Part shown: positions 1 through 64,000 of the stretch, piece after piece
How the letters are laid out: the number at the start of each line of letters is the position of its first letter
Position numbering within the stretch: the stretch's first letter is position 1
Virus record (IMG/VR): IMGVR_UViG_3300009166_000001
Coordinates: 1 to 64,000 of that record
DNA: 64,000 bases
Origin: a virus
Reading direction: 5' to 3' (one strand)
Program-made: the position numbers and the translations under genes
Notes under the pieces: model-generated
The model's input: only the letters and a program-made list of their open reading frames with translations
What the model was told of the DNA's origin: nothing
The model's database searches: none

Positions 1-291
1 GCCACCATTGCAATCGTTTGCAACCATGCCCGTTTCCCCTACCACCCCCCACCATCTCCCCCACCACAATTCCCCCTAAATCTCGCCCCCTTACCCCCAC
101 CCTGCAATCACTTTCACCTATCCCCTTTCCCTAAATCTCCCGCCGAGATTTACATGCAGCGGGGTGGTCTGACTAATTGGAGGGGATTGTATGGAGTAGT
201 GAATCTTCATAGGAGATTGAGTGGTATCTTTGCCCCGGCGGTTTGCAATTGATTGCAATGTTAGGTGGGTAGCCATGGACAGACCCCTCTT

Positions 292-987
292 CTAGTCCTC
301 GGTGTAGAAGGTAGATTCGAGGCCCTGCTTCTGGAAGGAACTAATTATGTCGGCTTGGAGAGTCTGGTGTTCGGTGCCCGTGGCATCCTTCCAGGACTTC
401 GGGATGATGTAGGCATAGGTGTCGATAAAGACGGTGCCCTGGTTCCGTGAGAGGGAGATCCTGGGTGGGGTCGGGTCGTCGTAGTTGATCTTGCCCGGCG
501 AGAAGGATGGATGGGCCGTCCTCAGATCGTCGAGCACCTTGTCCACGATGTCCTTCATGGTAGCGACTGCCTGCTTGACGTGAGAATCGACCGCGCTGGC
601 CTGGAAGCTGGTGGCTAGGCCCGGCTCCATCAGGGGGAACCTGAACCGTAGGGCCGCGTGCAAGATTAGACGATCTACCTGTACCGCTGCCCGAATCGAC
701 TTCCCCACGTAACGCTCGTCCAGCCTTCCGAACTCCACATCTACGGCCTCTGTACCCTTGTCCTTCCAGAGATCCTTGGACTCCAGGAAGTCGCTCACGG
801 CCCCGTAGAACTTCGTGCCTGCCTCGTACTGCCTCTTGCTCCGCTCCCTACGCTCCGCGTGAAGGTACGATACGTCCTGCAATAGACCTTCGACTTGGCC
901 CTTGGCATCGCCAAGCATCGTCTTCTTCAGGCGGGATAGCTGACCCAAGAACCTGTCCCACTTCTCGATGTCTACCTTCTCGCCCAT
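292..987 (-). CDS. hypothetical phage protein
   Basis: 231-aa ORF in the minus-strand gene run; no recognisable motif. Confidence 0.7.
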   Translation of the reverse strand: MGEKVDIEKWDRFLGQLSRLKKTMLGDAKGQVEGLLQDVSYLHAERRERSKRQYEAGTKFYGAVSDFLESKDLWKDKGTEAVDVEFGRLDERYVGKSIRAAVQVDRLILHAALRFRFPLMEPGLATSFQASAVDSHVKQAVATMKDIVDKVLDDLRTAHPSFSPGKINYDDPTPPRISLSRNQGTVFIDTYAYIIPKSWKDATGTEHQTLQADIISSFQKQGLESTFYTED

Positions 988-1032
988 CCGTTCACCATCA
1001 CCCCCGTCATTGCAATTGATTGCACGGGTCGT

Positions 1033-1476
1033 TCACATCACGTCCACGATCTTGTAGCTCTGATCGTCGGCTACCTTCCGCGCCACGTCCTGCACGGCTT
1101 TCACCTCGGCTGGATGGACCACCTTGATTATCCACGCGACAGGCTCTACGTAGAGAACGCCTCTGCTCACGACAACCGACCCCCGCCCATCTAGCCTTGT
1201 CAGGTTTATCCCCCCAGGAGCAACTTTCCTCGCCGCACTCCCGATGGCCTTCGCCAGATTCGAAGCATTCTTGTCGGCCACCTCAACTGCCTTGTCGAGC
1301 GCATCGAAGTGCATCCCGTCCCCCTCCTGCAACAGAGGATACCGGGTCTCGATCACGGTGACTTGCCCACCACGAATCACTACCTCCAGGTCAGGCAAGA
1401 ACCCCATGAAGCGCCGGTCCTGCTCTGCCATCTCCCCAAAGGCTACCCGTACCCTCTCGTCCCGATCCGTCATCAC
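1033..1476 (-). CDS. hypothetical protein with N-terminal VRVAFGE motif (possible internal head protein)
   Basis: ORF; N-terminus shared with two neighbours. Confidence 0.65.
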   Translation of the reverse strand: MMTDRDERVRVAFGEMAEQDRRFMGFLPDLEVVIRGGQVTVIETRYPLLQEGDGMHFDALDKAVEVADKNASNLAKAIGSAARKVAPGGINLTRLDGRGSVVVSRGVLYVEPVAWIIKVVHPAEVKAVQDVARKVADDQSYKIVDVM

Positions 1477-1742
1477 GCCTCCTCACGAGTAACCGTCACC
1501 AGTATTGGAGATACCTCTGCCCTGATCGTCCAGCCTTCCTTGTCATCTATCATCTTCAGTGCTCGACCTCGCACCTTGTCTATAAATAGGGCTGCCGACC
1601 GTGGACCAGACATTTCAGCCGTCAGGACATCACCCGATATCGTTGTCTTCCCGCCCATACGCTCCGCATCGGCAGCCACCTTCTGTAGTACCTGCCTCAC
1701 GGTGACATTTCCCTCCCCAAACGCTACCTGTACCTCATCCAT
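1473..1742 (-). CDS. hypothetical protein with N-terminal MDEVQVAFGE
   Basis: ORF overlapping the next gene by 4 nt. Confidence 0.65.
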   Translation of the reverse strand: MDEVQVAFGEGNVTVRQVLQKVAADAERMGGKTTISGDVLTAEMSGPRSAALFIDKVRGRALKMIDDKEGWTIRAEVSPILVTVTREEA

Positions 1743-1746
1743 CGCC

Positions 1747-2082
1747 TCAGACCTCTTCGGCCTTCTTCCGGGCCTCGTTCCGATCCGTCGTGAACCCCAC
1801 CAGCCTCACCGCCACGGATTGAGTGAACTGCTCTGACTTGGCAACCTGCTTGGCCGCATCGGTCAGGTAGTTCGACAGCTTCAGCAGGTTCCCGCTGATC
1901 AGGAAGGGCTTCTTCTCGAACGGTGCCGTCACCTCGAAGATCCCGTAGACGACTCCACTCTCCACCACGTCCAGAATCTCGGCCTTGAGCGCAGCCATGT
2001 TTCCGCTGCCGTCAAGGCCCATGTGAATCTCTGGCACTGACAACCATGCCGCTTCCCCGAACTGGATCTTCACGTCGTCCAT
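1747..2082 (-). CDS. hypothetical protein with N-terminal MDDVKIQFGE
   Basis: C-terminal part of track ORF 1747..2625; start moved to ATG at 2082, just after the upstream stop. Confidence 0.6.
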   Translation of the reverse strand: MDDVKIQFGEAAWLSVPEIHMGLDGSGNMAALKAEILDVVESGVVYGIFEVTAPFEKKPFLISGNLLKLSNYLTDAAKQVAKSEQFTQSVAVRLVGFTTDRNEARKKAEEV

Positions 2083-2087
2083 GCGGC

Positions 2088-2831
2088 TCACGCCTTCTTC
2101 CCGATCCGGGCCTTCAGTTCCTTCGCTACGTCCAGGACTTCCTTCGACACCTCGTCCGGCGTCCGAAGCCAGACCTCGCATCGGGACAAGGACGCCTTCT
2201 TCATCGTCTCGATCATGTCCTCGTCGTCCTCGTACTTCACTTCGAAGAACAGGTAGCAGTCCTTCGTTGCCCCGTACATGAACGACCCCATGACCTTCTC
2301 GATGGGGATGTCGGTCGGCAGCCCGCACTTCTTCGCGTACTCCATCAGCCCGTGGTAGAAGTCGCCCAGGTTCATGTCCCCCTGCACGTCCATCAGAATC
2401 GCTCCCCGCAGATCCTTGCCCCACTTGGCGAACGTCACCGTGGTCGGTCCATATCCCCCGCCTTCCGCCAGTTCTCCCCGCATGGCCTCGTAGTCGTCCA
2501 GCCACTCGTAGCCCTTCGCACGTGCCTTCTTCGCACACTTCGTCCCGCAGCACGCCTCTTCCTTCGCGGCTTCCAGGGAAGTTGCCGTAACCCCGTACCG
2601 GACCTTCTTGCCGTCCACGTCCCACTCGACACTCACCAACTTCTTCTTCGGGTCCGTGTAGATGCCCCCGAACTCCCCCTTCGTAACCACGCCGGTTGCC
2701 CCCTCCCCGACCCCGGCACTGGCCGCCGCCAGCTTGTCCATCATCGTCGGCTTGAAAGTCACCTTGTCCCCGACCTTGAACTTCGTTCCCTTGGCTTCAT
2801 CGAGGATGTCTTGTCCGATGCTCATGGTCAC
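2088..2831 (-). CDS. hypothetical protein with SH3/KOW-like N-terminal segment
   Basis: KFKVGDKVTF...GATGVV...VSVEWD pattern. Confidence 0.65.
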   Translation of the reverse strand: MTMSIGQDILDEAKGTKFKVGDKVTFKPTMMDKLAAASAGVGEGATGVVTKGEFGGIYTDPKKKLVSVEWDVDGKKVRYGVTATSLEAAKEEACCGTKCAKKARAKGYEWLDDYEAMRGELAEGGGYGPTTVTFAKWGKDLRGAILMDVQGDMNLGDFYHGLMEYAKKCGLPTDIPIEKVMGSFMYGATKDCYLFFEVKYEDDEDMIETMKKASLSRCEVWLRTPDEVSKEVLDVAKELKARIGKKA

Positions 2832-3139
2832 TTGCCTCCCTTGAAGCGCGGCAGCACCTCCCGCTGGAAGATTTCCGCCATCGTCGTGATCTTGTCCAGG
2901 TTCGCCTGGATGGCCTTCAGTTGCTTCGACAGGGCTTCCCGATCCTTCGGCTCGATCTTCCCCAACGTGCCATCCTTCTCCCAGTCGCCAGTCGCCTTGT
3001 CGATCCTCGTGAGGACCAACACTGTCTCGTCCGTGACCGACTTCAGGTGAGGCAACACGATGTCCAGCGATGTCTTCACCACCGATGGACCCAACTCCTT
3101 CACCTCGCCCATGATTTCCTTGCCGATACCCATCTTCAT
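2828..3139 (-). CDS. hypothetical protein
   Basis: ORF with ATGA overlaps on both sides. Confidence 0.7.
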   Translation of the reverse strand: MKMGIGKEIMGEVKELGPSVVKTSLDIVLPHLKSVTDETVLVLTRIDKATGDWEKDGTLGKIEPKDREALSKQLKAIQANLDKITTMAEIFQREVLPRFKGGK

Positions 3140-3813
3140 GCCTCCGGGAATCCGATGAAGCTCAACACTCCATCCTCGAACTCCTTGTAGTTCCCGTACT
3201 TCTTGATGACCCTGATCGCCTGTGCCACGCGAGTCTTCTTCCCCCTGATTCCCATGTAGCTCGCGTAGCCACTGTGCCCCAACGCGGTCTCCCCCACCTT
3301 GATCGGCGGTCCCACGAATGGGTTGTTCGCCGCGACGATCTCTAGCCCGTCACCGGCCCACACGAAGCACCTGTCCTTCGCATAGATGGGCCTCGTATCC
3401 AGCCCCAACTCGTTCCACGCCTCGATGGCCTTCTCGGGAGGCTCGAAGCTGGTCAGATCGAACCCTGCCTCCCTCTGCGCCAGTGTCGAGTCCGTCACCT
3501 TCACCGTGAGGATCTGGTTGCTCCCCGCATCGTCCCGGAACTCGATCTCGAACTCGTCCCCCCTTGTCGTCACCTTCGCGCTCGGCATCAGCCTCGATAG
3601 CACGATCCGCACCTTCTCCTTGTCAGCCTTGGCGAATGCCTCGATCAGCGTCCCCTTCTTCGCCCGATGCTCCTCCAGCATCGCAGCTTCCTCCGGCGAT
3701 TGCTCCCCTTGCCGCGCCCCTGGCTCGATCAGCCCGCTCTGGCGCAAGGTCTCCAGGAAGGAACTCGCGTCTACCTCCGGTATGCCCCCTATCCCGATTC
3801 GCCTCTCCGTCAT
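3136..3813 (-). CDS. hypothetical protein
   Basis: start moved to MTERR at 3813 (ATGA overlap). Confidence 0.65.
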   Translation of the reverse strand: MTERRIGIGGIPEVDASSFLETLRQSGLIEPGARQGEQSPEEAAMLEEHRAKKGTLIEAFAKADKEKVRIVLSRLMPSAKVTTRGDEFEIEFRDDAGSNQILTVKVTDSTLAQREAGFDLTSFEPPEKAIEAWNELGLDTRPIYAKDRCFVWAGDGLEIVAANNPFVGPPIKVGETALGHSGYASYMGIRGKKTRVAQAIRVIKKYGNYKEFEDGVLSFIGFPEA

Positions 3814-4031
3814 GACTTGCTCCTCTTCTCCAGTATCGCTACGACCTTGCTTCCCGCTCGGACCCACTCCCGCATCGCGTCCAAGAGCAGTCTATCCGTT
3901 TCGCTATCCAACGCAACAGGTTCCTGCGCTTCGACCGCCCTCATCTCAGGCAACTTACGCCCCTCGCCTAGCACCCCCAAGAAGTCGTTCGGGTTCACCT
4001 CGCCAGGATACCTCGGTCTCCACTCGTTCAC
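3810..4031 (-). CDS. small hypothetical protein
   Basis: 73-aa ORF in operon. Confidence 0.55.
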   Translation of the reverse strand: MNEWRPRYPGEVNPNDFLGVLGEGRKLPEMRAVEAQEPVALDSETDRLLLDAMREWVRAGSKVVAILEKRSKS

Positions 4032-4034
4032 GGC

Positions 4035-4238
4035 TCACTCCTTCTTCGCGTACTCGTCTACGGCAGCCACCAGTACATCGTCCGGGCTCAACCCCTTCCG
4101 ACTCGCAATCTCCCGCAACTTCTCGATGAAGGCAGGCGACACCATGATCACGCACCACTCGCTGTCCGGTCCCGCGTCCAGATCGATCTGGAACACGCCC
4201 CCGTTCGCCGCCGCCTTCTGCTCCAATGTCTCCATCAC
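4035..4238 (-). CDS. small protein, possible ribbon-helix-helix regulator
   Basis: VIMVSPAFIEKLREIASRKGLSPDDVLVAAVDEY resembles a CopG/RHH fold. Confidence 0.5.
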   Translation of the reverse strand: MMETLEQKAAANGGVFQIDLDAGPDSEWCVIMVSPAFIEKLREIASRKGLSPDDVLVAAVDEYAKKE

Positions 4239-4900
4239 TTGATCCCCGGCAACTTCTTGTCGAACTTCGACTGCTCGATCAGCGTCTTGCGACTCTTGGT
4301 CAAGACCTTCAAGTCCCGCTGGATGACCTCCACGAACGTCAGGGATGCCTCCACGTACCGCAGCTTACCCCCAGGGAACCATGCCTGCGCCTGGATGCTA
4401 CAGCCCGTCAGAAGGCACAGCAGGCCCCTGCTACCGTCCAGGCCCAGTTTCATGCCCTGGAACACGAGCAGCAGCTTCGGTGGAGGAAGTGGGTCCCCCT
4501 CGTCCGTGTAGGACGGTAACTGGAAGGATCTCAGCCACGCTATCGCTGCCTCGATGTCGTACAGCGCCAGCTTATCGCTGGTCGGATCGTCCATCTCGTC
4601 CGGATCGTTGTCCCGTGCGAAGATTGCGGTGAAGCTCAACGTCCTCGCCCCGCCTGATACCCAATGGTACAAGGGATGCGACAAGCCAGGGATCTGACGC
4701 TCTTGCCACTCGCTGCTCTTGTCGTCCGACAAGTTCTCCGGCCAGTATTGGAACCGGATCGCCGGAACCTTCCCGTACAACTGCTTGATCTTCGAGTTTT
4801 CGGTTACGTCGATATAAGGCTGGAGGTAGGCGATCCCCTTCTCGACCTCGGACTTGGGCCTATTCTTCCCGCCCCCTACCGCCTCGATGGTGCTCTCCAC
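4235..4900 (-). CDS. tail tube initiator / CIS-tube-like (gpU/Afp7-type) baseplate protein
   Basis: FQYWPENLSDDKSSEW..QIPGLSHPLYHWVSGGARTLSFTAIF...PPPKLLLVF motif set. Confidence 0.65.
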   Translation of the reverse strand: MESTIEAVGGGKNRPKSEVEKGIAYLQPYIDVTENSKIKQLYGKVPAIRFQYWPENLSDDKSSEWQERQIPGLSHPLYHWVSGGARTLSFTAIFARDNDPDEMDDPTSDKLALYDIEAAIAWLRSFQLPSYTDEGDPLPPPKLLLVFQGMKLGLDGSRGLLCLLTGCSIQAQAWFPGGKLRYVEASLTFVEVIQRDLKVLTKSRKTLIEQSKFDKKLPGIK

Positions 4901-4911
4901 GTGGGATCACA

Positions 4912-5118
4912 TCATGCCTTGCCCGACTTCTTGGCAATCGAGGCACAGAGGGCTCCCGAATCCGTGACGCCCGTGCAGCACTTGTCGAACATCGCAGTAC
5001 AGGAATCGAAGGCTGTACCTTTTCCGCCCTTGAACGTGCCGTCCTTGTCCTTGTACTTCGCGGTACACTTCGAGTCGCAGGACACCTTCTCGGTGATCAT
5101 GATCTTCTCGTCTGCCAT
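4912..5118 (-). CDS. small Cys/Lys-rich protein
   Basis: GAGGAAGG RBS before MADEKIMITE; 6 Cys. Confidence 0.5.
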   Translation of the reverse strand: MADEKIMITEKVSCDSKCTAKYKDKDGTFKGGKGTAFDSCTAMFDKCCTGVTDSGALCASIAKKSGKA

Positions 5119-5253
5119 GATGACCTTCCTCCTCTCGACGGGGCATCGGCATGGGGAAGGTGCGACTGGAACCGTACCCCTCGAACAACGATCCATCTTG
5201 TACCCGATTAGATGCTCTTGTCAACACGAACGGGCCATTGCAATTGATTGCAA

Positions 5254-5493
5254 CTACCCGGACAGCTTCACCATCTGCTCCGTGAGCTTGTCCAGTAGCT
5301 TGCTCACGTCGTTCGACATCTCGATACCCCTCTGCGCGTCTGCCTCCAGGTGTTCCTTCCCTGTGATGCGAGCCATGACGAGGCTCGATCCTGCTTCCTG
5401 TCGAAGATCCCGACGGAAGGCCACGAGTCCTCCCAAGATCAGCCCCAGATCGCTCTTTGTCACCGTGATCTCCGCTCTCAACTCGTCTGCCAT
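5254..5493 (-). CDS. hypothetical protein
   Basis: ORF with AGGAG/AAGG RBS. Confidence 0.6.
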   Translation of the reverse strand: MADELRAEITVTKSDLGLILGGLVAFRRDLRQEAGSSLVMARITGKEHLEADAQRGIEMSNDVSKLLDKLTEQMVKLSG

Positions 5494-5506
5494 CTTCCTT
5501 CTCCTT

Positions 5507-6070
5507 CTACCTGCCCTTGCCGGTCAGGCATCGCAGGATCTCCTTCTTCGTCGCAGCGATGTCCAGTCCGTGCTCGAACACCTCGATGCACAGCGGGTGG
5601 AGGTAGAGTCGGCTGCTCCCATAGCTCCACTCCTGCTTCCACTCCGTCCACTCGCTCGGCTCCGCAAGCTCATGGACAATCACCGCCTCACCTGTGTCCG
5701 TGGTCCTCGTCACCTGCCGTACCGGCATCCACCGATAGCGGTACTCGCACACGTAGGTCTGGACCACCTTCCCCACGCACATCGTACCGCGTTCCGGAGC
5801 CTGCCAATGCACGTCGATCTCCTTGATCCGGATCTCGCTCTGGCAGGCATGTTTCGTCTCGTCCTTCCAGCCCTTCGCTGCGTCCGGTGGATGATCGGTG
5901 TTGTGCTCTGCTACCTCTCCCTCGATGACCTTAGCCGCACGGGCCAATGCCTCCTCCGCTGCCGCCTTCGCATCCTCCAACAGCAGGAACGCCTGCTTCA
6001 TCACGCGGTCCAGGTATAGCTCGTTGTGCGAGTGACTGTCCGGCCTCAGTGTGTAGTACGACAGCTTCAT
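5507..6070 (-). CDS. hypothetical protein
   Basis: start moved to MKLSYY at 6070 (GGAGG RBS). Confidence 0.6.
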   Translation of the reverse strand: MKLSYYTLRPDSHSHNELYLDRVMKQAFLLLEDAKAAAEEALARAAKVIEGEVAEHNTDHPPDAAKGWKDETKHACQSEIRIKEIDVHWQAPERGTMCVGKVVQTYVCEYRYRWMPVRQVTRTTDTGEAVIVHELAEPSEWTEWKQEWSYGSSRLYLHPLCIEVFEHGLDIAATKKEILRCLTGKGR

Positions 6071-6375
6071 GATCCCTCCGTCATCAACTTCTCGAACAGT
6101 TGCCTCTCCAGGGCTTCCCTGGTCGGGTTGAACATCGGCTGGCAACATCCGGCCCCCGCCGCTAGGACCTCCTTGTACTTCTCTCCGTCCGGGCCTTCCA
6201 TCAACTCGCACCTGTAGACCGACAGGAATGCTCCCTCGCGCCTGTCTTCTCGCAGGAACGGACAGGGATGCCCCTCCTTCACCCGCCACCCGGCATAGCA
6301 TTGAACTCTACGGCAGCACTCCCCGCAACCCACACAGGCCGCAGAGATCATCGGCTCGATGTACTTCTTCCCCAC
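6067..6375 (-). CDS. CxxCxxCC (YkgJ-like) metal-binding protein
   Basis: CVGCGECC...CPFL...C motif. Confidence 0.6.
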   Translation of the reverse strand: MGKKYIEPMISAACVGCGECCRRVQCYAGWRVKEGHPCPFLREDRREGAFLSVYRCELMEGPDGEKYKEVLAAGAGCCQPMFNPTREALERQLFEKLMTEGS

Positions 6376-6575
6376 TTCTCAGTCCCCTTGCGCTCCACGT
6401 AGACGATCCCGCGCCCAGTTCGGCTCGTAGTCGGCAGGCATCTGTCCATCAGGACACAGCACATCGAGGACGATCTGCCGACACCTCTCGTACTCCTCCA
6501 CGTCGCCGGATTGCGTTGGCCTGGATCCCATCCAGAAGATCCGGCCCAAGGCAAGCTCCGCGGCCTTCGTATCCA

Positions 6576-6767
6576 TCACCGCTCCTCAGCGGCCGTGCTC
6601 ATCCACACGGATGGACACCAGATCGGATCTGGCCGTGTCGCCTTCGTGCGCTCCTTCCACGCCTTGAACTCCTTCAACTTCGGAAGAAACCGGCAAGTAG
6701 AAGGGCACTCTGTCTTCCCGCAGAAGGCCGATGTGCAATCGGCAGGGTATAGCCTCGTCTCCGTCAT
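6576..6767 (-). CDS. small Cys-rich protein, probably leaderless
   Basis: ATG follows the -10 hexamer after 6 nt. Confidence 0.55.
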
Positions 6768-7075
6768 GTCTTGAATATAACAATCCATGGCTTTTTGTCA
6801 AGCCAGTACGGTTTCAAGGACCGGCTACGTAGGGGGTGGCGCAGCTTCCGCAGGGCCTTGGCCTCGATCTGCCGAATACGCTCTCTCTGGACTCCGTATT
6901 TCTGCCCCACCAGCGCAAGAGTATGGGGCTCGCAGCCAAGACCGAAGCGCATCCGGATCACGTCTGCTTCCTGCTCCTTCAAGGTCGCCAGCACCTTCTC
7001 GATACGCTCGTTCAGGATCGCCATCTCCACCTGCTCGTCCTGCAATATCTCGGGCTCCATATCTGCCACGAACAT
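6764..7075 (-). CDS. stand-alone sigma70 (RpoD) region 4 protein
   Basis: [37 protein letters not shown] matches the RpoD C-terminus; regions 1-3 absent. Confidence 0.85.
6774..6801 (-). promoter_or_regulatory. sigma70-type promoter TTGACA-16-TATATT
   Basis: direct match, with extended -10 TG. Confidence 0.8.
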
Positions 7076-7091
7076 CGAGATAGCTTCCTGC

Positions 7092-8786
7092 TCAGAACAG
7101 ACTCGCCTGATCGGTGTCCTCGCCATCCTTATCCTCTGGATCCTCTGCAAAAAGCCCGAACGCTGTCTGATCATCCCCGTCTTCTCTTGCCTCCACGGCA
7201 TCCATCGTCGCAACGTCCTGCGGAATCGTACCGTAGCACCTCACATGTTCCTCTGCCCATGCGATCCGGGCCTTGGCAATCTCCACGTACTCGGCCTCCC
7301 TCTCGATCCCGATCCAGTCCTTCCCCTCCAAGATGGCAGCCATCGCCGTCGTACCGCTGCCAAGGAAGGGATCGAGTACCACGCTGCTTTTTCCAGGGGG
7401 GGTCACGAGCCGTACCAGCCACCTCAGCAGGTCTACGGGCTTCACTGTCGGATGCGTGCTGCGTTTACTCTCCAGACCAAGACTACGTTCCGCGGCACTC
7501 GCCTTAGCCTCGTATCTGAAGCACGGGAAGAAGCGAGCGGCAGTGCCGGTATCGTTGTAACCTTGTTCTCCGGGATGTCCCAATGCGCCCAGGAAGTCTC
7601 CGCTTCGCTTATTGACATGCGACGAATCAATCCATGTCGTCTTTCGTTCCCCGCTTTGCTCTCCTAGTTCACGGATCGGGCAGCCCTCGACACACTCCCA
7701 CACCTGGATGGTCTCGTTGCCAGTCGCGTCCGCGAAACCCTCGAACGAAGTTCCGCTGTATTCTCCAATACCGGCGTGGCCGCTATACTTGCCCTTCTTG
7801 AATCCTCCTCCATTCCCTGCCCGTGTTCCCTTCACCGTCTTCGTCCCTACCTGCTTACAGTCGGGATGATGGCAGAGTACGAGATTCGACGGCCAGCGAC
7901 CTTCCGGTTGCTTGAAGGCTTCAGGTGGTAGCCGTCCTCCACCAGCTTCCAGTATCGAGGATGTTCCCCCTGCCTCTCCTGTCAGGCCCATCGCTGACGT
8001 TGGGCGAACACCTCCACTGTAGGCTCCTCCATTGAGGTTGTCGCCTGTCGCAACTCGGCATCCGTCGATGTTGATCGCCCCCGTCCCATGTTTCAGGACA
8101 TTCTCTGCGACCGTACTAACAAGCGGCTTGCGGGCAACGACAATTGGTTCCCATGCGGGTTTAAGGGCAGTGCCCCAACCGGACCACCTGTGGGCGTCGT
8201 CGGTTGCAGGGGCATATTCAGAGGACGAGGCTTGTTCACGCATGAACTGGCCCGGCCCCGCACCAAACCCGCGTCCCGCCTTATTGTCGGGTGAACAGCC
8301 GCTCTTATACTTCCCGTGGGCAGGACTATCAGGATCGGGACCGCCCTGTGGACACCCCCGCGCCGCCTTGTCGATGGCCTTCGACACGTCCATCGATTTC
8401 GGAAACCCCGATCCGTAACACCACCCAAGCAACCCGATGCTGTCCCTGATCTCGAACCCAGCATCCTCGATGGCGCACGCGAGCCGATGGAAGGTTCTCG
8501 TGCCGCCGAAGGCGAGAATGTGGCCTCCGGGTTTCAGTACGCGGAAGGCTTCTTGCCACGTCGCCGGGTCGAACGCAACACCAGTGGCATCCCAGGCCAT
8601 ACCCATAAATCCACCGTTGCGTGTACCGTGACGACCAAAAGGCGTATCTGAATTAATGGATCTACCAGATCCATTTCGTGACACCGCCAAAAGATCATAC
8701 GGTGGGTCCGTCACGATGGCATCGACCGACTCCGGCTCCATCGCCTTCATCGCCTCGATGCAATCACTTGCAATCAGCTTGCCCAC
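7092..8786 (-). CDS. DNA methyltransferase (N6A/N4C, beta class) with large insertions
   Basis: VTDPPY near N-terminus; HPTVKP and [10 protein letters not shown] near C-terminus. Confidence 0.9.
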
Positions 8787-8787
8787 G

Positions 8788-9339
8788 TCAGACCTTGTAC
8801 GGCACTAGGGCCGCCTCGTTCATCACGTACAACGGATGCCGCGGCGATCCATTATTCGTCAGGCCCAAGCACATGACCTGCTTGCCCAGATTTGGGCCGT
8901 TCATCTCCCACATCCTGAACATCCACATGATTTTCTGGATCCTGTCCTCCACGAGACTCCTACGATGATTCCCCCACGCCATCACCACCAATCCCGCATC
9001 TACAACCGCCTGTGAAATGAACTCATCGTTCTTCGGTCCCACCACATCGATCCCGGCCTTCCTCGCCTCGCCTAGCTTCTTCGGATCCGTCGCTCGATAG
9101 GCGAACAGGTTCACCACCTCCAGCCTCCTGTACCCCCACTTCCTTGCGAACCCCATGCACCTCCGGATCGTTGGGTCATCCTTCTCGTGATCTGCTGTGC
9201 TCGGATTCAGCATCACGAACACGACCTTCCTGCCCGTCTCCCCGGTCCTCCTCCAGAGCAGATACCTGTACTCCCCATCGACCACGGCCCCCCGATCCTC
9301 TGGATCAAGCGCATTCTGCAAGACGAATGTTCCCGACAT
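8788..9339 (-). CDS. DUF1643 family protein
   Basis: YRYLLWR, VMLNPSTAD, DDPTIRRC, NLFAYRATDP, PRHPLY. Confidence 0.85.
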   Translation of the reverse strand: MSGTFVLQNALDPEDRGAVVDGEYRYLLWRRTGETGRKVVFVMLNPSTADHEKDDPTIRRCMGFARKWGYRRLEVVNLFAYRATDPKKLGEARKAGIDVVGPKNDEFISQAVVDAGLVVMAWGNHRRSLVEDRIQKIMWMFRMWEMNGPNLGKQVMCLGLTNNGSPRHPLYVMNEAALVPYKV

Positions 9340-10451
9340 CACGGTTTCCTTCCTGCCCCAAGTAATCTCTCCTTCGCTGTCCGAATCGAGATCAGCCCCA
9401 CCCGCTCCTCCTGTACCGCCTCGTAGTCCCCGATATCGAACCCCACCCATAACCGATCCAGCCCGTCCGCTGCCATGCACGTCGTCCCAGACCCGCAGAA
9501 TGGGTCCAGGACCAGCGGTGGCCTCGTCCCTGCATCATGCCTACACCCTGGCACGAAACCCCTGTCATGGCGCTCTGGCGTCCCCAGAGCCCCCTTCTTC
9601 TTCGGCTCCTGCCTTATCCCACGGTTGGACTGCTTCTCAGGCACCCCCTGAAAGTCCCTCTCCGCATCCCCACTACCCGACTTCGACTCGACTACCCGCT
9701 TCCACGGCTTCCCGCACTCGTCACACACCATCGGCGGCGTGGCCACCTTGATGCACGTCAACGGGATCTCCCTCGGGAACACCGCGTAGTGGTCCCCGGA
9801 GATTCCGTGGAAGCTGTCCGTCCCGATGTCCCACACGTCCCATAGGTTGTGAGTCGTTCGTCCAGCCTCGCTGTCCCAGAAGTAGTGACTCGACTTCGTG
9901 AACACCAGGATCGGCTCGTAGATGTGGGTCGGTCGATCCTGTACGCTCTCCGGCTGCGGCGTCGTCTTACGCCAGATCACTACCGCCCGTACATGCCACC
10001 CATCCTCCTGCGCCCGGATCAAGATCCGCTGCGGGATCAAGCACAAGTCCTTGTTCTTCAAGACCGGATGGGGTTGGACTCGACGCTGCCTCCCCAGCTT
10101 CAGTTCCGTGTACTGATACCGCTGCCCAACTCCAGGCTGGGGATCGTTCGATGGGTTCGTGTAGAAGCTGTCGTTCACGTTCCAGAACAGCACCCCGTCC
10201 TTCCGCAACACCCGCCGGATCTCCCGGAAGATTTCGATGGTGTGCTCGACGTAAAGTTCTACTGTCGGCTCCTGCCCGAACGCCCCCGTCCACCCATCTT
10301 CCCATGCCGTGACTTGATTCCCTGCGTAACTTCTCGGACCAAAGTAGGGCGGCGAGGACACGCAACACTGGACCACTTCGGGCTCCAGTCGCTTCAGTAG
10401 TTCCCTGGCATCGCCCTTGTGGAAGGCAGGTACGTCTAGCCCGAAGTTCAT
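9339..10451 (-). CDS. DNA N4-cytosine/N6 methyltransferase (beta class)
   Basis: SSPPY, HYAVFP, LDPFCGSGTT. Confidence 0.9.
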   Translation of the reverse strand: MNFGLDVPAFHKGDARELLKRLEPEVVQCCVSSPPYFGPRSYAGNQVTAWEDGWTGAFGQEPTVELYVEHTIEIFREIRRVLRKDGVLFWNVNDSFYTNPSNDPQPGVGQRYQYTELKLGRQRRVQPHPVLKNKDLCLIPQRILIRAQEDGWHVRAVVIWRKTTPQPESVQDRPTHIYEPILVFTKSSHYFWDSEAGRTTHNLWDVWDIGTDSFHGISGDHYAVFPREIPLTCIKVATPPMVCDECGKPWKRVVESKSGSGDAERDFQGVPEKQSNRGIRQEPKKKGALGTPERHDRGFVPGCRHDAGTRPPLVLDPFCGSGTTCMAADGLDRLWVGFDIGDYEAVQEERVGLISIRTAKERLLGAGRKP

Positions 10452-10458
10452 CGCCGTC

Positions 10459-10486
10459 AATGTAACAGGAAGTAGCTCTTTGTCAA
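10459..10486 (-). promoter_or_regulatory. sigma70-type promoter TTGACA-16-TACATT
   Basis: direct match; ATG follows after 7 nt. Confidence 0.7.
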
Positions 10487-11160
10487 TGGCAGTATTGGAT
10501 AGGATAGCTCCCCGTCGTACAGTATGCCCCGTCTACCCAATTACAGTACATCCCCGGCTCCCACTCGCCACACTCCGCCGGTGTCCCATCCGAAAAGAAC
10601 CCGTGACTCTCGCACTCCTCCTCGCTCGTACCATTGAAGTACGGACACGAAAACGAGTAGGGCTCCGTCGCTGGATATATGTAGTCCTCTGCCCCGTTAC
10701 AGTTGTAGTCCCAGGACTCGCCAGGACACGTGTAGGGTCCCGCAAACCATCCCTCCTGCCCAGGATGCACCTCACCATCCCCGTCGCAGCAATCGCCCCC
10801 TATCGCCACGTAGGACCCATGACACGTCTCCATGCAGGCCGTGTCGTCATCCCGCCCGAACCCGTCCATGTCGAAGTCCCGGTAGCACACGATACAGGGG
10901 GCCTCGATCTCCACATCAGGACTGTCCTCTGTCGTGTCCCCGGTCGTGTCCTCACTCGTTTCCGGGGCCTCCGTTTCATAAACATCCGGAATCGTTTCAC
11001 TTTCGTCCTGGATCGTATCCTGGATTGTGTCGTTCGTTTCACCTCCCGTGTCCACCTCGATATCCCCCCCGGTGTCCACCTCGATGTCCGTGTCGTCCTC
11101 GAAGGGCGTCACGTTCCCGCATCCAGCCACGATCACCATTGCAATCAATTGCAAACGCAT
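10483..11160 (-). CDS. acidic lipoprotein with Myxococcota-type Cys/Asp metal-binding motif
   Basis: lipobox IVAGC; D/T/E-rich linker; CYRDFDMDGFG..GDCCD..VHPG..DYNCNG. Confidence 0.7.
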   Translation of the reverse strand: MRLQLIAMVIVAGCGNVTPFEDDTDIEVDTGGDIEVDTGGETNDTIQDTIQDESETIPDVYETEAPETSEDTTGDTTEDSPDVEIEAPCIVCYRDFDMDGFGRDDDTACMETCHGSYVAIGGDCCDGDGEVHPGQEGWFAGPYTCPGESWDYNCNGAEDYIYPATEPYSFSCPYFNGTSEEECESHGFFSDGTPAECGEWEPGMYCNWVDGAYCTTGSYPIQYCH

Positions 11161-11352
11161 CGCTATTCTCCTTCCTCTTTGATCACCACCCGTGGTTCCG
11201 CATCTCGATATCCGGGACACCCAGAGGGATCGGGTTGGCTCTTCTCGGGTGTACTGTAGAACGCCGCCACCTCTCCGCAGACACGGCACACCCATTTCGT
11301 GAACGGCAAACGATCCCCCTCCACGACGCAATCATAGGACCATTGGTGCTTT

Positions 11353-11811
11353 CTAGTCATCGATCTTCCCACCCGCCGACTCGGGACGGAATGCACTCAT
11401 TGCCAGATCGCCCGACTCCCGCAGACCAGTCTCGATGGCCTTGTTGCAGGCATCCATCATCCAGCCGATCTCTTGCCGCAGAGTCTTGATGGTCTGTTCC
11501 TCGTAGCTGTAGCTACCCCACGAGTCACCTGCGAGCCAGCCGTAGCCACATAGGATGTCTCGGACGTGGTTGAGCGCATGGCCTAGTCCGGTGCGATCCC
11601 GGTCGATCAGTCCACGGACCCTCACGACTTCCGCCTCTGCCTTCTCCGCACGGGCCATTTGCTTTCCGTAGTCCCCAAGGATCTCCTGGGCGAACTGGCA
11701 CCTTACATCGCATGGCAGCAGAAAGCGCGTATCCGCATCGTGTGGGTTCGGGATCGCCGCAATGGCGCAGAGACCTTCGCCATTCCTACTCCTCCTGTGT
11801 GGACACGTCAT
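11353..11811 (-). CDS. hypothetical protein
   Basis: ORF in operon. Confidence 0.55.
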   Translation of the reverse strand: MTCPHRRSRNGEGLCAIAAIPNPHDADTRFLLPCDVRCQFAQEILGDYGKQMARAEKAEAEVVRVRGLIDRDRTGLGHALNHVRDILCGYGWLAGDSWGSYSYEEQTIKTLRQEIGWMMDACNKAIETGLRESGDLAMSAFRPESAGGKIDD

Positions 11812-12027
11812 GACTTCCCCTTCTTCGCCCTCTCGCGTTCGAGGGCGCGCACGGCACGGGTGAGCCTAGACTTCCCGGACTCCACCCTATTCTTGGCTAG
11901 AATGTACTCGTCCGTAGTCCACGCATGATTTATTGCGTCCAATGCGGCGTAGAGGTCCACTGCCGCCCGTATCACCCGCTCCTCGGCGGGCGTGATCGGA
12001 CGCGGGGTTGTCGGCGTCTTCATCGGG

Positions 12028-12375
12028 TTACTCCTTTGCGCCTGGGAACGCCCTGTCGGCGGCGTCCTTGGCGTGCTGGACAAGGGCAACCTCCCGTTTG
12101 GCTGCTTCCTTCTCGTGAGTGACCACTTCGGCCGCCCTGACTCCTGCATCGAGGATGATCTTGTGGGCAGCACTGAGCCCTTCGGCCGCAGCATACAGAA
12201 CATGCAAGGCCAGTTCATTGTTGGACAGGTCCTCGATCTTCCCGCATCCTGCGAGTCGCCGCCTTAGCGCGATCTCAGCAGTATGTATGATGGGCTCGAT
12301 GACATTCGTGATGGTCATGTGCAGCGGGTCGGTTGGATCCGGCTTGAACTCGGTCGGCTTCTTCGGCTTCGTCAT
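12028..12375 (-). CDS. hypothetical protein, probably leaderless
   Basis: ATG follows the -10 hexamer after 6 nt. Confidence 0.65.
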   Translation of the reverse strand: MTKPKKPTEFKPDPTDPLHMTITNVIEPIIHTAEIALRRRLAGCGKIEDLSNNELALHVLYAAAEGLSAAHKIILDAGVRAAEVVTHEKEAAKREVALVQHAKDAADRAFPGAKE

Positions 12376-12381
12376 GCCTTG

Positions 12382-12409
12382 AATATAACAGGGTAGCGTA
12401 TTTTGTCAA
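12382..12409 (-). promoter_or_regulatory. sigma70-type promoter TTGACA-16-TATATT
   Basis: direct match; palindrome copy at 12420-12435 just upstream. Confidence 0.8.
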
Positions 12410-12443
12410 GCGGAAGGGATTGCAATTGATTTCACGGCAGGAT

Positions 12444-13136
12444 CTACAGCCCCCCTGGCACGAGCTTCCCCTTGGGGTTTCCCGGCGTCCCCGGCCTAAT
12501 CTCGAACTCCCCGTCATCTAGCACGATCCTCTCCAGGTTCTCGGCTGCCCCTTCCATCAGGACCAGGATCGGCGGGTTCCTCGCTACCCAATTCAGCCAC
12601 CAGACCTTCGCCACGTACATCCCACCATCATCGGGACGGATCTTCAGAACCTTCCCTCGCCAGAAGCACTCGACAACGATCCCGATCTGCCCCGTCACCT
12701 TCTCCCTCACCGCCATGCCGGGAAGGAAGCCGGGATGCTCCGTCTTCTCGATCCTTCGATACCAGTGGGGCGCACCGTCCCTCTCTGCCTGCCTCGCCAG
12801 TGACCGCCTCGATGCCTCGATCCTCTCCTGTACCTGCTCCGGAGTGTCAGGCGTGACCTCGATCTTCAACGCCTCCATCGGCCTCGCCACCGGATTCATG
12901 AAGATTGGACCCGCTGGTTCTGGCATCGGCTGTACGGTCACGATGTCCTCCATTCTCAGATCCATCATCCGAACAGGCTTCGCGGAAGTCCTGTATCCGC
13001 ACGACCCGCATTCCCCAGTGTACGGATCTACGGTGTCCTGCCGACACTTCTCGCAGAGAGGGCGAGACAGGTGCGGCTTGTGTACTTCGTCCATCACTTC
13101 TTCTCCATCCTCACGAATTCCATTATCCCACCACAA
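12444..13136 (-). CDS. hypothetical protein with Zn-ribbon
   Basis: CEKC..CGSC; true start probably 13094. Confidence 0.55.
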   Translation of the reverse strand: MWWDNGIREDGEEVMDEVHKPHLSRPLCEKCRQDTVDPYTGECGSCGYRTSAKPVRMMDLRMEDIVTVQPMPEPAGPIFMNPVARPMEALKIEVTPDTPEQVQERIEASRRSLARQAERDGAPHWYRRIEKTEHPGFLPGMAVREKVTGQIGIVVECFWRGKVLKIRPDDGGMYVAKVWWLNWVARNPPILVLMEGAAENLERIVLDDGEFEIRPGTPGNPKGKLVPGGL

Positions 13137-13402
13137 GCCTCGTCAGTGACGAGTGCAATGGGTCCGTACCCTTCCTCGTCCACCCCGAACAAGCCGTTGA
13201 TCACTCCCAGGATCCCCACAGCCGGGGGCGGCGCACAGCCTTCCCTCTCGTATGCCCTGACCTGGATCGTCGGATCGGCCTGCAACTCTCCGTTGCACGT
13301 TACCTGCCCGAAGAGGAACAGCTTGTTCGTGGCCTCCCGGTCCTTCTTCAGCATCCGGTTCAGGACTTCCAGTACGTCATCTACTGTGATCGATTCCTTC
13401 AT
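13094..13402 (-). CDS. conserved-looking phage hypothetical protein
   Basis: CN.ELQADPTIQV..VGILGVINGLFG motif. Confidence 0.6.
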   Translation of the reverse strand: MKESITVDDVLEVLNRMLKKDREATNKLFLFGQVTCNGELQADPTIQVRAYEREGCAPPPAVGILGVINGLFGVDEEGYGPIALVTDEACGGIMEFVRMEKK

Positions 13403-16232
13403 CTCACTTCTCCTGCATACTTTATGTGGTAACTATACCACTCTAGGTCTTGGGGACGCAGGACAAGATCGTCCAGTCCTGGATGCTTTGGAAACAGCGG
13501 ATCGTCGTGATGCAGTTGAATCGTCGCACCGTCCCGATCAAATGCCACCGTATGTGGCTGGAACCCGACCCATCGCAAGTGCTCCATGCCTCGCCCTAGT
13601 CTACGCAACTTCAAGAAGTGCCATCTCCACGGGAGTTTCGGAAGTCTTCCCTTCAGCAAGAACTTCACTATCACGATGGGCCATCGCCACCACTTCACGT
13701 AGTCCTCTGGTGCAACAATCCGGTGGAACGATTCGACCTGACTCCGTAACAGCCGTATCTTTCTGGACTTGCTCCGAATCCTCAGTCCTTCCTTGGACAG
13801 AAAGAACTCGATCTCGGGAACATCCTGCTTGCACTCTGCGCTCATCTCACTTCTCCTCTGTCAACGTCACGGCAGTAGCCTTGTTTATCCGCTCCCACAC
13901 GGTCGGGAAGCTCTCCTTCGCCTTCTCGACCATCTGCTCGAAGCTCAGTTCCCCGCGCTCCACGAAGTTCGCATTGCATCCCCATCTTTTATCCACTGTC
14001 CTGTCCCACATCGCCAGCACCGTCCACCCATCCACGTGGACCAGCCGGGCACTGCTCTGTGTCTGGGCGTTGTTGGGGCAGAACTTCCTGTCCAGGCTCC
14101 ACCCATTCTCACCGAACGGCCAGTCTTGTGGTAGGACACGGCAGCGATACAATGCCCCACCGCCCGATTCCCAGAGGTAGTGCCCAGCTTGACGTATGCA
14201 GCCGAAGTAGTACATCACTTCACCTTCGATTCCCACCCGCTTGGAACCCTCTCGCCTTCTTCCTGTCCGCACATCGGCCTGTCCTTCGGCAGACCGCACT
14301 TCGACGGGAGCTTCCTTCGCCTCATCCCCCACCTACAGGTGAAGCACGGATCGTGCAGCCTCTTCTTCCCCATTCCACCCGGTCCCGGCTGTCCGCACTT
14401 CCAGCACCGTCGCTCCACACCGAACAGAGCCATCTCGGCCTTCATCTCGTCATCGGGCAACGGCTGTCCGCAGACCTCGCAGAGCAGCATCGGTGCTTGG
14501 GTCAATGCGAACATCACTCGTCCTCCCCACCAGGAATCGAATCGGGTCCCGGTTCCTCGATCCCGTGCCTGTACGCCTTCACGGCGCGGTACACGTCCTC
14601 GTGAATGCCAAGGGCAGCTTCGCACTCGTGGAGTGTGGCACCCCTACTCATCTTAGCTGTACCAGGATCTGTCGCGTATTTGTTGAGTAACGCCCATGCA
14701 ACGTGCTTCCACCTCTCTGCCTCACGTTCATCCTGGACGCTCGGATCGTGAAGCTCCACGTCCATCTTCACGATCTTCCAGGGACCAGGGAAGCAGAACC
14801 CATCCATCTTCCCCTCGAACGTCGTGGCTATGGCTCTTGGTACGTCAGGCACCAGGAGCACAGCTTCCACCGTGTCCGTCTGAAGCACTCCACTCCCACC
14901 AGGACACGTCATCAGCACGTCCCGGCTCAGGACCACCCGATAATGCTTGTGGATCATGGACCACCTCTCCTCTTCAGTACCTCATCGCACATCCCGCACG
15001 GATCCACGAACGCCGATTCCCCTGCGTCCAGGCGATCCATTGCTTGCAGGATCCATTCCGTGTGCCACTTCGCCTTGACCAGCCGGTTCGGATCCATCCG
15101 TTCGAGACCGTATCCAAGCCACCACCGCAAAGCATCCCACTTCGCTTGCAGCTTTTCGGCTTCAGTCACGTACCGTCCTCCACTCGATCAGCCCATTTTC
15201 GGTTGGCAGCAGGGAAATTTCCCAACCAGCAGGCTTGTAGTCATCTGCCAGCGTTTTTCCACCCAACACACCCTCCTTGGCTATCGCCATCTCCTTGACC
15301 TTCTCGATGGCCTCCTTCTCGTCACCGGCCTCCACGTACCAGACATCGCAGTACGAATCGTACCAGGACACCATCACCAGGAATCGTCCGCTCATGACTC
15401 GACCTCCTGCTTGATTCCCAGCACTCGCTCCAGGGCATCGAGGTCACATGGCGAAACGGTGTTCATCGCCATAGCCCATCGTTTCGTGTCACGGGTCAAT
15501 GGATCGAAACGACAGAACACAGCACCCAGGCACGCCCACAACCTCCGCTCTCGGTCTTTGACTGTCTCGATCTCAGCCAGCAGTACCTTGCGCTCGGCAC
15601 GTTCTGCGTAATGCGACTCGGCCAGTTGCTCGAAGCTCATGCAGCAATCGTTCAGCCGGGCAAGGTACTCCCTGAACGTCTCATTCTTCATGGCTTCTCC
15701 TCCAGGGCATCGTGAAGCTCCTCTCCACTCACCCACCTCTTCAGCGGTGGACTCCAGTGGTACATCTCATCATCGCTCACGCACCAGCATATCGCGCTAC
15801 CATCAGCGTCCTTCGGCAGATAATCCTTCTTGAACACCGGAGCAATGATGGATCGGATACTGGAATCATTCGTCCACCACTCCCGGATCTCCTTCCGTTC
15901 TTCCTCGGTCATGGGATCTCCTTCAGTGTCTCGAAGTCGTACTTCTTGCCCTCGAAGGCGTAGTACGTCCTCTCGTCCTTCATGGCAGACGACACGACCA
16001 AAGGCATGTACGGGATCACCACCTCGTAGGCCATACCGTCCATGCCCACGGTGGTCTGCTTCATGGTCCCGAACGGCCAGTCGATCTCACCAGTCCCATC
16101 GCACCTCTCGCATATCTCCTTCCCGCATCCCGGTTCGTGCATGACGCCAACCCCGATATCGATCCCTCCGCAGGTGCAGGTTCCAACCGCGACCTCTCCT
16201 CGCCCCTCGCAGTCACGACACGTGATCTTCAT
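13399..16232 (-). other. run of about 9 small, tightly overlapping hypothetical genes
   Basis: 13399-13845, 13847-14215, 14215-~14514, 14514-14957, 14954-15169, 15162-15395, 15392-~15691, 15688-15912, 15909-16232, mostly with short stop/start overlaps. Confidence 0.55.
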
Positions 16233-17027
16233 CTACCTGTCCTTCCAGAAGTCCGGGCGCTCATCCCAGACCTTTCCATCCAGCATCGGCAGCTTCTCTG
16301 GCCTCACACCGGAGTTCTGCTTGTAGTGGAACGGGATCCCAAAGCTCTTGGCGTCGTCCCGCAACCCACGGACCCACTCCTCCTCCATCGGTCTGAAGCC
16401 AGGACCGCTCTCTCCACCTGCGATGATCCAGTGAAGTTCACCGGCCCATGCGGTCAGGTTGATCGGTCCAAGCAACGGCTCGCAGGACACGAACGTCCCC
16501 ACCGTCACCACCTTCATGCCGTTCGATCCCCGGAGCCGATCCAGCATCGTCGGTATTCTCTTGTCGGCCATGGCCTGATTCTCTGCCGTCACACCAACCC
16601 ACACGTGAGACATTCCCCACGGGAAGCCATCCGGGATGTTCTCTGGCCTCTTCGTCAGGAACAGGAACGTATGCTGCTGCGCCTTGGCAACCACGTCCAT
16701 CAGCCGGTCGAACCACTCCTTCGGCACCTTCTCGTGGAACGGATCCGACATCGAGCACACGAAGATCACTCGTGGACGCTTCCAGTGCGACGGCTTCTCG
16801 AACTGCTCCGGGTTCGGACGAAGAGTTCCGTTGAACATCGGACGAATTCGCCAGCTATTGGTCACGTGGTCGAAGGCGACGATCCCTTCGTACCTCTCGC
16901 CCTGCTTACAGAACCGTGCTGCCATGCGTGAGGCATAGCAGTTTGCACAGCCTGGAGAGATCGGATCACATCCAACCCACGGATTTATCGTGGCCTGTGC
17001 CCAGGAAATTTTCGTTCTGTCACCCAT
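16233..17027 (-). CDS. DUF5131 / phage Gp37-Gp68 family (radical-SAM-like)
   Basis: TKISW..TINPWVGC..ISPGCANCYA, FVCSMSDPFH, LTKRP, SCEPLLG, WIIAGGESG. Confidence 0.9.
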   Translation of the reverse strand: MGDRTKISWAQATINPWVGCDPISPGCANCYASRMAARFCKQGERYEGIVAFDHVTNSWRIRPMFNGTLRPNPEQFEKPSHWKRPRVIFVCSMSDPFHEKVPKEWFDRLMDVVAKAQQHTFLFLTKRPENIPDGFPWGMSHVWVGVTAENQAMADKRIPTMLDRLRGSNGMKVVTVGTFVSCEPLLGPINLTAWAGELHWIIAGGESGPGFRPMEEEWVRGLRDDAKSFGIPFHYKQNSGVRPEKLPMLDGKVWDERPDFWKDR

Positions 17028-17568
17028 GGTTCTTCCTCGATTCCAGGAGGAGCAGGTCCCTGATCTGCTGCTCACTCACCGGCCTGTAGTCCCACGCATC
17101 AACCCCTACGTTGATCGCGTTCCTCTGGACCCTGAACAACGTGTGGACGTGTCCGCATAGAAGCCATTGCGCCCTCACCGCCTCCGCTATCGCTGGATCA
17201 TGCGCCAGGACCGTCTTGAACACGCTCACGAGTGGATCTATCTCCAGGGCCGTGTGGACCGACAAGAAGCCCATCTCCACGTAGTCCCACGGCGAGAGCC
17301 TGTCGTGGTTTCCCAGGATCAAGTGCTTCTTGCCCTTTAGCCGTTTGATGATCTGCCCTAGCCAGTCCTTCTGCGTCGGACCCACCATCGCCAGATCCCC
17401 GATGACGTACACCGTGTCATTGTCCGTCACGACTTCGTTGTACCGCCTCACCAGATCCGTATCCATCTTCGCCATCGTGGCGTACTTCCTCCCACACGCC
17501 TCCATGATGGCCCGATGCCCGAAGTGGAAGTCAGCCGTGAAGTAGGTCTTACACATCGGGGTACCCAC
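17020..17568 (-). CDS. calcineurin-like metallophosphoesterase
   Basis: DFHFGH, GD, GNHD, GHVH, INVGVD. Confidence 0.9.
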   Translation of the reverse strand: MGTPMCKTYFTADFHFGHRAIMEACGRKYATMAKMDTDLVRRYNEVVTDNDTVYVIGDLAMVGPTQKDWLGQIIKRLKGKKHLILGNHDRLSPWDYVEMGFLSVHTALEIDPLVSVFKTVLAHDPAIAEAVRAQWLLCGHVHTLFRVQRNAINVGVDAWDYRPVSEQQIRDLLLLESRKNHG

Positions 17569-18002
17569 ATAATTCCCACCACCTTCGGGTACGCTCGTTC
17601 ACCCATGTCAACAGATCGGACAGAGCTTCCAGCCTGCCCAACTGCTTCGTCCGCTCATGGGCTACCAGCCACTTCTGGTTCGGTGAGGCGTCCTGCATCG
17701 GATTCTCATCTAGGGCTCGAAGATGGGCACACCTATCGGCTGCCTCGTTCACCCGCCGCTCGATCTCCTTCAAGATGTCGTGGGAATTCTTCACGGGCTC
17801 ACCTTGCGGATCCGGTTCAGCGAGATCCCGGACACCTTCTTGCCTGTGCGTCCATCCCGCAGATCCACCCACCAGAACACCTTCCCCGCACCGTAGGCGT
17901 GGCCCAGGGAGATCACCTCGTACTCGCCCGGCAGATCCTTGCCCTTCGCGTCGATCCTTCGGACGCGAGCACCTTCCCACTCATCCTTCGTCGGTCTCGG
18001 CA

Positions 18003-18464
18003 TCACGCCCTCCTGAACGTCAGGACCCACACCGGCTCCGTGAAGTCCGACTTCTTGTAGAACGACTTCCATGCCTGTAAGTACGTCTCTCTCGCTGTCG
18101 GCCCGATGAACACCTTGCCGTTCAGCTTGTAGATGTACTGCTTCTCACCTCCAAGCACCGTCCCTCCCATGTCGGGCTGCCAGAGATCCACCCCCTCTGC
18201 ATGAGCATCAAAAGCACTGATCTCTCCTACCTGCTCTAGCCTGATCCCTGTCAGCAAGATCCTACCGACTGCCTTCTTCCCACGTCCGGGCTGGACCGCG
18301 TACCCTTTCCCAACGATCCACTTCCAGCGGCAGCTAACTATCCCCGATCCAGGCACGATCTCACCATTCTGCCCGATGCTCGACTCCAAGGACTTCCTCG
18401 GTCGCCTCGTCTGCGTCTTGATCCCCTTCAGGATCAACTCGACATTCTCAGGGGCGAAGATCAT
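18003..18464 (-). CDS. ASCH-like domain protein
   Basis: ILKGIKTQTRR...DAHAEG...VWVLTF. Confidence 0.75.
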   Translation of the reverse strand: MIFAPENVELILKGIKTQTRRPRKSLESSIGQNGEIVPGSGIVSCRWKWIVGKGYAVQPGRGKKAVGRILLTGIRLEQVGEISAFDAHAEGVDLWQPDMGGTVLGGEKQYIYKLNGKVFIGPTARETYLQAWKSFYKKSDFTEPVWVLTFRRA

Positions 18465-18781
18465 GGCTCGTCCACGATTTCTACTTTCCCGTTGGCCCAT
18501 CCCTCGTCCCAGTCCACCTCGTTCGACGGAGGCAAGACTTGGACGGCCTGTGCCCTCACGTCTGCCCAGTCCATGTTGTTCCTGGCCCAGTTCTCTATCG
18601 CGTGCGGATCGCTCTCGAACAGCGGGAGCGTGTCCTCCTTCATCGACTTCTCCATGTCACCATCGAAGTTCATGTCCGCATAGTATTCCGCTCTGCTCTG
18701 TGCAATCAATTTCACTGGAACTGCCCACCGGCTTCCATCGGGCATCGTCACCACGTAGTTCTTCTTCAGAATATCGCTCAT
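18461..18781 (-). CDS. hypothetical protein
   Basis: start MSDILKK at 18781; WARNNMDW motif. Confidence 0.6.
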   Translation of the reverse strand: MSDILKKNYVVTMPDGSRWAVPVKLIAQSRAEYYADMNFDGDMEKSMKEDTLPLFESDPHAIENWARNNMDWADVRAQAVQVLPPSNEVDWDEGWANGKVEIVDEP

Positions 18782-19158
18782 AGATGCTCCTGTGCGTAAT
18801 GCTCGCACCCACACGGAAACCCCTCTCCCGTGACGGGACATCCGTGCTTCCCCAGATCGGCCATGTGGGACTCCTTCCGATGACCGCACTCCGGACACCA
18901 CTCGTGTCCCAAAGCACAGGAAGTCATCGAGCATCTCCCGAATACCATGACGTTTCCACCCGACATGATCCAACGAGCACTTAACACGTTCTCCGGCCAG
19001 TGCTTCGGCCGCTTCAGGAGGCACCGAATTGGGAACACCATGACGTGTTCGATGTTCAGATGATTGCCACGCCGCCTGTCCGATCTCGGATCGCAGGAAA
19101 CCCGATGCGGACACTTCTTGGCGAACTCGCTGAAGGCTTCTCTTGCCACGTTGCTCAT
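18778..19158 (-). CDS. Cys/His-rich hypothetical protein
   Basis: ORF in operon. Confidence 0.5.
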   Translation of the reverse strand: MSNVAREAFSEFAKKCPHRVSCDPRSDRRRGNHLNIEHVMVFPIRCLLKRPKHWPENVLSARWIMSGGNVMVFGRCSMTSCALGHEWCPECGHRKESHMADLGKHGCPVTGEGFPCGCEHYAQEHL

Positions 19159-19394
19159 GGATGCTCCCTCAATGGAGCCTTGCTGATTTCAACGATCCCG
19201 AAGCCCATCCTCTTGGCGACGAGGTGCCGGGACCGCCCCGCAACGAATATCAAGTCTCCTCCATCCAGGAGGATCTGTCTCCAAGACTTCACAGTCATGC
19301 GTTGCTTGAATGCTTCTATCGTCCAGTGGTTCTCCGACAACTTCTCCAGTGGCTTTGGAACCTTCGGTAGCCTTCGTAGCCTCGGTATGCCCAT
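19155..19394 (-). CDS. small basic hypothetical protein
   Basis: GGAGG RBS before MGIPRL; first gene after promoter. Confidence 0.55.
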   Translation of the reverse strand: MGIPRLRRLPKVPKPLEKLSENHWTIEAFKQRMTVKSWRQILLDGGDLIFVAGRSRHLVAKRMGFGIVEISKAPLREHP

Positions 19395-19432
19395 GACTCC
19401 CTCCGTGCAATCAATTGCAACGGTCAGGCTTG

Positions 19433-19460
19433 AATATAACAGGGAACCGGATTTTGTCAA
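19433..19460 (-). promoter_or_regulatory. sigma70-type promoter TTGACA-16-TATATT with a palindrome just downstream
   Basis: direct match; palindrome at 19405-19420. Confidence 0.8.
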
Positions 19461-19461
19461 G

Positions 19462-20118
19462 CTAGAGAATCGCGCCCTCTCCGTGACAGAAATTGCAGTT
19501 GGGATTGATCGCTCCATCCAGCCCACAGTGTTCGCAGCCATGGGTTTCATTCCAGATGTGTTGGGCTTCGACCTCTATGCACTTGACGGCATAGTCCAGA
19601 TCGTCATCCGTGAAGGGGTACAAGAGCCTCTTGGGAGTCACCTCTGCGTCCGTCCCTTCCACGATGGAGCCTATCAGGATGCCTCCCCTGTGCTTCTTTA
19701 GGACCGGGGCTTCCACCTCGAACGTGACCAGGATTCCGATCCCCCGTGGGACCATGTTCTTGACGGCATCGGGCGACAGGTGCAGTCGATCCACGAACTC
19801 GTCGAAGTTCTTCTCCCCCTCGATGTGTCGGGTCTTCTCCATGCACAAGTAGTCCTTGACGTACTTCGGGGCACCCAAGGGGTCCATGGACCGGCAGCCG
19901 TTCTTCCTGGTCTTGATCACCGTGGGACCTACGATGGATGGATTGATCAGTGCCGTCCAGGTCTCCTTCCGCTTCCCCACCTCGTCCACTCCAGGCTCCA
20001 CCTCCTCCACCCAGGCCCCGCAATCCGTGTCCTTGTAGACCCGATGGCTGATGCTCGCCTCAGTGGAATCGTTGGCTCCCAAATGGGAAGCCACGTCCTT
20101 TAGTGACCTGATCTTCAT
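19462..20118 (-). CDS. hypothetical protein, probably leaderless, C-terminal Zn-finger
   Basis: IGSIVEGTDAE; CEHC..CNFC. Confidence 0.65.
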   Translation of the reverse strand: MKIRSLKDVASHLGANDSTEASISHRVYKDTDCGAWVEEVEPGVDEVGKRKETWTALINPSIVGPTVIKTRKNGCRSMDPLGAPKYVKDYLCMEKTRHIEGEKNFDEFVDRLHLSPDAVKNMVPRGIGILVTFEVEAPVLKKHRGGILIGSIVEGTDAEVTPKRLLYPFTDDDLDYAVKCIEVEAQHIWNETHGCEHCGLDGAINPNCNFCHGEGAIL

Positions 20119-20124
20119 GCTGTA

Positions 20125-20152
20125 ACTATAACAAAGGGTCGGGTTTTGTCAA
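20125..20152 (-). promoter_or_regulatory. sigma70-type promoter TTGACA-16-TATAGT
   Basis: direct match. Confidence 0.8.
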
Positions 20153-20811
20153 GGAAGAGGAAGGACGAGTAGCCTTCCGGCTGACGAGTGCTCATGCTCA
20201 TCGTACACACACTTGTCCTTACGCCACCCCATCCAAGCATAGGCCGCCGAATCGTTCCCGCCACCAGTAAAACTCGGCCGCTTCGGTAGGACCCACACGT
20301 CTGGCACATGGGTCCGCATCCAGAGGTTTCGCTCTTGCGCCTCCAGGACAGCCATCCGAAGCAGGAAGACTAGGCGTCCGTCCGGCTTCAAGAGGTTGAG
20401 GCCACGCTGGACGAATCGAAGCCAGAGCCCGTAGTTCGGATTCTTACCTCCACCCTTCAGGTACTTCGCGCCACCGAACGGAGGATTCCCGAAGATCAGG
20501 TCGTACTGCTTCCCCCCTGGCTCCTCGTTCTCGAAGTCGCCTATCTTCACTATCGACGCCCCAAGTATCTCCAAGAACCCTCGGCACTCCCCCCTAATCT
20601 CTACGCCCGTGATCTCGGCGTTCGGGAAGGTCCTGTGAAGTCCTCCCACGAGATTTCCGGTCCCCGCTCCCGGCTCCAGGATCGCCTTCGGCTCCCTGTA
20701 CTCATTTCCCAGCCAGTCCAACAGGAACGGCTCGAACTGCTTGTAGACCCACTCCGGCGTTTCGTAGGCATCCTCGGAGAGTCGGATCCCGCCTCGTCCT
20801 GTTGCGCTCAT
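20149..20811 (-). CDS. DNA N6-adenine methyltransferase
   Basis: DAYETP, ILEPGAGTG, GNPPF, RPSF, YAW. Confidence 0.85.
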   Translation of the reverse strand: MSATGRGGIRLSEDAYETPEWVYKQFEPFLLDWLGNEYREPKAILEPGAGTGNLVGGLHRTFPNAEITGVEIRGECRGFLEILGASIVKIGDFENEEPGGKQYDLIFGNPPFGGAKYLKGGGKNPNYGLWLRFVQRGLNLLKPDGRLVFLLRMAVLEAQERNLWMRTHVPDVWVLPKRPSFTGGGNDSAAYAWMGWRKDKCVYDEHEHSSAGRLLVLPLP

Positions 20812-21080
20812 TCGTCTCTCCGTTGAAGGTAGATATCGATGGCCGATGGATTGTTCGGATCCGTCCTCACCACGATCTCGTACTTGTCCTTGAACGGAGG
20901 CATGTTGCCTGCCATCACCTCCTCCATGAGTATCGTGTAGATCGCTTGCTTCACCCTCTCCAGCATGGCCTCCGTAAGAGGCTCGAAGAGGATCGATGCC
21001 TTGAACTCCTCGATCTTGCATTCCAGACGAGCCCTGTCCTCGTCTGTCCCCACGTAGGGAGATATTTCCACCATCGTCAT
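20808..21080 (-). CDS. hypothetical protein
   Basis: ORF in operon. Confidence 0.55.
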   Translation of the reverse strand: MTMVEISPYVGTDEDRARLECKIEEFKASILFEPLTEAMLERVKQAIYTILMEEVMAGNMPPFKDKYEIVVRTDPNNPSAIDIYLQRRDE

Positions 21081-21388
21081 CCCTTCGACCCCCGTAAGAT
21101 GTCCAGTACCCGTTCGAATTCATCCGGCAACTCGAACACCAGCCGCCCCTCCCGGACGCCTGACAACTCCGTCGCGCTCATCCCCAACCGCCTCGCTGTC
21201 TCGAACAGCCCGATCCGTCGCTCCTTCATCGTGAGTGCAACAATGGCTCCCTGCGACGAAAGCGGGTAGACCGGCATCTCCGTCTCCATCATCGAGCATC
21301 CGTGGTTCTCCGTGCAGACCATGGCCGGTGACTTGTTCGTCCCGGTCGGCTCCACGGCTTTCATCTTCCAGCGCATCACTTCCTCCAT
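21077..21388 (-). CDS. Xre-type HTH protein
   Basis: RRIGLFETARRLGMSATELSGVREG. Confidence 0.6.
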   Translation of the reverse strand: MEEVMRWKMKAVEPTGTNKSPAMVCTENHGCSMMETEMPVYPLSSQGAIVALTMKERRIGLFETARRLGMSATELSGVREGRLVFELPDEFERVLDILRGSKG

Positions 21389-21614
21389 GCGTTCATGCTG
21401 CGGTATGACTTTGCGTACTCGATCCTTGCTCCATATCTCTTGGCGAATTTCACAGCATGATCGTAGCAGTAGTACCCATAGCGGATTCCCCGTCTTGTTT
21501 CATGGATCACGGTAAATGAACATCCACCATCGCATCCACGAGTAGCGGTACAATCGGATGGCATAAATGAAGGGTTCCCGTGGGCTCCTTCGACCACTCG
21601 ACAGAACATCCCCA

Positions 21615-21836
21615 TCACTTCTTCCACTTTCCGATTCCAGCCTCCATGTTCGAGACTGCCGTTTGCTGCCCCTCCGTAATGTGCTTGTTCTCCACCACCC
21701 ACGCCTCGATCCCCCCCAACTTCTCGGCTACACTGTCCGCGAAGTCCTCTGCTCGCTCCGGAAGATCACCGGCATCGCTGATGGCTCCACGGATCGTGGA
21801 CAGCCAGTCCTCCCACCCGCACTCGTCACACATCAC
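21615..21836 (-). CDS. hypothetical protein
   Basis: ORF in operon. Confidence 0.55.
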   Translation of the reverse strand: MMCDECGWEDWLSTIRGAISDAGDLPERAEDFADSVAEKLGGIEAWVVENKHITEGQQTAVSNMEAGIGKWKK

Positions 21837-22210
21837 TCCCTCGCCTTCAGGTCCATCTTCAGATCCGCGATCACGTCAGCCAGCGCCACGTTCTTCTCTT
21901 TCAGGATCTTGATCTCGTCCCTGTACCTCTGGCCCTGGAGCTTCGTGGACACCAGAAGCTCACACAGGCGAGCGATCTCATGCCTCTGCGACCGGACGAT
22001 CTCTCCATCGCTTTCGACAATGGGGATGTCCCACAGACGCTTCTTTAGCTCCTTCAGGTACTTGACCATCCGTCGATGGTAGAATTCAGACTGGCTTCTG
22101 GATTCAACGCCTGCAATTGCTCCTTCGTGGAATAGGATATCCGTTTCCAGTTGTCGCATGTCGAAGTCACCGACATTGACCTTCACGCCATCGCGTACCT
22201 TCACGTCCAT
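21833..22210 (-). CDS. hypothetical coiled-coil protein
   Basis: GGAGG RBS before MDVKV. Confidence 0.55.
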   Translation of the reverse strand: MDVKVRDGVKVNVGDFDMRQLETDILFHEGAIAGVESRSQSEFYHRRMVKYLKELKKRLWDIPIVESDGEIVRSQRHEIARLCELLVSTKLQGQRYRDEIKILKEKNVALADVIADLKMDLKARE

Positions 22211-22244
22211 CGGAGCCTCCGCGTGCAATTGATTGCAGGACCAC

Positions 22245-23069
22245 CTACCAGGGCTTCGACTCGTCCCCCAAGACCCACTTCAGGGTCGCCAGGATCGCGT
22301 CCAGGTGGGGATGCTCGACCCCCGATATCTGTGCCTCGTGGATCTTCTCCTCGACCGCCGTGATGGCTTCCTTGACCTCCACGACGCCCCTCGTGGACTG
22401 CCGGGGCCTGCGCGTGCGCGTGGCAGCGGTCGTGGACTTCACGGTAGCCTTCTTGCCCCCGGACGCCTTCACCGCCAGATCCAGCGCCTTCTCCTGCGCC
22501 TCCTTGTCCCCCTTGGACTTGGACACGATCTGCGCCGCTGCCGACATGCTGATCTGACCGTTCTCGACCGCCTTCCTCACCGGCTGCGCGGCCTCCAGGA
22601 GCGCCAGATACCGCTTGACCGTCTCGATCCGGTCCCCCGTCCTGGTGGCGATCTCCTCCTCCGTCAGCCCGTGGACCGCGATCAGGGCCTTGAACGCCTT
22701 CGCCTTCTCGATGGGCGTGGCATCGACCCGATGCGAGTTCTCCAGGAGTTGATGGATGGCCCTGTCGCACTCGTTCGAGTAGCGATCCTCTACGAGCACC
22801 GGCACTCGCTCGATCTTCGAGGTGCGTCCCCCGTTCAGGGACGCCACGGCTGCCATCCTCCGGAACCCGGAGATCAGCACGTAGCTGTCTCCCTCCCGGT
22901 AGCACCGGATCGGGTTCTGGATCCCCTCCGCGGCGATGGAGGCGGCCAGTACCTCGATGTCCCCGCGCTCCGACTTCGTGTAGTTGTCCTCGTCCTTGAC
23001 GACGATCAACTCCACCGGAACCATGAGAAGATCCCGCCTGATTACTCCCTCTGGAACCTTGCTGCCCAT
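22245..23069 (-). CDS. parB: ParB/Spo0J family partition protein (CTPase + HTH)
   Basis: LAASI..EGIQNPI, ISGFRRMAA (GxRR box), LLEN.HR.D.TPIEKA.AF..L, HTH GLTEEEIATRTG, GQISMSAA. Confidence 0.9.
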   Translation of the reverse strand: MGSKVPEGVIRRDLLMVPVELIVVKDEDNYTKSERGDIEVLAASIAAEGIQNPIRCYREGDSYVLISGFRRMAAVASLNGGRTSKIERVPVLVEDRYSNECDRAIHQLLENSHRVDATPIEKAKAFKALIAVHGLTEEEIATRTGDRIETVKRYLALLEAAQPVRKAVENGQISMSAAAQIVSKSKGDKEAQEKALDLAVKASGGKKATVKSTTAATRTRRPRQSTRGVVEVKEAITAVEEKIHEAQISGVEHPHLDAILATLKWVLGDESKPW

Positions 23070-23114
23070 GACGTTCTCCTTCTGCTTCGGCTTCGACCGC
23101 CAACCTCACCCACC

Positions 23115-23174
23115 TATATAACTGGCATCGGTTTTTTGTCAAGTAGTTGACAAATACATTCCTCTGGATAGGAT
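23115..23174. promoter_or_regulatory. back-to-back divergent sigma70 promoters (parB leftward; 23181 gene rightward)
   Basis: minus TTGACA at 23137-23142; plus TTGACA 23147-23152, 16-nt spacer, TAGGAT 23169-23174. Confidence 0.75.
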
Positions 23175-23180
23175 TCCTTC

Positions 23181-23528
23181 ATGCAGGACGTACCCCGGAT
23201 TCATCGCCTCCTTTCGCAGTCAGCCACCAAGGAAACCATCCAGCGGCTCCAACGCTACCTACAACTCTCCGACTCCGGAGCCAAGGAAACCGAGATCGCC
23301 GTGGCCCGTGGCATCGCTCTCCGCTCCATGGAGGATCTGACTGCCTTCCTCCGGGACGACGTGCTCCTAGTCGCCAAGGAAGAAGCCGAGGCCACCAATC
23401 TCTCCGAGAAGCAGCTTCGGGAGAAGGTCGCCACCCTTGAAGCGGAGATTGCAGCCCCGAAGGTCAAGGCTCGCAAAAGGTTAGTCAAGGATCTGCGGAA
23501 GCTCTACGAAGGAAATCACATCACGTAG
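23181..23528 (+). CDS. hypothetical coiled-coil protein, probably leaderless
   Basis: plus-strand ORF with its own promoter; ATG follows the -10 after 6 nt. Confidence 0.7.
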   Translation: MQDVPRIHRLLSQSATKETIQRLQRYLQLSDSGAKETEIAVARGIALRSMEDLTAFLRDDVLLVAKEEAEATNLSEKQLREKVATLEAEIAAPKVKARKRLVKDLRKLYEGNHIT

Positions 23529-23532
23529 AAGA

Positions 23533-25437
23533 TCAGACTCCGGGGGCTACGATGTAGCAGTATTCCCCGCCCGGATCGAAGGTCGTTCCGAACGTCGCCG
23601 TTCCCGCGCTCCAGGTGTACTCTCCTGCTCCCGGTGCCGCCGCCACCTTCTTCTGGAGGACACCGTTGCGGAACAGGAGCGCCTTGTCGATGTCGATGGT
23701 GGAGCCCAGGCCCGTGTCCCATGTCGTCCCCGTCGTCGGCGTGGCAGATGCCGTCAGCCAGTCCACCGAGAACTGGCTCCCTGCGAGATTCAGTCCGAAG
23801 CCTGCCGTGTAGACGCTGGCTGCTCCGACCTGGACCCACACCGCGTCGTCCTCGTCGAACACCCACTGGGTATTCTCGTTGACCGAACTGTCCCCGGCCA
23901 CCATGACCGCGAAGCCGTCAGCCGGACCCGCCGCCGGACTCGGCTGCCACGCCGCTCCGTCGTACTCCACGATGTAGTTCGCGTAGGACGACCAGATATC
24001 GCTGCCTGCTGGGCTTGCATCGACCAGGACTCGCGTTCCAGTCGGAGGCTCACCAGTCACTCCAGCCACGATCAGCACCCATGCAGTCCCGCTGTACTCC
24101 ACGAGATCACCAGTTGCGAAGGCTCCCCATGCCGTCCCCACGATCCACGAATCTCCCGCCGCAGGCGTTCCAGGGGCGCTATCCGCCGTCCCCTTGCCCT
24201 GCTTCGTGGACACCGGCCTCTGCCAGTCGAACCCCTCTATCGCTGCGTCCACGTATGCCTTGTCGGCTACGGGGTTCGATGCACTGATGTTCTGCGTCGA
24301 TGCCGTGGGTCCTACCTGGAGCCCACCAGTCGTCCTCTGCACGCCACCGTTCGCCTGCACGGTGACTTCGAGCGAGTTGTAGACATCGTTCCAGCTTATG
24401 CAGCCATCGCTGATGTCGTTCAGTTCGGTCGGATCGATGGCGAGCATCCTCCACTCTGTCCCATCGTAGTAGAAGCTCGTTCCTCTCCACTTCACGTCGG
24501 TCCCACCGACTTCGACACCGCCAGGAACCGACACATCGCCACGAACCGGGGTCACGAACTCCCACGCACTGCCGTCCCAGATGGCGACCATGTTGCCCTG
24601 GCCCGCGAAAGCCCCTACCGGCGTCAACGCCGGAGGCGGCACGATCATGAGATCGTTGGCCACCCTCGTTCCGATCACGAGCCACTTGTTCCCCGGCGTT
24701 GCCGACCTGTAGTACACGTAGTTGTCGGTCGCTATCGCTGTGCCATCCCACGTCGCACCAGCACCCGTGTAGAGATACGTCAGACCCACCATCGGGGGCG
24801 TCGGCTCCGTCGTCACGGTGCCCATCATCAGGCCACGGTTGTAGAGCCCTCCCCACGAGTGCCCCACGTGGTCCCGGTGGCCGATCCTGTCCAGTTCGTC
24901 GATCTCCAGCACGTGATCTGCCGAGGCGATATCGATCTCCGCTCCGGCCCTCTCCCACGCTGCCGTCGAACCGGCGTAGATGAACGGCCTTCCCTGAGTC
25001 ACGCTTGGCGATGCGCTATCGTGGTACTCCACGCAATGCAGACCGTCTCGAACCGACAGCCAGTCTCCCCACGCCGCTCCATCGTACTTCCCGATCTGGT
25101 TCGTGTGTCCCGTGAACGATCCGCTGAGTCCCGCTCCGGCCACCCTGCACACGTCGTCAGCCGTGAGATCGTCCGCTACCAGAACCCACGATGGCGTCCC
25201 GCCACTGTCCACCGTCGTCTGCACCACGTCCCCATCCTCGAAGTCCGACCACTCCCCGGTGGGCGTTCCATCGATGACGAACGTGTCTCCAGCCGAGTAC
25301 GATCCCGGCGGGGTCGAGAGATTGTCCCCTCTCATCTGCGAGAAATCGACTCGAACCGAGTGCGCGATCAAGTCGATGTGGTGTTCCTGGTTGATCTGAT
25401 CGTTGCCGATCTGATGACCGTAGAGTTGCATTGCCAT
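23533..25437 (-). CDS. virion structural / fibre-associated protein (repeated W/G-rich modules, DUF2793-like)
   Basis: repeated G.W..F..GD.V..DG.AW units; AADKAYVD-type motif (VADKAYVDA). Confidence 0.55.
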   Translation of the reverse strand: MAMQLYGHQIGNDQINQEHHIDLIAHSVRVDFSQMRGDNLSTPPGSYSAGDTFVIDGTPTGEWSDFEDGDVVQTTVDSGGTPSWVLVADDLTADDVCRVAGAGLSGSFTGHTNQIGKYDGAAWGDWLSVRDGLHCVEYHDSASPSVTQGRPFIYAGSTAAWERAGAEIDIASADHVLEIDELDRIGHRDHVGHSWGGLYNRGLMMGTVTTEPTPPMVGLTYLYTGAGATWDGTAIATDNYVYYRSATPGNKWLVIGTRVANDLMIVPPPALTPVGAFAGQGNMVAIWDGSAWEFVTPVRGDVSVPGGVEVGGTDVKWRGTSFYYDGTEWRMLAIDPTELNDISDGCISWNDVYNSLEVTVQANGGVQRTTGGLQVGPTASTQNISASNPVADKAYVDAAIEGFDWQRPVSTKQGKGTADSAPGTPAAGDSWIVGTAWGAFATGDLVEYSGTAWVLIVAGVTGEPPTGTRVLVDASPAGSDIWSSYANYIVEYDGAAWQPSPAAGPADGFAVMVAGDSSVNENTQWVFDEDDAVWVQVGAASVYTAGFGLNLAGSQFSVDWLTASATPTTGTTWDTGLGSTIDIDKALLFRNGVLQKKVAAAPGAGEYTWSAGTATFGTTFDPGGEYCYIVAPGV

Positions 25438-25450
25438 GGTGCCGTCTCCT

Positions 25451-25873
25451 TTAGACGAAGTAGGTTACGTGAAGCTCCTCACCAACCTGCGGAACTACGT
25501 CAATCTTGAACTGCGTGGACGACGTTTCTTCAACGTGGGCACCGGCTACGAGCGTTCCTGGCGTTCCCAGGTCTTGTCCATTCAAATATACCCGGATCGT
25601 GGTCGCCTGTCTAGCAGATCCCGTCGTGAACGTGTCCGTGATCCCATCCACCTGCCCCGTCAAGTCCTCCGGAACGAAGCTGCCACCCCCACCCCCACCT
25701 CCGGACAACTTCTTCCAGACCCCAGGACTGCCCGTGGTAATACAGACCCACAGGTCGAAGTTGGCGTCCAGCACCATCGAGTCCTGATACCAGACCGCCG
25801 ATGAAGATTGTGGGGGCCATACGACGTTCATCCTTGGCAGGACGATGACGTTGGGGTTCCGCTGCCGTGACAC
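25451..25873 (-). CDS. virion structural protein
   Basis: GQVDG.TDTFT..IRVYLNGQ module. Confidence 0.5.
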   Translation of the reverse strand: MSRQRNPNVIVLPRMNVVWPPQSSSAVWYQDSMVLDANFDLWVCITTGSPGVWKKLSGGGGGGGSFVPEDLTGQVDGITDTFTTGSARQATTIRVYLNGQDLGTPGTLVAGAHVEETSSTQFKIDVVPQVGEELHVTYFV

Positions 25874-25908
25874 GCTTAGGTTTTATCCCGGAACTGCTCC
25901 GGTGTCTA

Positions 25909-26217
25909 TCACTCGGAGAGAGGATCGGTAGGCTTGCCAATGGCCTCGAACACGACGCGACCGTTCGACAGTACCGACTTCACGTGGCCGTCCATGTCCA
26001 GCCGATGCACCCTCGCCACGAAGGTTCCCCACGACATCGGGGTCCGTCCCTTCTCCTTGAAGGACTCGTTCACGAGGGCGTGAAGCTCCTCCAATGTGCG
26101 CTTCCCCTGCTTCATGTGCCTCCACAGGTAGTCCAGAAAGTTGTGCCTCAAAAGCCCCCCGTCGCTGACCTCGCTCGCCTTCACCTGACGCTTCCCCACC
26201 GGACGATTCTTCTGCAT
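25909..26217 (-). CDS. hypothetical winged-helix-like protein
   Basis: ORF; helix-helix-wing pattern. Confidence 0.5.
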   Translation of the reverse strand: MQKNRPVGKRQVKASEVSDGGLLRHNFLDYLWRHMKQGKRTLEELHALVNESFKEKGRTPMSWGTFVARVHRLDMDGHVKSVLSNGRVVFEAIGKPTDPLSE

Positions 26218-26444
26218 CAGAACACTCCCTCGTCATCATCGTCATCGACTTCGATAGTCTCACCAAAGACTATCACCTCTGCCTTCTCCACTGCCCCCAC
26301 CATCGCCTCCCGCACCTTCCACTCCCACCCCTGCGCCTCGTCCGCGTTTCTGGCCAGCCTCGCAGATGCCCCACGAAAGGCATCCCCTATCGAGGCGAGC
26401 CCCTTCGCGGTAATCCATACGAGCCGTCCAACCATCACCAGTAT

Positions 26445-27383
26445 CTATAACTGGCCATCGCTTTTTGTCAAGGGACGATAGATCACGACTCCCTTATTGA
26501 TGTGCTGCTTGTACCCGGACGCTACTGCCGCCTCCTCGATCACGTCCAGGTCTACCGAATGCACTACTCGACCCCCAGCTATCGTTGCCTTCGCATCACT
26601 CTTTCGTACCGCCTCTACCTGCGAGATCGTGGCGTTATACTCCTTCATCTTCCGGAAGTACGCCTTCGCCTTCAGGCACACGTTCCTCTTTCGAAGCACT
26701 TCCAGCCGTCCAGCGGGCGGCATCACCGGCTCTGGTATCGGTTCGGGCCTTGGCTCGATCACCGGCTCTGGCTTCGGCTTCGGCTTCCTCGCACGCACAC
26801 GCACGGGCGCGTCCACACGCACCACCGGGCGCACACGCGCTACACGCACGCGCTCGCTCACGCGCCTGCGACCCTCCAGGTGCTCCCTGATCTTCTCGTA
26901 GTCCTCGTCCGATATCTCCCGCCTCGTCCTCGTCACGAACGGAATCTCCACCCCGATCCTCTTGGCCGCCGCCAAGAAGGTCTGCCGACTCACCGGCACC
27001 TTCTTGATCGCATCGTTCACGCTCATGCGCCCATGTGTCTGACGACAGCCCAAGCCCAGCTTGTGCGCCCTCGTCACGACCGACCACGCCGTCCTGCCTA
27101 TGCCCTCCGCGATCTCCTTCGTGGACTTCTGGCCGAGCAACTGTCTCAGGACCAGATCCTCCCCCGGTGTCCACTTCCTCGCTATGCCCGATGGACGGTG
27201 GAACGATTCCGACCGCACCTTCATCTCGTAGCACTTGAACTTCACCGCTTGGTAGCTACGGTTGTTCCCGAACCGGAGATTCAGTTCCTTCTGGAGCACA
27301 CGCCTGGAGAAGCGAGCCCCATACTGACGTAGGAACTCGTTCTCAGCATCGGTCCAGCCTATCCGTGCATGTCCACTTCTCAT
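26445..27383 (-). CDS. DNA-binding protein with two Myb/SANT-like HTH repeats
   Basis: WTDAENEFLRQ and WTPGEDLVLRQ...IAEGIGRT.WSV..RA.KLGL. Confidence 0.65.
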   Translation of the reverse strand: MRSGHARIGWTDAENEFLRQYGARFSRRVLQKELNLRFGNNRSYQAVKFKCYEMKVRSESFHRPSGIARKWTPGEDLVLRQLLGQKSTKEIAEGIGRTAWSVVTRAHKLGLGCRQTHGRMSVNDAIKKVPVSRQTFLAAAKRIGVEIPFVTRTRREISDEDYEKIREHLEGRRRVSERVRVARVRPVVRVDAPVRVRARKPKPKPEPVIEPRPEPIPEPVMPPAGRLEVLRKRNVCLKAKAYFRKMKEYNATISQVEAVRKSDAKATIAGGRVVHSVDLDVIEEAAVASGYKQHINKGVVIYRPLTKSDGQL

Positions 27384-27456
27384 GGCGACCCCAACGGGAT
27401 TCGAACCCGTGTTACCGGCTTGAAAGGCCAGCCTCCTACCCTTGGAGGATGGGGCC
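27383..27456 (-). tRNA. tRNA-Glu(UUC), encoded CCA
   Basis: cloverleaf; anticodon loop CTTTCAA; T-loop TTCGAAT. Confidence 0.9.
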
Positions 27457-27461
27457 TTCTG

Positions 27462-27536
27462 TCGGGGCGAGAGGATTTGAACCTCCGACGTTCGGCTCCC
27501 AAAGCCGATGCGCTGGCCAGACTGCGCTACACCCCG
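27462..27536 (-). tRNA. tRNA-Pro(UGG)
   Basis: CGGGGTG acceptor; loop TTTGGGA. Confidence 0.92.
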
Positions 27537-27540
27537 TCAG

Positions 27541-27614
27541 TGGACCTGATCGGACTTGAACCGATCACCTCCGGCTTGCAAAACCGGCGCTCTACCCAGA
27601 TGAGCTACAGGCCC
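27541..27614 (-). tRNA. tRNA-Ala(UGC)
   Basis: loop TTTGCAA; G3:U70 pair. Confidence 0.92.
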
Positions 27615-27664
27615 ATAGTGGCAGTTTGAGTCGGCCACTACGACTACAGCCCTCAATGGGCTTG

Positions 27665-27736
27665 TTGCAGGAGCGGGACTTGAACCCGCGATCTCCGAGT
27701 TATGAGCCCGGCGTCGTACCACTGGACCACCCTGCA
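27665..27736 (-). tRNA. tRNA-Met(CAU), initiator-like
   Basis: GGGCTCATAAC anticodon arm; U1:A72. Confidence 0.85.
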
Positions 27737-27740
27737 ATAG

Positions 27741-28110
27741 TGGAGACGGCGGGAGTCGAACCCGCGTCCGACCTGCTTCACGAACATCATCTACGTGCGT
27801 AGCTGCTCTTGGCTGGCAGCCCACCTCGATAGCCTCCTGCTATCCCCTCCCTGGCACCTCCACCACCGACTTGTGCTCCGTCAAGTCGGAACCGGGGTCT
27901 GGTCCTTCCCTTGTCGCCCACGAGCTACAGGACCGCTCACTCGTAGTTTCCGGCTTAGGCCGCCAGGGCCATCTGGCTCTGGACGGGCCTCTGCTGGTAC
28001 GACGGAACCGACTTGCGGTTGCCGTTTGGATCTTGCCTGATTGAACCATGCTCAGGCTCATGGACACGCCGACGTTCGATCCATCAGACCGTCGAAACCG
28101 TTTCGTCCCC
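27741..28110 (-). ncRNA. ssrA: tmRNA; predicted tag (A)GNRKSVPSYQQRPVQSQMALAA
   Basis: 5' GGGGACGAAACGGTTTCGAC; 3' GACGCGGGTTCGACTCCCGCCGTCTCCA with G3:U70; tag ORF 28023-27955 ends ALAA-TAA. Confidence 0.93.
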
Positions 28111-28113
28111 AAG

Positions 28114-28127
28114 GTTCTCAAAGAGCA
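28114..28127 (-). promoter_or_regulatory. boxA-like antitermination element TGCTCTTTGAGAAC
   Basis: matches rrn boxA (TGCTCTTT); directly upstream of tmRNA. Confidence 0.65.
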
Positions 28128-28129
28128 AT

Positions 28130-28587
28130 GAACCGAAGTTCCAGATCGAGTCAGGACGGTGTGCTTCTACGCCAATGGCTGATCGGGCGTACTCAGTGCA
28201 TTAACGGATTCCCAGGGACTCAACGTGGTCCTCCGTGTCTCACCTCTTTCAAGGCATCCTCGCGCTCCTTTCGTACTAGCGAGGCCAACACCTGCATCTG
28301 GCTTGCTCCAGTTTCCTCACGGCGCGGAAGGAACATCCTAGTACGACTCCGCTTATCCGATCCTCCCCTGGAGTGCTACCTTTCCCCGGTGGTCAATCCC
28401 GCCGATGTAAGTTCACCGTACCGTTCCACAAGATGTCTGTCGCACACCATCCTATGTTCCGGTTGTTCTCCTGCGGGTTGCTTGCCTTCGCCTCATGTTG
28501 ACTACTGCGCTTCCACCTCGCCACTCCTTAGCTGATGGCTGCTTCTAAGCCTACAGTCCATCCTGGCTCGATCTAGAACTTCGGTTC
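28130..28587 (-). ncRNA. large structured RNA carrying 23S rRNA H43/H44 (uL11 site) and sarcin-ricin loop mimics
   Basis: ~30-bp terminal stem 28130-28159/28558-28587; GGCTTAGAAGCAGCCATCA; CTAGTACGAAAGGA in a 6-bp stem. Confidence 0.8.
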
Positions 28588-28597
28588 TCAAAGAACA
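28584..28597 (-). promoter_or_regulatory. boxA-like antitermination element TGTTCTTTGAGAAC
   Basis: near-identical to the 28114 copy; at the 5' end of the rRNA-mimic stem. Confidence 0.65.
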
Positions 28598-28683
28598 GAA
28601 GGGGACGCTGCCTAGTCGAGAATCCGTCCGTAGTCCCTGGAAACGGGGAGAGGACAGAATTCGTTTTCGACAGCGTTGCCCCT

Positions 28684-28758
28684 GCGGCTCTCCTGGACTC
28701 GAACCAGGATGCGTAGAACTGGTCAGGTTCTACCGCTCTGCCATTGAGCTAAGAGCCA
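28684..28758 (-). tRNA. atypical tRNA-like element (nominal anticodon GAC; 7-bp anticodon stem)
   Basis: normal D and T arms; anticodon arm GTAGAAC-CTGACCA-GTTCTAC. Confidence 0.7.
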
Positions 28759-28759
28759 T

Positions 28760-29187
28760 ACATTCTACCTATGGGCGCTTAAGGGAACCCACTTGGATAC
28801 CTGCCCACCAGGATTTTTAGGTTATCAGTTCTGCTCCACTTTTCGTTTCGCAGTGCCAGACACCCTTCGTCCCGGCACCACTCGACTCTCCCGCTCACGA
28901 TGACGATGAACGACTGGAGGATCGCTGTCAGCTTCCGCGTGATCCCCCGGACCCATCCGGTCATCGCTGCGAAGAGAGCCTTGACCACAAGATCCATCTT
29001 CCACTTTCCCATCGAACTCGTCAAGCCTTTCGGCCATTGCAATCAATTGCACGGTAGAGATCGGAGACAGCCAACCTCTACCGTCCAATGGGGCCTGCGA
29101 CGTTGACTTTGACGGAGGCACCGTCGCCGGTCCCACTGGCCCCCCATAGTGCAGGGGGCCGATTCGACGCCAAGAACCAGTCCCGTC
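28760..29187 (-). ncRNA. candidate second large structured RNA / structured leader
   Basis: several stems, GNRA hairpin GCC-GAAA-GGC, no convincing ORF; begins at promoter. Confidence 0.5.
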
Positions 29188-29193
29188 ACTCTG

Positions 29194-29221
29194 ACTATAA
29201 CAGGACAGCGTGTTTTGTCAA
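29194..29221 (-). promoter_or_regulatory. sigma70 promoter of the ncRNA operon, TTGACA-16-TATAGT
   Basis: direct match. Confidence 0.8.
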
Positions 29222-29229
29222 GGGACTGT

Positions 29230-29700
29230 CTACGGATTCGGGTAGGCAACGATCTTCTCGAAGGTGATCCTTGCGAGGCAAGCTCCGGTAGCCGCTGCGG
29301 AAGTCGTCAGTTCCAGCCACTCGTCTGGGGCCAGACGAAGGGCATCGGGATCGGTCAAGACGTACTCCGTGACCCCACCAGTCACCCACAGCACATCCAT
29401 CCCGCCCGCGCTCCTGATCCTCAGATCCCATGTCCCGCCCACAGGCAGCCCCGTCATGTCCAGAATGACCCTCTGGACCGTCAGGAATCGCCTGGGGTTG
29501 CCTAGCTCCATCTCCCTTCGGGTAGACGCTGGAAGGCCCGGTACGTCCACCGGAGGCCCTGCCATGAACCTTCCACCAGCCACCCCTATCTCCGGCGGAT
29601 AGGCCCTCACCCCATCCTGATCGGTCGGATTCCCGGTCGGAGCCGTCCCGTTGAACTGCCCTCCCACCGCCAATGCCTGCTCCACTATTATCGGGATCAT
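29230..29700 (-). CDS. probable virion protein
   Basis: last ORF of the tail operon; GGAAAG RBS. Confidence 0.55.
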   Translation of the reverse strand: MIPIIVEQALAVGGQFNGTAPTGNPTDQDGVRAYPPEIGVAGGRFMAGPPVDVPGLPASTRREMELGNPRRFLTVQRVILDMTGLPVGGTWDLRIRSAGGMDVLWVTGGVTEYVLTDPDALRLAPDEWLELTTSAAATGACLARITFEKIVAYPNP

Positions 29701-29713
29701 GGTTCTTTCCTCC

Positions 29714-30196
29714 TCAGATGATGATATCGATCTCGTAGATCAACTGCGTCGTCGCGTACTTCGTGTCCACGGGAAAGGTGAAGTACGCTACCATGTGTCC
29801 GGCCGAGTCGAAGATCGCAAACTCCCAGAACTCCGGCGGGTTCCCGAACCCGTCGTCATTCGCCTCCCCGAAGTCCACCACACACTCGATCCTCACGATG
29901 TTCGGAGCAACGAACAGGATGCTGTTGAACGCCTTCACTCCTATCGACGGGAACACGAACCGGCTGTCTACCGGATAGCTGCCAGGGTTCTCAACGCAAT
30001 CCAAGTCCGTCAGGGAAGGGTTAGGTGACTTCGGCACCTTCGTCGGCGGTACGGTGTACTGCCATCCCCCTTCCCCAATCTTGAAGCCCCCCCCGAAGAT
30101 CCGGTCGAAGAACCCGAGAGGATCTACGGGATCCGCATGATACCTCGCCCATCCCTCTTCCAGCGATTCCGCGATGACGCCTATTACCGTTGTCAT
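29714..30196 (-). CDS. baseplate/tail-fibre attachment protein (P2 gpH N-terminal-like)
   Basis: IGEGG...EAN...EFAIFDSAG.MVAY.TFP. Confidence 0.6.
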   Translation of the reverse strand: MTTVIGVIAESLEEGWARYHADPVDPLGFFDRIFGGGFKIGEGGWQYTVPPTKVPKSPNPSLTDLDCVENPGSYPVDSRFVFPSIGVKAFNSILFVAPNIVRIECVVDFGEANDDGFGNPPEFWEFAIFDSAGHMVAYFTFPVDTKYATTQLIYEIDIII

Positions 30197-30209
30197 GTCC
30201 TCACCCTCC

Positions 30210-31670
30210 TCAGTGCGTCAACGTGGCCGTGAACGAGTACAGATCCGTGGAGATCACATCGGCCTCCACGACATCGTACAGATAGCGAAGGCCCGCGACA
30301 AGCCTCCTCGATATCCCCTTCCGAAGCAAGGCCCGAAGATTCAGGCTGGCCTTCGCGTGGATCACCAAGGCGAACCGTGCGAACTCCACATGGATCGGCT
30401 TCAGGTCGTACATCGCATCGACTACCCGCTCGAACACGTACAGCCTCTCCTGGTCCGTCATCGCTACCGAGGGATCGTACTCTAGTTCCACCCCGATCTT
30501 GTGCGTCCCGCAGTAGCAGCAGTCCAGCCAGATCGGACAGGCATAGTCGAACAAGGCTTGCCCCGAAGGAGCCGGTCCTGCTCCCGATACGATCACCTTC
30601 CAGACGTTCGCCCCCAGGTACTCCGGAATCGCCTCCAGGTAGTAGCTGTAGGTCGTGCCCCCGCTCGTCACGTCCAGGTGCCAGTGCCCCGGCCATGCAA
30701 TCGCAAGTAGTGCCGTGGACGGTGCATTGATCGTCAGTTCCCATCCCGCGTAGGGACTCGTGAAGGCTACCCCTGACGAGATTGGGTACGGCCCCAACGG
30801 GATCACAGACGAGAACGCTGGATCCGAGCAGAAGATGTCGGTCGGGATGATGTCCGCGGCGATCTCATCGTAGAGTGGCATCCTTGGCTCAACGCACGTG
30901 TAGAACTTCCCACTCCCCACCGGGATCTCGAACACCTCGTCCGGCGGCAACGAGGACTCGAACCCGCACCGCACTCTCCATAGGTGGCACAACGACACCG
31001 TGAACCCGTAGAGCTTGCAGATGTACTCGTAGCCCTGTTGCGTCCCCTTCCACATCCTCCGCTGGTCATGGTGGAGGATCTGCGACCGCTCCCGAGCCTC
31101 CCCTAGATACTGGTCCACTTCCTCCCCGAAGTCGGCTCCCAAGTGGACGATCTGCTCCTCTGGCCGGAACCAATACTTCGTCCCGACCACCGGCTGATCC
31201 TCTGTCCCGTGAATCACCACCCGCCAGTTCGAGGTTGCCAGCGTCGTGTCGCTGTCGAGCTTGTAGACCCTCTCGACCACCCACCGCTTGAACGCCAAGT
31301 CCTGCGTCTCGATAACCCAGGTCTTCGACGCCTCCTCGATGGGGCTTCCCTTGATGTAGAGTGAGAGCCAACGATTGCCTGGATCGTCCGACTCATGCTG
31401 CTCGATGGACACGATCTCGATCTCGTGACGCTGGTTGTACCTCGTCCTGCATGTCCAAGGGTTTCTCAGGTTGAAGAAGTCCCGAATCGACTCCCGCAGC
31501 ATCTTCACGGACGGGATGATAGTGTTCACGAAGTTCCGCATGAACGACTCGCCCTGCTTCTCGTCCCGGAGCCGTCTCATCTCCGGGATCTGATTCCACA
31601 GGACATCGTTCTCCCAGTACCACTCTCCGAAGTAGCCGGAGCCGAACCCACCTATCCCGAATCCAGGCAT
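30210..31670 (-). CDS. baseplate wedge subunit (P2 gpI / T4 gp7-like)
   Basis: HLGADFG...R..KGTQQGY...LKPIH motifs. Confidence 0.65.
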   Translation of the reverse strand: MPGFGIGGFGSGYFGEWYWENDVLWNQIPEMRRLRDEKQGESFMRNFVNTIIPSVKMLRESIRDFFNLRNPWTCRTRYNQRHEIEIVSIEQHESDDPGNRWLSLYIKGSPIEEASKTWVIETQDLAFKRWVVERVYKLDSDTTLATSNWRVVIHGTEDQPVVGTKYWFRPEEQIVHLGADFGEEVDQYLGEARERSQILHHDQRRMWKGTQQGYEYICKLYGFTVSLCHLWRVRCGFESSLPPDEVFEIPVGSGKFYTCVEPRMPLYDEIAADIIPTDIFCSDPAFSSVIPLGPYPISSGVAFTSPYAGWELTINAPSTALLAIAWPGHWHLDVTSGGTTYSYYLEAIPEYLGANVWKVIVSGAGPAPSGQALFDYACPIWLDCCYCGTHKIGVELEYDPSVAMTDQERLYVFERVVDAMYDLKPIHVEFARFALVIHAKASLNLRALLRKGISRRLVAGLRYLYDVVEADVISTDLYSFTATLTH

Positions 31671-33493
31671 CAGTCAGCCGCGAATATCTGAACGTAGATT
31701 TCATCGCCGGGGATGTTGGGATCGTTGAGGTTCCACGCTACACCTGTGTCGTATCTGTAGGCTATATCCAGTGTCGCAGGTGGTCCCGGAGCCTTCGACA
31801 CCACATGGACCATCCTGCCCGTCGCAGGTATCACGCTCCCATGCGAGAACCCCAGCGCAACCGAGTAGTTCGAGTCCTGCACCCAATCGTTGCCATCCTC
31901 GTCCAGATCGAACGTCAGACGGTAGTGACCGGCTCCTATCGTCGCCACAGAATCAAAGCCGTAGCTGTCCGTCATCACGAGCGCAACGCCGTTCCACTGA
32001 AGCGTTGCCCATGCTCGCGGCGTGTTCTGCTCGAACAGGGCTTGCCTGTGCCTCGTGTTTCCCACAGGCCCCACCCCAGCCTTGACGCCGATATCTCCTT
32101 CCATCTCAAAGAGAGGATGCGGAGCCACGGCAGGCCCGTTCTTACGTCGCACTACTATCGACCGTCCACCACCCGCCACTCCCGCGGCCGGAAGGATTGT
32201 CCCCGCTACCAATTCCCAATCGATGATCTGCACCTGCGTCGGGTTCGGGAACACATCCCATGCCCAGTCCCGGATCCGCAGCACCGATGCACTCACTGGC
32301 TGCATCACGTGCTCGTTCGCATCCACGGACGGATCCAACTGCGGTCCCCGCCCCTCCAGTACCTCCATCTCGAAGTCGTCGAAGTAGAAGTAGACGTTCG
32401 CCCCCGTGTTGTCCGTATGGATGATCGTCAGGATCGGCAGCGCGTAGACGATGTTCCTGCCGTCGATTACATGGACCTCGTTCTCCAGCTTCGTCCATGC
32501 CGTCGCAGCACCACCTACCCCTATCGCCAGAAGTGCCGACACCGCCCCCGGAGCAGGCACAATGTTCCCGTCCTTGTCGAGATACATGATGCCATAGCCA
32601 AGGGTCCAGTTCCCGCCTCCCCCCAATGCCACCGGCACCTTGTACTGGAACGAAAACCTGATGACATCGCCACCCTTGACGTGCGTGAGCATCTTGTGAG
32701 ACAGAACCAACGTGGTCGGCACTCCAGCCGTGTCCGACTTCGCGTTCACCACGAAATGCAGATCCCCGGACGGAGGGGCCGGATCTACGTCGTCCACCGT
32801 CATGTAGCCGTTGTCCTGCGGCAGCACATCCAGGAAGGCAGGACTCGACTGCTTCCACTCCTCTACGAGCTTGTTCCCGAGCGCGTGCAGGCCCATGTAC
32901 TCGTCCGCACGCCCGAACCGGATCATCTTCTGCCAGTCGATCCGTCCCTTGCTCTCGTAGTTCCGAGCGATCTGCCTTACCGCCGCCGGACTCCCACCCG
33001 TCGTCAGGGAGTAGTCCGACACGCCCAGGTTCGGAGTTCCAGCCGGGTTCGGATCGATGTCCGTCGCACCACTGTAGTTGACCCACCCGATCACCGCGAT
33101 CCGTCCGGAGTACGTCGGGTTCGAAAGCTCTGCCGTCGTCAGGATGTAGATCCGGGCATCGGTCAAGGCTCCGATGCTGTAGTCGGTCCACGCCACGATC
33201 CAGTATTGCCCCGGTGCAAGAGCCGACATGTCGATAGTGATCGGTCCATCCACGATCAACGTCATGATCCTGTTGTCCGCGTTCCGGAGGCAGATCACGC
33301 TATCGAGCTTCACTGGATCCACCAGAAGCCTGAACTGCGTCTTGGAAGCGGGAGATTGAGCCGCCAACTCGAAGCCCCTCACGATGCCGTGAGACTCAGC
33401 CGTGAGCTTCTTGTTGATGCCCTCGCTGACGTATCGCTCCTCCCACCGGAGCTTCTTCTGCGGATCCGTGAACAAGTAGACGGAAGTAGCCAT
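31670..33493 (-). CDS. tail fibre / receptor-binding protein with a CBM-like domain
   Basis: tail-operon position; FYFDDFE beta-sandwich; C-terminal G.YRLTF..NYSV. Confidence 0.55.
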   Translation of the reverse strand: MATSVYLFTDPQKKLRWEERYVSEGINKKLTAESHGIVRGFELAAQSPASKTQFRLLVDPVKLDSVICLRNADNRIMTLIVDGPITIDMSALAPGQYWIVAWTDYSIGALTDARIYILTTAELSNPTYSGRIAVIGWVNYSGATDIDPNPAGTPNLGVSDYSLTTGGSPAAVRQIARNYESKGRIDWQKMIRFGRADEYMGLHALGNKLVEEWKQSSPAFLDVLPQDNGYMTVDDVDPAPPSGDLHFVVNAKSDTAGVPTTLVLSHKMLTHVKGGDVIRFSFQYKVPVALGGGGNWTLGYGIMYLDKDGNIVPAPGAVSALLAIGVGGAATAWTKLENEVHVIDGRNIVYALPILTIIHTDNTGANVYFYFDDFEMEVLEGRGPQLDPSVDANEHVMQPVSASVLRIRDWAWDVFPNPTQVQIIDWELVAGTILPAAGVAGGGRSIVVRRKNGPAVAPHPLFEMEGDIGVKAGVGPVGNTRHRQALFEQNTPRAWATLQWNGVALVMTDSYGFDSVATIGAGHYRLTFDLDEDGNDWVQDSNYSVALGFSHGSVIPATGRMVHVVSKAPGPPATLDIAYRYDTGVAWNLNDPNIPGDEIYVQIFAAD

Positions 33494-33506
33494 CGATCAC
33501 CTCGAA

Positions 33507-33522
33507 TGTTTCACGTGAAACA
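33507..33522. promoter_or_regulatory. perfect bacterial parS (TGTTTCACGTGAAACA)
   Basis: exact 16-bp consensus palindrome, intergenic. Confidence 0.85.
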
Positions 33523-33540
33523 ATCCTTGCCCCATTGCAA

Positions 33541-33750
33541 TCAATTGCAAGTCGCCTGCGGGATCCACGTCTCTCCGTCGTAGACCATCAGCCGCTTCGG
33601 CTCGTCAGTCGAGAGATACCTGTCCCCCGCCTTGGGGGTCCCGAAGTGCTTCGTGGCAGCCTTGTCATCGGCCACATCGGGAACGTCGATCCCCTTTCCT
33701 CGAAGCAGCCCCGCTATCGTCTGCGCGTCCATTCTGATCTGCATCTTCAT
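33541..33750 (-). CDS. small tail-associated protein
   Basis: GAGGA RBS; P..GD.Y...L.VYDG.TW fibre-type motif. Confidence 0.55.
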   Translation of the reverse strand: MKMQIRMDAQTIAGLLRGKGIDVPDVADDKAATKHFGTPKAGDRYLSTDEPKRLMVYDGETWIPQATCN

Positions 33751-33762
33751 GGCTGTCCTCCT

Positions 33763-35079
33763 CTACGGATGCACCGTGTCCGACTGGTCCACCCACCCAC
33801 GCCCCGTCTGGTAAGTCAGCACGCATCCAGGCCCCGGAACCGCCGGATTTCCCTGCTGTGCATCTACCGCTTGGAACCTCATTCCCGGAGGCGGCGTCAC
33901 TCCTACCGCCGTGAGCCTCTGATCCGCCCCGAACTTGGTCCCGGACGAGAATTCCAGATCGAGCATCTGCATGATCGTCATCCCGGCTGCCGACCATCCA
34001 GCCCCACCGTGCCCAGTAGGCACCCCGATCCCATCTATGGACACGTCGTCCTGGATCATGATGCACGTCGCATCTGCGTCTACTGCCCTACCGCCTGCTC
34101 CAGGTCCCCCGAACGATGCCACCCCTCGAAGGAGAGCCGTCGCACCGTTCCGCATCTTCAGGATGTTGTGGCCATCGAGCATCATGCCCGATCCGATGAA
34201 CGCACCCCCATCCACGTCCACAGCGGATCCACCACCTGCCATGTCGCATGAGAAGTTCACCTGCGACACGAATGCTTGTCCCCCACCCCTGATCACCAGG
34301 AAGTCGGTTGATCCTGCGAATCCTATTGGCGCTCCACCGCCACCGATGTACCATGCCAGCCCACCACCATCCACGAAGATTGCCGGTCCCCCCGGCACGT
34401 ATCCATCCACCCCACACGAGAGCATGATCACCTGCGATGGCCCCGTGTTGTCGATCCAGAGCCCCATCGCTCCGTTCACCCCAGCACAGACCACCTCCAG
34501 GATGAATGTCTCGCTATAGAGCACCCCCGCGTCCGCGATGAAGCGTAGGGCCGCGTCTGCCGGGTTGGCAGACGTGGACACCACATTGATGCCCTTCAGT
34601 CCGCTATTCTGTGCTGGCATCGTGAGAGTCACCCCGGACGGAGAAGACAGCCTCGTGTCCCGTCCAATGCTCCCGCCCCGCAGGTACACGAAGGGAGGCA
34701 CTACCACGTTCTCCACGAAGTCATCCGGCGGTAGCTCGATCACGAACCTGTTGTTCGCCGCTGCCTCCGATGCCACCGCGTCGATGGCTGCCTGGACCGT
34801 AGAATAGTCAGCCCGGAAGGTCCTCTTCGATGGCCTCTTGATCCCCGTAATCTCCAGGAGCTTCGAGTAGTAGCCCCGGAAATACTTCTCCAGCCTGTCC
34901 GGCGTGAAGTCTACATCGATCTCGTCCCGCTCGATCTGCTTCTCGATCTCACGGAAGTCCTCGTTCGGAAAGAAGGTCCAGGGCAACGATCCTTGCCCGT
35001 AGGCGTTCAGCTTCATCTGCTGAAAAGGTGGCGGCGCGTACCGCTGATAGGCCGTCTTGTTCGTGATCCTTATCTGCAT
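33763..35079 (-). CDS. tailspike-like protein (pectin-lyase-like beta-helix)
   Basis: YSTVQAAIDA...Y.LRG beta-helix cap; G-rich beta repeats. Confidence 0.6.
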   Translation of the reverse strand: MQIRITNKTAYQRYAPPPFQQMKLNAYGQGSLPWTFFPNEDFREIEKQIERDEIDVDFTPDRLEKYFRGYYSKLLEITGIKRPSKRTFRADYSTVQAAIDAVASEAAANNRFVIELPPDDFVENVVVPPFVYLRGGSIGRDTRLSSPSGVTLTMPAQNSGLKGINVVSTSANPADAALRFIADAGVLYSETFILEVVCAGVNGAMGLWIDNTGPSQVIMLSCGVDGYVPGGPAIFVDGGGLAWYIGGGGAPIGFAGSTDFLVIRGGGQAFVSQVNFSCDMAGGGSAVDVDGGAFIGSGMMLDGHNILKMRNGATALLRGVASFGGPGAGGRAVDADATCIMIQDDVSIDGIGVPTGHGGAGWSAAGMTIMQMLDLEFSSGTKFGADQRLTAVGVTPPPGMRFQAVDAQQGNPAVPGPGCVLTYQTGRGWVDQSDTVHP

Positions 35080-35136
35080 GTCCTACCTCATCATCCCCAC
35101 ACTCATCTTCACCGGAAACGTCCCCGGTTGCAAGCC

Positions 35137-35391
35137 TTACGGCTTCTCTTCCAGCATCGCAACCGCTCCGTGCTGGACCACCTCGTACTCCTTCTCAGGC
35201 GTCCCACGGAATAGCCGTGCCACCACCCCGTCCTTTCGCTGGCACATCTTGTAGAAGGTCATTCCCACCAGCGCCTCGATGCCCTTGTCCTGGAGCATCA
35301 GATCCTTCGAAGTACCGGCAGCCACCTCTCCACGGAAAGGCCATGGCGTTGCCAGTGCGCTTGTTCCACCGTTCTCTATGTGAAGCCTCAT
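35137..35391 (-). CDS. small hypothetical tail-region protein
   Basis: GGAGG RBS. Confidence 0.5.
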   Translation of the reverse strand: MRLHIENGGTSALATPWPFRGEVAAGTSKDLMLQDKGIEALVGMTFYKMCQRKDGVVARLFRGTPEKEYEVVQHGAVAMLEEKP

Positions 35392-35400
35392 CTTGTCCTC

Positions 35401-38400
35401 CTAGACGAACGCTACCCCGTTCCAGTTGTTCGGTACAGGCCCCGGCACGTAGGATCCTAGCAGCGCAGCTAGGTTGTCCACTCCAGGCACCGCTGGCGTC
35501 CCGAACACGTTGGCCCAGACCGTCATGTTCGGGCCGAACGTCCCAAGACCGATGGCGTAGAATCCGAGGTCGTATGGACCTAGCGCGACACCGTGCGGGT
35601 CGATCTTATTCGAGTGAACGTGCAGATCCCCGCAGGACAGGACCGCGTTCGCCTCGAACCTCAGCGAGTCGATACCGAACACCGCTGTCGGTCCCCGCAG
35701 TACATTGTCGTGGACGCTCCCGAACTGGCAGTCCCGGATCTTCACCAGGGCATCTACCGAAGCAGGATTCGGATAGCACCTGTCGATCACGTTGTCGTGG
35801 ACATCGATGTGATTGCAGAGATTCAGCAGGATCCCGCTGCCCTCCGCAATCAGACCATCGAATCCGTACTGGACGTTCCCTGCCACATGCACCACGTCCA
35901 CATCGTCAATGTCCACGAAGGCAGACAGGAACTCCCCATACGACTCGTTCTGGTCCACGACCACGTTACGAAGACCACCGGCCATCGAGGACACGATGAT
36001 CCCGTAGCTGGGCTCCGACCCATCGGAGAACCTGATCTGGTTCTCCTTGACCTCGAAGTTCCGTCCATCGGCCAGGATCAGGATGTACTGCACTCCCTGC
36101 TCCAGATCCCTGTCGCACTGGTTCCCAATTACCTCCAACTCGTTGATCGTCGGCGTGTCGGCCTGCATGATCATCATGCCACCAAGCAAGGCATAGCCCA
36201 CAGGCTTCACCGCGCTCGTCCCGGAGCCGATCCGGTTCCTGTTGAACTGGAGTCTCGACTGCTGGATCCCGAGGCTCTGCTGATCCGCGTACAGGATCGC
36301 CCAGCAGTTCACGGCAGTCGCAAGGTTCACGTACACCCCATAGACCGCGTTGCCGTTCACCTTCACCATCGACCCGGACCCGCAGTAGACCCCGAACGAC
36401 ACATACTCCCCGATCACGCTCCCGATACTGTTGTCCGAGATCGACACGTCCTCTACGTAGGTCGGAGTCGCTCCTCCACCGCTCTGAAGCGACCCTATCC
36501 CGAACGAGAACGCCGCTCCGCTCGCGCCACCGATCCCCTCGATGCTGTTGTGATCCGCCGTCACCTGCCTCACCGGATTCCGCAGGTAGATCCCGTGGAA
36601 CTCCGTGTTGGTCGTAGGTGCCGTCGCCAACACCTGCTCGATCTCGTTCCCGTCGAAGTGGCAGTTCCTCATGTGCCTGCTCGTCAGGCTCAGGGCTACC
36701 TCCTTCACCGGCCCGATTCCGCAGCACAGATCATGTCCGTCCGGTCCAGTCTCCAAGTTCACGTACACCCCGTAGATCCAGTTGTCTTTAGCCTGGACAC
36801 TGAATACGTCGTCCGACCCCGGACCCGAGGGACTGTACCTGATGCCCCAGGCCCCGTACTCCTCGAACAACACCCTCCCAACGTCGGTGCGCTCGAAGTT
36901 CATGTTCACCCCGTAGATCCGGTTATGAACCACGGTGGACTGCGGGTACACGTGGATCCCGAATGACAGGCAGTTCTTCACCTCGTTCCCCTCGATGACC
37001 CCATGGCCCCGAATGCCGTTCCCGTAGTTCTGTCCGTCAACCGAGCATCCCCGGATCGACACGTCTGGCACGGCGTAGGGGACATCGATCCCGAGGCCAG
37101 GGAACCCGTCCACCACGCACCCGTCGATCTTCACCACGGATGCAGCCAGCACCCTGATCCCGTAGGTCGTCCCTGCAAGGCTGGCGAACGATGGCCCGAA
37201 CACGTGATTCTCCGCTATCGAGACTCGTCCACCAGAGATCCTCACTCCCGCAGCCCATGCAATCGCGTCACCATGCAGCACGCACGAGGTCCGCGAGAAG
37301 TCCATCGACCCGTTCGTGACTAGGCCAACGAGCACGTTGGAGGTCTCCGTCGCGTCGTAGTCCGGCCCGTCGATGTAGCTGTCTCTCAGGATCGCTGGAG
37401 TTGCCCTGACATCGACCCACAACTGGCTGGCAACCAGCGACCCACTCAGGTTGCTCCCGAACGTGAAGCACCCGTCCAGGATCGCTCCTCCATCGGCACC
37501 ACCGCTCCCGAGCTTCAGCGCGTGGCAATGCTCCGAGATCACCTGCGTATCGTGGATCAGCAGGCCGTCCACGTGCAGGGCGAACATCCCGTAGCCGTTC
37601 GGGTACAGGACTCCAGGCCCCCCGAATCCTGTCGTTGCCCACACGACGCTCCGGTCGATACTGGACGAGTACACCCAGCCCGGAACCCGGATTCCGCTGT
37701 CCTGACCCATGATCAGCGTGTCCACGATGGTCACTCCGGTCATGTCCGTCTCGAAGTACATGCCCGCTGCCGCTACTCCGTGCGCTCCCTCGTCCCACCC
37801 CATGATCAGGCACCGGCTGAACACCACCTCCGGCTTCGAGAAGGCAGAGGCCGTCTGCCCCAGGACACCGCAGCACCCCTCTCCTATCACGATCACGTCC
37901 TCGAACACCGTCTTGCCGATCAGAGCCACCTGTGACGTGCTGGACGGCCCTACGAGCCCCACCGCAGCCCGTTCCGAAATGTCCCCTCTCGCGTACACCA
38001 TGACGTTCCGAAGCGAGTTCCCGTGCCCCACGAGCAGCATCACGGGGTAGGGCGCGGCCGGGAAGGTCGTCGTCTCCGGCGTGGCGTTCGCATGGAATCC
38101 GATCACCGAGTACCCGGACCCCGCAATCTCCGTGTCCGGTGGCACCTGGAGCCAGTGCCTCTCCTCCGTGTACCCCACCACCTCCACGATCCTGCCCCAC
38201 CTCTTGATCAGGGCCGGTCCCCCTACCTCGTCATTGCCCCACTCGTGAGGCATGGCGTTGATGTACCTGAACGCCGCGTCCAAGCATCCGAACTGCGCCT
38301 CCGTCTCGTTCAGCAACGGCAGGCTGGCGAACGGCACGAAGTTCGCTGTCGCCCAGTCCGTCCTCAGTCCTACCGTCAGGTTGTTCTTCAGCGCAGCCTT

Positions 38401-40128
38401 CGTCACGTTCCGTCGAAGGTCGCATAGGGTCGCCTCGTCTATCGTGGCCGGTCCCCCGCTCCCCTGCTGGAACACGTACAGCGGAACTCCCCTCGTCGGC
38501 TTGTCCAACTGCCCCGTCAGGTGCCTGTCCTGGAACAAGCTCCCACCCATGATCCAGGCCAGCGGGTTCGAGGTGCCGTCCCACATCGTCGGGAAAGCCG
38601 TCGCTGCCGTGATCTTCAGCGTCTCGTCGGACAAGTCCCACCAGAGGTAGTAGTCGGTCGCTGCCAACGGCAGATTCAGGCTGAACACCTGCCCACCCCG
38701 AACGTAGAGTTGCCCATCTACGAGCAGCTTCCCACCGGAGATTGCGAGCGTTCCCAGGATGCTGTCGTAGACCAGCCCGAAGTTGACCTCATTGAACTCG
38801 GACATCGGCAATGGGCTCGGACCCATCCTTCCCGACCACGCCGCGTCATGATCGAAGATGACCCCGGACGTGGACACCGTACCCACCCTCTCCGCGATGT
38901 AGTGCAGAAAGTCGTCCCCTACGATGGACTCCCCGATGTTCCCCCACCTCCGCTCATTGAGCACGTTGGACGCGGCTCCGTAGCCCCACTGGACGAACAG
39001 TCCATCCATCCAGGCTACCGCCGTCCCGATCATGAAGTACGCCTTCTCGTCTATCTCCGGCAGGAAGGTCAGAGCCACGCTCAGAGGCGGCACCGCATCG
39101 ATCAGCGTCCAGTCGAACTGCCCCGGAAGCACTCCTGGCGTCGGGAAGTACACGTCGATCCAGTTCACCCCGTCCGCTGCGTACAGCCGGTAGACCCCCT
39201 CCGGAAGCCCCGCTGTCGGAACCAGAAGCGCCGGTCCCCCACCAAACCGTACCTGCCAGTAGTTCGCTGCCACCACCGTCCTGAACTCGATACTTCCTCC
39301 CCCCGGCAGGATGCTCCTGGAGCACTGGACCACCCAGAACCGACCGATGGCGGCTGGCTGCGAGTACGTCACCCGCTGCTGGAACTGCGGATCCCCCGCA
39401 TCTGCCATGTACGCCCTGTAAAGCCTTACGTCGTTCGCCCCAAGGCCCGGATTCACGAACGAGAACACCGCCGCAGGCTGCGTCCTCTCCCGTCCGTTCA
39501 CGTAGTACGAGTCCCCACCCGGCACCGCTGCCACGTCCAGGGTATCGTCTACTGCCCCGCCACCGTCCGTCACGGACACCGCCAAGGCCCCCGTGGCTGT
39601 CGTGGAGCGCACGATGCCGTTCGTGTGCATGTGCCTCTGATGCTTCTCCAGATCCGCTGCCCCACCACCGCCACCGATCAGGAAGATGTCGAACGAGTCC
39701 CCGTCCTCCATCTTCACCCCGCTCCGGAAGTAGAGATTCGAGCCCGACCGGACACAGATCACGCATCCCTCGTCCGTCTGCTCGCACGCCGCTCTTGATT
39801 CCAGGGTCGAAATGGTAGCCGTCCCCTGCGGCCACCTCTGAATGAACGCCACGAACATCTCACCATCGTTGATGACGATGCTGTCCGCATCCACCTTCCA
39901 TCGCCCACCCGACTGTGCCCCTACGAGGTAGAACGGATCCGTCCAGGAGAGCGTCGATGTCCCCGCGTTCCAGGTGAACACCGCATCGGAGTACATGATC
40001 AGGTTCCGGTCTTCCCGGTGCGCGAACATGTGCGAGTCGATGGACAGCAATGCCGACTGGAAGGCGTTGTACCAGTCCGTCTCGTTCTTGTTCGGGTACG
40101 GAATACCCATCCGTGGCGTACTAGGCAT
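35401..40128 (-). CDS. large tailspike/depolymerase with a long right-handed beta-helix
   Basis: 1575 aa; many GN.I/DN.I parallel beta-helix repeats in the C-terminal half. Confidence 0.75.
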   Translation of the reverse strand: MPSTPRMGIPYPNKNETDWYNAFQSALLSIDSHMFAHREDRNLIMYSDAVFTWNAGTSTLSWTDPFYLVGAQSGGRWKVDADSIVINDGEMFVAFIQRWPQGTATISTLESRAACEQTDEGCVICVRSGSNLYFRSGVKMEDGDSFDIFLIGGGGGAADLEKHQRHMHTNGIVRSTTATGALAVSVTDGGGAVDDTLDVAAVPGGDSYYVNGRERTQPAAVFSFVNPGLGANDVRLYRAYMADAGDPQFQQRVTYSQPAAIGRFWVVQCSRSILPGGGSIEFRTVVAANYWQVRFGGGPALLVPTAGLPEGVYRLYAADGVNWIDVYFPTPGVLPGQFDWTLIDAVPPLSVALTFLPEIDEKAYFMIGTAVAWMDGLFVQWGYGAASNVLNERRWGNIGESIVGDDFLHYIAERVGTVSTSGVIFDHDAAWSGRMGPSPLPMSEFNEVNFGLVYDSILGTLAISGGKLLVDGQLYVRGGQVFSLNLPLAATDYYLWWDLSDETLKITAATAFPTMWDGTSNPLAWIMGGSLFQDRHLTGQLDKPTRGVPLYVFQQGSGGPATIDEATLCDLRRNVTKAALKNNLTVGLRTDWATANFVPFASLPLLNETEAQFGCLDAAFRYINAMPHEWGNDEVGGPALIKRWGRIVEVVGYTEERHWLQVPPDTEIAGSGYSVIGFHANATPETTTFPAAPYPVMLLVGHGNSLRNVMVYARGDISERAAVGLVGPSSTSQVALIGKTVFEDVIVIGEGCCGVLGQTASAFSKPEVVFSRCLIMGWDEGAHGVAAAGMYFETDMTGVTIVDTLIMGQDSGIRVPGWVYSSSIDRSVVWATTGFGGPGVLYPNGYGMFALHVDGLLIHDTQVISEHCHALKLGSGGADGGAILDGCFTFGSNLSGSLVASQLWVDVRATPAILRDSYIDGPDYDATETSNVLVGLVTNGSMDFSRTSCVLHGDAIAWAAGVRISGGRVSIAENHVFGPSFASLAGTTYGIRVLAASVVKIDGCVVDGFPGLGIDVPYAVPDVSIRGCSVDGQNYGNGIRGHGVIEGNEVKNCLSFGIHVYPQSTVVHNRIYGVNMNFERTDVGRVLFEEYGAWGIRYSPSGPGSDDVFSVQAKDNWIYGVYVNLETGPDGHDLCCGIGPVKEVALSLTSRHMRNCHFDGNEIEQVLATAPTTNTEFHGIYLRNPVRQVTADHNSIEGIGGASGAAFSFGIGSLQSGGGATPTYVEDVSISDNSIGSVIGEYVSFGVYCGSGSMVKVNGNAVYGVYVNLATAVNCWAILYADQQSLGIQQSRLQFNRNRIGSGTSAVKPVGYALLGGMMIMQADTPTINELEVIGNQCDRDLEQGVQYILILADGRNFEVKENQIRFSDGSEPSYGIIVSSMAGGLRNVVVDQNESYGEFLSAFVDIDDVDVVHVAGNVQYGFDGLIAEGSGILLNLCNHIDVHDNVIDRCYPNPASVDALVKIRDCQFGSVHDNVLRGPTAVFGIDSLRFEANAVLSCGDLHVHSNKIDPHGVALGPYDLGFYAIGLGTFGPNMTVWANVFGTPAVPGVDNLAALLGSYVPGPVPNNWNGVAFV

Positions 40129-40137
40129 GGCTCACCC

Positions 40138-42258
40138 TCACGTCGGCGGGTTGGAGATCACGTAGGAGATCGTCAACGTCCCCAGCGTGATCGTTTCCTT
40201 CTCGTCCACCACCAGATTCCCGCTGCCATCCAAGTGGTCGGACGGCCCCGTGATCCTGATGTTCGAGAAGTCCACTCCGTCTATGTCGTCGCACTGGTCA
40301 TGGATCTCGCTCCGGTAGAGGTTCAATCCGAAGGCCCGCTTCTTCAAGATGGACCTGATGTTCCGATCCGCTACCGCCACGATCTCTTCCCCGATGTAGC
40401 CCCGTATCACCCCCAACGTGATCACGATCTGCGCCGGAACCAAGTAGAAGGATCCGTCCACCACGTTCACCGTCTGCGTGACTTCCTTCCGCTCTTCCAG
40501 GTACGCCTGCACCGCCGCGATCAGGCTCAGGGTCGGAGCCGTGTAGAACCCGTCCGCATCCGTGCTCAGGATCGGCACCACGACGAGATTGGCCTTGCAG
40601 TCTTCGCTCAGGATCTCGTCCACGTGGTTGTAGATGCAGTCCAGGCCCGAATTCACGTCGTCGTCCAGGTTCAGCACATAGGTCTGCGCCTGCTGGACAT
40701 GCCCCTTCATGAGAGCCAACTGCGCCTGTGCCAACGTCGATGCCGATTGCGCCGTCCCGATCCGACTCGTAGCCGTGCTCACCAACGACTTCGAGGCTGT
40801 CACCTCCGCGTTGACGATCCCTACCTGTCCTTCGACTCCCGACTTGGCTGCCCGAATCTGGCCGATGAAAACCAGAGCAGCCGCCTCTTGCGCCGGAGTA
40901 ATGATGAGCGCCGCTACCCATCCAGCCAACAGCCCTTCTAGCCCCTGGATCTGGATCTCCTGCGTTGCCGTCGAACCAAGGATGGAGGTACTGGCTGCCA
41001 GGATGTCGTTCAGGTTCCCATCCACTTGCCCCAGATACGTCACCGCTTCGGCCAGAGCAGCATCGAGCCCCATGAAGTAGATCGTGATCAGCCCCTCGTT
41101 CCCTATCGCCGCCGCAAGCTCCGTGGCAATCAATCCGGAGTAGTAGAGCAGTCCATTCCTGATGATGTTCAGGCAGTCCGCAAGAGCTACGTCCCCGCTC
41201 GCGCTCCGGGCCGTGTACGCCTGCGCCATCGCCACGGTGCCATACGCTGCCGATGCGTATGCCGTCGCCCGTGCAATGTAGTCCGGCCTCGTGATATTCA
41301 CGTCCCGCGCCCGGTACACCTGTGGAGCCAAGGTCTTCGCCCGAATCAGATCCTCCGCGTTGTCCCCTCCCCCCGATGGCAACGGATTCGTCACCGTCTG
41401 CTCGATGGTGTTGCCTCCGACTACCAGCGGATCCACTGTCTCCGTGATCCGATCCGCCAGGATCCGCCCGGACGCCCCTAGCGTCTGGATGTACTTCACC
41501 GTGATCGTCGCTGCCGATGGAGGGATGTTCCCCGTGATCCCGTCCCCGAACACTACCGCCGGAGGCTTTCCGTTGTAGTCCACCTCGTACTGGTTCGTCG
41601 CCTCGTAGGTCAGGAAGTCGTGGCGAGTCCAGAGCGTGACCCCCACGTACACCTCGTCCGACTCCCACGCCAACGCCTTGTCATCTGGCACCCCCAACTC
41701 GAACCTCTGCGACACCGACCCATCCGACACGAAGTTCTCAGTCTTCGTCTCCCCTTCCCGGATCGATACGGTCTTCGGTCCCACCTCCCCTGGCAGGAAC
41801 GTCAGAGCCGTCACGTTCTCCCAGATGTTCCCCGACGTGTCCTTCCACTGGAACCCCTTCGGGTACGTCACCACGAAGGCGTAGGACTGGTCCAGCGTCA
41901 CCTGGAGGTCTACCGTCGCCGGGACCGCCCCATACATCTTGTAGCCGATGGTCCGCGTCATGATCGACACGGCTTCCCTCGTCCGCGCCGTCTCCAGGTA
42001 TGCCTCGCTCGCCTTCCGGTCCAGGTAGAAGCTCAGGAGATCCATCGCCCAACACGTCACGTCCACCAGCATGATCGCCGGGTCCGATGCGACGAAGTTG
42101 TTGAACGTCGAGAAGAACACCGTCTGCACTCGGAAAATCACGTCGTCGTAGAACGTGAAGAAGTCCCGTCCGAAATACTTGGTCCGATTCAGGTCGTCCC
42201 GCGAGATCGGGTACGCCCGTGGCCTCGGAGGGGTAGCCGTGGAGCCCTGTGCCGACAT
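40138..42258 (-). CDS. baseplate J / T4 gp6-like wedge protein with helical insertion
   Basis: RDF..., SDPAIMLV, LSFYLDR.ASEAYLETA, FGDG..G.IP, GGDNAED, T..DY. Confidence 0.88.
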   Translation of the reverse strand: MSAQGSTATPPRPRAYPISRDDLNRTKYFGRDFFTFYDDVIFRVQTVFFSTFNNFVASDPAIMLVDVTCWAMDLLSFYLDRKASEAYLETARTREAVSIMTRTIGYKMYGAVPATVDLQVTLDQSYAFVVTYPKGFQWKDTSGNIWENVTALTFLPGEVGPKTVSIREGETKTENFVSDGSVSQRFELGVPDDKALAWESDEVYVGVTLWTRHDFLTYEATNQYEVDYNGKPPAVVFGDGITGNIPPSAATITVKYIQTLGASGRILADRITETVDPLVVGGNTIEQTVTNPLPSGGGDNAEDLIRAKTLAPQVYRARDVNITRPDYIARATAYASAAYGTVAMAQAYTARSASGDVALADCLNIIRNGLLYYSGLIATELAAAIGNEGLITIYFMGLDAALAEAVTYLGQVDGNLNDILAASTSILGSTATQEIQIQGLEGLLAGWVAALIITPAQEAAALVFIGQIRAAKSGVEGQVGIVNAEVTASKSLVSTATSRIGTAQSASTLAQAQLALMKGHVQQAQTYVLNLDDDVNSGLDCIYNHVDEILSEDCKANLVVVPILSTDADGFYTAPTLSLIAAVQAYLEERKEVTQTVNVVDGSFYLVPAQIVITLGVIRGYIGEEIVAVADRNIRSILKKRAFGLNLYRSEIHDQCDDIDGVDFSNIRITGPSDHLDGSGNLVVDEKETITLGTLTISYVISNPPT

Positions 42259-42260
42259 CT

Positions 42261-42656
42261 CTACCCTCCCTGCCTCTTGATCGTGATCGACTGCTCGATG
42301 TAGTCGCTCTTGATGTAGTAGCCCACGTCCAAGATGATGACGTTCGGTTCCCCCCGATCATCTGTCCCTATCTCTGCCCCCACCGCCTGTACCGTGATCC
42401 GCGGCTCGTTCAGTTCCAGCGCCCGCCTCACCTCGATCTCTGCCCTCGCCATCAGAAGCTCATCGTTGTTCTCGAAGATGAAGCTGTAGATGTTGCAGCC
42501 GTAGGTCGGGCGCATCCTCCTGGTCCCGATCTGCGTGTTGAGGATGTCCCGTACCGAATCCTGAACGCTCCGGTAGATGTCCACCAGTTCGGGGTACGTC
42601 TTGACCCCCAGAATCAGGGGATCCCCGTAGGCGTTGTAGATTCCAGGCTGCGGCAT
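42261..42656 (-). CDS. GPW/gp25 baseplate wedge protein
   Basis: ILNT.IG.RRMRPTYGC...ALELNEPRI. Confidence 0.9.
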   Translation of the reverse strand: MPQPGIYNAYGDPLILGVKTYPELVDIYRSVQDSVRDILNTQIGTRRMRPTYGCNIYSFIFENNDELLMARAEIEVRRALELNEPRITVQAVGAEIGTDDRGEPNVIILDVGYYIKSDYIEQSITIKRQGG

Positions 42657-42684
42657 CCCTAACCTCTTGCAATCAATTGCAACG

Positions 42685-43569
42685 TCACGTCTTGAACGTC
42701 GGGATCAAGGTCTTCTGCAACTTCGGCACCAGCAAGAGCATCTGTGCTGCCGTCGATGGATCCGTGACCCCCACGCCGCCCGTGACCGCCACCTTGAAGT
42801 TCGCCAACTGCGAAACCAACTGGTTCAACACGTTCACCAGATCCTCTCCTCTCACACTCGCCTTCGCCCCCGATGTCACGCCCCCAGGCCCCCACGTGAA
42901 GGTAGTCGCCTTCACCGTCGCCTGCCCATTCTCCAGGACCACACTTGCCTGCCCGGAGATCACCTCCAGCTTGTTCGTGGCAGACCGGATCTCGTTGTTC
43001 TTCTCGTCCTTTATATCAAAGGTCCCATCCACCTTCAATTCGAGTTGCGTCCCGTTCTCGGTCGTGATCAGGACGTGATCCTTGTCCATCGTGATCTTGT
43101 GCTTGCCCATCCAGGCAAGCTCAACCTCTTCCTCCCCGTCCTTGTCGATGAACGTGAGGTAATGCTGTGCTATCGACCAGAACATCCACGCCGCAGGAGC
43201 CACGTCCGCGATCTTCGACGGAAGCTCATCCTTCCCGAACCATCCCCCCGTGTAGATCGGGTGCTTCACGCGCCCCACCTCGAACTCCACCCATACCGTC
43301 GTGTCCTTCGCGGGCGGCGGCACGTAGATCCCGAACGACTTCCCATCCACCTTCCCACATGGAGCCGGGTACTTCGGGAGCGCCCACAGCCAGTCCGTCG
43401 AACCGTGCCCTATCGCCGGGATCCGTACCTTGATCCGTCCGACTCCCTCCGGGTCCTCGTTGTCCACCACATAGGCCCTGTACCGACCATAGAACAGGTT
43501 GTAGCCCTCCAGGCCCCACGCCTTCAACGTCGAAAAGAACTTCCCGAACGGTGAACGAAGATCGAACAT
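42685..43569 (-). CDS. baseplate spike (gp5/gpV/VgrG OB-fold)
   Basis: YGRYRAYVVDNEDPEGVGRIKVRIP; VWVEFE.G...PIY.G. Confidence 0.9.
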   Translation of the reverse strand: MFDLRSPFGKFFSTLKAWGLEGYNLFYGRYRAYVVDNEDPEGVGRIKVRIPAIGHGSTDWLWALPKYPAPCGKVDGKSFGIYVPPPAKDTTVWVEFEVGRVKHPIYTGGWFGKDELPSKIADVAPAAWMFWSIAQHYLTFIDKDGEEEVELAWMGKHKITMDKDHVLITTENGTQLELKVDGTFDIKDEKNNEIRSATNKLEVISGQASVVLENGQATVKATTFTWGPGGVTSGAKASVRGEDLVNVLNQLVSQLANFKVAVTGGVGVTDPSTAAQMLLLVPKLQKTLIPTFKT

Positions 43570-45225
43570 CTACACTGCTTCCTCTGTCCCGCTCGGTCCA
43601 GCCTCAGTAGACGGCATCTCCACCTGCGGGTACGCCTGCTCCACCACCTCTGCCGCCAACAACGGCCTCGAAGTCTCCAGAAGCCCGCTGCCCTTCGGGA
43701 AGTCCGACTTCACCGCATCGAAGTCAGTATCCCACGTTCCAGCACTCAGCGAATGCGTCACCTTGATCACCTTGTAGACCCCATCGAACCGAACCCCTAC
43801 CCCCCGCACCCCCACAAGCATCATCGGGTTAGCGTCCGGCATCCCTATCGACTTCAGCGTGGCCTTGATCCCCCCGCTCATAGCTGCCTCATCGTAGTAG
43901 GACTGCATTCGCCCCTCCTCGGACGAATCCCTTCCCACCGGGGATGCTATTTTCACTCCCCCCGGAGCCGTGTCTACTGGAGCATCGTGCATCATCGGAT
44001 GCCCACTCTTGGTCGTCAGGACCGCCTCGTACCCCCGCTGCTCTATCGCCTCCAGGGCAAGCTCCGACAGTTCGAGTTCGTCCTGTAGCTGCTGATCCTT
44101 CTGCCTCTTGTCTATGAACGCCTGCTGCGTGGCAAACTTCGGAGCGAATGCCGCACCTCCAGTTGCCCTCACCCCCACGGTTTCTTCCCCGTGCGACGGC
44201 ATCTTCGAGGTCCCCTCGTTGGCCTCTACGTTCACATCCTTCTTCTTCATCGGATCGATGTCGGATGCCGTACCCCCGAACTGCCACCTGTCCCAGAACA
44301 CCTGCGGCGAGTCACTGGAAAAACCCGTCAGCGGATAGATACCCTTCTCCACGTTGATGTTCGAGAACATCACCAGTTCCCGCTTCACCTCCTGGCTCAT
44401 GACCGATGCCCGGTTGATGAAGGTGAAGGCGTAAATCTCCCCCGTCTGCGGGTGCGGCCACATGACGCACTTCATGTTCGCTTCCAGGCAGACCCACGCG
44501 ATGAAGGCTTCGATAGTGTGCTCCTCCGGCCAGAACCTTCCCCCCGCCACCAGACCAGTCTCTACCCCCCCATCCAGCCACTCGTTGTCCTCCTCCTTCT
44601 TCCCCGCTATCGCGCTCTCGTAGAACTGGACCACGAAGCCCGCTTCCTCCAGGAAGGCCCGCACCACCTCCCGCCTGCTCGTCTTGCCCTTGATGTACTT
44701 CCCCATGTCGAATCGGAGCCGACCCAACCGCATCCCAGTGATCTTCGCAGTCAACGTGATGTCGTACCCCATCGGATCGAAGTTCGGCTGCGGTGCTTCT
44801 GTGACACCAGAGAAGATCGGTGTCCAGATATCCGCCTTCGGCCATCCAGCCTGAACGACCAGCGTGTTCCCGAACCTCGATATCTCGTTGTCCAGGAACC
44901 ATCGCCCCATCCGGAAGTCCATCTTCATCGTCACCGTGATCTGTCCGTGGACCCCCGGCCCCCACTCGACCGTCAAGCTCTCCACCACCGGGAAGTCGGG
45001 CATGTCTGCCACGTCTGTCTTCAGCCACAGCGGGAACTCCACAAACCCATCCGGTCGCTTCGAGAGGATCTTCGCTCTGACCACGTAGGAATCATCTAAG
45101 CCCAGCCACTTATCCTTCGTGGACGGATCCACCAGGATCGGCTGTCCCCCCGACAGTTCCGGCTTCTCCCACTTGTTCGGGGCCGGTACTGACGCGGAGA
45201 AAGCTGCGCTTGGCGGCAGAGGCAT
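43570..45225 (-). CDS. baseplate hub (gp27/gpD-like)
   Basis: position; C-terminal IG.P....V.VRGVG.RFDG.Y.V..VTH. Confidence 0.75.
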   Translation of the reverse strand: MPLPPSAAFSASVPAPNKWEKPELSGGQPILVDPSTKDKWLGLDDSYVVRAKILSKRPDGFVEFPLWLKTDVADMPDFPVVESLTVEWGPGVHGQITVTMKMDFRMGRWFLDNEISRFGNTLVVQAGWPKADIWTPIFSGVTEAPQPNFDPMGYDITLTAKITGMRLGRLRFDMGKYIKGKTSRREVVRAFLEEAGFVVQFYESAIAGKKEEDNEWLDGGVETGLVAGGRFWPEEHTIEAFIAWVCLEANMKCVMWPHPQTGEIYAFTFINRASVMSQEVKRELVMFSNINVEKGIYPLTGFSSDSPQVFWDRWQFGGTASDIDPMKKKDVNVEANEGTSKMPSHGEETVGVRATGGAAFAPKFATQQAFIDKRQKDQQLQDELELSELALEAIEQRGYEAVLTTKSGHPMMHDAPVDTAPGGVKIASPVGRDSSEEGRMQSYYDEAAMSGGIKATLKSIGMPDANPMMLVGVRGVGVRFDGVYKVIKVTHSLSAGTWDTDFDAVKSDFPKGSGLLETSRPLLAAEVVEQAYPQVEMPSTEAGPSGTEEAV

Positions 45226-45226
45226 A

Positions 45227-45550
45227 CTACCCCTTCCGTGACTTCTTCAAGAAACTCGTGACTCGTTCCTTGGACGGGATCCGAAGCACCTGCCCCGGAT
45301 ACATTTCCAACGGAGGCAGATCGACGTTGTTGGCAAGCGCGATCACGAACCACAGTTCCGGCGTGTCGTAGTATTCCTGCGAGAGATTGTCCAGGCTCGT
45401 GTTCAACTTCACCTCCACCAGCACATCGTCATCGGACGGAAGGAACTCCGGGTAGGTCGGCATCCCAAACCACTCGAAGTCCCCCTTGTAGAAGTGAGTC
45501 GAGAACAACGCTCGGCAGTTCGGCCTCAGATTGATCCGCTTCCGTGCCAT
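45227..45550 (-). CDS. LysM-like baseplate protein (gpX/T4 gp53-like)
   Basis: LDNLSQEYYDTPELWFVIALAN...GQVLRIP. Confidence 0.85.
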   Translation of the reverse strand: MARKRINLRPNCRALFSTHFYKGDFEWFGMPTYPEFLPSDDDVLVEVKLNTSLDNLSQEYYDTPELWFVIALANNVDLPPLEMYPGQVLRIPSKERVTSFLKKSRKG

Positions 45551-48500
45551 CAGCCGTAGGCTCCTAGCATCTGTGCGTCTCCGGTATCACTCAGCTTGCC
45601 CTTGATGTAGAGCTTGTCCGGCATGTTCACGATCACGTTCCCTCCCGCCGTGGCCTGCGTCACTCCACCTGCCGACGCTACCACTCCCAATCCCTTGATC
45701 TTCGCTGCGGGAGGTGGAGGAGCCGTCACCGTAACTCCACCCGTCGTGTAGGCTGCCTGTGCCGCCGCTACACCAGCCGATACGCTCTTCGCTGCCTCTG
45801 CCGTCTCAGTGGCCGCCTTGACTTGCGCCGCCTTAGCTGCCTTCCCCTTCTTCCCCTTCGGAATCACATCAGTAAGCCCTTCAAGCTGCGCTCCTGCCAA
45901 TGCCTCAGTGAACGCCAGCCCTTCCTTTGCCATCTCCCCCTTTGTCTTTCCTACCATTCCCGACAAAGAACCCTGCGAGAACAGAACTCCACCAGAAGCA
46001 GAGAGCATCTGGAGCATCGCTCCCTTATCGGCACCCTCATACCCCGCCACTGCCTCCTTCATCATGGTAGCAGCTTCTTCTGGTGTTGCTGCCTTGCTCA
46101 TCTCACTCAGGATCGAAGCCGCGTCCTTTTGCAGCTTCGGCATCTTGCCCTTCTTGACGCCCAAGTCCGCTGCCATTCCAGAGAAGGATTCCAGAGTCGC
46201 TACGGCTCCCTTCTGAACCTGCTCCGTTAGTCCAGTGACACTCTTCTTTGTTACCACTTCCTGATCGTTTTGAAGTCCGATGATCTGCCTCTCGATGTCG
46301 TCCAAGGTTTTCTCCGTAGACTTCGACATCGCGGCCGCGCCCTCCTGCCCCAAGGCCCCCGAAATAGCCTGCTTCCATGACTCTGGAGCAAAAGCTACGC
46401 CCAACCCTATCACTGGCATCGCCGGGGCCAACGCCAACGCCGCCACGGTAGCCGCAGCCCCCGCCGCCCCCTTCCCCATCTGCTTCGTTCCCTCCCACAA
46501 AGCAGATAGATTCTCTATCGTCTTCTCTTGACTCGCGGCCACCTTCTGATTCGTCTGGATCTGTTGAGCCTGATAGGTCTGTGCTTGCTGAATGATCTGC
46601 CCATTCAGTGCCGCCTCTTCCTTCTTGCGCTCGATCCGTTTCTTGTCGGACTCCTCCAGCTTCTTGTTGATCTCCTTGTCAACCGTCTCGCCCACACTCA
46701 GCACGAAGTTCTCAAAGGTCTTAAACCCCTCGAACTCGCGCAAGGTCTTCTTCGCGGATTCTGGCAGCTTATCGAGCAACGTATAGAAGCCACCAATGAC
46801 GTTCTTGAACATCGTCATTGATCCCAGGACTGCTTGATCTAGAACATCCTGGATTCCCCACCACAGCTTCTTCAACTGCAAGTTTGCCTTCAGCACAATG
46901 AGCTTGCCGTACTCCCAGAACTCGGCTGCCTTCCCCTTGAAGAACTCCACCCATGTCTTTCCAGAGGAAACCAGCGTCGATCCTATACCTTGAATTACCT
47001 TCCATGCCCCCACACCCAGGTTCTTAAACGAGTCTGCTACGAATCCGATAGCCCACGCGGCCCCACCAGTGATCTTCTCCCACAACCACTCGAACGTCTT
47101 GCCAATCTGCTCTCCCGTGATCTTGTTCAAGCCCATCCATTCGGCAGTCGCATCCCGCAACTTTCTCGTGATCCCCAAAGTCATCGTATCGGATGCCTCT
47201 ACAACTCCACCCATAGCCCCCTTGAACGATGCCTCGATGTAGTCACTGGTCGTGGCCGTTTCGCCCTGGATATCGTCCATAGCGATAGCCCACTGCTCCC
47301 TGAATCCCTTAACTGCCCCCCCCGCTGCCGTCAGAGCCGCAGCCACAGGAACAGCCTTCACTCCACCCATCGCCGCAGCACCGCCATACCCTGCCAGTCC
47401 CGCTCCAACCCCGATCTCGCCTCCCGCCGCAGCCACACCGCCCATAGCTAGACCAGGAAGCATCCCCGCGCCCGCGCCCATGCCCGTGACGCCCTTCCAG
47501 CCTACCGCCTTGCCCATCCCCGCCTTCATCGCGGCCCATCTTCCCGGCTGCGTCTGCATGACCGCCCCAGGCCCGGAGATTGCCCCAGGAAGCATCGGGG
47601 CTCCCCCACCCGCACCTTCCATCCCACACGTCGGAACGCACTCTGGAATGCCTGCCAGAACCCCAGCAGGTGCCTTCGTTGCCTTCTTGCCCAACGCCCC
47701 CAACATCCCCATCCCGTCCTTGCGGATCTTCTTGATCCCCCCCAACACCAGAGGCAACCCGATCAGTGCCCCTGCCCCCAAGACATTCTCCAAACCGAAC
47801 CCGGCCTTGACTGCATCCCCTATACCCCCGCTCGCGCCCTCGATCTCCTTCTCAGCCCCCCCGAACATCTTCCCCCACTCGATCTTGCCAAAGGCCGACG
47901 CGATACCCTTCGCCAGCCCGGAGATCAAGTCCGGGGTCTTCGCCACCACCTTTCCCACCGCAGACGTGAGATTCACCGCGATCTTCGCCAACGACTCCCC
48001 GAACTTCTCGTAGTCTGCCTTCGCCAACGCATTCGAGATCCCCTCTGCCAGCTTTGTCGCCAACGTCACCAGTACGTCCGACCCGATCTCGAACGCCTCC
48101 ATCCCGACCGTGAACGCCTTCCCGAACGCCTCCATCCCATCGGAAGCCACCTTGCCCCACAGTTCCGGCCCCGCCAACTTCGCAAGGGCTTTCTTCTCGC
48201 CCTTCTCTAGATCCTTCCCCGTCAGGAGGTAGTTCAACCCCCGCAAGAGCATAATCGGAAGCTCCGTCTTGAAGAACTTGGCGATGCTGCTCTCCTCCCC
48301 ATCCTTCCACTTCCGCGACAGGAGCGTGAACCCTCCTATCGCCACAGCCAGGATCCCCAACGGCCCGAAGATGCTCAGGGCCAGCTTCGGCAGTCCCCCC
48401 AACATCCCGGAGAATGACGCCAGAGGCCCCCCCAACATCGACAACGGGCTCAGTGCCATCTTGAATGGAGCCGCCAACATCGCCGGTCGGAATCCCAAGG

Positions 48501-49995
48501 CCCCAAGTGCCGTGATGTGCGGCAGGAAGTCCACCAGGGAGTCGGACAGCGAATCGATCATCCCCGCAGCCGCACTCCCTTCTTTGGCCGGGAACAACGC
48601 CCGAATCGCCCCCCCAGGACCGAACCGCAGACCCATCGACGCTGCCTTGATCAGCTTCCCAACTCCACCCGGCTCCGTGTCCGACGCGAGGTGCTTCATC
48701 CAGTCCACGGTGGACTTGTACCCCGCCTTCAAGTTCTTCATGTACGGCTTCCACTCGTCCTTCGAGATCGCCATGAAGCGCATCTTCTGCGCCTCACGCA
48801 TCAGGTCGAGTGATTCAGCCATCGTCCTGCCAGTACCACCCCACTCCTTCCCGAACTTGTTCATCGAATCCGTACCGGCTTTGACCCCCTCCAACTGCCC
48901 CATCGCCTTGTCCATGTCGATGGTCTGGTCGGTCAAGAACCGGAGCATCGAGGAGTCCTCCCCCAACGTCAGCTTCAGCCGATTCAGGAAGAACTGCGAA
49001 CTCTGGTCGCTCTGGTCCATGTTGTCCATGAGCACCCGAAGCTGCTTCACGAACTCCATCGGATCCTGCTGGACCAACTTGAAGGCCGCGTCCCAGTTCC
49101 CAATGGACAACCCCAACTTGTCTGCCAGGGGTCCGAAGTCTTTTCCAAGCCCCACGAAAGTACCCTGGAACGTCGCCATGTCTTTCGTGAGCATGTTGAA
49201 CACGTTCAAGGACTGCGATAGCGCCTCCGGGAAGTCCATCCCCAAGGTCTTCGATGATACGAGTGCCAGCCCGTAGATACCCTTCGTGAACTTCGAGATT
49301 GCCTCTGGGCCGTTCTTCAAGAGCACCTTGGACAAGTTCTCGTCCAGCGCCTTCGTCACGTCCCCAAGGCTCGCTACGGCCTCTTTCCCGAACCCGAACG
49401 AGCGCCCCGCCTCCACTATCCACGGCACCAGTTCCCCAAGCTGATCCTTCGACAATCCCCAGGACCGGCCCAGGTCCGCGATCTGCGACCCGAACTTGTC
49501 CATCTCGACCCCGGACACCTCCCCGAACTTCACGATGTCCTTCGTGGACTTCAGCCCGATGGCCTTGAACTCCTCCTCGTAGAGCGTGAGAGCCTTGACC
49601 GCCTTCCCGACTACCTCCGCTCCCACGTTCATCCCGATGGATAGCCCGACGATCTGCCCCTTCGCCTTCTTCGCCGCTGCCCCCGTGAGCCCCAGGGACG
49701 CCACGATGGGCCTCGCTACCTTCGCGGCCGATGCCGCCATGCCTTCGAGGCTCGTAGAGTTGACCGATGCTGAATCTGCAATTGATTGCAACCCGGACTC
49801 GACCCGATCCAGTTGCTTCTGACTCAGTTCCTTGAAGAAGTTGTTGACGTTATCGACGTTCGCCTGGAACCGCTCCCCCAAGCCGTCCACCGCAGATCCC
49901 AGACCTTCGACTGCCGACGCTGCTCCACGGGCAGTACGCGATAGGCCAGCGTCTTTCCCTGTGAAGGCAAACCCAACTCCGGCGTCGAATGGCAC
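45550..49995 (-). CDS. tape measure protein
   Basis: 1481 aa, A/G-rich helical with hydrophobic segments; between chaperone and baseplate. Confidence 0.85.
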   Translation of the reverse strand: MPFDAGVGFAFTGKDAGLSRTARGAASAVEGLGSAVDGLGERFQANVDNVNNFFKELSQKQLDRVESGLQSIADSASVNSTSLEGMAASAAKVARPIVASLGLTGAAAKKAKGQIVGLSIGMNVGAEVVGKAVKALTLYEEEFKAIGLKSTKDIVKFGEVSGVEMDKFGSQIADLGRSWGLSKDQLGELVPWIVEAGRSFGFGKEAVASLGDVTKALDENLSKVLLKNGPEAISKFTKGIYGLALVSSKTLGMDFPEALSQSLNVFNMLTKDMATFQGTFVGLGKDFGPLADKLGLSIGNWDAAFKLVQQDPMEFVKQLRVLMDNMDQSDQSSQFFLNRLKLTLGEDSSMLRFLTDQTIDMDKAMGQLEGVKAGTDSMNKFGKEWGGTGRTMAESLDLMREAQKMRFMAISKDEWKPYMKNLKAGYKSTVDWMKHLASDTEPGGVGKLIKAASMGLRFGPGGAIRALFPAKEGSAAAGMIDSLSDSLVDFLPHITALGALGFRPAMLAAPFKMALSPLSMLGGPLASFSGMLGGLPKLALSIFGPLGILAVAIGGFTLLSRKWKDGEESSIAKFFKTELPIMLLRGLNYLLTGKDLEKGEKKALAKLAGPELWGKVASDGMEAFGKAFTVGMEAFEIGSDVLVTLATKLAEGISNALAKADYEKFGESLAKIAVNLTSAVGKVVAKTPDLISGLAKGIASAFGKIEWGKMFGGAEKEIEGASGGIGDAVKAGFGLENVLGAGALIGLPLVLGGIKKIRKDGMGMLGALGKKATKAPAGVLAGIPECVPTCGMEGAGGGAPMLPGAISGPGAVMQTQPGRWAAMKAGMGKAVGWKGVTGMGAGAGMLPGLAMGGVAAAGGEIGVGAGLAGYGGAAAMGGVKAVPVAAALTAAGGAVKGFREQWAIAMDDIQGETATTSDYIEASFKGAMGGVVEASDTMTLGITRKLRDATAEWMGLNKITGEQIGKTFEWLWEKITGGAAWAIGFVADSFKNLGVGAWKVIQGIGSTLVSSGKTWVEFFKGKAAEFWEYGKLIVLKANLQLKKLWWGIQDVLDQAVLGSMTMFKNVIGGFYTLLDKLPESAKKTLREFEGFKTFENFVLSVGETVDKEINKKLEESDKKRIERKKEEAALNGQIIQQAQTYQAQQIQTNQKVAASQEKTIENLSALWEGTKQMGKGAAGAAATVAALALAPAMPVIGLGVAFAPESWKQAISGALGQEGAAAMSKSTEKTLDDIERQIIGLQNDQEVVTKKSVTGLTEQVQKGAVATLESFSGMAADLGVKKGKMPKLQKDAASILSEMSKAATPEEAATMMKEAVAGYEGADKGAMLQMLSASGGVLFSQGSLSGMVGKTKGEMAKEGLAFTEALAGAQLEGLTDVIPKGKKGKAAKAAQVKAATETAEAAKSVSAGVAAAQAAYTTGGVTVTAPPPPAAKIKGLGVVASAGGVTQATAGGNVIVNMPDKLYIKGKLSDTGDAQMLGAYG

Positions 49996-49996
49996 G

Positions 49997-50200
49997 TCAC
50001 CTTCTCCTGCCCCCGCGCACTCTTGCCTTCGACTCGGCTACGTTGTGGGCTTTCTGCTGCTCTTCCTCGTGCAACAACACCCAGCGATGACGCCTCGAAA
50101 CCGGGATCTTCATGGCGTCCGTGTACGTGGTGCGATAATACACCATGAACGCCCGGATTTCTGCCTCTAACCGCTCTGCCCCTCCCGTGGAAAGAAAAAA
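49997..50200 (-). CDS. tail assembly chaperone C-terminal extension (reached by -1 frameshift)
   Basis: YY.TTY.DAMKIPVSRR.RW motif; slippery T_TTT_TTC at 50200-50194. Confidence 0.7.
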   Translation of the reverse strand, partial: FFLSTGGAERLEAEIRAFMVYYRTTYTDAMKIPVSRRHRWVLLHEEEQQKAHNVAESKARVRGGRRR

Positions 50201-51123
50201 CTGCGATCCGTGATGTCCAGCGTGAACTTCTGGCTCGGGTCCGTACAACTCGGATTCGAGCACTGCGCCCCCACGGTCAGATCAATGTCCCCTTCGACCC
50301 GCACGAACTCGTTGCGGAGCGCATTGCGGTCTGCCTGCGACATCAGCTTCACCGCACGGAACAGCGTCACCAGGGACTTGTCCTGCCGGATCTTCCCGTC
50401 GTTCGTGAAGTGCTCATCGGACAGACCCATCGGCGTCCCATCAATGGCCGTGATCCTGCCCATGATTCTCCACGTCAAGGCATCCTTGTCCCCGACCTGC
50501 GCCGACACCGCCGCCACTCTGGCTTCCCTCTCCCCGTCGTAGGAGTGCCACCGCACCAGCACGTCCTTCCCCGCCTTCGCACTGGCCCGCGGCAACCGGA
50601 ACTCCCACTCCACCTTCTCCGGCTGTAGCGGACGGACGAAGGTGATCGTGGACAGGTCCGGGCTCGCCTTGTACGTCGTCTTGCACGCCGCGCACTTCAC
50701 TTCCATCCCGTGAATGTCGTCACCGTGAGTCACGCGACGGACACAGATCAGGACCGCCGCTCGATCCAGGACGGACAGCTTCGGTACGATGCTCTTGATC
50801 GCTACCTCGTCCACGATGGATCCGATGCCCTGGATCTTCCTGGACAGGATCTTGTTCAGCCTCAGTGGGTAGGACGACGTGTCGCTCACCAGCACGTCCT
50901 CGTCCTCGCCGTCCAGTTCGCACACCGTCACGTCCCGGTGAAGCGTGCTGCCATCCCAGAACCCTCCCGGCAGCTTGGCGATCATGACGCTCGACTTCGC
51001 ATCGACCGTCCGGGGGATCTTGTGATGGCGCTCGAACAGTGCCTCCATCGATCCCGGCTCCGACAGGCCAGGAATTCCGTCCACGACTTCGGAAGTGATT
51101 TCGAGGCTAGTTGCGTCCGACAT
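50167..51123 (-). CDS. tail assembly / baseplate hub chaperone (T4 gp26-like)
   Basis: LPGG, EDED.L, DR..L...RR.T.G, two CxxC, SFFFP end. Confidence 0.75.
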   Translation of the reverse strand: MSDATSLEITSEVVDGIPGLSEPGSMEALFERHHKIPRTVDAKSSVMIAKLPGGFWDGSTLHRDVTVCELDGEDEDVLVSDTSSYPLRLNKILSRKIQGIGSIVDEVAIKSIVPKLSVLDRAAVLICVRRVTHGDDIHGMEVKCAACKTTYKASPDLSTITFVRPLQPEKVEWEFRLPRASAKAGKDVLVRWHSYDGEREARVAAVSAQVGDKDALTWRIMGRITAIDGTPMGLSDEHFTNDGKIRQDKSLVTLFRAVKLMSQADRNALRNEFVRVEGDIDLTVGAQCSNPSCTDPSQKFTLDITDRSFFFPREGQSG

Positions 51124-51520
51124 CTTCTACGACCTCCATGTGTGCTGTGATCAGTTCACGCACGGCTCGGCTGACAGTGGTTCCTCGATACCTGCATACC
51201 GCCTGGAACCTAGCGTGCAGGCTTCCGTCGATCTCGATGTTCAATCTCGCCGCCTTGATCGGCTTCAGCATCCCCGGTAGCCCTTCCCGAAACTTCGCGT
51301 CTTTCCCTGCTCGGAGGTTGCACCGGGCGCACAGCGCCACACCGCTCGACAAGTCCAGCGTGCCATCCTTGCTCACGATGCCTCGCCCGTCGAACAGGTA
51401 CGCCACCAGTTCATCCTTTGAGTCGCAGCAGACACACTTCTCGTCCCTCGCCTTCACGGCCAGGGACCAGATGACTTCCGGGGCTGGGAGATTGACTATC
51501 TTCGGTTCGGGGTCCGACAT
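51107..51520 (-). CDS. HNH-like Zn-finger fused to a C-terminal ribbon-helix-helix
   Basis: VKARD.KCVCC..GVALCARC; RLNIEIDGSLHARFQAVC..G.TVS.AVRELI; own promoter 51528-51556. Confidence 0.6.
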   Translation of the reverse strand: MSDPEPKIVNLPAPEVIWSLAVKARDEKCVCCDSKDELVAYLFDGRGIVSKDGTLDLSSGVALCARCNLRAGKDAKFREGLPGMLKPIKAARLNIEIDGSLHARFQAVCRYRGTTVSRAVRELITAHMEVVEDVGRN

Positions 51521-51570
51521 ACGCGCAAAGTTACCCCTCCGCGCATACCCTGTCAACCGTGCAATTCGCG

Positions 51571-51969
51571 CTATTCGTGGATCTTGAACTCGGCCTTGTC
51601 GATGAGTGGGATCCTGTTGTCCAGCGCATCCTCGTACCACAGGTCGTACCAGTACAGGTCCGGGTCGATGGCTTCCGTCAGGATCCCCACCAGAAGCAAC
51701 TGGATCTGTCCGTCCGCTGGAGTCGTAATGTTCAGGTAGGGTCCCGCACTGTCCAGGCTCACAATGGGGTCTACGTAGCGGATATCGTCCTCTACGATTC
51801 TTCGGCTCTTGTACGCCTTGAAGAACACCGTCAGGCCCGTCAAGTTCACCGACGAACCGTCCTGGTTCTGTGCCACGATCTCGAACTCGTTCATGACGCC
51901 CCTCGTGACCGACAAGGCGTTCCTCTTGAAGCCAACCATAGGAGCATGAGGCAGCGACACCAACGCCAT
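51571..51969 (-). CDS. BppU-like Ig-fold virion protein
   Basis: VNLTG.TV.F...G.I.L...T......Y.YDL. Confidence 0.55.
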   Translation of the reverse strand: MALVSLPHAPMVGFKRNALSVTRGVMNEFEIVAQNQDGSSVNLTGLTVFFKAYKSRRIVEDDIRYVDPIVSLDSAGPYLNITTPADGQIQLLLVGILTEAIDPDLYWYDLWYEDALDNRIPLIDKAEFKIHE

Positions 51970-52001
51970 TGGACCCACCTTCTCCGCTGATGCCAGCCGT
52001 C

Positions 52002-52495
52002 TCACGGAATGAAGTACGTCATCGCGTTCCAGACCGACCACACGAACGCTACCGCACTCAGGATGGCAACGATGAACCAGATCCGGAAGTCGTATCGTTG
52101 CTTCTTCGTGAGCATCTTGATGTACTGCTCCTCAGAACAATCCATCGGCGGATACACGATCTTGGACGGCTCCGGCCCGCTGTAGTCCGGGAGACCCGGC
52201 GTCAGCCCGATCCTGTCCCTCAGTTCGGCATGGGTCATCATTCACCTCCGATCTGACGATACATTCCCGCGCCTGCCCGTGGACCCATCGGTCCCCACCG
52301 GATAAGGCGATCACGAATCGTCTCTCCGGTTCCAGCGTGCAGAACATGCTCGTGGACGTAGTGCTTCGTCATTGACTCCGACATTTCCTTCTTCAAGAAC
52401 CTATAAGCCGCAAACACCGATCCGACTATAGTAAGAAATAGGAATATTGCACTCACGATTATTGTGAGAACACCCCTAAGATCATCTGCGCTCAT
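52002..52495 (-). other. two small membrane proteins (52238-52495, 52002-52241), holin-like candidates
   Basis: one hydrophobic segment each. Confidence 0.4.
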
Positions 52496-53318
52496 GCTCT
52501 CCTCCGGCCCCTCGCATTACCTCGTAGCCTACTTCCCCCCACGTCATTCCGGGGCACTTCGAGCATAGAACTCCAAGATTGATCAGCCCTCCCGCTTCTA
52601 CCGCTGTCAGCGGCTCCTTGACTGCTCCCCGGTACGCCTCGAACTTCATCGGCGTCACCAGCAGCTTCCTGTCTATAGTCTCTTGCATCGCGCCCCACAG
52701 CCTCATGCCCTTCGGCGTGTCCAGCAGTCCGGACAAGCCGTTCACCTTCAGGTAGCTCGCGCACGCGCCCGTAGGCGCGGGCGTGGCCAGGACTGGCTTT
52801 ATCTCCTCGAACTTCGCCAGGGCATCCTTGACCGATCCGAACTCCTCGTAGACCTCGAACTCCTCATCCCACTTCCCCCGCTCGACAGCAAACGTCCTGT
52901 GAACCCTTGGCGTCCCCTCGATCATCTGGTTCGTCACGATGGTCCTGGAAACAGCCCCCATGCTCTCCAGGACGCTCGCCTTCCCCGCTGCCCGTGCCAC
53001 CTCGTCCAGTGCCACGTCGAAGTAGTCCCGCGGCCACTCCACCACCGCAGAGAACACCTCGTCCGTCACCCGTACTCCGACTGCCCGTGGATTGTAGGCG
53101 CTACGCTTCATCCAGACCCGCGTGAAGCCTTCATCCGGCAGAGGCAGCACCACTGGCGTCCCCGTCTCCCGGTGCTCCCTGGTAGTCACGACAGCCACGT
53201 CCACAAGCTCTACCTTCTCGCGGTGCAAGTGTCCCACGAACAGGCTCCCCGCCATGTGAGGACTACACGCAGGATCCGGTTCCTGGTTCAGATGCTCTAT
53301 GAGTGCCTGTCCGATCAT
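52482..53318 (-). CDS. hypothetical protein
   Basis: ORF; palindrome directly at its start. Confidence 0.6.
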   Translation of the reverse strand: MIGQALIEHLNQEPDPACSPHMAGSLFVGHLHREKVELVDVAVVTTREHRETGTPVVLPLPDEGFTRVWMKRSAYNPRAVGVRVTDEVFSAVVEWPRDYFDVALDEVARAAGKASVLESMGAVSRTIVTNQMIEGTPRVHRTFAVERGKWDEEFEVYEEFGSVKDALAKFEEIKPVLATPAPTGACASYLKVNGLSGLLDTPKGMRLWGAMQETIDRKLLVTPMKFEAYRGAVKEPLTAVEAGGLINLGVLCSKCPGMTWGEVGYEVMRGAGGEHERR

Positions 53319-53352
53319 GTGCAATTGATTTCACCACATCCCATCCACCAGT

Positions 53353-54036
53353 TCAAGTGGCAACCGATAGCTCCTCGATTCGATGCGGCTGGACCGCCAA
53401 CTCCGCTATCGACACATCCCCACTCATGGCGTCGAAGTCCGACGCAGCCTTCCAGCGTGTCGGCAAGCATTTCCGAAGGATCCACGCCTTCGCAGGGAAC
53501 CTCGGAGCATGATCTACAGGTGGAGCATACCCCGATGCCTGAAGCGCCATCCCTGCCCCCTGTGCCCCAAAAACTTGCACTCCCCCCACCGGCGATGCCT
53601 TCATGATCTTCACCATCATCGCCCCCTGGATCCCCGCCAGACCCAGGAGATTCAGCGTTCCAGCCACTCCACCGCCTCTCGCCTGCTCCGCTATCGTGAT
53701 CGGGGAGATTGCGAAGTAGTGGACCAGCATGAGATCCCGCTTCACGACCCCCTGGCCCTGGATCGCCTTGATCGCCCACTTGTAGAAGTCGGAGTCGTAG
53801 AACTGAACCCCACGCCCCAAGGTCATCTCACCTACCGTGGCCTTCCGGATGTGGTGCTGCGGGTAGAACCAGTTCCCTTCGTTCACTTCCTGTGTCTCTA
53901 TCGTGATCTCCGGTGGACTACAGGACTGGAAGCCCAGCAGCGGCGTGAACGCCATTCCTCCGAAGGTAGACCAGGAAAGATCGACTATCCAGAACGGGTA
54001 GACCTGAAGATAATCGAGTACGCGGGGACGAGCCAC
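53353..54036 (-). CDS. second tail tube protein (T4 gp19 family)
   Basis: GFQSCS.PEI..E..EGN...TL.RG...FYKW; P.RWK..SDFDA.S.DVSIAEL. Confidence 0.85.
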   Translation of the reverse strand: MARPRVLDYLQVYPFWIVDLSWSTFGGMAFTPLLGFQSCSPPEITIETQEVNEGNWFYPQHHIRKATVGEMTLGRGVQFYDSDFYKWAIKAIQGQGVVKRDLMLVHYFAISPITIAEQARGGGVAGTLNLLGLAGIQGAMMVKIMKASPVGGVQVFGAQGAGMALQASGYAPPVDHAPRFPAKAWILRKCLPTRWKAASDFDAMSGDVSIAELAVQPHRIEELSVAT

Positions 54037-54051
54037 ACCGGACCCCTCCTA

Positions 54052-54600
54052 CTAGAGCGACAGGTACGCAGTCGGCTGCCAGCCCACCGGGTATGCCACG
54101 GACGGCTCGACGATCTTGAACCGCTCGATGGAGATTTCCACCTCCGCGAGAGAGATGTCGGAGGATGTCGCGTCCATGTCTCCCGCTGGCTTCATCCGGA
54201 TCGGCTGCGCCTCCTCGCACACGTACTGGCGAGCGTAGTTGAGATCCGCCCTGTTGGCGCTCTCGTCCGGTTCCTTGCCGACCCTGTGGTAGTGGTAGAT
54301 CGTCAGGGTGCCCTTGTACTCGCCGCCCTCGATGTTGAAGATCATCCACTCGTAGAACCTGGACTGCTTCGGCGTGACGCCTCTCGTCAGGGTGACGCTG
54401 CTCACCGTGGCGATTCCCGGCTGCTTGCGGGTGTACGTCATGATGCCTTCGCGGTACTCGGCGTCGTCCGTGGAAAGCTCCGGCAGTGAACAGGTGTTGA
54501 AGCCTGCCTCGATGCTGCTCAGGTAGTCGATGCCACCCGGACCCACGACCGAAGCATGGAACCTGAAGTTCTGGAAGTAGTCCGTGTTTGCGCTTCTCAT
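54052..54600 (-). CDS. tail tube protein (T4 gp19 family)
   Basis: NFRFH, AGF..CS.PE, EYREG, KQPG, VTLTRG, DMDATSSD. Confidence 0.9.
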   Translation of the reverse strand: MRSANTDYFQNFRFHASVVGPGGIDYLSSIEAGFNTCSLPELSTDDAEYREGIMTYTRKQPGIATVSSVTLTRGVTPKQSRFYEWMIFNIEGGEYKGTLTIYHYHRVGKEPDESANRADLNYARQYVCEEAQPIRMKPAGDMDATSSDISLAEVEISIERFKIVEPSVAYPVGWQPTAYLSL

Positions 54601-54615
54601 GGCTCTCTCCTCCTA

Positions 54616-57204
54616 TCAGGCAACTGCCGTAAGCTGCTGATACCTGAACAGGATGAACTCTCCCGGCGTTGTCGGGGCCAGATACACGTCGCAGATCACG
54701 ATGCCCTGCTCCGCGATGGCTGGCGTGTTGTTCGAGGTGTCGCAGACGACCTTGTAGGCCAGCGACGGGATTCCGGTCGGGAAGTAGCCCAAGCTCAGGA
54801 GTCCCGACAAGAACCCTTCCACGAGGTTCTTGATCCTGTCGTACATGCCCGTCGAGATCGTCTCGAACACGAAGCCCCACGTGCTCTTGTAGACCGACTT
54901 CTCCACGAACATGAAGAACCGACGCCTCTGGATCAGGTAGAAGTCGTCCCTGCTCAGGGTCCTGGCTCCCCAGATGACCCTCCCCGTCTCGGCCGACTCG
55001 TACAGGCAGTTGACTCCCACCTTGTTCAAGATGCCGATCTCTTCCAGGCTCAGGTTCCGCTCCAGGCCCACCACGAGATTCAGCGCACCGTCCTCCACAC
55101 CGGCGGGGGCCTTGCTCACCGTCTTGTCGTTGTCCGTCCTCGCGTATGCGCCCGCGATCCACCCGCACGGAGCCATCGACACCTGGAGATCCGTCTTCGG
55201 GTCGATGATGTTCACGAAGGGGTAGTACAGGGCGCAGAACGAGGAGTAGGACGCCAGCGTGAGCTTCTTGTAGTCCTTCGCCTGTGTCGGCGTTGCCCCC
55301 TGCGGGACGCTCGCCACGATGAACTTGTCCAGCTTCCTCTCTGCCCACGCGATCAGGTCCAGCGTGACAGTTGCGTCCGTGGCGAAGTCCGGGATCGCCA
55401 CCGTCATCATCTCGTCCGGGACGTTCAGGGCGTAGACTCCCCGGTTCGTCGCTTCCAGGGCCGGGCTCGACACCTGAAGCCTCGTGATCGGGAGCACTCC
55501 GTCCGTCCCGCCTGTCGGCGCGTCCGTGCAGAAGTCCCCACACGATGCCGTCGTGTAGTACCTCGCCCGCAGGAATCCATCCTGGTTCGGGAGACCCGCC
55601 GGGATCGGCTGCGTCGGAATCGCACTGGTCGTGAACTCCAGTGCGCCCGTGGTGTAGTCCACCGTGTTCGTCCCGGCCGGGTTCACGTCTCCGGTCAGGT
55701 TCCCCTCGCCATCGTCCGTGATCGTGAACAGCGTTCCAGCCGCATCGTAGTACCGGATCGTCAGGGTCCGGGGGATGATCGGGCTGCTCACCTGCGCCGC
55801 GTTCGCACCCTCGAACACGGTCATCACACCGTTGCCACCCGCTATCGCCTCGCCCCACACGTTGTTGTAGCTCTTGCGGAGCCTACCGTTGACGCCCCCC
55901 GTGAACGTGTCCTGCGCCGCCGTCGCGTTCATCACGATCAGGTCGGAGCCCTTGAAGGCGTCGTTGATGACCGACACGATGTAGTTCGCGCTCGTGGGGT
56001 CCGTCAGATCCAGTTCCGTGAAGGTCTCCTTCAGAGTCAGGACGCCCTCTATCGGGTCGTCGTACCAGACCTCGATGTCCACCCTGCTGTACTGGCCCGT
56101 CGATGCCGTGTAGAACTCCTCGCTGCCGTAGACCCGGATCTCCAGATCGTTGCCCCATGCCCCCCTGGAGGTGGCACAGAACCCGAAGTCGTCCTGGATG
56201 TAGTCCGCGAGCACCTGCGAGCCTGCCATGACCGGAGCCGGTGCGGCTCCCGTCCCGAAGTGGAACGTGAAGGCTCCCGCCACGCCTGCCAGACCAGTGC
56301 CGTCGTAGTCGATCCACCTCGGCTGCGCCGGATCGATGGCTCCTACCAGAACACCAGCTAGGTCCGTCACGGTCCTCTCGGTCCCGTAGTTGAACGGGTT
56401 GGGGTTCGTGATCGAGTTGCCTGCTCCGATGTTCGTCGGCACCGTGAACAGCGCCATGTCGATGACCACGATCCCTGTCTGGCAGTCGATGTAGCCTACC
56501 GTGGCGAACGGCGCTACCGACTCCCGCAGCGCGATGATGTCGTTGGCCGGTGCGGTAGCCAACATGTCTACCGTCCTCGCCACCGCTCCACCGTCGAGCC
56601 ACGTGAACGCCCCCACGAGCAGTGCCAGCGGACGCTCTATCGGACGGATCGGATTCCCACCCGCGTCCTGGATCTGGAAGACCACCCTCGTCTCCGGTGC
56701 CGCACCTGCCGTGTAGTGAGTGATTCCACCCGCGAGAATCGTCTGCTCCCACCACCGGAATCTCACGGTGCCCGCCGTGAGAGGAGCCGGTGCATCGACC
56801 GGCACGTTGATCAGGTCGTTGGCGTTCGGTCCCGGCAGTCCAGAACTGGCGCTCCGGCAGAGAAGCGTACCGCTCGCTATGTCGGCATCCACCTCTTCGT
56901 CGAGCACGTTGTTCTCGATGAACCCGCAGGCTGCCACCGCGTCCGGACGGCACACCCTCACCACGTATGCCTGACGCCCCTCCTGTGCGAAGAAGGCGTA
57001 CACCTGCATCGCCAGCGTGCTGTCCGTGATGAAGTCACCGAACTGCTCCTGGAACTGCGTGAACGACGTGATCAGGGTCGCCTCGTCCTCAGGTCCACGC
57101 TCGGCCGCTCCCACAACCCCGAAGTTGCTGGTGCTGACACCCTGGATCGGAGCAATCCTGCGGCGCTCCTCGTTGTAGATGCCCGGATACGAGAACTGCG
57201 GCAT
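54616..57204 (-). CDS. contractile tail sheath protein
   Basis: YPGIY.EE, GAAERGP, GAWGN, YYP, P.G.IAG.YARTD, KAPAG, WGARTL, RR, P.EFI. Confidence 0.95.
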   Translation of the reverse strand: MPQFSYPGIYNEERRRIAPIQGVSTSNFGVVGAAERGPEDEATLITSFTQFQEQFGDFITDSTLAMQVYAFFAQEGRQAYVVRVCRPDAVAACGFIENNVLDEEVDADIASGTLLCRSASSGLPGPNANDLINVPVDAPAPLTAGTVRFRWWEQTILAGGITHYTAGAAPETRVVFQIQDAGGNPIRPIERPLALLVGAFTWLDGGAVARTVDMLATAPANDIIALRESVAPFATVGYIDCQTGIVVIDMALFTVPTNIGAGNSITNPNPFNYGTERTVTDLAGVLVGAIDPAQPRWIDYDGTGLAGVAGAFTFHFGTGAAPAPVMAGSQVLADYIQDDFGFCATSRGAWGNDLEIRVYGSEEFYTASTGQYSRVDIEVWYDDPIEGVLTLKETFTELDLTDPTSANYIVSVINDAFKGSDLIVMNATAAQDTFTGGVNGRLRKSYNNVWGEAIAGGNGVMTVFEGANAAQVSSPIIPRTLTIRYYDAAGTLFTITDDGEGNLTGDVNPAGTNTVDYTTGALEFTTSAIPTQPIPAGLPNQDGFLRARYYTTASCGDFCTDAPTGGTDGVLPITRLQVSSPALEATNRGVYALNVPDEMMTVAIPDFATDATVTLDLIAWAERKLDKFIVASVPQGATPTQAKDYKKLTLASYSSFCALYYPFVNIIDPKTDLQVSMAPCGWIAGAYARTDNDKTVSKAPAGVEDGALNLVVGLERNLSLEEIGILNKVGVNCLYESAETGRVIWGARTLSRDDFYLIQRRRFFMFVEKSVYKSTWGFVFETISTGMYDRIKNLVEGFLSGLLSLGYFPTGIPSLAYKVVCDTSNNTPAIAEQGIVICDVYLAPTTPGEFILFRYQQLTAVA

Positions 57205-57233
57205 GGTGGCCTCCTCGCCTATCTGTCAGAGCC

Positions 57234-57653
57234 CTAGTCGCCTTCGGGCTTACGCTCCCTGCGCTCCCTGTCCTTCCGATCCCGCCTCGACTCCGACTTC
57301 GACTGCTCACCATGCGTCTCGTCTGCGAATTCCTTGATCGCCTTCTCGAAAGGCAACGGATCTCTCGACTGCCCCTCACGCGGGGCATCTTCCTTCGCCT
57401 TCTCTACTTCGACCGTCTGCGCCTCGATGACCTTCGTCCTCTCGGCCGCTACCACCGGCGCTACCCCGAACTTCGCCGCAATCTCGGCCGGTGGGTTCTT
57501 GCGCTTGAACAGGTGCCTCGAATGGGCCGGAAACGCCATCCCCTCCGGAGCCAGGAAGTACGAGTGCGGCGTCACCAGAGACGGCTGGCCATCCAGGATC
57601 AGGCTCTCTACCCGATTCCCCACGAAGTACCAGAACACGTTCGTCCCTGCCAT
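57234..57653 (-). CDS. hypothetical protein
   Basis: start MAGTN at 57653. Confidence 0.55.
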   Translation of the reverse strand: MAGTNVFWYFVGNRVESLILDGQPSLVTPHSYFLAPEGMAFPAHSRHLFKRKNPPAEIAAKFGVAPVVAAERTKVIEAQTVEVEKAKEDAPREGQSRDPLPFEKAIKEFADETHGEQSKSESRRDRKDRERRERKPEGD

Positions 57654-57657
57654 GGCC

Positions 57658-58383
57658 CTATCCTTCCATCGGATGTGTCGTTGTCCTGACACTCCGAACG
57701 ACTTTACCGACTGTCGGCTCTTCGATGTCGATCTCGGCCTGGACCCGGTACGAGAAATCGTACCCGCGCACCACGTCGTTCACGTCGATGTAGTCCCCGA
57801 TATCCGTGATCGATTCCCGGAAGATGTCGTAGTTTCTCGGATCGTTCGCTGTGTCCCATACCGTGATGTACGAGTAGAGATCCTGCGACCTCATGTGGGT
57901 AGTCACCCATCGGAACATGCGAAGCAGATCCATCTCCACGCGGGACCGAATCTGGACGCCATACGTGATGTTCACCGGCCACGACGCTTCCTTCGTCTCC
58001 ATCGGGTCGTAGCCGTCCAGGGCGCTCCCATCCGGCTTCACGATCCGCAGTCGTGACGCTCCGAATGCGGGGACGTAGTGCGCCTGCGTCTTGGGACGCA
58101 CACGCGCCATGTCGTCCTCGATTCCGGTCCTGGCGATTACGATGGCTGGAAGAAGGTTCGGATGCAGAATCTCACGGCCCTTGCCGAAGAAGATCGGGAT
58201 CCTGCCGTGGTAGACCGTGGGCTCGGGACCGCAGACTCCCGGAATGACGGTAGAGTAGTATTGCGCCTCTTCGCCAGCGATGACGAACGAGTCCTTGACT
58301 CCACCCAGCGCCCGCATGACTCCCTCATCGTAGTTCTCGATGTAGATGGGCGCTACCGGGATCCTGACAGCATCCGACCGCAT
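57658..58383 (-). CDS. tail terminator / sheath-stabiliser-like protein
   Basis: position before sheath; LPAI.I.R, PVNITY.V.I. Confidence 0.6.
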   Translation of the reverse strand: MRSDAVRIPVAPIYIENYDEGVMRALGGVKDSFVIAGEEAQYYSTVIPGVCGPEPTVYHGRIPIFFGKGREILHPNLLPAIVIARTGIEDDMARVRPKTQAHYVPAFGASRLRIVKPDGSALDGYDPMETKEASWPVNITYGVQIRSRVEMDLLRMFRWVTTHMRSQDLYSYITVWDTANDPRNYDIFRESITDIGDYIDVNDVVRGYDFSYRVQAEIDIEEPTVGKVVRSVRTTTHPMEG

Positions 58384-58814
58384 CAGTCGTCGTTCTCATC
58401 CTTGTCGTCCGGCTCGTCCGCGATCTCCTTGACCGTTTCCTGCATCATCTTGTCGGTCAGGCCGATCACGTGCTTGGCGAACTCGATCTTCTCGGCGGCG
58501 GCGACCCACGCCTCCACCGCTTCCTTCGCCACGCTGCCCTTCGGCAGCACCGGGAGGTGCTTCTTGTCCACCATGACCCCGGCCACGCCCATCACGATCT
58601 CGTGCGCCGTCTCGCGCTCCAGACCGTAATCCTCGATGACCTTGTTGACGATGCCGAACATGTACTCGTCGTACTTGTTCGTCCAGCCACCCGCCGGGGG
58701 CTCTGCCTTCGCGGGTGCCTGCGGCTGCTCGACATCCTCCTCGTCTATCGCCTCCACAGCGAGCATCTGAACGAGGAACTTGTCGAACATCACCGTGACC
58801 TTGCTCTTGTCCAT
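58383..58814 (-). CDS. acidic hypothetical (head-region) protein
   Basis: ORF in operon. Confidence 0.6.
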   Translation of the reverse strand: MDKSKVTVMFDKFLVQMLAVEAIDEEDVEQPQAPAKAEPPAGGWTNKYDEYMFGIVNKVIEDYGLERETAHEIVMGVAGVMVDKKHLPVLPKGSVAKEAVEAWVAAAEKIEFAKHVIGLTDKMMQETVKEIADEPDDKDENDD

Positions 58815-58830
58815 CTTTCTTCCTCCAGGC

Positions 58831-59595
58831 TCAGACCTTGATCATGTCCTGAAACCGCTGAATGGAACCGATCTCGGCTCCCGTAGCTGCCCTCTCGACT
58901 GGCATCGATGTACGAGGATTCAACAGGGCTTTCTCCATCACATCTACCACCCGCTCCCGATCCGCCAGTACATCCTTCAGTGCTGGTTGCCAGACAGGAA
59001 CCCTGTTGTACCCATCCAGCCCGTACTCTGCCCGAACAGCTTCCCAGTTCGTGTCTATGTGGATCTCGGCTTCGACTTCCGCATCTACGTCCGTATCTAT
59101 ACCATAGCCCCCCAACGCGGACAAGATGTTTTCCATTCTTGGCTTTTTCAAGGCCAACAGCTTCTCCATCTCGTCCTGGCGTACCCGCCGACCCACCAGT
59201 CTCGCCTGCTCCGAAGTCGGCTTCTTCGGGAGCAACTTCAAGGGCCACGGAGATTCGGACGCCAGGAGCCGAAGCCACGCCTCCTGTACCTGCGGAACCA
59301 CCGTCACGGTCATCAGTTCGGCTTCTACTTCCGACACCTTGACCGTTCTCATCTCCGCAATGACTGCGAACAGATCGGCATCACCCTGGTTCATGCTCAC
59401 CAGTTGGATCCCGCTCATCATGGTCCTGAACCGCTCCCCTGCGTCCCCTAGACGTTCCTTCACCTCGTCCCGATATCTCGTGGCCGTGTCGTAGGCTACC
59501 GCATTGGCAGCCTTCTGGGCGTTCGTTGCAATTGATTGCAACAGCTTCATGGCCCTAGCGTTGGACCGCGACGGTGTGACCCCGAACTTGATCAC
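58831..59595 (-). CDS. hypothetical (possible tail-completion) protein
   Basis: start moved to GTG at 59595; EYG...PVWQPA motif. Confidence 0.55.
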   Translation of the reverse strand: MIKFGVTPSRSNARAMKLLQSIATNAQKAANAVAYDTATRYRDEVKERLGDAGERFRTMMSGIQLVSMNQGDADLFAVIAEMRTVKVSEVEAELMTVTVVPQVQEAWLRLLASESPWPLKLLPKKPTSEQARLVGRRVRQDEMEKLLALKKPRMENILSALGGYGIDTDVDAEVEAEIHIDTNWEAVRAEYGLDGYNRVPVWQPALKDVLADRERVVDVMEKALLNPRTSMPVERAATGAEIGSIQRFQDMIKV

Positions 59596-60146
59596 TTCTT
59601 CGGGGCCACGGTGATTCCGTGCTTCGCCAGAACCTCCGGTGGAAGTCCAGCCAGCATCGGAGCGACCTTCTCCATCTGCCCCGCCACCAGTCCCGCGATC
59701 TGCTGCGCTATTCCCGGACCACCCGGCTCGACGGAGAGCAGTCCCTTGTCCACCATCTTCTTCTTCCAGGTCCGGACGACCCGGTTGTACGCCTTCGCCA
59801 TGTCGGCAGCCGATCCCAGGGTCCACAGTTCCCCGGTCTGCGACATCTCGTCTACCGCCTCGAACCATGCCGCTTGGCTCCCCGGATACGGCACCCACGT
59901 CTCCGGCGAGTCGTTGATCATGGTCATCGCCACCCACTTCGGAGGCGCGAAGAACTCCTTCGCATCGATCACACCCAGCTTGGCCAACTTCGCCAGACCC
60001 ACCTGCCCGATCTTCTTGTAGGCGGCGGCCAGTTCGGCCTCCGCGAGCGTGAGGGGCTTCGTGGACAGAGCATCGGCCCGTCCAAGCTCCTCCCCCAATG
60101 TCTCGCGCATCTTGGCAATGATGTCCTGTACGCTTCTCTCTGCCAC
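59592..60146 (-). CDS. hypothetical protein
   Basis: GGAGG RBS. Confidence 0.6.
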   Translation of the reverse strand: MAERSVQDIIAKMRETLGEELGRADALSTKPLTLAEAELAAAYKKIGQVGLAKLAKLGVIDAKEFFAPPKWVAMTMINDSPETWVPYPGSQAAWFEAVDEMSQTGELWTLGSAADMAKAYNRVVRTWKKKMVDKGLLSVEPGGPGIAQQIAGLVAGQMEKVAPMLAGLPPEVLAKHGITVAPKK

Positions 60147-60147
60147 G

Positions 60148-60579
60148 TCACACCTCCGCTACCCTCTCCACGAGGGGGCGATCTTTCTTCGGATCGAACT
60201 TACGCATCGACATGAGCCATTGCTCGTGATCCGTGCATACCCCGATCAGTTCCGACGAATCTCCCACCCGCACCCCGGCAATCGCCTCTACCCCGCAGAC
60301 GAAGCAGATCGACGGGAACGTATTCCGTGACAATGGCCCCTGGTACTCAGGAAACGTCATCCCGGAGATCGGGCCACCACATCGCTTGCCCTCGTTCAAG
60401 GACACGCACTGTGCCTGCCCCGCCTCGATGCCACGCCAGAACTTCGTGCAGTTGGCGCAGACATACGACACGCCCCTGCTCCGGGCGTGGCGGATCATCT
60501 CTGCGGTAATCGTGACTTGCTTCGTCGCGTCCGCGAACTCATGCCCCAGACGCTCCGCTATCTTCGAACGATCAGTCAC
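60148..60579 (-). CDS. Cys-rich Zn-binding hypothetical protein
   Basis: CANC..C..C..CFVC..C..H. Confidence 0.55.
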   Translation of the reverse strand: MTDRSKIAERLGHEFADATKQVTITAEMIRHARSRGVSYVCANCTKFWRGIEAGQAQCVSLNEGKRCGGPISGMTFPEYQGPLSRNTFPSICFVCGVEAIAGVRVGDSSELIGVCTDHEQWLMSMRKFDPKKDRPLVERVAEV

Positions 60580-60902
60580 TCCGTCACCGGATGGAACAGA
60601 TAGCTGTCGGTCGGGTACTCCTGCTCCTGCGTCGAGAGATTGGGGCGTAGATCCCTCACCTTGATCGTGTAGCCCTTCCCCGTCCCCTCTTTCCCCGGCT
60701 CCGCGAAGTTCACTTCCGTCACGACGCCGATGGCAACAGGAGGATTCCCGTTCTTGGGCCTCACGATCACCCTGGCTCCGACAGGAACCTCGGAGTCCAT
60801 GATCGCCTTGTACGATGCCCCCAGCAGGTCCCTCGCAATCCACAGGATCGCGTCCCAGTAGTTCGGGGGCTCGTGGCTTCCTGGTGTGTCGAGTGCGCTC
60901 AT
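60576..60902 (-). CDS. hypothetical protein
   Basis: ORF with GGAGG RBS. Confidence 0.55.
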   Translation of the reverse strand: MSALDTPGSHEPPNYWDAILWIARDLLGASYKAIMDSEVPVGARVIVRPKNGNPPVAIGVVTEVNFAEPGKEGTGKGYTIKVRDLRPNLSTQEQEYPTDSYLFHPVTE

Positions 60903-61474
60903 TAGTCGATCCTCCTACCGCTCCAGCACGTTTCCCCGTCGCCTACGATAGTGCTCGGGTCGTTGTGTGTCACGAACTTGCACTCCAACCTGAATATCAC
61001 GAATGCCCGTCCCTGGGGGAGTCGTCCTTCATCATGCACGTTCTGGATATCAAAGTACAACGGACCCGGCAAGCGTTCAAGTAGGAACGAGATTACGTCC
61101 CCCGTCTTCGGAAATCCGAACCCTACCCTCTCGCACTCCAACCTCGTGACGTACAGTTCCACGTCCCGCGTGGCTTCGAGGCCCTGGTCCGGATCCATCG
61201 TCAAGGACTTCGCCGTCGAACTATCGCATGTCACCACGACTTCGTAGGGACCGACGTATTTCTCCTGAAGGAAGTCCGTGTGGTCCGGATCTACCGCTGC
61301 CCCTGGACGTAGTTTCCAGAGCCTCCCCTGCACGCGCACGAGGTTCGGTAGGTCGTTGGCAATGAGATCGAACATCCCAAGCTCGATCTCGTCATCGAAC
61401 ATCCCCTCGCCCATCAGAGTACCCGCAGAGTGCCTGATTCCAGCAGGCCCTTCTTCTGCGAACAGGTGACGCAC
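60902..61474 (-). CDS. head-closure/neck protein (gp14-like)
   Basis: position; PKTGDVI...Y.DI..V beta-barrel pattern. Confidence 0.5.
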   Translation of the reverse strand: MRHLFAEEGPAGIRHSAGTLMGEGMFDDEIELGMFDLIANDLPNLVRVQGRLWKLRPGAAVDPDHTDFLQEKYVGPYEVVVTCDSSTAKSLTMDPDQGLEATRDVELYVTRLECERVGFGFPKTGDVISFLLERLPGPLYFDIQNVHDEGRLPQGRAFVIFRLECKFVTHNDPSTIVGDGETCWSGRRID

Positions 61475-61783
61475 AGCGCGTAAGCATTCGCTTCCGCGTC
61501 CCGTCCCCCGAACTGCTTTTTCACGACTTCGATCATCTCACGTACCTGCGGCGCTACTCGCTGCTCCAGGAGAGCCTGCTTCAAGGCCGCATCGGCCCTA
61601 CGCAAGAACGACAACAGGACCCCCACCGCCACATCCTCCCTCACCGGCTTCCACTCCCCCTCGTCCTGCACATGGACCCGGTACTCCCATTCCCCTACCT
61701 GGATTCCACGCCCGGTAGGCTCCACGGATCCATCGATCACGAACTTCCTACCCCAGAGATTCCAGACGTGCGACTTCACGGCC

Positions 61784-62518
61784 CTACCCTACCATGAATC
61801 CACAGGGACGAGAGCGACCCATGATCTCCTCGTCCGTCGTTGCCTTCTCCTCGTTCCCCTCCATGACCAGTGCATCGCCGTCCATCTGAACCTCTCCACC
61901 CGGCCCTGGCCATGAGGCATACTTCCGACGCATCATTCCAATCGTGATCTTCGATTCCGCCTGGAACCTCCGGAATACGAGATCCTGGTCCAGCAGTTCC
62001 ACATCCTTGAAGTCCAGCCGACTCGATAGGTAGAACGCAGCCACCCTCGCTGGATTCAGGTTCCCCGGATAGACCCGCAGCAGCCTCAGAAGCCTGTCGT
62101 ACTCCCACGTAACGTCTGCCGACAGGATCCTCTGCCCCATCTCCACGTCCTGTAGGATCTGAAGCACGTAGGAGTAGTCCCCCCGGAAGATTGCGACCGG
62201 CAACGGATCGTAGATGATGGAGTACCCCACCCCGCCGCTGTAGATGTCGTACAACTCGTCAGCCAGCGGGGTTGCGATTACCTCCAGAACCACATCGCAG
62301 TCCTCTGGCATCGGGAACTGGTTATTGCCCGTAGAGTCGGACCAGTGGAGTCTCTTGGGAGCCTTGAACGCTCCGTACCAGACCAGCACCCGTCGCATGA
62401 TCGCGGTGCGTTGCTCCGGCGTCAGTTCGATCTTGATCCGTCCCTCGCCCAACAGGGCAAGGGCATCGGCCATCATCTCATCGAAGGATGTCCAGCCTAT
62501 CGAATTCAGGCCCGGCAT
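61784..62518 (-). CDS. neck / head-tail adaptor protein (T4 gp13-like)
   Basis: LG...IKIELT.EQ; K..IG..RRKY..PGPGG.VQMDG..L..EG..E. Confidence 0.75.
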   Translation of the reverse strand: MPGLNSIGWTSFDEMMADALALLGEGRIKIELTPEQRTAIMRRVLVWYGAFKAPKRLHWSDSTGNNQFPMPEDCDVVLEVIATPLADELYDIYSGGVGYSIIYDPLPVAIFRGDYSYVLQILQDVEMGQRILSADVTWEYDRLLRLLRVYPGNLNPARVAAFYLSSRLDFKDVELLDQDLVFRRFQAESKITIGMMRRKYASWPGPGGEVQMDGDALVMEGNEEKATTDEEIMGRSRPCGFMVG

Positions 62519-62521
62519 CGA

Positions 62522-62962
62522 CTACCTGCCGCGCTTCCGGAGCTTGCCCTTCTTCTCGCGTGGCTTCTCTGGTTCCGGTTCCGGAGCAGCTTCCGGCGGC
62601 TCCGTCTCTGGCTCCTGTGCTGATGGCACCTCCGGTTCGGGGGGAGGTGGAGGCGGCATTGGGGCTTCGACGTGCTTCTTCTCCATCGTCGCCTTCAGAT
62701 CGATGCCGACACCCTTGACCATGACGGGCGGGATCTCCGGTCGTGCGTATTCTCGTCTCACCACCGGGTCTACCGGCGGGACAGGAATCGACTGGACCAC
62801 GGCTGAAGGTACTTCCACCAGGACGGACGGACACCACTTGGCGAACTCGTCCCCCTCGTAGATCCTTCCCTCCTCACACTTGACCGTGACGACCTTCCCC
62901 TCACGTTCCACGGTGACATTGCAGGTCTTCGGACCCTGCTTCAGCTTCCACTTTCTTGCCAT
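62522..62962 (-). CDS. Pro/Glu-rich hypothetical protein
   Basis: GGAG RBS; first gene of the leftward operon. Confidence 0.6.
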   Translation of the reverse strand: MARKWKLKQGPKTCNVTVEREGKVVTVKCEEGRIYEGDEFAKWCPSVLVEVPSAVVQSIPVPPVDPVVRREYARPEIPPVMVKGVGIDLKATMEKKHVEAPMPPPPPPEPEVPSAQEPETEPPEAAPEPEPEKPREKKGKLRKRGR

Positions 62963-63020
62963 GTTGTTCTCCCGGATTCCTTTGTAGCATACCGTTCCCC
63001 TGCAATCAATTGCAAGGTGC

Positions 63021-63048
63021 TTGACAAAATCGTCCGTCCTGTTATATT
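63021..63048 (+). promoter_or_regulatory. sigma70 promoter TTGACA-16-TATATT
   Basis: direct match; palindrome at 63000-63015 just upstream. Confidence 0.8.
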
Positions 63049-63066
63049 CATGGCAACGGAGGCAAC

Positions 63067-64000
63067 ATGAAGGTCACAGCAAAAGAACTCGTCAACACTC
63101 TCTCCCGTGCCGTGAAGGACGAGGCGAAAAACATGGGCATCGTCGTCACGGACGAGAACGGCACATGGCTCCACATAGACACCTGCTCCGACTCGTTCCA
63201 CTATACCCGATACACGCTGGCAGGACGGGATACTGACCACGGCATCATCCAGTGCCGCTTCAACGAGTACAAGAAGCTCCTCGCATGGATGAAGGCACTG
63301 AAGGTGTCCTGTCAGGATCAGATCGAGGTGCTGGTAGAGCAGGACAAGTCGGTCGGATTCTCCCTTCGCGGCAAGAAGCTGACCGTCAAGTCCTTCGGGA
63401 TGGTCCAGGACTACCCCGTGGCCCCGAACCTTCGGATGCCTCCCTTCGAGAAGTGCGTGCTCCAGGGCATGACCTATGCGGACGTAGCCAAGTGGGGCAA
63501 GTCCCTCCTCGCCTGTGCATCCGATGATTCGACCCGGCCCTACATCTACGGCATCGGCTTCCGCAAGGACGTGCTGATGGCAACAGACGGCCATCGCCTC
63601 TCCCTGCTGGATCTCCCCACCATCGGGGTCCGGGGAATCGACAACGATCAGGATGCGTTCATGATCCCCACCCCGGCCTTCGAGCGGCTGATCGAGGAAG
63701 CTGCCCTCTTGACGGACAAGCTGCTCCCCACGTGCAACATCTACATGTCTGCCACAACCGATCCGAAGGTCACGACGGAGAAGTATCTCTTCGTCCAGTG
63801 CGGAAACGCCTCCCGGTACATCCGGCTCGATGCCGCTGTCCAGCCGCCGCCCTACGACTTCCTACTCTCCTTGTCCAAGAACATCGTGTTCACCCCGGAC
63901 AAGGCATCCGACATCGTAGATGCCTGCAAGGAGGTCAAGGCCATCCTCAACAGTGTAGAACCCGGCATCCACATGGGGATCTCCCCCTCCGGCATCCTCG
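63067..64000 (+). CDS. dnaN: DNA polymerase III beta sliding clamp-like (truncated by window; missing from the ORF track)
   Basis: GGAGG RBS; in-frame ASDDSTRPYIYGI and MATDGHRLS. Confidence 0.8.
   Translation, partial: MKVTAKELVNTLSRAVKDEAKNMGIVVTDENGTWLHIDTCSDSFHYTRYTLAGRDTDHGIIQCRFNEYKKLLAWMKALKVSCQDQIEVLVEQDKSVGFSLRGKKLTVKSFGMVQDYPVAPNLRMPPFEKCVLQGMTYADVAKWGKSLLACASDDSTRPYIYGIGFRKDVLMATDGHRLSLLDLPTIGVRGIDNDQDAFMIPTPAFERLIEEAALLTDKLLPTCNIYMSATTDPKVTTEKYLFVQCGNASRYIRLDAAVQPPPYDFLLSLSKNIVFTPDKASDIVDACKEVKAILNSVEPGIHMGISPSGIL

What the first reader, a model, noticed from the sequence alone, without database searches (positions are those of the whole stretch)
27383..29221. An rrn-like, all-RNA operon with boxA sites: candidate translation-protection cassette
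Seen, in transcription order from one promoter: structured RNA, odd tRNA, long hairpin, boxA, rRNA-mimic RNA, boxA, tmRNA, then tRNA-Met, -Ala, -Pro and -Glu. The two boxA-like 14-mers (TG[CT]TCTTTGAGAAC) differ at one base. Known: rrn operons place boxA before long processing stems and use Nus factors against Rho termination. Inference: the phage borrows host rRNA antitermination and processing to mass-produce a 1.8-kb untranslated transcript.
Basis: partly seen in the sequence, partly recalled or inferred. Interest (0 to 1): 0.7.

Follow-up and report, generated by a model that had tools for sequence, protein, structure and literature searches.

The report
Phage RNA operon with rRNA-type boxA
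An uncultured soil and wetland phage packs a ribosomal-RNA look-alike, a tmRNA and five tRNAs behind one promoter and brackets the look-alike with two exact copies of the signal that actinobacteria place in their own ribosomal-RNA operons, so it probably uses the host's rRNA transcription and trimming machinery to make its own stable RNAs.

Summary
On the minus strand, a near-consensus promoter (29221-29194) is followed by a structured leader, an odd tRNA-Val, an 85-nt hairpin, boxA-1, a ~400-nt RNA closed by a 30-bp stem, boxA-2, a tmRNA and four tRNAs. From tRNA-Val to tRNA-Met every element lies within 3 nt of the next, so these must be co-transcribed.

New here: both 14-mers are natural rrn boxA variants of Actinomycetota. 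In whole Nocardia and Rhodococcus genomes the motif occurs only in rrn operons, as leader plus spacer pairs. In those hosts the spacer boxA lies inside the pre-23S processing stem, which is the phage's layout. Cultured actinophages carry the same signal; in mycobacteriophage PegLeg one copy sits 24 nt before its tmRNA.

Corrections:
- The operon is not strictly all-RNA. The leader holds a probable 72-aa ORF, and transcription runs on into protein genes.
- "Mass production" and "translation protection" are untested.
- The phage copies lack the boxC-like tail.
- Two syntenic relatives keep the promoter but carry protein cargo, so boxA conservation could not be tested.

This scan has noted host-type boxA before phage stable-RNA genes on other DNA. 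I found no paper describing it. Verdict: new variant of a known kind.

The parts
29194..29221 (-). Sigma-A/sigma-70-type promoter, TTGACA-16-TGtTATAGT
   Evidence: 11 of 12, extended -10. One of 7 copies of TTGACAAAr..CCTGT-TATAkT in the window. Conserved at the syntenic slot in L213 and L214.
29040..29187 (-). Structured 5' leader with two strong hairpins (29158..29137 and 29089..29046)
   Evidence: The 14-bp hairpin has z -5.5; the whole leader has z -3.8.
28779..28997 (-). Probable 72-aa ORF (MDLVVKALFAAM...), an ORFan
   Evidence: GC3 0.70 and codon score +0.15, against -0.41 and -0.28 in the other frames. Called by gene callers, with no homologues. No Pfam or PHROG match.
28684..28758 (-). 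Odd tRNA-Val(GAC) with a 7-bp anticodon stem and a pyrimidine at position 37
   Evidence: 41.5 bits; fold.
28599..28683 (-). Long hairpin ending 1-2 nt before boxA-1, in the position of a boxB
   Evidence: (-38.5 kcal/mol, z -4.8).
28584..28597 (-). boxA-1, TGTTCTTTGAGAAC. Its last 4 nt start the stem.
   Evidence: Identical to the rrn leader boxA of Nocardia, Rhodococcus, Gordonia, Lentzea, Saccharopolyspora, Micromonospora and Actinoplanes.
28558..28587 (-). 5' arm of the 30-bp closing stem
28160..28557 (-). rRNA-like RNA core: copy of the 23S H43 GTPase-centre loop (28551..28533) and a sarcin-ricin-like loop (28277..28266, GAAA in place of GAGA)
   Evidence: Exact RNA-library contigs cover 28264-28571 and 28379-28630.
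28130..28159 (-). 3' arm of the 30-bp closing stem
28114..28127 (-). boxA-2, TGCTCTTTGAGAAC. It lies 2 nt after the stem and 3 nt before the tmRNA.
   Evidence: This variant is the rrn leader boxA in two Actinomycetota genomes (L220, L221).
27738..28110 (-). tmRNA. The tag frame 28023..27955 gives GNRKSVPSYQQRPVQSQMALAA*
   Evidence: (100 bits). The ARAGORN tag frame looks wrong.
27664..27736 (-). tRNA-Met(CAU)
27615..27663 (-). 49-nt spacer with two small hairpins
   Evidence: No promoter-like site.
27383..27614 (-). tRNA-Ala(UGC), tRNA-Pro(UGG) and tRNA-Glu(UUC), 3-4 nt apart
   Evidence: An RNA-library contig at 27343-27493 bridges Pro, Glu and the ORF start.
26445..27383 (-). 312-aa Myb-like / D5-like transcription regulator. 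Its ATG overlaps the last base of tRNA-Glu.
   Evidence: (phrog_323, 4.6e-21).

Best explanation
This is a phage cargo cassette built on the plan of a host rRNA operon.

Host RNA polymerase starts at the promoter at 29221..29194. It transcribes a structured leader (with a probable small ORF), then a continuous block of stable-RNA genes, and runs on into the regulator and tail genes.

The two 14-mers are working boxA sites. While still single-stranded, each loads host NusB-NusE(S10) onto the elongating polymerase. Two effects follow:
1. The roughly 1.4 kb of untranslated RNA, and the protein genes behind it, are shielded from Rho-dependent termination and polarity.
2. The 5' arm is kept close to the polymerase until the 3' arm appears about 430 nt later, which helps the 30-bp stem form.

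RNase III then cuts the stem and releases the rRNA-like RNA. That cut also removes boxA-1. BoxA-2, which makes up nearly the whole 19-nt spacer before the tmRNA, reloads the complex, as the 16S-23S spacer boxA does in rrn operons. RNase P and RNase Z release the tmRNA and tRNAs.

Shown: the sequence identity, the layout, the forced co-transcription, the host parallels and the parallels in cultured actinophages. Inferred: Nus binding, Rho resistance, RNase III cleavage and the reload step.
For: - Both 14-mers are exact rrn boxA variants. TGTTCTTTGAGAAC lies 126-257 nt upstream of 16S, co-oriented, in about 38 of 120 sampled genome hits, all of them actinomycetes. TGCTCTTTGAGAAC is the leader boxA in L220 and L221.
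- In five whole actinomycete genomes the motif occurs only in rrn operons, as co-oriented leader plus spacer pairs in three of them; in Nocardia and Rhodococcus the two copies differ at one base. The control pattern gave 0.
- The host spacer boxA lies inside the 5' strand of the pre-23S processing duplex. The phage puts boxA-1 at the outer end of a 30-bp stem around a 23S-like RNA.
- Only the 14-nt cores match the hosts. The flanks and the stem do not. This argues for selection on the core rather than recent capture.
- Gaps of 0-4 nt from tRNA-Val to tRNA-Met, and again from tRNA-Ala to the ORF start (a 49-nt spacer with no promoter-like site lies between), one promoter-like site and no terminator down to about 20178.
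- The promoter is conserved in the syntenic relatives L213 and L214, which carry translated cargo and no boxA.
- Cultured actinophages carry rrn-type boxA in untranslated leaders (42 of 42 hits are actinophages). PegLeg has hairpin, boxA and boxC 24 nt before its tmRNA.
- An RNA-library contig spans 28379-28630, across boxA-1.
- In E. coli, rrn boxA alone suffices for antitermination, and the rrn complex tethers the 5' nut element and aids long-range pairing (PMC2724277, PMC8632103).
Against: - The phage copies lack the UCAAYAGUG (boxC-like) tail that follows boxA in host leaders and in the cultured actinophage copies.
- The transcript is G-rich, with few and mostly structured C>G windows, so the predicted need for protection from Rho is modest.
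- No relative carrying the cassette was found, so there is no conservation or covariation evidence.
- BoxA-1 and boxA-2 can pair with each other over about 10 bp, which allows a purely structural role.
- The host is unknown.
- The RNA-library data are contigs. They cannot show a single transcript, ends or levels, and DNA carry-over is not excluded.
Confidence: 0.55

Rival explanations
1. The 14-mers are mainly structural. They extend and mark the processing stem, copying the host pre-23S design in which boxA is part of the duplex. They guide RNase III or folding and have no real effect on termination.
For: In the minimum-free-energy fold, boxA-1 pairs with boxA-2 over about 10 bp beyond the 30-bp stem. 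In hosts the spacer boxA is inside the 23S flank duplex. The boxC-like tail is missing. Rut-like windows are few.
Against: Pairing alone does not require the exact host sequence. Both copies match natural rrn boxA variants at 14 of 14 bases, while the rest of the stem shows no host similarity. BoxA-2 is on the 3' side, where hosts have an anti-boxA strand and not a boxA.
Confidence: 0.2
2. The boxA copies are decoys. Abundant phage RNA carrying two boxA sites titrates host NusB-S10 and so lowers host rRNA synthesis.
For: The copies match host rrn boxA exactly. They lie on a transcript driven by a near-consensus promoter. Neither NusB nor S10 is encoded in the 95-kb record.
Against: After cuts by RNase III and RNase P, both boxA copies would end up on short trailer or spacer fragments that are unlikely to be stable. 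Two sites per transcript is a weak sink. There are no expression-level data. Cultured actinophages place boxA at the head of operons, which is the classic position for acting in cis.
Confidence: 0.08
3. The 14-mers are relics with no present function. They could be left from an old capture of host pre-rRNA DNA that was later deleted down to the GTPase-centre and sarcin-ricin parts, or they could be chance.
For: The H43-like and sarcin-ricin-like parts come in the same order as in 23S. In hosts a boxA sits in the 5' flank of 23S.
Against: Chance is excluded. The exact 14-mers are expected fewer than 0.001 times per window; shuffles give 0.44 even at 2 mismatches. Everything around the cores has diverged beyond recognition, yet the cores stay 14 of 14. 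Capture does not explain a second boxA on the 3' side. BoxA-2 fills almost the whole 19-nt spacer before the tmRNA.
Confidence: 0.07

Closest known systems
Actinobacterial rrn operon nut-like sites (leader and 16S-23S spacer boxA) with the pre-16S and pre-23S processing stems
   Same: Same 14-nt boxA. Two co-oriented copies differing at one base, bracketing an rRNA-type RNA. A hairpin lies before boxA. BoxA lies at or in a long stem formed by the two flanks. tRNA-type genes follow in the same transcript.
   Different: There are no 16S, 23S or 5S genes. The enclosed RNA is about 400 nt and keeps only two 23S motifs. The copies are 470 nt apart, not about 2 kb. There is no boxC-like UCAAYAGUG tail. 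The 3' partner of boxA-1 is a second boxA rather than an anti-boxA strand. The unit continues into protein genes.
boxA-boxC elements of cultured actinophages (Mycobacterium phage PegLeg and cluster M relatives; Gordonia phage Bantam; Nocardia phage P3.1; Streptomyces phage Immanuel3), found here in unannotated DNA
   Same: These are phage copies of the host rrn signal on the transcribed strand of untranslated leaders. In PegLeg, hairpin plus boxA sits directly before the tmRNA inside the tRNA array.
   Different: Those copies keep the boxC-like tail and vary more in the 5' half of boxA. Most head protein-coding early operons. None brackets a stem-enclosed rRNA-like RNA.
Lambda nut sites (boxA, spacer, boxB, with N protein) and other lambdoid antitermination
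   Same: A phage uses a boxA RNA element and host Nus factors to make polymerase resistant to termination (PMC2724277).
   Different: The order is hairpin then boxA, as in rrn, not boxA then boxB. The boxA is the full rrn type (UGCUCUUU..) and not the weaker lambda form. No N-like protein was sought or found. The cargo is stable RNA.
Phage tRNA/tmRNA gene clusters with extra stable RNAs (for example the T4 tRNA region with its two small stable RNAs; recalled from memory)
   Same: Co-oriented, tightly packed tRNA genes co-transcribed with other stable RNAs and released by host RNases.
   Different: I know of no described case with rrn-type boxA or a stem-enclosed rRNA look-alike. Literature searches here found none.

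Membership tests
rrn-type Nus-factor (boxA) antitermination site | boxA core matching the rrn consensus of the host group | tested here: met
   Both 14-mers are natural rrn leader boxA variants of Actinomycetota. Copy 2 begins UGCUCUUU, as does the E. coli rrn boxA quoted in PMC2724277.
rrn-type Nus-factor (boxA) antitermination site | On the transcribed strand, in an untranslated leader or spacer, downstream of a promoter | tested here: met
   Both copies lie in non-coding spacers of the RNA block.
rrn-type Nus-factor (boxA) antitermination site | A leader copy plus a spacer copy that reloads after processing | tested here: met
   The layout is met: copies lie before and after the stem-enclosed RNA, as in host leader and spacer pairs. 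The reloading itself is inferred.
rrn-type Nus-factor (boxA) antitermination site | boxC-like segment after boxA (UCAAYAGUG in actinomycete leaders; recalled as the NusA site in M. tuberculosis) | tested here: not met
   The phage copies continue CGAAGUUC and CUUGGGGA. Hosts and cultured actinophages keep the tail. BoxC is not required for antitermination in E. coli.
rrn-type Nus-factor (boxA) antitermination site | Hairpin (boxB) upstream of boxA | tested here: inconclusive
   An 85-nt hairpin ends 1-2 nt before boxA-1. Host leaders have shorter hairpins 10-25 nt upstream. BoxA-2 has only the closing stem before it.
rrn-type Nus-factor (boxA) antitermination site | NusB-NusE binding and boxA-dependent resistance to Rho | not testable with these tools
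   Needs binding assays and reporter tests.
rrn-type Nus-factor (boxA) antitermination site | Conservation in related phages | tested here: inconclusive
   The only relatives fetched (L213, L214) lack the cassette.
Ribosomal RNA (rrn) operon | Encodes 16S, 23S and 5S rRNA | tested here: not met
   No LSU match in the record. Rfam finds only the tmRNA and tRNAs. The RNA shares only about 58 nt and 17 nt with 23S.
Phage tRNA/tmRNA gene cluster | Co-oriented, closely packed tRNA genes with a tmRNA in a phage genome | tested here: met
   All RNA genes of the 95-kb record lie here.
Lambda-type nut site | boxA followed by a boxB hairpin that is bound by an N protein | tested here: not met
   The hairpin precedes boxA, and no hairpin follows either copy apart from the closing stem. 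An N-like protein was not searched for.

The most novel reading that the evidence does not exclude
The cassette is a complete miniature rrn operon that hands a non-ribosomal cargo to the host's rRNA antitermination and chaperone complex. The complex would fold and excise a decoy of the ribosome's factor-binding centre (GTPase-centre loop plus an uncleavable-looking GAAA sarcin-ricin loop). Delivered together with a tmRNA, spare tRNAs and a tRNA look-alike, this would form one counter-defence module against host toxins that cut rRNA or tRNA. The boxA pair would make its expression Rho-proof and rrn-like in speed.
Probability: 0.2. Interest if true: 0.85.

Novelty: new variant of a known kind. 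Interest (0 to 1): 0.62.

Why it matters
If the boxA sites work, this phage shows that the rRNA antitermination complex can be recruited by a virus to make, fold and trim its own stable RNAs. That complex has been treated as a housekeeping device of rrn operons. The use would differ from the lambda N system.

The cassette is a compact natural test object for the "tether and reload" model of leader and spacer boxA. It holds a promoter, hairpin, boxA, a 430-nt insert closed by a stem, a second boxA and a tmRNA within 1.1 kb.

The check in cultured actinophages suggests the habit is widespread and unannotated. In PegLeg a copy sits before the tmRNA. That opens direct experiments in Mycobacterium smegmatis. 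It also points to an actinobacterial host for an otherwise unplaced phage lineage.

Tried and rejected
- Close DNA relatives: the GenBank phage search hit only tRNAs. IMG/VR scans with the sarcin-ricin-like 15-mer and a boxA-plus-stem 16-mer gave only chance hits.
- Single-protein locus search found nothing. Profile searches gave one viral and one metagenome relative, both without the cassette.
Contigs of the closer homologues P0001-P0007 could not be read.
- IMG/VR scan for the exact 14-mer: 118 loci (truncated). None had a co-oriented tRNA or tmRNA, or a second copy.
- The 64 phage loci that carry the GTPase-centre 19-mer have no boxA and no sarcin-ricin motif near it. The one boxA-like hit, in L057, is inside coding sequence.
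- Searching the papers library for the motif as text returned nothing useful. Two papers on M. tuberculosis NusA are not held. One paper search timed out.
- Host assignment by a baseplate protein against cultured phages: only remote hits of 26-27% identity.
- Read data: DNA runs showed no polymorphism in the operon, so natural variation could not be used. RNA runs are contigs only. Parts without cover and depth differences were not interpreted.
- NusB and S10 genes were not found in the 95-kb record, which is estimated 58% complete.
Full report
**What is there**

The window is part of a 95-kb IMG/VR virus record, about 60% G+C and estimated 58% complete, with nearly all genes on the minus strand. 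ARAGORN and Rfam find five tRNAs and one tmRNA. These are the only RNA genes of the record, and all lie on the minus strand between 28758 and 27383.

In transcription order the region reads as follows:
- A promoter, TTGACA-16-TGtTATAGT, at 29221..29194. It matches 11 of 12 positions and is the only promoter-like site in 26300-30300.
- A 430-nt leader.
- tRNA-Val(GAC) at 28758..28684.
- An 85-nt hairpin at 28683..28599 (z -4.8).
- TGTTCTTTGAGAAC at 28597..28584.
- A 30-bp stem, with arms 28587..28558 and 28159..28130, around a ~400-nt RNA.
- TGCTCTTTGAGAAC at 28127..28114.
- A tmRNA at 28110..27738 (100 bits).
- tRNA-Met, a 49-nt spacer, then tRNA-Ala, tRNA-Pro and tRNA-Glu.
- A 312-aa Myb-like regulator gene, whose ATG shares its A with the last base of tRNA-Glu.

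The enclosed RNA carries a 19-nt copy of the 23S H43 (GTPase-centre) loop region. It also carries a sarcin-ricin-like AGUACGAAAGGA, in the same order as in 23S. No 23S gene is present. The tRNA-Val is odd as described: it has a 7-bp anticodon stem and scores 41.5 bits against 60-65 for the others.

**One transcription unit**

From tRNA-Val to tRNA-Met (1,095 nt) each element lies 0-3 nt from the next. Ala, Pro, Glu and the ORF lie 0-4 nt apart. The only gap that could hold a promoter is the 49-nt spacer, which has no promoter-like site. No terminator-like site lies on this strand between the promoter and about 20178.

The promoter belongs to a family of seven near-identical sites in the window, TTGACAAAr..CCTGT-TATAkT with a 16-nt spacer. 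It is kept at the same slot, after the homologue of the 156-aa gene, in two syntenic relatives that share 65-66% identity in a baseplate protein. In those relatives it drives protein cargo; in L213 this is a 927-aa ORF, which I did not annotate. So the RNA block is variable cargo in a promoter-bearing slot. The relatives with translated cargo have no boxA.

Two metatranscriptome runs hold exact contigs on 28264-28571, on 28379-28630 (across boxA-1) and on 27343-27493 (tRNA-Pro, tRNA-Glu and the ORF start). These are contigs, and DNA carry-over cannot be excluded.

The block is not strictly all-RNA. A 72-aa ORF at 28997..28779 has coding-type GC3 (0.70) and a positive codon score, and gene callers call it. 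It has no homologues.

**The 14-mers are real rrn boxA sequences**

A scan of one genome per species for TGTTCTTTGAGAAC returned 120 loci before it stopped. About 38 of them share the context GTG..TGTTCTTTGAGAACTCAAYAG, and where 16S lies within the fetched DNA (about 15 loci) the motif is 126-257 nt upstream of it and co-oriented. All of these are actinomycetes: Nocardia, Rhodococcus, Gordonia, Lentzea, Saccharopolyspora, Actinosynnema, Micromonospora and Actinoplanes.

In five whole genomes the motif TGTT[CG]TTTGAGAAC occurs only in rrn operons. In three of them it comes as co-oriented leader and spacer pairs 2.0-2.2 kb apart. In Nocardia and Rhodococcus the two copies differ at one base. 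The reversed control pattern gave 0.

The C variant (the phage's second copy) is the leader boxA, 214-239 nt before 16S, in two other Actinomycetota genomes.

The flanks of the phage copies, and the stem, show no similarity to host rrn DNA. Only the cores are shared. That argues for selection on the cores and against recent capture.

**Layout parallels**

In Nocardia, Rhodococcus and Actinoplanes the spacer boxA lies 41-50 nt before the 23S 5' end. It sits inside the 5' strand of the long duplex formed by the two flanks of 23S. The phage likewise puts boxA-1 at the outer end of the long stem around a 23S-like RNA. BoxA-2 fills almost all of the 19 nt between that stem and the tmRNA. Because the actinobacterial boxA is nearly palindromic (GUUC..GAAC), boxA-1 and boxA-2 can also pair over about 10 bp.

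According to PMC2724277 and PMC8632103:
- rrn boxA alone suffices for antitermination in E. coli.
- NusB-NusE bind boxA.
- rrn nut-like sites have the order boxB, boxA, boxC.
- The complex holds the 5' nut element at the RNA exit and is thought to help the long-range RNase III stem form.

**Independent parallels in cultured phages**

This scan's notebook lists many earlier AI notes of host-type boxA before phage stable-RNA genes. I used them only as a lead.

I searched a 53-nt host leader segment against GenBank phages. All 42 records hit are actinophages, and the hits always fall in unannotated DNA.
- In Mycobacterium phage PegLeg, one copy (CGTTGTTTGAGAACTCCATAGTGTG) lies about 470 nt before the first gene of the leftward operon.
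- A second PegLeg copy (hairpin, then TGTTGGTTGAGAACTCAATAGTGG) lies between tRNA-Trp and the tmRNA, co-oriented and 24 nt before the tmRNA.
- Bantam, Nocardia phage P3.1 and Immanuel3 have copies 300-400 nt before the first gene of an operon.

I found no paper describing this.

**Weaknesses**

- The phage copies lack the UCAAYAGUG tail that hosts and the cultured phages keep.
- The transcript is G-rich, with few C>G windows.
- The host is unknown.
- Nus binding, Rho resistance and RNase III cleavage are inferences.
- "Mass production" and "translation protection" are untested. The tRNAs read A-ending codons that the phage uses at 16-25%, which fits ordinary codon supplementation.

**Verdict**

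The best reading (0.55) is an rrn-style, boxA-equipped RNA cassette. The main rival (0.2) is a purely structural role for the 14-mers in the processing stem. This is a new variant of a known kind.

Noticed in passing
L005-L069 (IMG/VR), e.g. L017:8525-8860, L029:7490-7890: The 19-mer GGCTTAGAAGCAGCCATCA (23S H43 loop) occurs in 64 viral contigs that have no 23S gene. It always sits at the 5' part of a small non-coding RNA. In about two thirds of the loci this RNA lies among co-oriented tRNA genes. In L017 the order is tRNA-Arg, this RNA, tmRNA. In L029 it is closed by a 19-bp stem between protein genes. This looks like a widespread phage RNA family that copies the uL11/GTPase-centre site.
   Followed up: partly
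NC_021299.1 (PegLeg) 54594-54673 and 79536-79562; NC_031074.1 91442-91470; MW582532.1 2992-3013; NC_048686.1 44911-44936: Cultured actinophages carry unannotated copies of the host rrn boxA-boxC signal in untranslated leaders of operons. In PegLeg one copy also lies directly before the tmRNA.
   Followed up: partly
window 6801, 10486, 12409, 19460, 20152, 29221 (minus strand), 63021 (plus strand); L213:12488-12516 and about 16542: A family of near-identical strong promoters, TTGACAAAr-N-CCTGT-TATAkT with a 16-nt spacer. It is conserved in a 66%-identity relative.
   Followed up: partly
window 29230-27383 compared with L213:12460-15350 and L214:2140-3312: The slot after the 156-aa tail-region gene is hypervariable cargo space. 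It holds the RNA cassette here, a 927-aa ORF (not annotated) in L213, and other protein genes in L214.
   Followed up: partly
window 27955-28023 (minus strand): ARAGORN's tmRNA tag (EGPDPGSDLTEHKSVVEVPGRG) is probably in the wrong frame. The frame at the Rfam-aligned resume position gives GNRKSVPSYQQRPVQSQMALAA*, which has the canonical ALAA end.
   Followed up: yes
L102:2288-2330 with 5440-5500; L109:4363-4404 with 7537-7600: In Nocardia and Rhodococcus the 16S-23S spacer boxA pairs with a near-complementary stretch just after 23S. In these hosts boxA is therefore buried in the pre-23S processing stem once the 3' flank has been made.
   Followed up: partly
window 28684-28753 in RNA run X9: A 151-nt RNA-library contig matches the odd tRNA-Val exactly over 70 nt and then continues into unrelated sequence. 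It could be a variant phage with another neighbour or an assembly chimera.
   Followed up: no
window 27300-29300 in public runs: The same phage, near-identical, is present in soil, wetland and freshwater-sediment metagenomes of 2017-2025 from 11 studies.
   Followed up: no

Follow-up and report, generated by a model that had tools for sequence, protein, structure and literature searches.

Background

The principle of RNA mimicry is already known from ribosomal-protein leaders, 6S RNA, tmRNA and Y RNAs. On the ribosome, the GTPase-associated centre (GAC) and the sarcin-ricin loop (SRL) lie ~1600 nt apart in the sequence of 23S rRNA and adjacent to one another in the three-dimensional structure, and together they make up the site at which EF-Tu, EF-G and other translational GTPases dock and have their GTPase activated. 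Among phage RNAs, ROOL and GOLLD are large, ornate RNAs of phages and prophages that are encoded near tRNA islands and build RNA-only nanocages, and they are not reported in that work to copy the GAC or SRL sites of rRNA (PMC12286853). In both, covarying loop pairings that had first been taken as tertiary contacts turned out to be intermolecular (PMC12286853).

In this study, we have analysed a 64-kb stretch of viral DNA (64,000 nucleotides, hereafter the window) and describe within it an element whose ends resemble the GAC, whose interior presents a hairpin of the SRL type and whose function, as far as its sequence tells, is probably the imitation of the ribosomal factor-binding site. A cmscan of positions 28050-28760 against Rfam 15, with E up to 10, returned only the flanking tRNA and tmRNA; ROOL, GOLLD, OLE, RNase P, group I and group II introns and the other Rfam 15 families gave no covariance-model match in this interval, and the bacterial LSU rRNA model (LSU_rRNA_bacteria, RF02541) gave none in the window or in the whole 95-kb record. 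A full-text literature search found no description of a GAC-mimic/SRL RNA family and no phage RNA that stands on its own and reproduces a functional centre of the ribosome from two rRNA elements lying far apart. The original prediction, made from the letters alone, had recognised no described family here and had named a cmscan against Rfam (LSU rRNA, GOLLD, ROOL, RNase P) as one check; the element is without a match in that comparison, and we found neither an Rfam 15 model nor a literature description for it.

Genome context

The record is a 95-kb IMG/VR virus, estimated to be 58% complete, with a GC content of ~60% and genes almost all on the minus strand; it encodes a contractile-tail sheath, and the virus is therefore a large myovirus. 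The element lies on the minus strand at 28130-28587 (~460 nt), where it fills the gap between a tRNA-Val-like gene and a tmRNA gene, in the following surroundings:

29194-29221, minus strand: sigma-70-type promoter, TTGACA, 16-nt spacer, TATAGT, with an extended -10 TG (11 of 12 consensus positions)
28684-28758, minus strand: tRNA-Val(GAC)-like gene directly upstream of the element (ARAGORN, tRNA-Val; Rfam tRNA, 41.5 bits)
28585-28597, minus strand: boxA-like site 1 (UGUUCUUUGAGAA), overlapping the first bases of the closing stem (boxA pattern match)
28115-28127, minus strand: boxA-like site 2 (UGCUCUUUGAGAA), within the 19-nt spacer ahead of the tmRNA gene (boxA pattern match)
27740-28110, minus strand: phage tmRNA gene directly downstream of the element (Rfam tmRNA, 100 bits, E 7e-38; ARAGORN)
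27383-27736, minus strand: four tRNA genes (Met, Ala, Pro, Glu), the end of the RNA cluster (ARAGORN and Rfam)

The promoter is the sole promoter-like site within 26400-30300. The tRNA-Val(GAC)-like gene has an over-long anticodon arm, with 11 nt in the anticodon-loop region as against the usual 7. BoxA, which serves to recruit NusB/NusE antitermination, was sought with a degenerate pattern (TGYTCTTTRANAA) that, in a control on E. coli rrnH, matches the leader boxA and the spacer boxA and nothing else; in the 64-kb window it matches twice only, at 28597-28585 and 28127-28115, both on the minus strand (0.01 expected), and these two sites immediately flank the closing stem of the element. Long closing stems of this type are RNase III sites, at which cutting releases the rRNAs. 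Taken as predicted, the operon order of promoter, leader, tRNA, boxA, stem-enclosed RNA, boxA, tmRNA and tRNAs resembles that of an rRNA operon.

Related elements sit in similar company: tRNA genes occur within the fetched flank in 23 of 30, and one relative (L137) has a tmRNA gene directly 3' of the element, the same order as in the window. When the flanking open reading frames were compared with Pfam and PHROGs, only a D5-like regulator, a DUF2793 protein, DNA methyltransferases and the tail sheath were found, and blastp clustering of the open reading frames at 32 loci showed no shared protein neighbours beyond one clade of related phages. Genes for uL11 (PF00298) and for Ro60/TROVE (PF05731) were not found in the 95-kb record (~58% complete). 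We considered and rejected an autoregulatory leader of a ribosomal-protein operon, since the element precedes tmRNA and tRNA genes and the record has no uL11 gene.

Closing stem and GAC-like ends

From its outer ends inwards, the element consists of the following parts:

28558-28587, minus strand: 5' arm of the closing stem, H42-like and of processing type (MFE fold and arm complementarity)
28130-28159, minus strand: 3' arm of the closing stem (MFE fold and arm complementarity)
28523-28557, minus strand: 5' half of the GAC mimic, with H43, the 1082-1086 turn and the 5' strand of H44, equivalent to 23S 1056-1090 (identity, family profile and covariation)
28158-28172, minus strand: 3' half of the GAC mimic, GGCGUAGAAGCACAC, with the hexaloop and 3' strand of H44, equivalent to 23S 1091-1105 (direct reading; invariant family bases)
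28173-28522, minus strand: insert of 350 nt between the equivalents of U1090 (28523) and G1091 (28172) (family alignment and covariation)

The arms of the closing stem, 30 nt each, are 90% complementary, and the stem dominates the MFE fold of the element (z-score -3.2); its equivalent in the family of relatives described below covaries at 11 of 11 pairs. Inside it, the tip of H43 reads GGC-UUAGAAGCA-GCC at 28551-28537, and 28551-28533 is identical to 1062-1080 of E. coli 23S rRNA (rrlH) at all 19 positions; by calculation, the H43 18-mer GGCTTAGAAGCAGCCATC is expected by chance ~2e-6 times in 64 kb. The 5'-half motif GGNNNGUNGGC-UUAGAAGCA-GCCAUCNNNUAANGAGU, equivalent to 23S 1055-1090, is present at 28558-28523, and the 3'-half motif UUGGCGUAANAGCACAC follows after the variable insert at 28176-28159. 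The original prediction had placed all its elements correctly on the minus strand, among them a closing stem of ~30 bp, an H43 nearly identical to that of 23S rRNA and an H44 split by an insert of ~350 nt. It had also taken CCAGGAU as belonging to a copy of 23S 1051-1059 with a 3-nt insertion, a reading that we correct here: in the family alignment, GGACUGUAGGC of the window aligns without a gap to GGAAUGUUGGC of the family (23S 1055-1064), so the preceding CCAGGAU belongs to the closing H42-like stem, where it pairs with CCGUCCUG.

Within the family, the pairs 1057-1081, 1058-1080 and 1082-1086 of the GAC covary, and G1071, C1072, G1091, C1092, G1099, C1100, U1060 and A1088 are invariant; these are bases that make tertiary contacts in crystal structures of the 58-nt GAC. 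In the 3' half, G1091-U1094 and A1098-A1103 are invariant. Position 1067, by contrast with A1067 of 23S rRNA, which to our knowledge is universally conserved in bacteria and required for contacts with thiostrepton and EF-G, is G in 12 of 30 members. Sequence and covariation show that the H42, H43 and H44 ends fold as a three-way junction, which resembles the GTPase-associated centre that binds uL11 in 23S rRNA.

The insert and its sarcin-ricin-type hairpin

The insert is opened and closed by helix P1 (3 bp, 28520-28522 with 28177-28179), which is paired in 100% of the family and covaries at all three pairs; P2, P3 (AGGG/CCCU), PB and D are the other helices of the insert that covary. From H44, a multi-helix domain grows that presents a hairpin of the sarcin-ricin type:

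28249-28380, minus strand: insert core, with the PB domain, the anti-SRL loop and the SRL hairpin (covariance model from other members only)
28258-28284, minus strand: SRL-like hairpin, with a 6-bp stem, the bulged-G motif AGUA/GAG, a C-G pair and a GAAA tetraloop (23S match, pattern and covariation)

In this hairpin, the 6-bp stem CCUCGC/GCGAGG encloses UAGUACGAAAGGAGC. It matches 23S 2652-2665 at 13 of 14 positions, and by direct reading the 17-mer core matches at 15 of 17, while the stem is compensated, as the original prediction had put it, and each of its 6 pairs covaries in the family (93.5% paired). The pattern TAGTACGNRAGGA occurs once in the window (0.01 expected). UAGUAC-GAAA-GGAG on a 6-bp stem, with a GNRA tetraloop closed by C-G, would at the sequence level place the hairpin in the sarcin-ricin (H95-type) class. 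The tetraloop is GAGA, as in 23S rRNA, in 15 of 30 members and GAAA in the window, and in about one third of members it departs from GNRA (AGAA, CAGA, CGAA, AAAA, CAGC); the search pattern left its four bases free and in part imposed the invariance of UAGUAC and GGA.

A family of relatives

The H43 18-mer was found in more than 116 viral contigs, with no true 23S genes among the matches listed. Behind each listed copy come UAANGAGUG, an insert that varies and, 73-378 nt downstream, the motif UUUGGCGUAAUAGCACAC. Members with the SRL were collected from viral and metagenome contigs by a pattern in which UAGUAC-N4-GGA is linked with the 3' GAC motif and which gave 31 distinct elements after the removal of duplicates and of chance matches in coding sequence (L122/L131, L125/L133/L156 and L144); one aberrant member (L140) is omitted from some counts. 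Their contigs range from very AT-rich to 60% GC and reach 239 kb in length, and the mean column identity of the alignment is 47%. A structure of 52 pairs, drawn from RNAalifold, mutual information and inspection, has 88.9% of its cells paired, as against 34-43% when the partners are slid by 1-3 columns; compensatory change on both sides is seen in 44 of the 52 pairs, and in 500 shuffles these values were never reached.

A profile HMM of the family matches E. coli 23S rRNA only at 1053-1088 (E 1.8e-11) and 2652-2665. We also built a leave-one-out covariance model of the insert core from 25 other members, without GAC sequence; it matches the window at 28380-28249 with 55.8 bits and E 1e-11, spans model positions 1-137 of 137 and has no other match in the 64-kb window. 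These results answer to two further points of the original prediction, which had proposed a covariance model from relatives and had called the element a purpose-built mimic rather than a captured fragment: the model recovers the window, and across 31 elements two short 23S-like stretches stand in a covarying scaffold that is not rRNA.

The contrary reading, that the element is a decaying captured fragment of rRNA or a functionless processing spacer of the tRNA/tmRNA transcript, would fit its place between RNA genes and inside a processing-type stem. Such an origin is hard to reconcile with rRNA-like sequence confined to just two short stretches and with extensive compensatory covariation in unrelated phages, where the mean column identity given above rules out recent copies. 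The element is, moreover, absent from 185,579 prokaryote species genomes, and contigs from RNA libraries cover its interior. We regard this explanation as almost certainly wrong.

The same genome search, with the pattern of SRL plus 3' GAC, gave 0 matches and hence no host or prophage clue, and blastn of the element against 50,697 annotated phage genome records, a set that may omit close ones, gave no match. Among 100 loci chosen by the H43 motif alone (~80 distinct elements), an SRL insert is found in two, L035 and the L052 group; the SRL-bearing form is a small minority of the GAC-mimic family. The inserts of 71 family members have no more matches to E. coli 16S and 23S rRNA than shuffled controls. 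The SRL, the neighbour of the GAC in the ribosome, is the sole second rRNA module that the family has acquired. Compared with the family as a whole, the window has the same ends, insertion point and tRNA-cluster context, and it has the longest insert seen (350 nt; others 73-340 nt); it differs in its GC-rich sequence, 30-bp closing stem, boxA-like flanks and tmRNA neighbour.

The breadth of the family bears on a reading in which the RNA is a sponge that soaks up free uL11, and possibly uL10/bL12, so that ribosomes built or repaired in the course of infection lack uL11 and fail to activate RelA (relC-like) or host ribosome assembly is disturbed, with the SRL as an accessory. The uL11-binding half is common to the whole, much larger family, and A1067, which matters to factors and thiostrepton and not to uL11 binding, is free to vary. 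A precedent exists in OLE RNA, for which sequestration of a ribosomal protein has been proposed (PMC12286853). A sponge leaves unexplained, on the other hand, why a subfamily gained precisely the SRL, half of its members having the GAGA loop of 23S rRNA, and why there is an anti-SRL loop, and neither a uL11 gene nor another partner is encoded nearby. On balance we consider it unlikely.

An anti-SRL loop

Upstream of the SRL hairpin by ~70 nt lies a strand that can pair with it:

28338-28346, minus strand: anti-SRL segment UCGUACUAG in a hairpin loop of ~19 nt (9 of 9 complementary to the 5' strand of the SRL, 28271-28279)

Complementarity of 9-11 contiguous pairs between such a loop and the SRL strand is found in 24 of 31 members, mostly at a similar distance upstream. 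The pairing is 87% paired in the family and covaries at four flanking pairs: the three bases beside the anti-SRL core covary with the top of the element's own hairpin stem, and the base facing the first tetraloop position also covaries (C-G 14, U-A 3, U-G 3, G-C 2). One member (L160), found by a search without the UAGUAC requirement, has the hairpin UGGUAC and the loop GUACCA, a compensated change in the core, and thus retains the pairing even where the bulged-G motif changes. The pairing crosses helix PB. The original prediction had noted neither this loop nor the variation of A1067 and of the SRL tetraloop among relatives. Nearest-neighbour energies are of a similar order, on average -12.6 kcal/mol for the anti-SRL duplex, a value without a loop penalty, and -6.1 kcal/mol for the SRL hairpin, a value without a bulged-G bonus.

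The anti-SRL pairing and the SRL hairpin share nucleotides and so cannot coexist in one molecule; since the pairing also persists in L160, the resting state may not display the SRL. These observations suggest that the anti-SRL strand either masks the SRL in the manner of a switch or bridges separate molecules.

A bridge is what would be expected of a self-assembling ornate RNA, in which the GAC-like and bulged-G modules are building blocks of RNA-only multimers of the ROOL/GOLLD kind and the SRL and anti-SRL join one molecule to the next. The element is large and multi-helical, lies in the tRNA clusters of big phages and is without a conserved protein neighbour; the loop pairings of ROOL and GOLLD proved intermolecular (PMC12286853), and the anti-SRL pairing crosses PB and covaries. 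Yet ~36 nt of continuous near-identity to 23S rRNA, together with a loop identical to the SRL, exceed the needs of a shared fold, and neither ROOL nor GOLLD gave an Rfam match at E up to 10. We therefore hold self-assembly to be distinctly unlikely as the explanation of the element, while it is compatible with mimicry, and decoy, sponge and ornate RNA are not mutually exclusive.

The loop could instead face outwards, as an antisense or assembly factor: GUACUA would pair with the SRL strand of host 23S rRNA while the 50S subunit is being assembled, or ribosomes would be where the RNA docks, and the internal SRL would be a self-inhibitor. By direct reading, CGUACUAGGA of the window can pair over 10 nt with the E. 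coli-type SRL strand UCCUAGUACG, as against 9 nt with its own hairpin. The bases that flank the loop, however, covary with the stem of the element's own hairpin and not with the near-universal flank in 23S rRNA, and the loop of L160 follows its own UGGUAC. This makes an antisense role very improbable.

RNA-library contigs

A single wetland study bears on expression:

28242-28571, no strand assigned: stretch covered without mismatch by contigs of two metatranscriptome libraries

One contig (X10 record 10) covers 28264-28571 and the other (X11 record 18) covers 28242-28559, identical over 308-318 nt. In both, the 5' GAC half leads colinearly into the insert, with no joint reported inside the element, which argues that the insert is retained and not spliced out, although rare forms can escape contigs. 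For this reason, a self-splicing intron, which we had considered as a candidate, was rejected. Expression of the element is weakly supported by these contigs, which come from one study, possibly the one that also supplied the DNA of the window, and may reflect DNA carry-over. Such contigs were seen on the element and none on the leader, on the tRNAs or on the body of the tmRNA, where the lack of cover is uninformative.

Proposed function

Our preferred reading is that the element is a stable phage RNA of ~460 nt that imitates the factor-binding site off the ribosome and acts as a decoy for a ribosome-targeting enzyme, a reading to which we give slightly better than even credence; the uL11 sponge and the self-assembling ornate RNA are its main rivals. 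It starts from the fact that the GAC and the SRL jointly form the GTPase site, from which we infer that an RNA bearing both imitates that site away from the ribosome. The decoy would work through the following steps:

(i) RNase III would cut the 30-bp closing stem and release the RNA.

(ii) The RNA would bind uL11 of the host, and possibly the uL10/bL12 stalk as well.

(iii) It would draw off whatever normally recognises the factor-binding site. The likeliest client would be a ribosome-targeting enzyme of conflict or defence that attacks H44 or the SRL. Enzymes of this kind are on record: Tre23 ADP-ribosylates H44 at 1095-1098 (PMC8661411), SRLase1 cleaves the SRL in an EF-Tu-dependent manner (bioRxiv 10.64898/2026.09.18.752725) and VapC20 is cited as cleaving the SRL (in PMC8661411).

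(iv) The anti-SRL loop would hide the SRL until a trigger, or would pair between molecules.

The family sets bounds on the client of such a decoy. With A1067 replaced by G in 12 of 30 members and about one third of the tetraloops outside GNRA, a client that strictly needs those bases cannot be universal, and the lack of an SRL in most family members counts against any single universal client.

A bolder version, which we think unlikely, has the RNA assemble with host uL11, the uL10/bL12 stalk and perhaps uL6 into a free-standing, miniature GTPase-activating centre, a lure for factor-guided ribosome killers, with the anti-SRL strand as a switch that exposes the SRL on assembly or engagement. The lures we have in mind are for EF-Tu-dependent SRL nucleases and H44-modifying ADP-ribosyltransferases. 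If true, anti-defence would gain a new class, in which an RNA serves as decoy for an active site of the ribosome.

Whichever client it has, a decoy of this kind would be the first case in which a stand-alone RNA is shown to reproduce one of the ribosome's functional centres, and to do so from rRNA elements that are distant in sequence and adjacent in space; phages would then be using RNA, not protein, to manipulate or protect translation at the site where factors bind. The element would also give structural and biochemical studies a minimal model, made by nature, of the GAC together with the SRL.

Comparison with known systems

Using the systems set out at the start as a reference, we identified the following likenesses and differences:

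(i) The GAC of 23S rRNA (E. coli 1051-1108), which comprises the tip of H42, H43 and H44 and binds uL11 and thiostrepton, and the element have in common a three-way junction, UUAGAAGCA as the loop of H43, the turn at 1082-1086, the hexaloop of H44 and the partners of the base triple. The GAC is part of rRNA, whereas the element is a free-standing phage transcript in which H44 is opened between 1090 and 1091. In the family, 1089 is always G, 1090-1101 is U-A and not A-U, and A1067 has become G in 40% of relatives.

(ii) The 23S rRNA's SRL and the one in the element are alike in UAGUAC-tetraloop-GGA, in the bulged-G motif and in a Watson-Crick stem, and the core is identical in half of the family. 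The stem sequence of the element is unrelated to that of 23S rRNA and covaries freely, and 23S rRNA is without a complementary anti-SRL loop.

(iii) ROOL and GOLLD are, like the element, large, structured, phage-borne, adjacent to tRNAs and without a known protein partner, with long-range covarying loop pairings; they have no sequence or model similarity to it. The element would be a third kind of large ornate phage RNA beside tRNA islands, next to ROOL and GOLLD, and one whose sequence, unlike theirs, points to a testable partner. Its built-in anti-SRL strand suggests a regulated or multimeric state.

(iv) Ribosomal-protein leaders (such as the L10 leader), 6S RNA, tmRNA and the tRNA-like Y RNAs follow the same principle, the imitation of a natural nucleic-acid partner. 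Ribosomal-protein leaders act in cis on the mRNAs of their operons, whereas the element is predicted to act in trans and lies in a tRNA/tmRNA cluster with no ribosomal-protein gene nearby; unlike those leaders, it combines two rRNA elements that stand 1600 nt apart in 23S rRNA.

Genomic surroundings of the GAC-SRL RNA

The GAC-SRL RNA, a mimic of 23S rRNA's GTPase-associated centre and sarcin-ricin loop, is bracketed in the window by a pair of short sites:

28585-28597 and 28115-28127, minus strand: rrn-type boxA-like sites UGUUCUUUGAGAA and UGCUCUUUGAGAA

The pattern TGYTCTTTRANAA has just two matches in the 64 kb, and these are the two bracketing sites. Among the relatives, the looser boxA form GTTC[TA]TTGA[AG]A lies close 5' of the element in 4 of 30 (L121, L124, L142 and L152).

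Upstream on the minus strand, a tRNA-Val(GAC) call at 28684-28758 is characterized by an Rfam score of just 41.5 bits and, in the Rfam alignment, by an anticodon-loop region of 11 nt versus 7. Its product may be tRNA-like without serving in decoding. The ~430 nt from the promoter to this gene (28760-29187, minus) have no Rfam match and contain only short ORFs of 87 and 103 aa, the longer of which gave no family in Pfam; this stretch may be a leader or an additional RNA. Between the element's 3' part (28209-28220) and the hairpin in the upstream spacer (28632-28643) there is an inverted repeat of 12 nt with 92% complementarity, which could reflect either chance or an alternative pairing in the precursor.

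Variation within the family

In one clade (L119, L124, L134, L143 and L152) the usual anti-SRL loop is accompanied by an extra segment (GUGCUAAUGC or similar), roughly 99-106 nt upstream of the hairpin, that is likewise complementary to the 5' strand of the SRL. Since the long inserts (about 300-340 nt) of two other members of the GAC family, L039 and L042, differ and lack the SRL module, more than one type of domain has been inserted in this family, several in all.

Neighboring genes

Genes other than the element were also recorded in the window and in one related locus, L136:

Window 7092-8786 and 9339-10460, minus strand: a pair of neighboring genes for DNA methyltransferases (phrog_67; E 6e-67 and 4e-36)
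L136:1161-1235, directly 3' of the element: tRNA with anticodon CUA (called tRNA-Pyl, amber suppressor type)

The CUA-anticodon tRNA hints at stop-codon recoding in the L136 phage. A phage tmRNA gene sits directly 3' of the GAC-SRL RNA in L137:1918-2805, the same gene order as in the window, and its tag is AAPVKMAA. The window's own phage tmRNA (27740-28110, minus) has a predicted tag peptide, EGPDPGSDLTEHKSVVEVPGRG, that is unusual and lacks the customary ALAA-type end.
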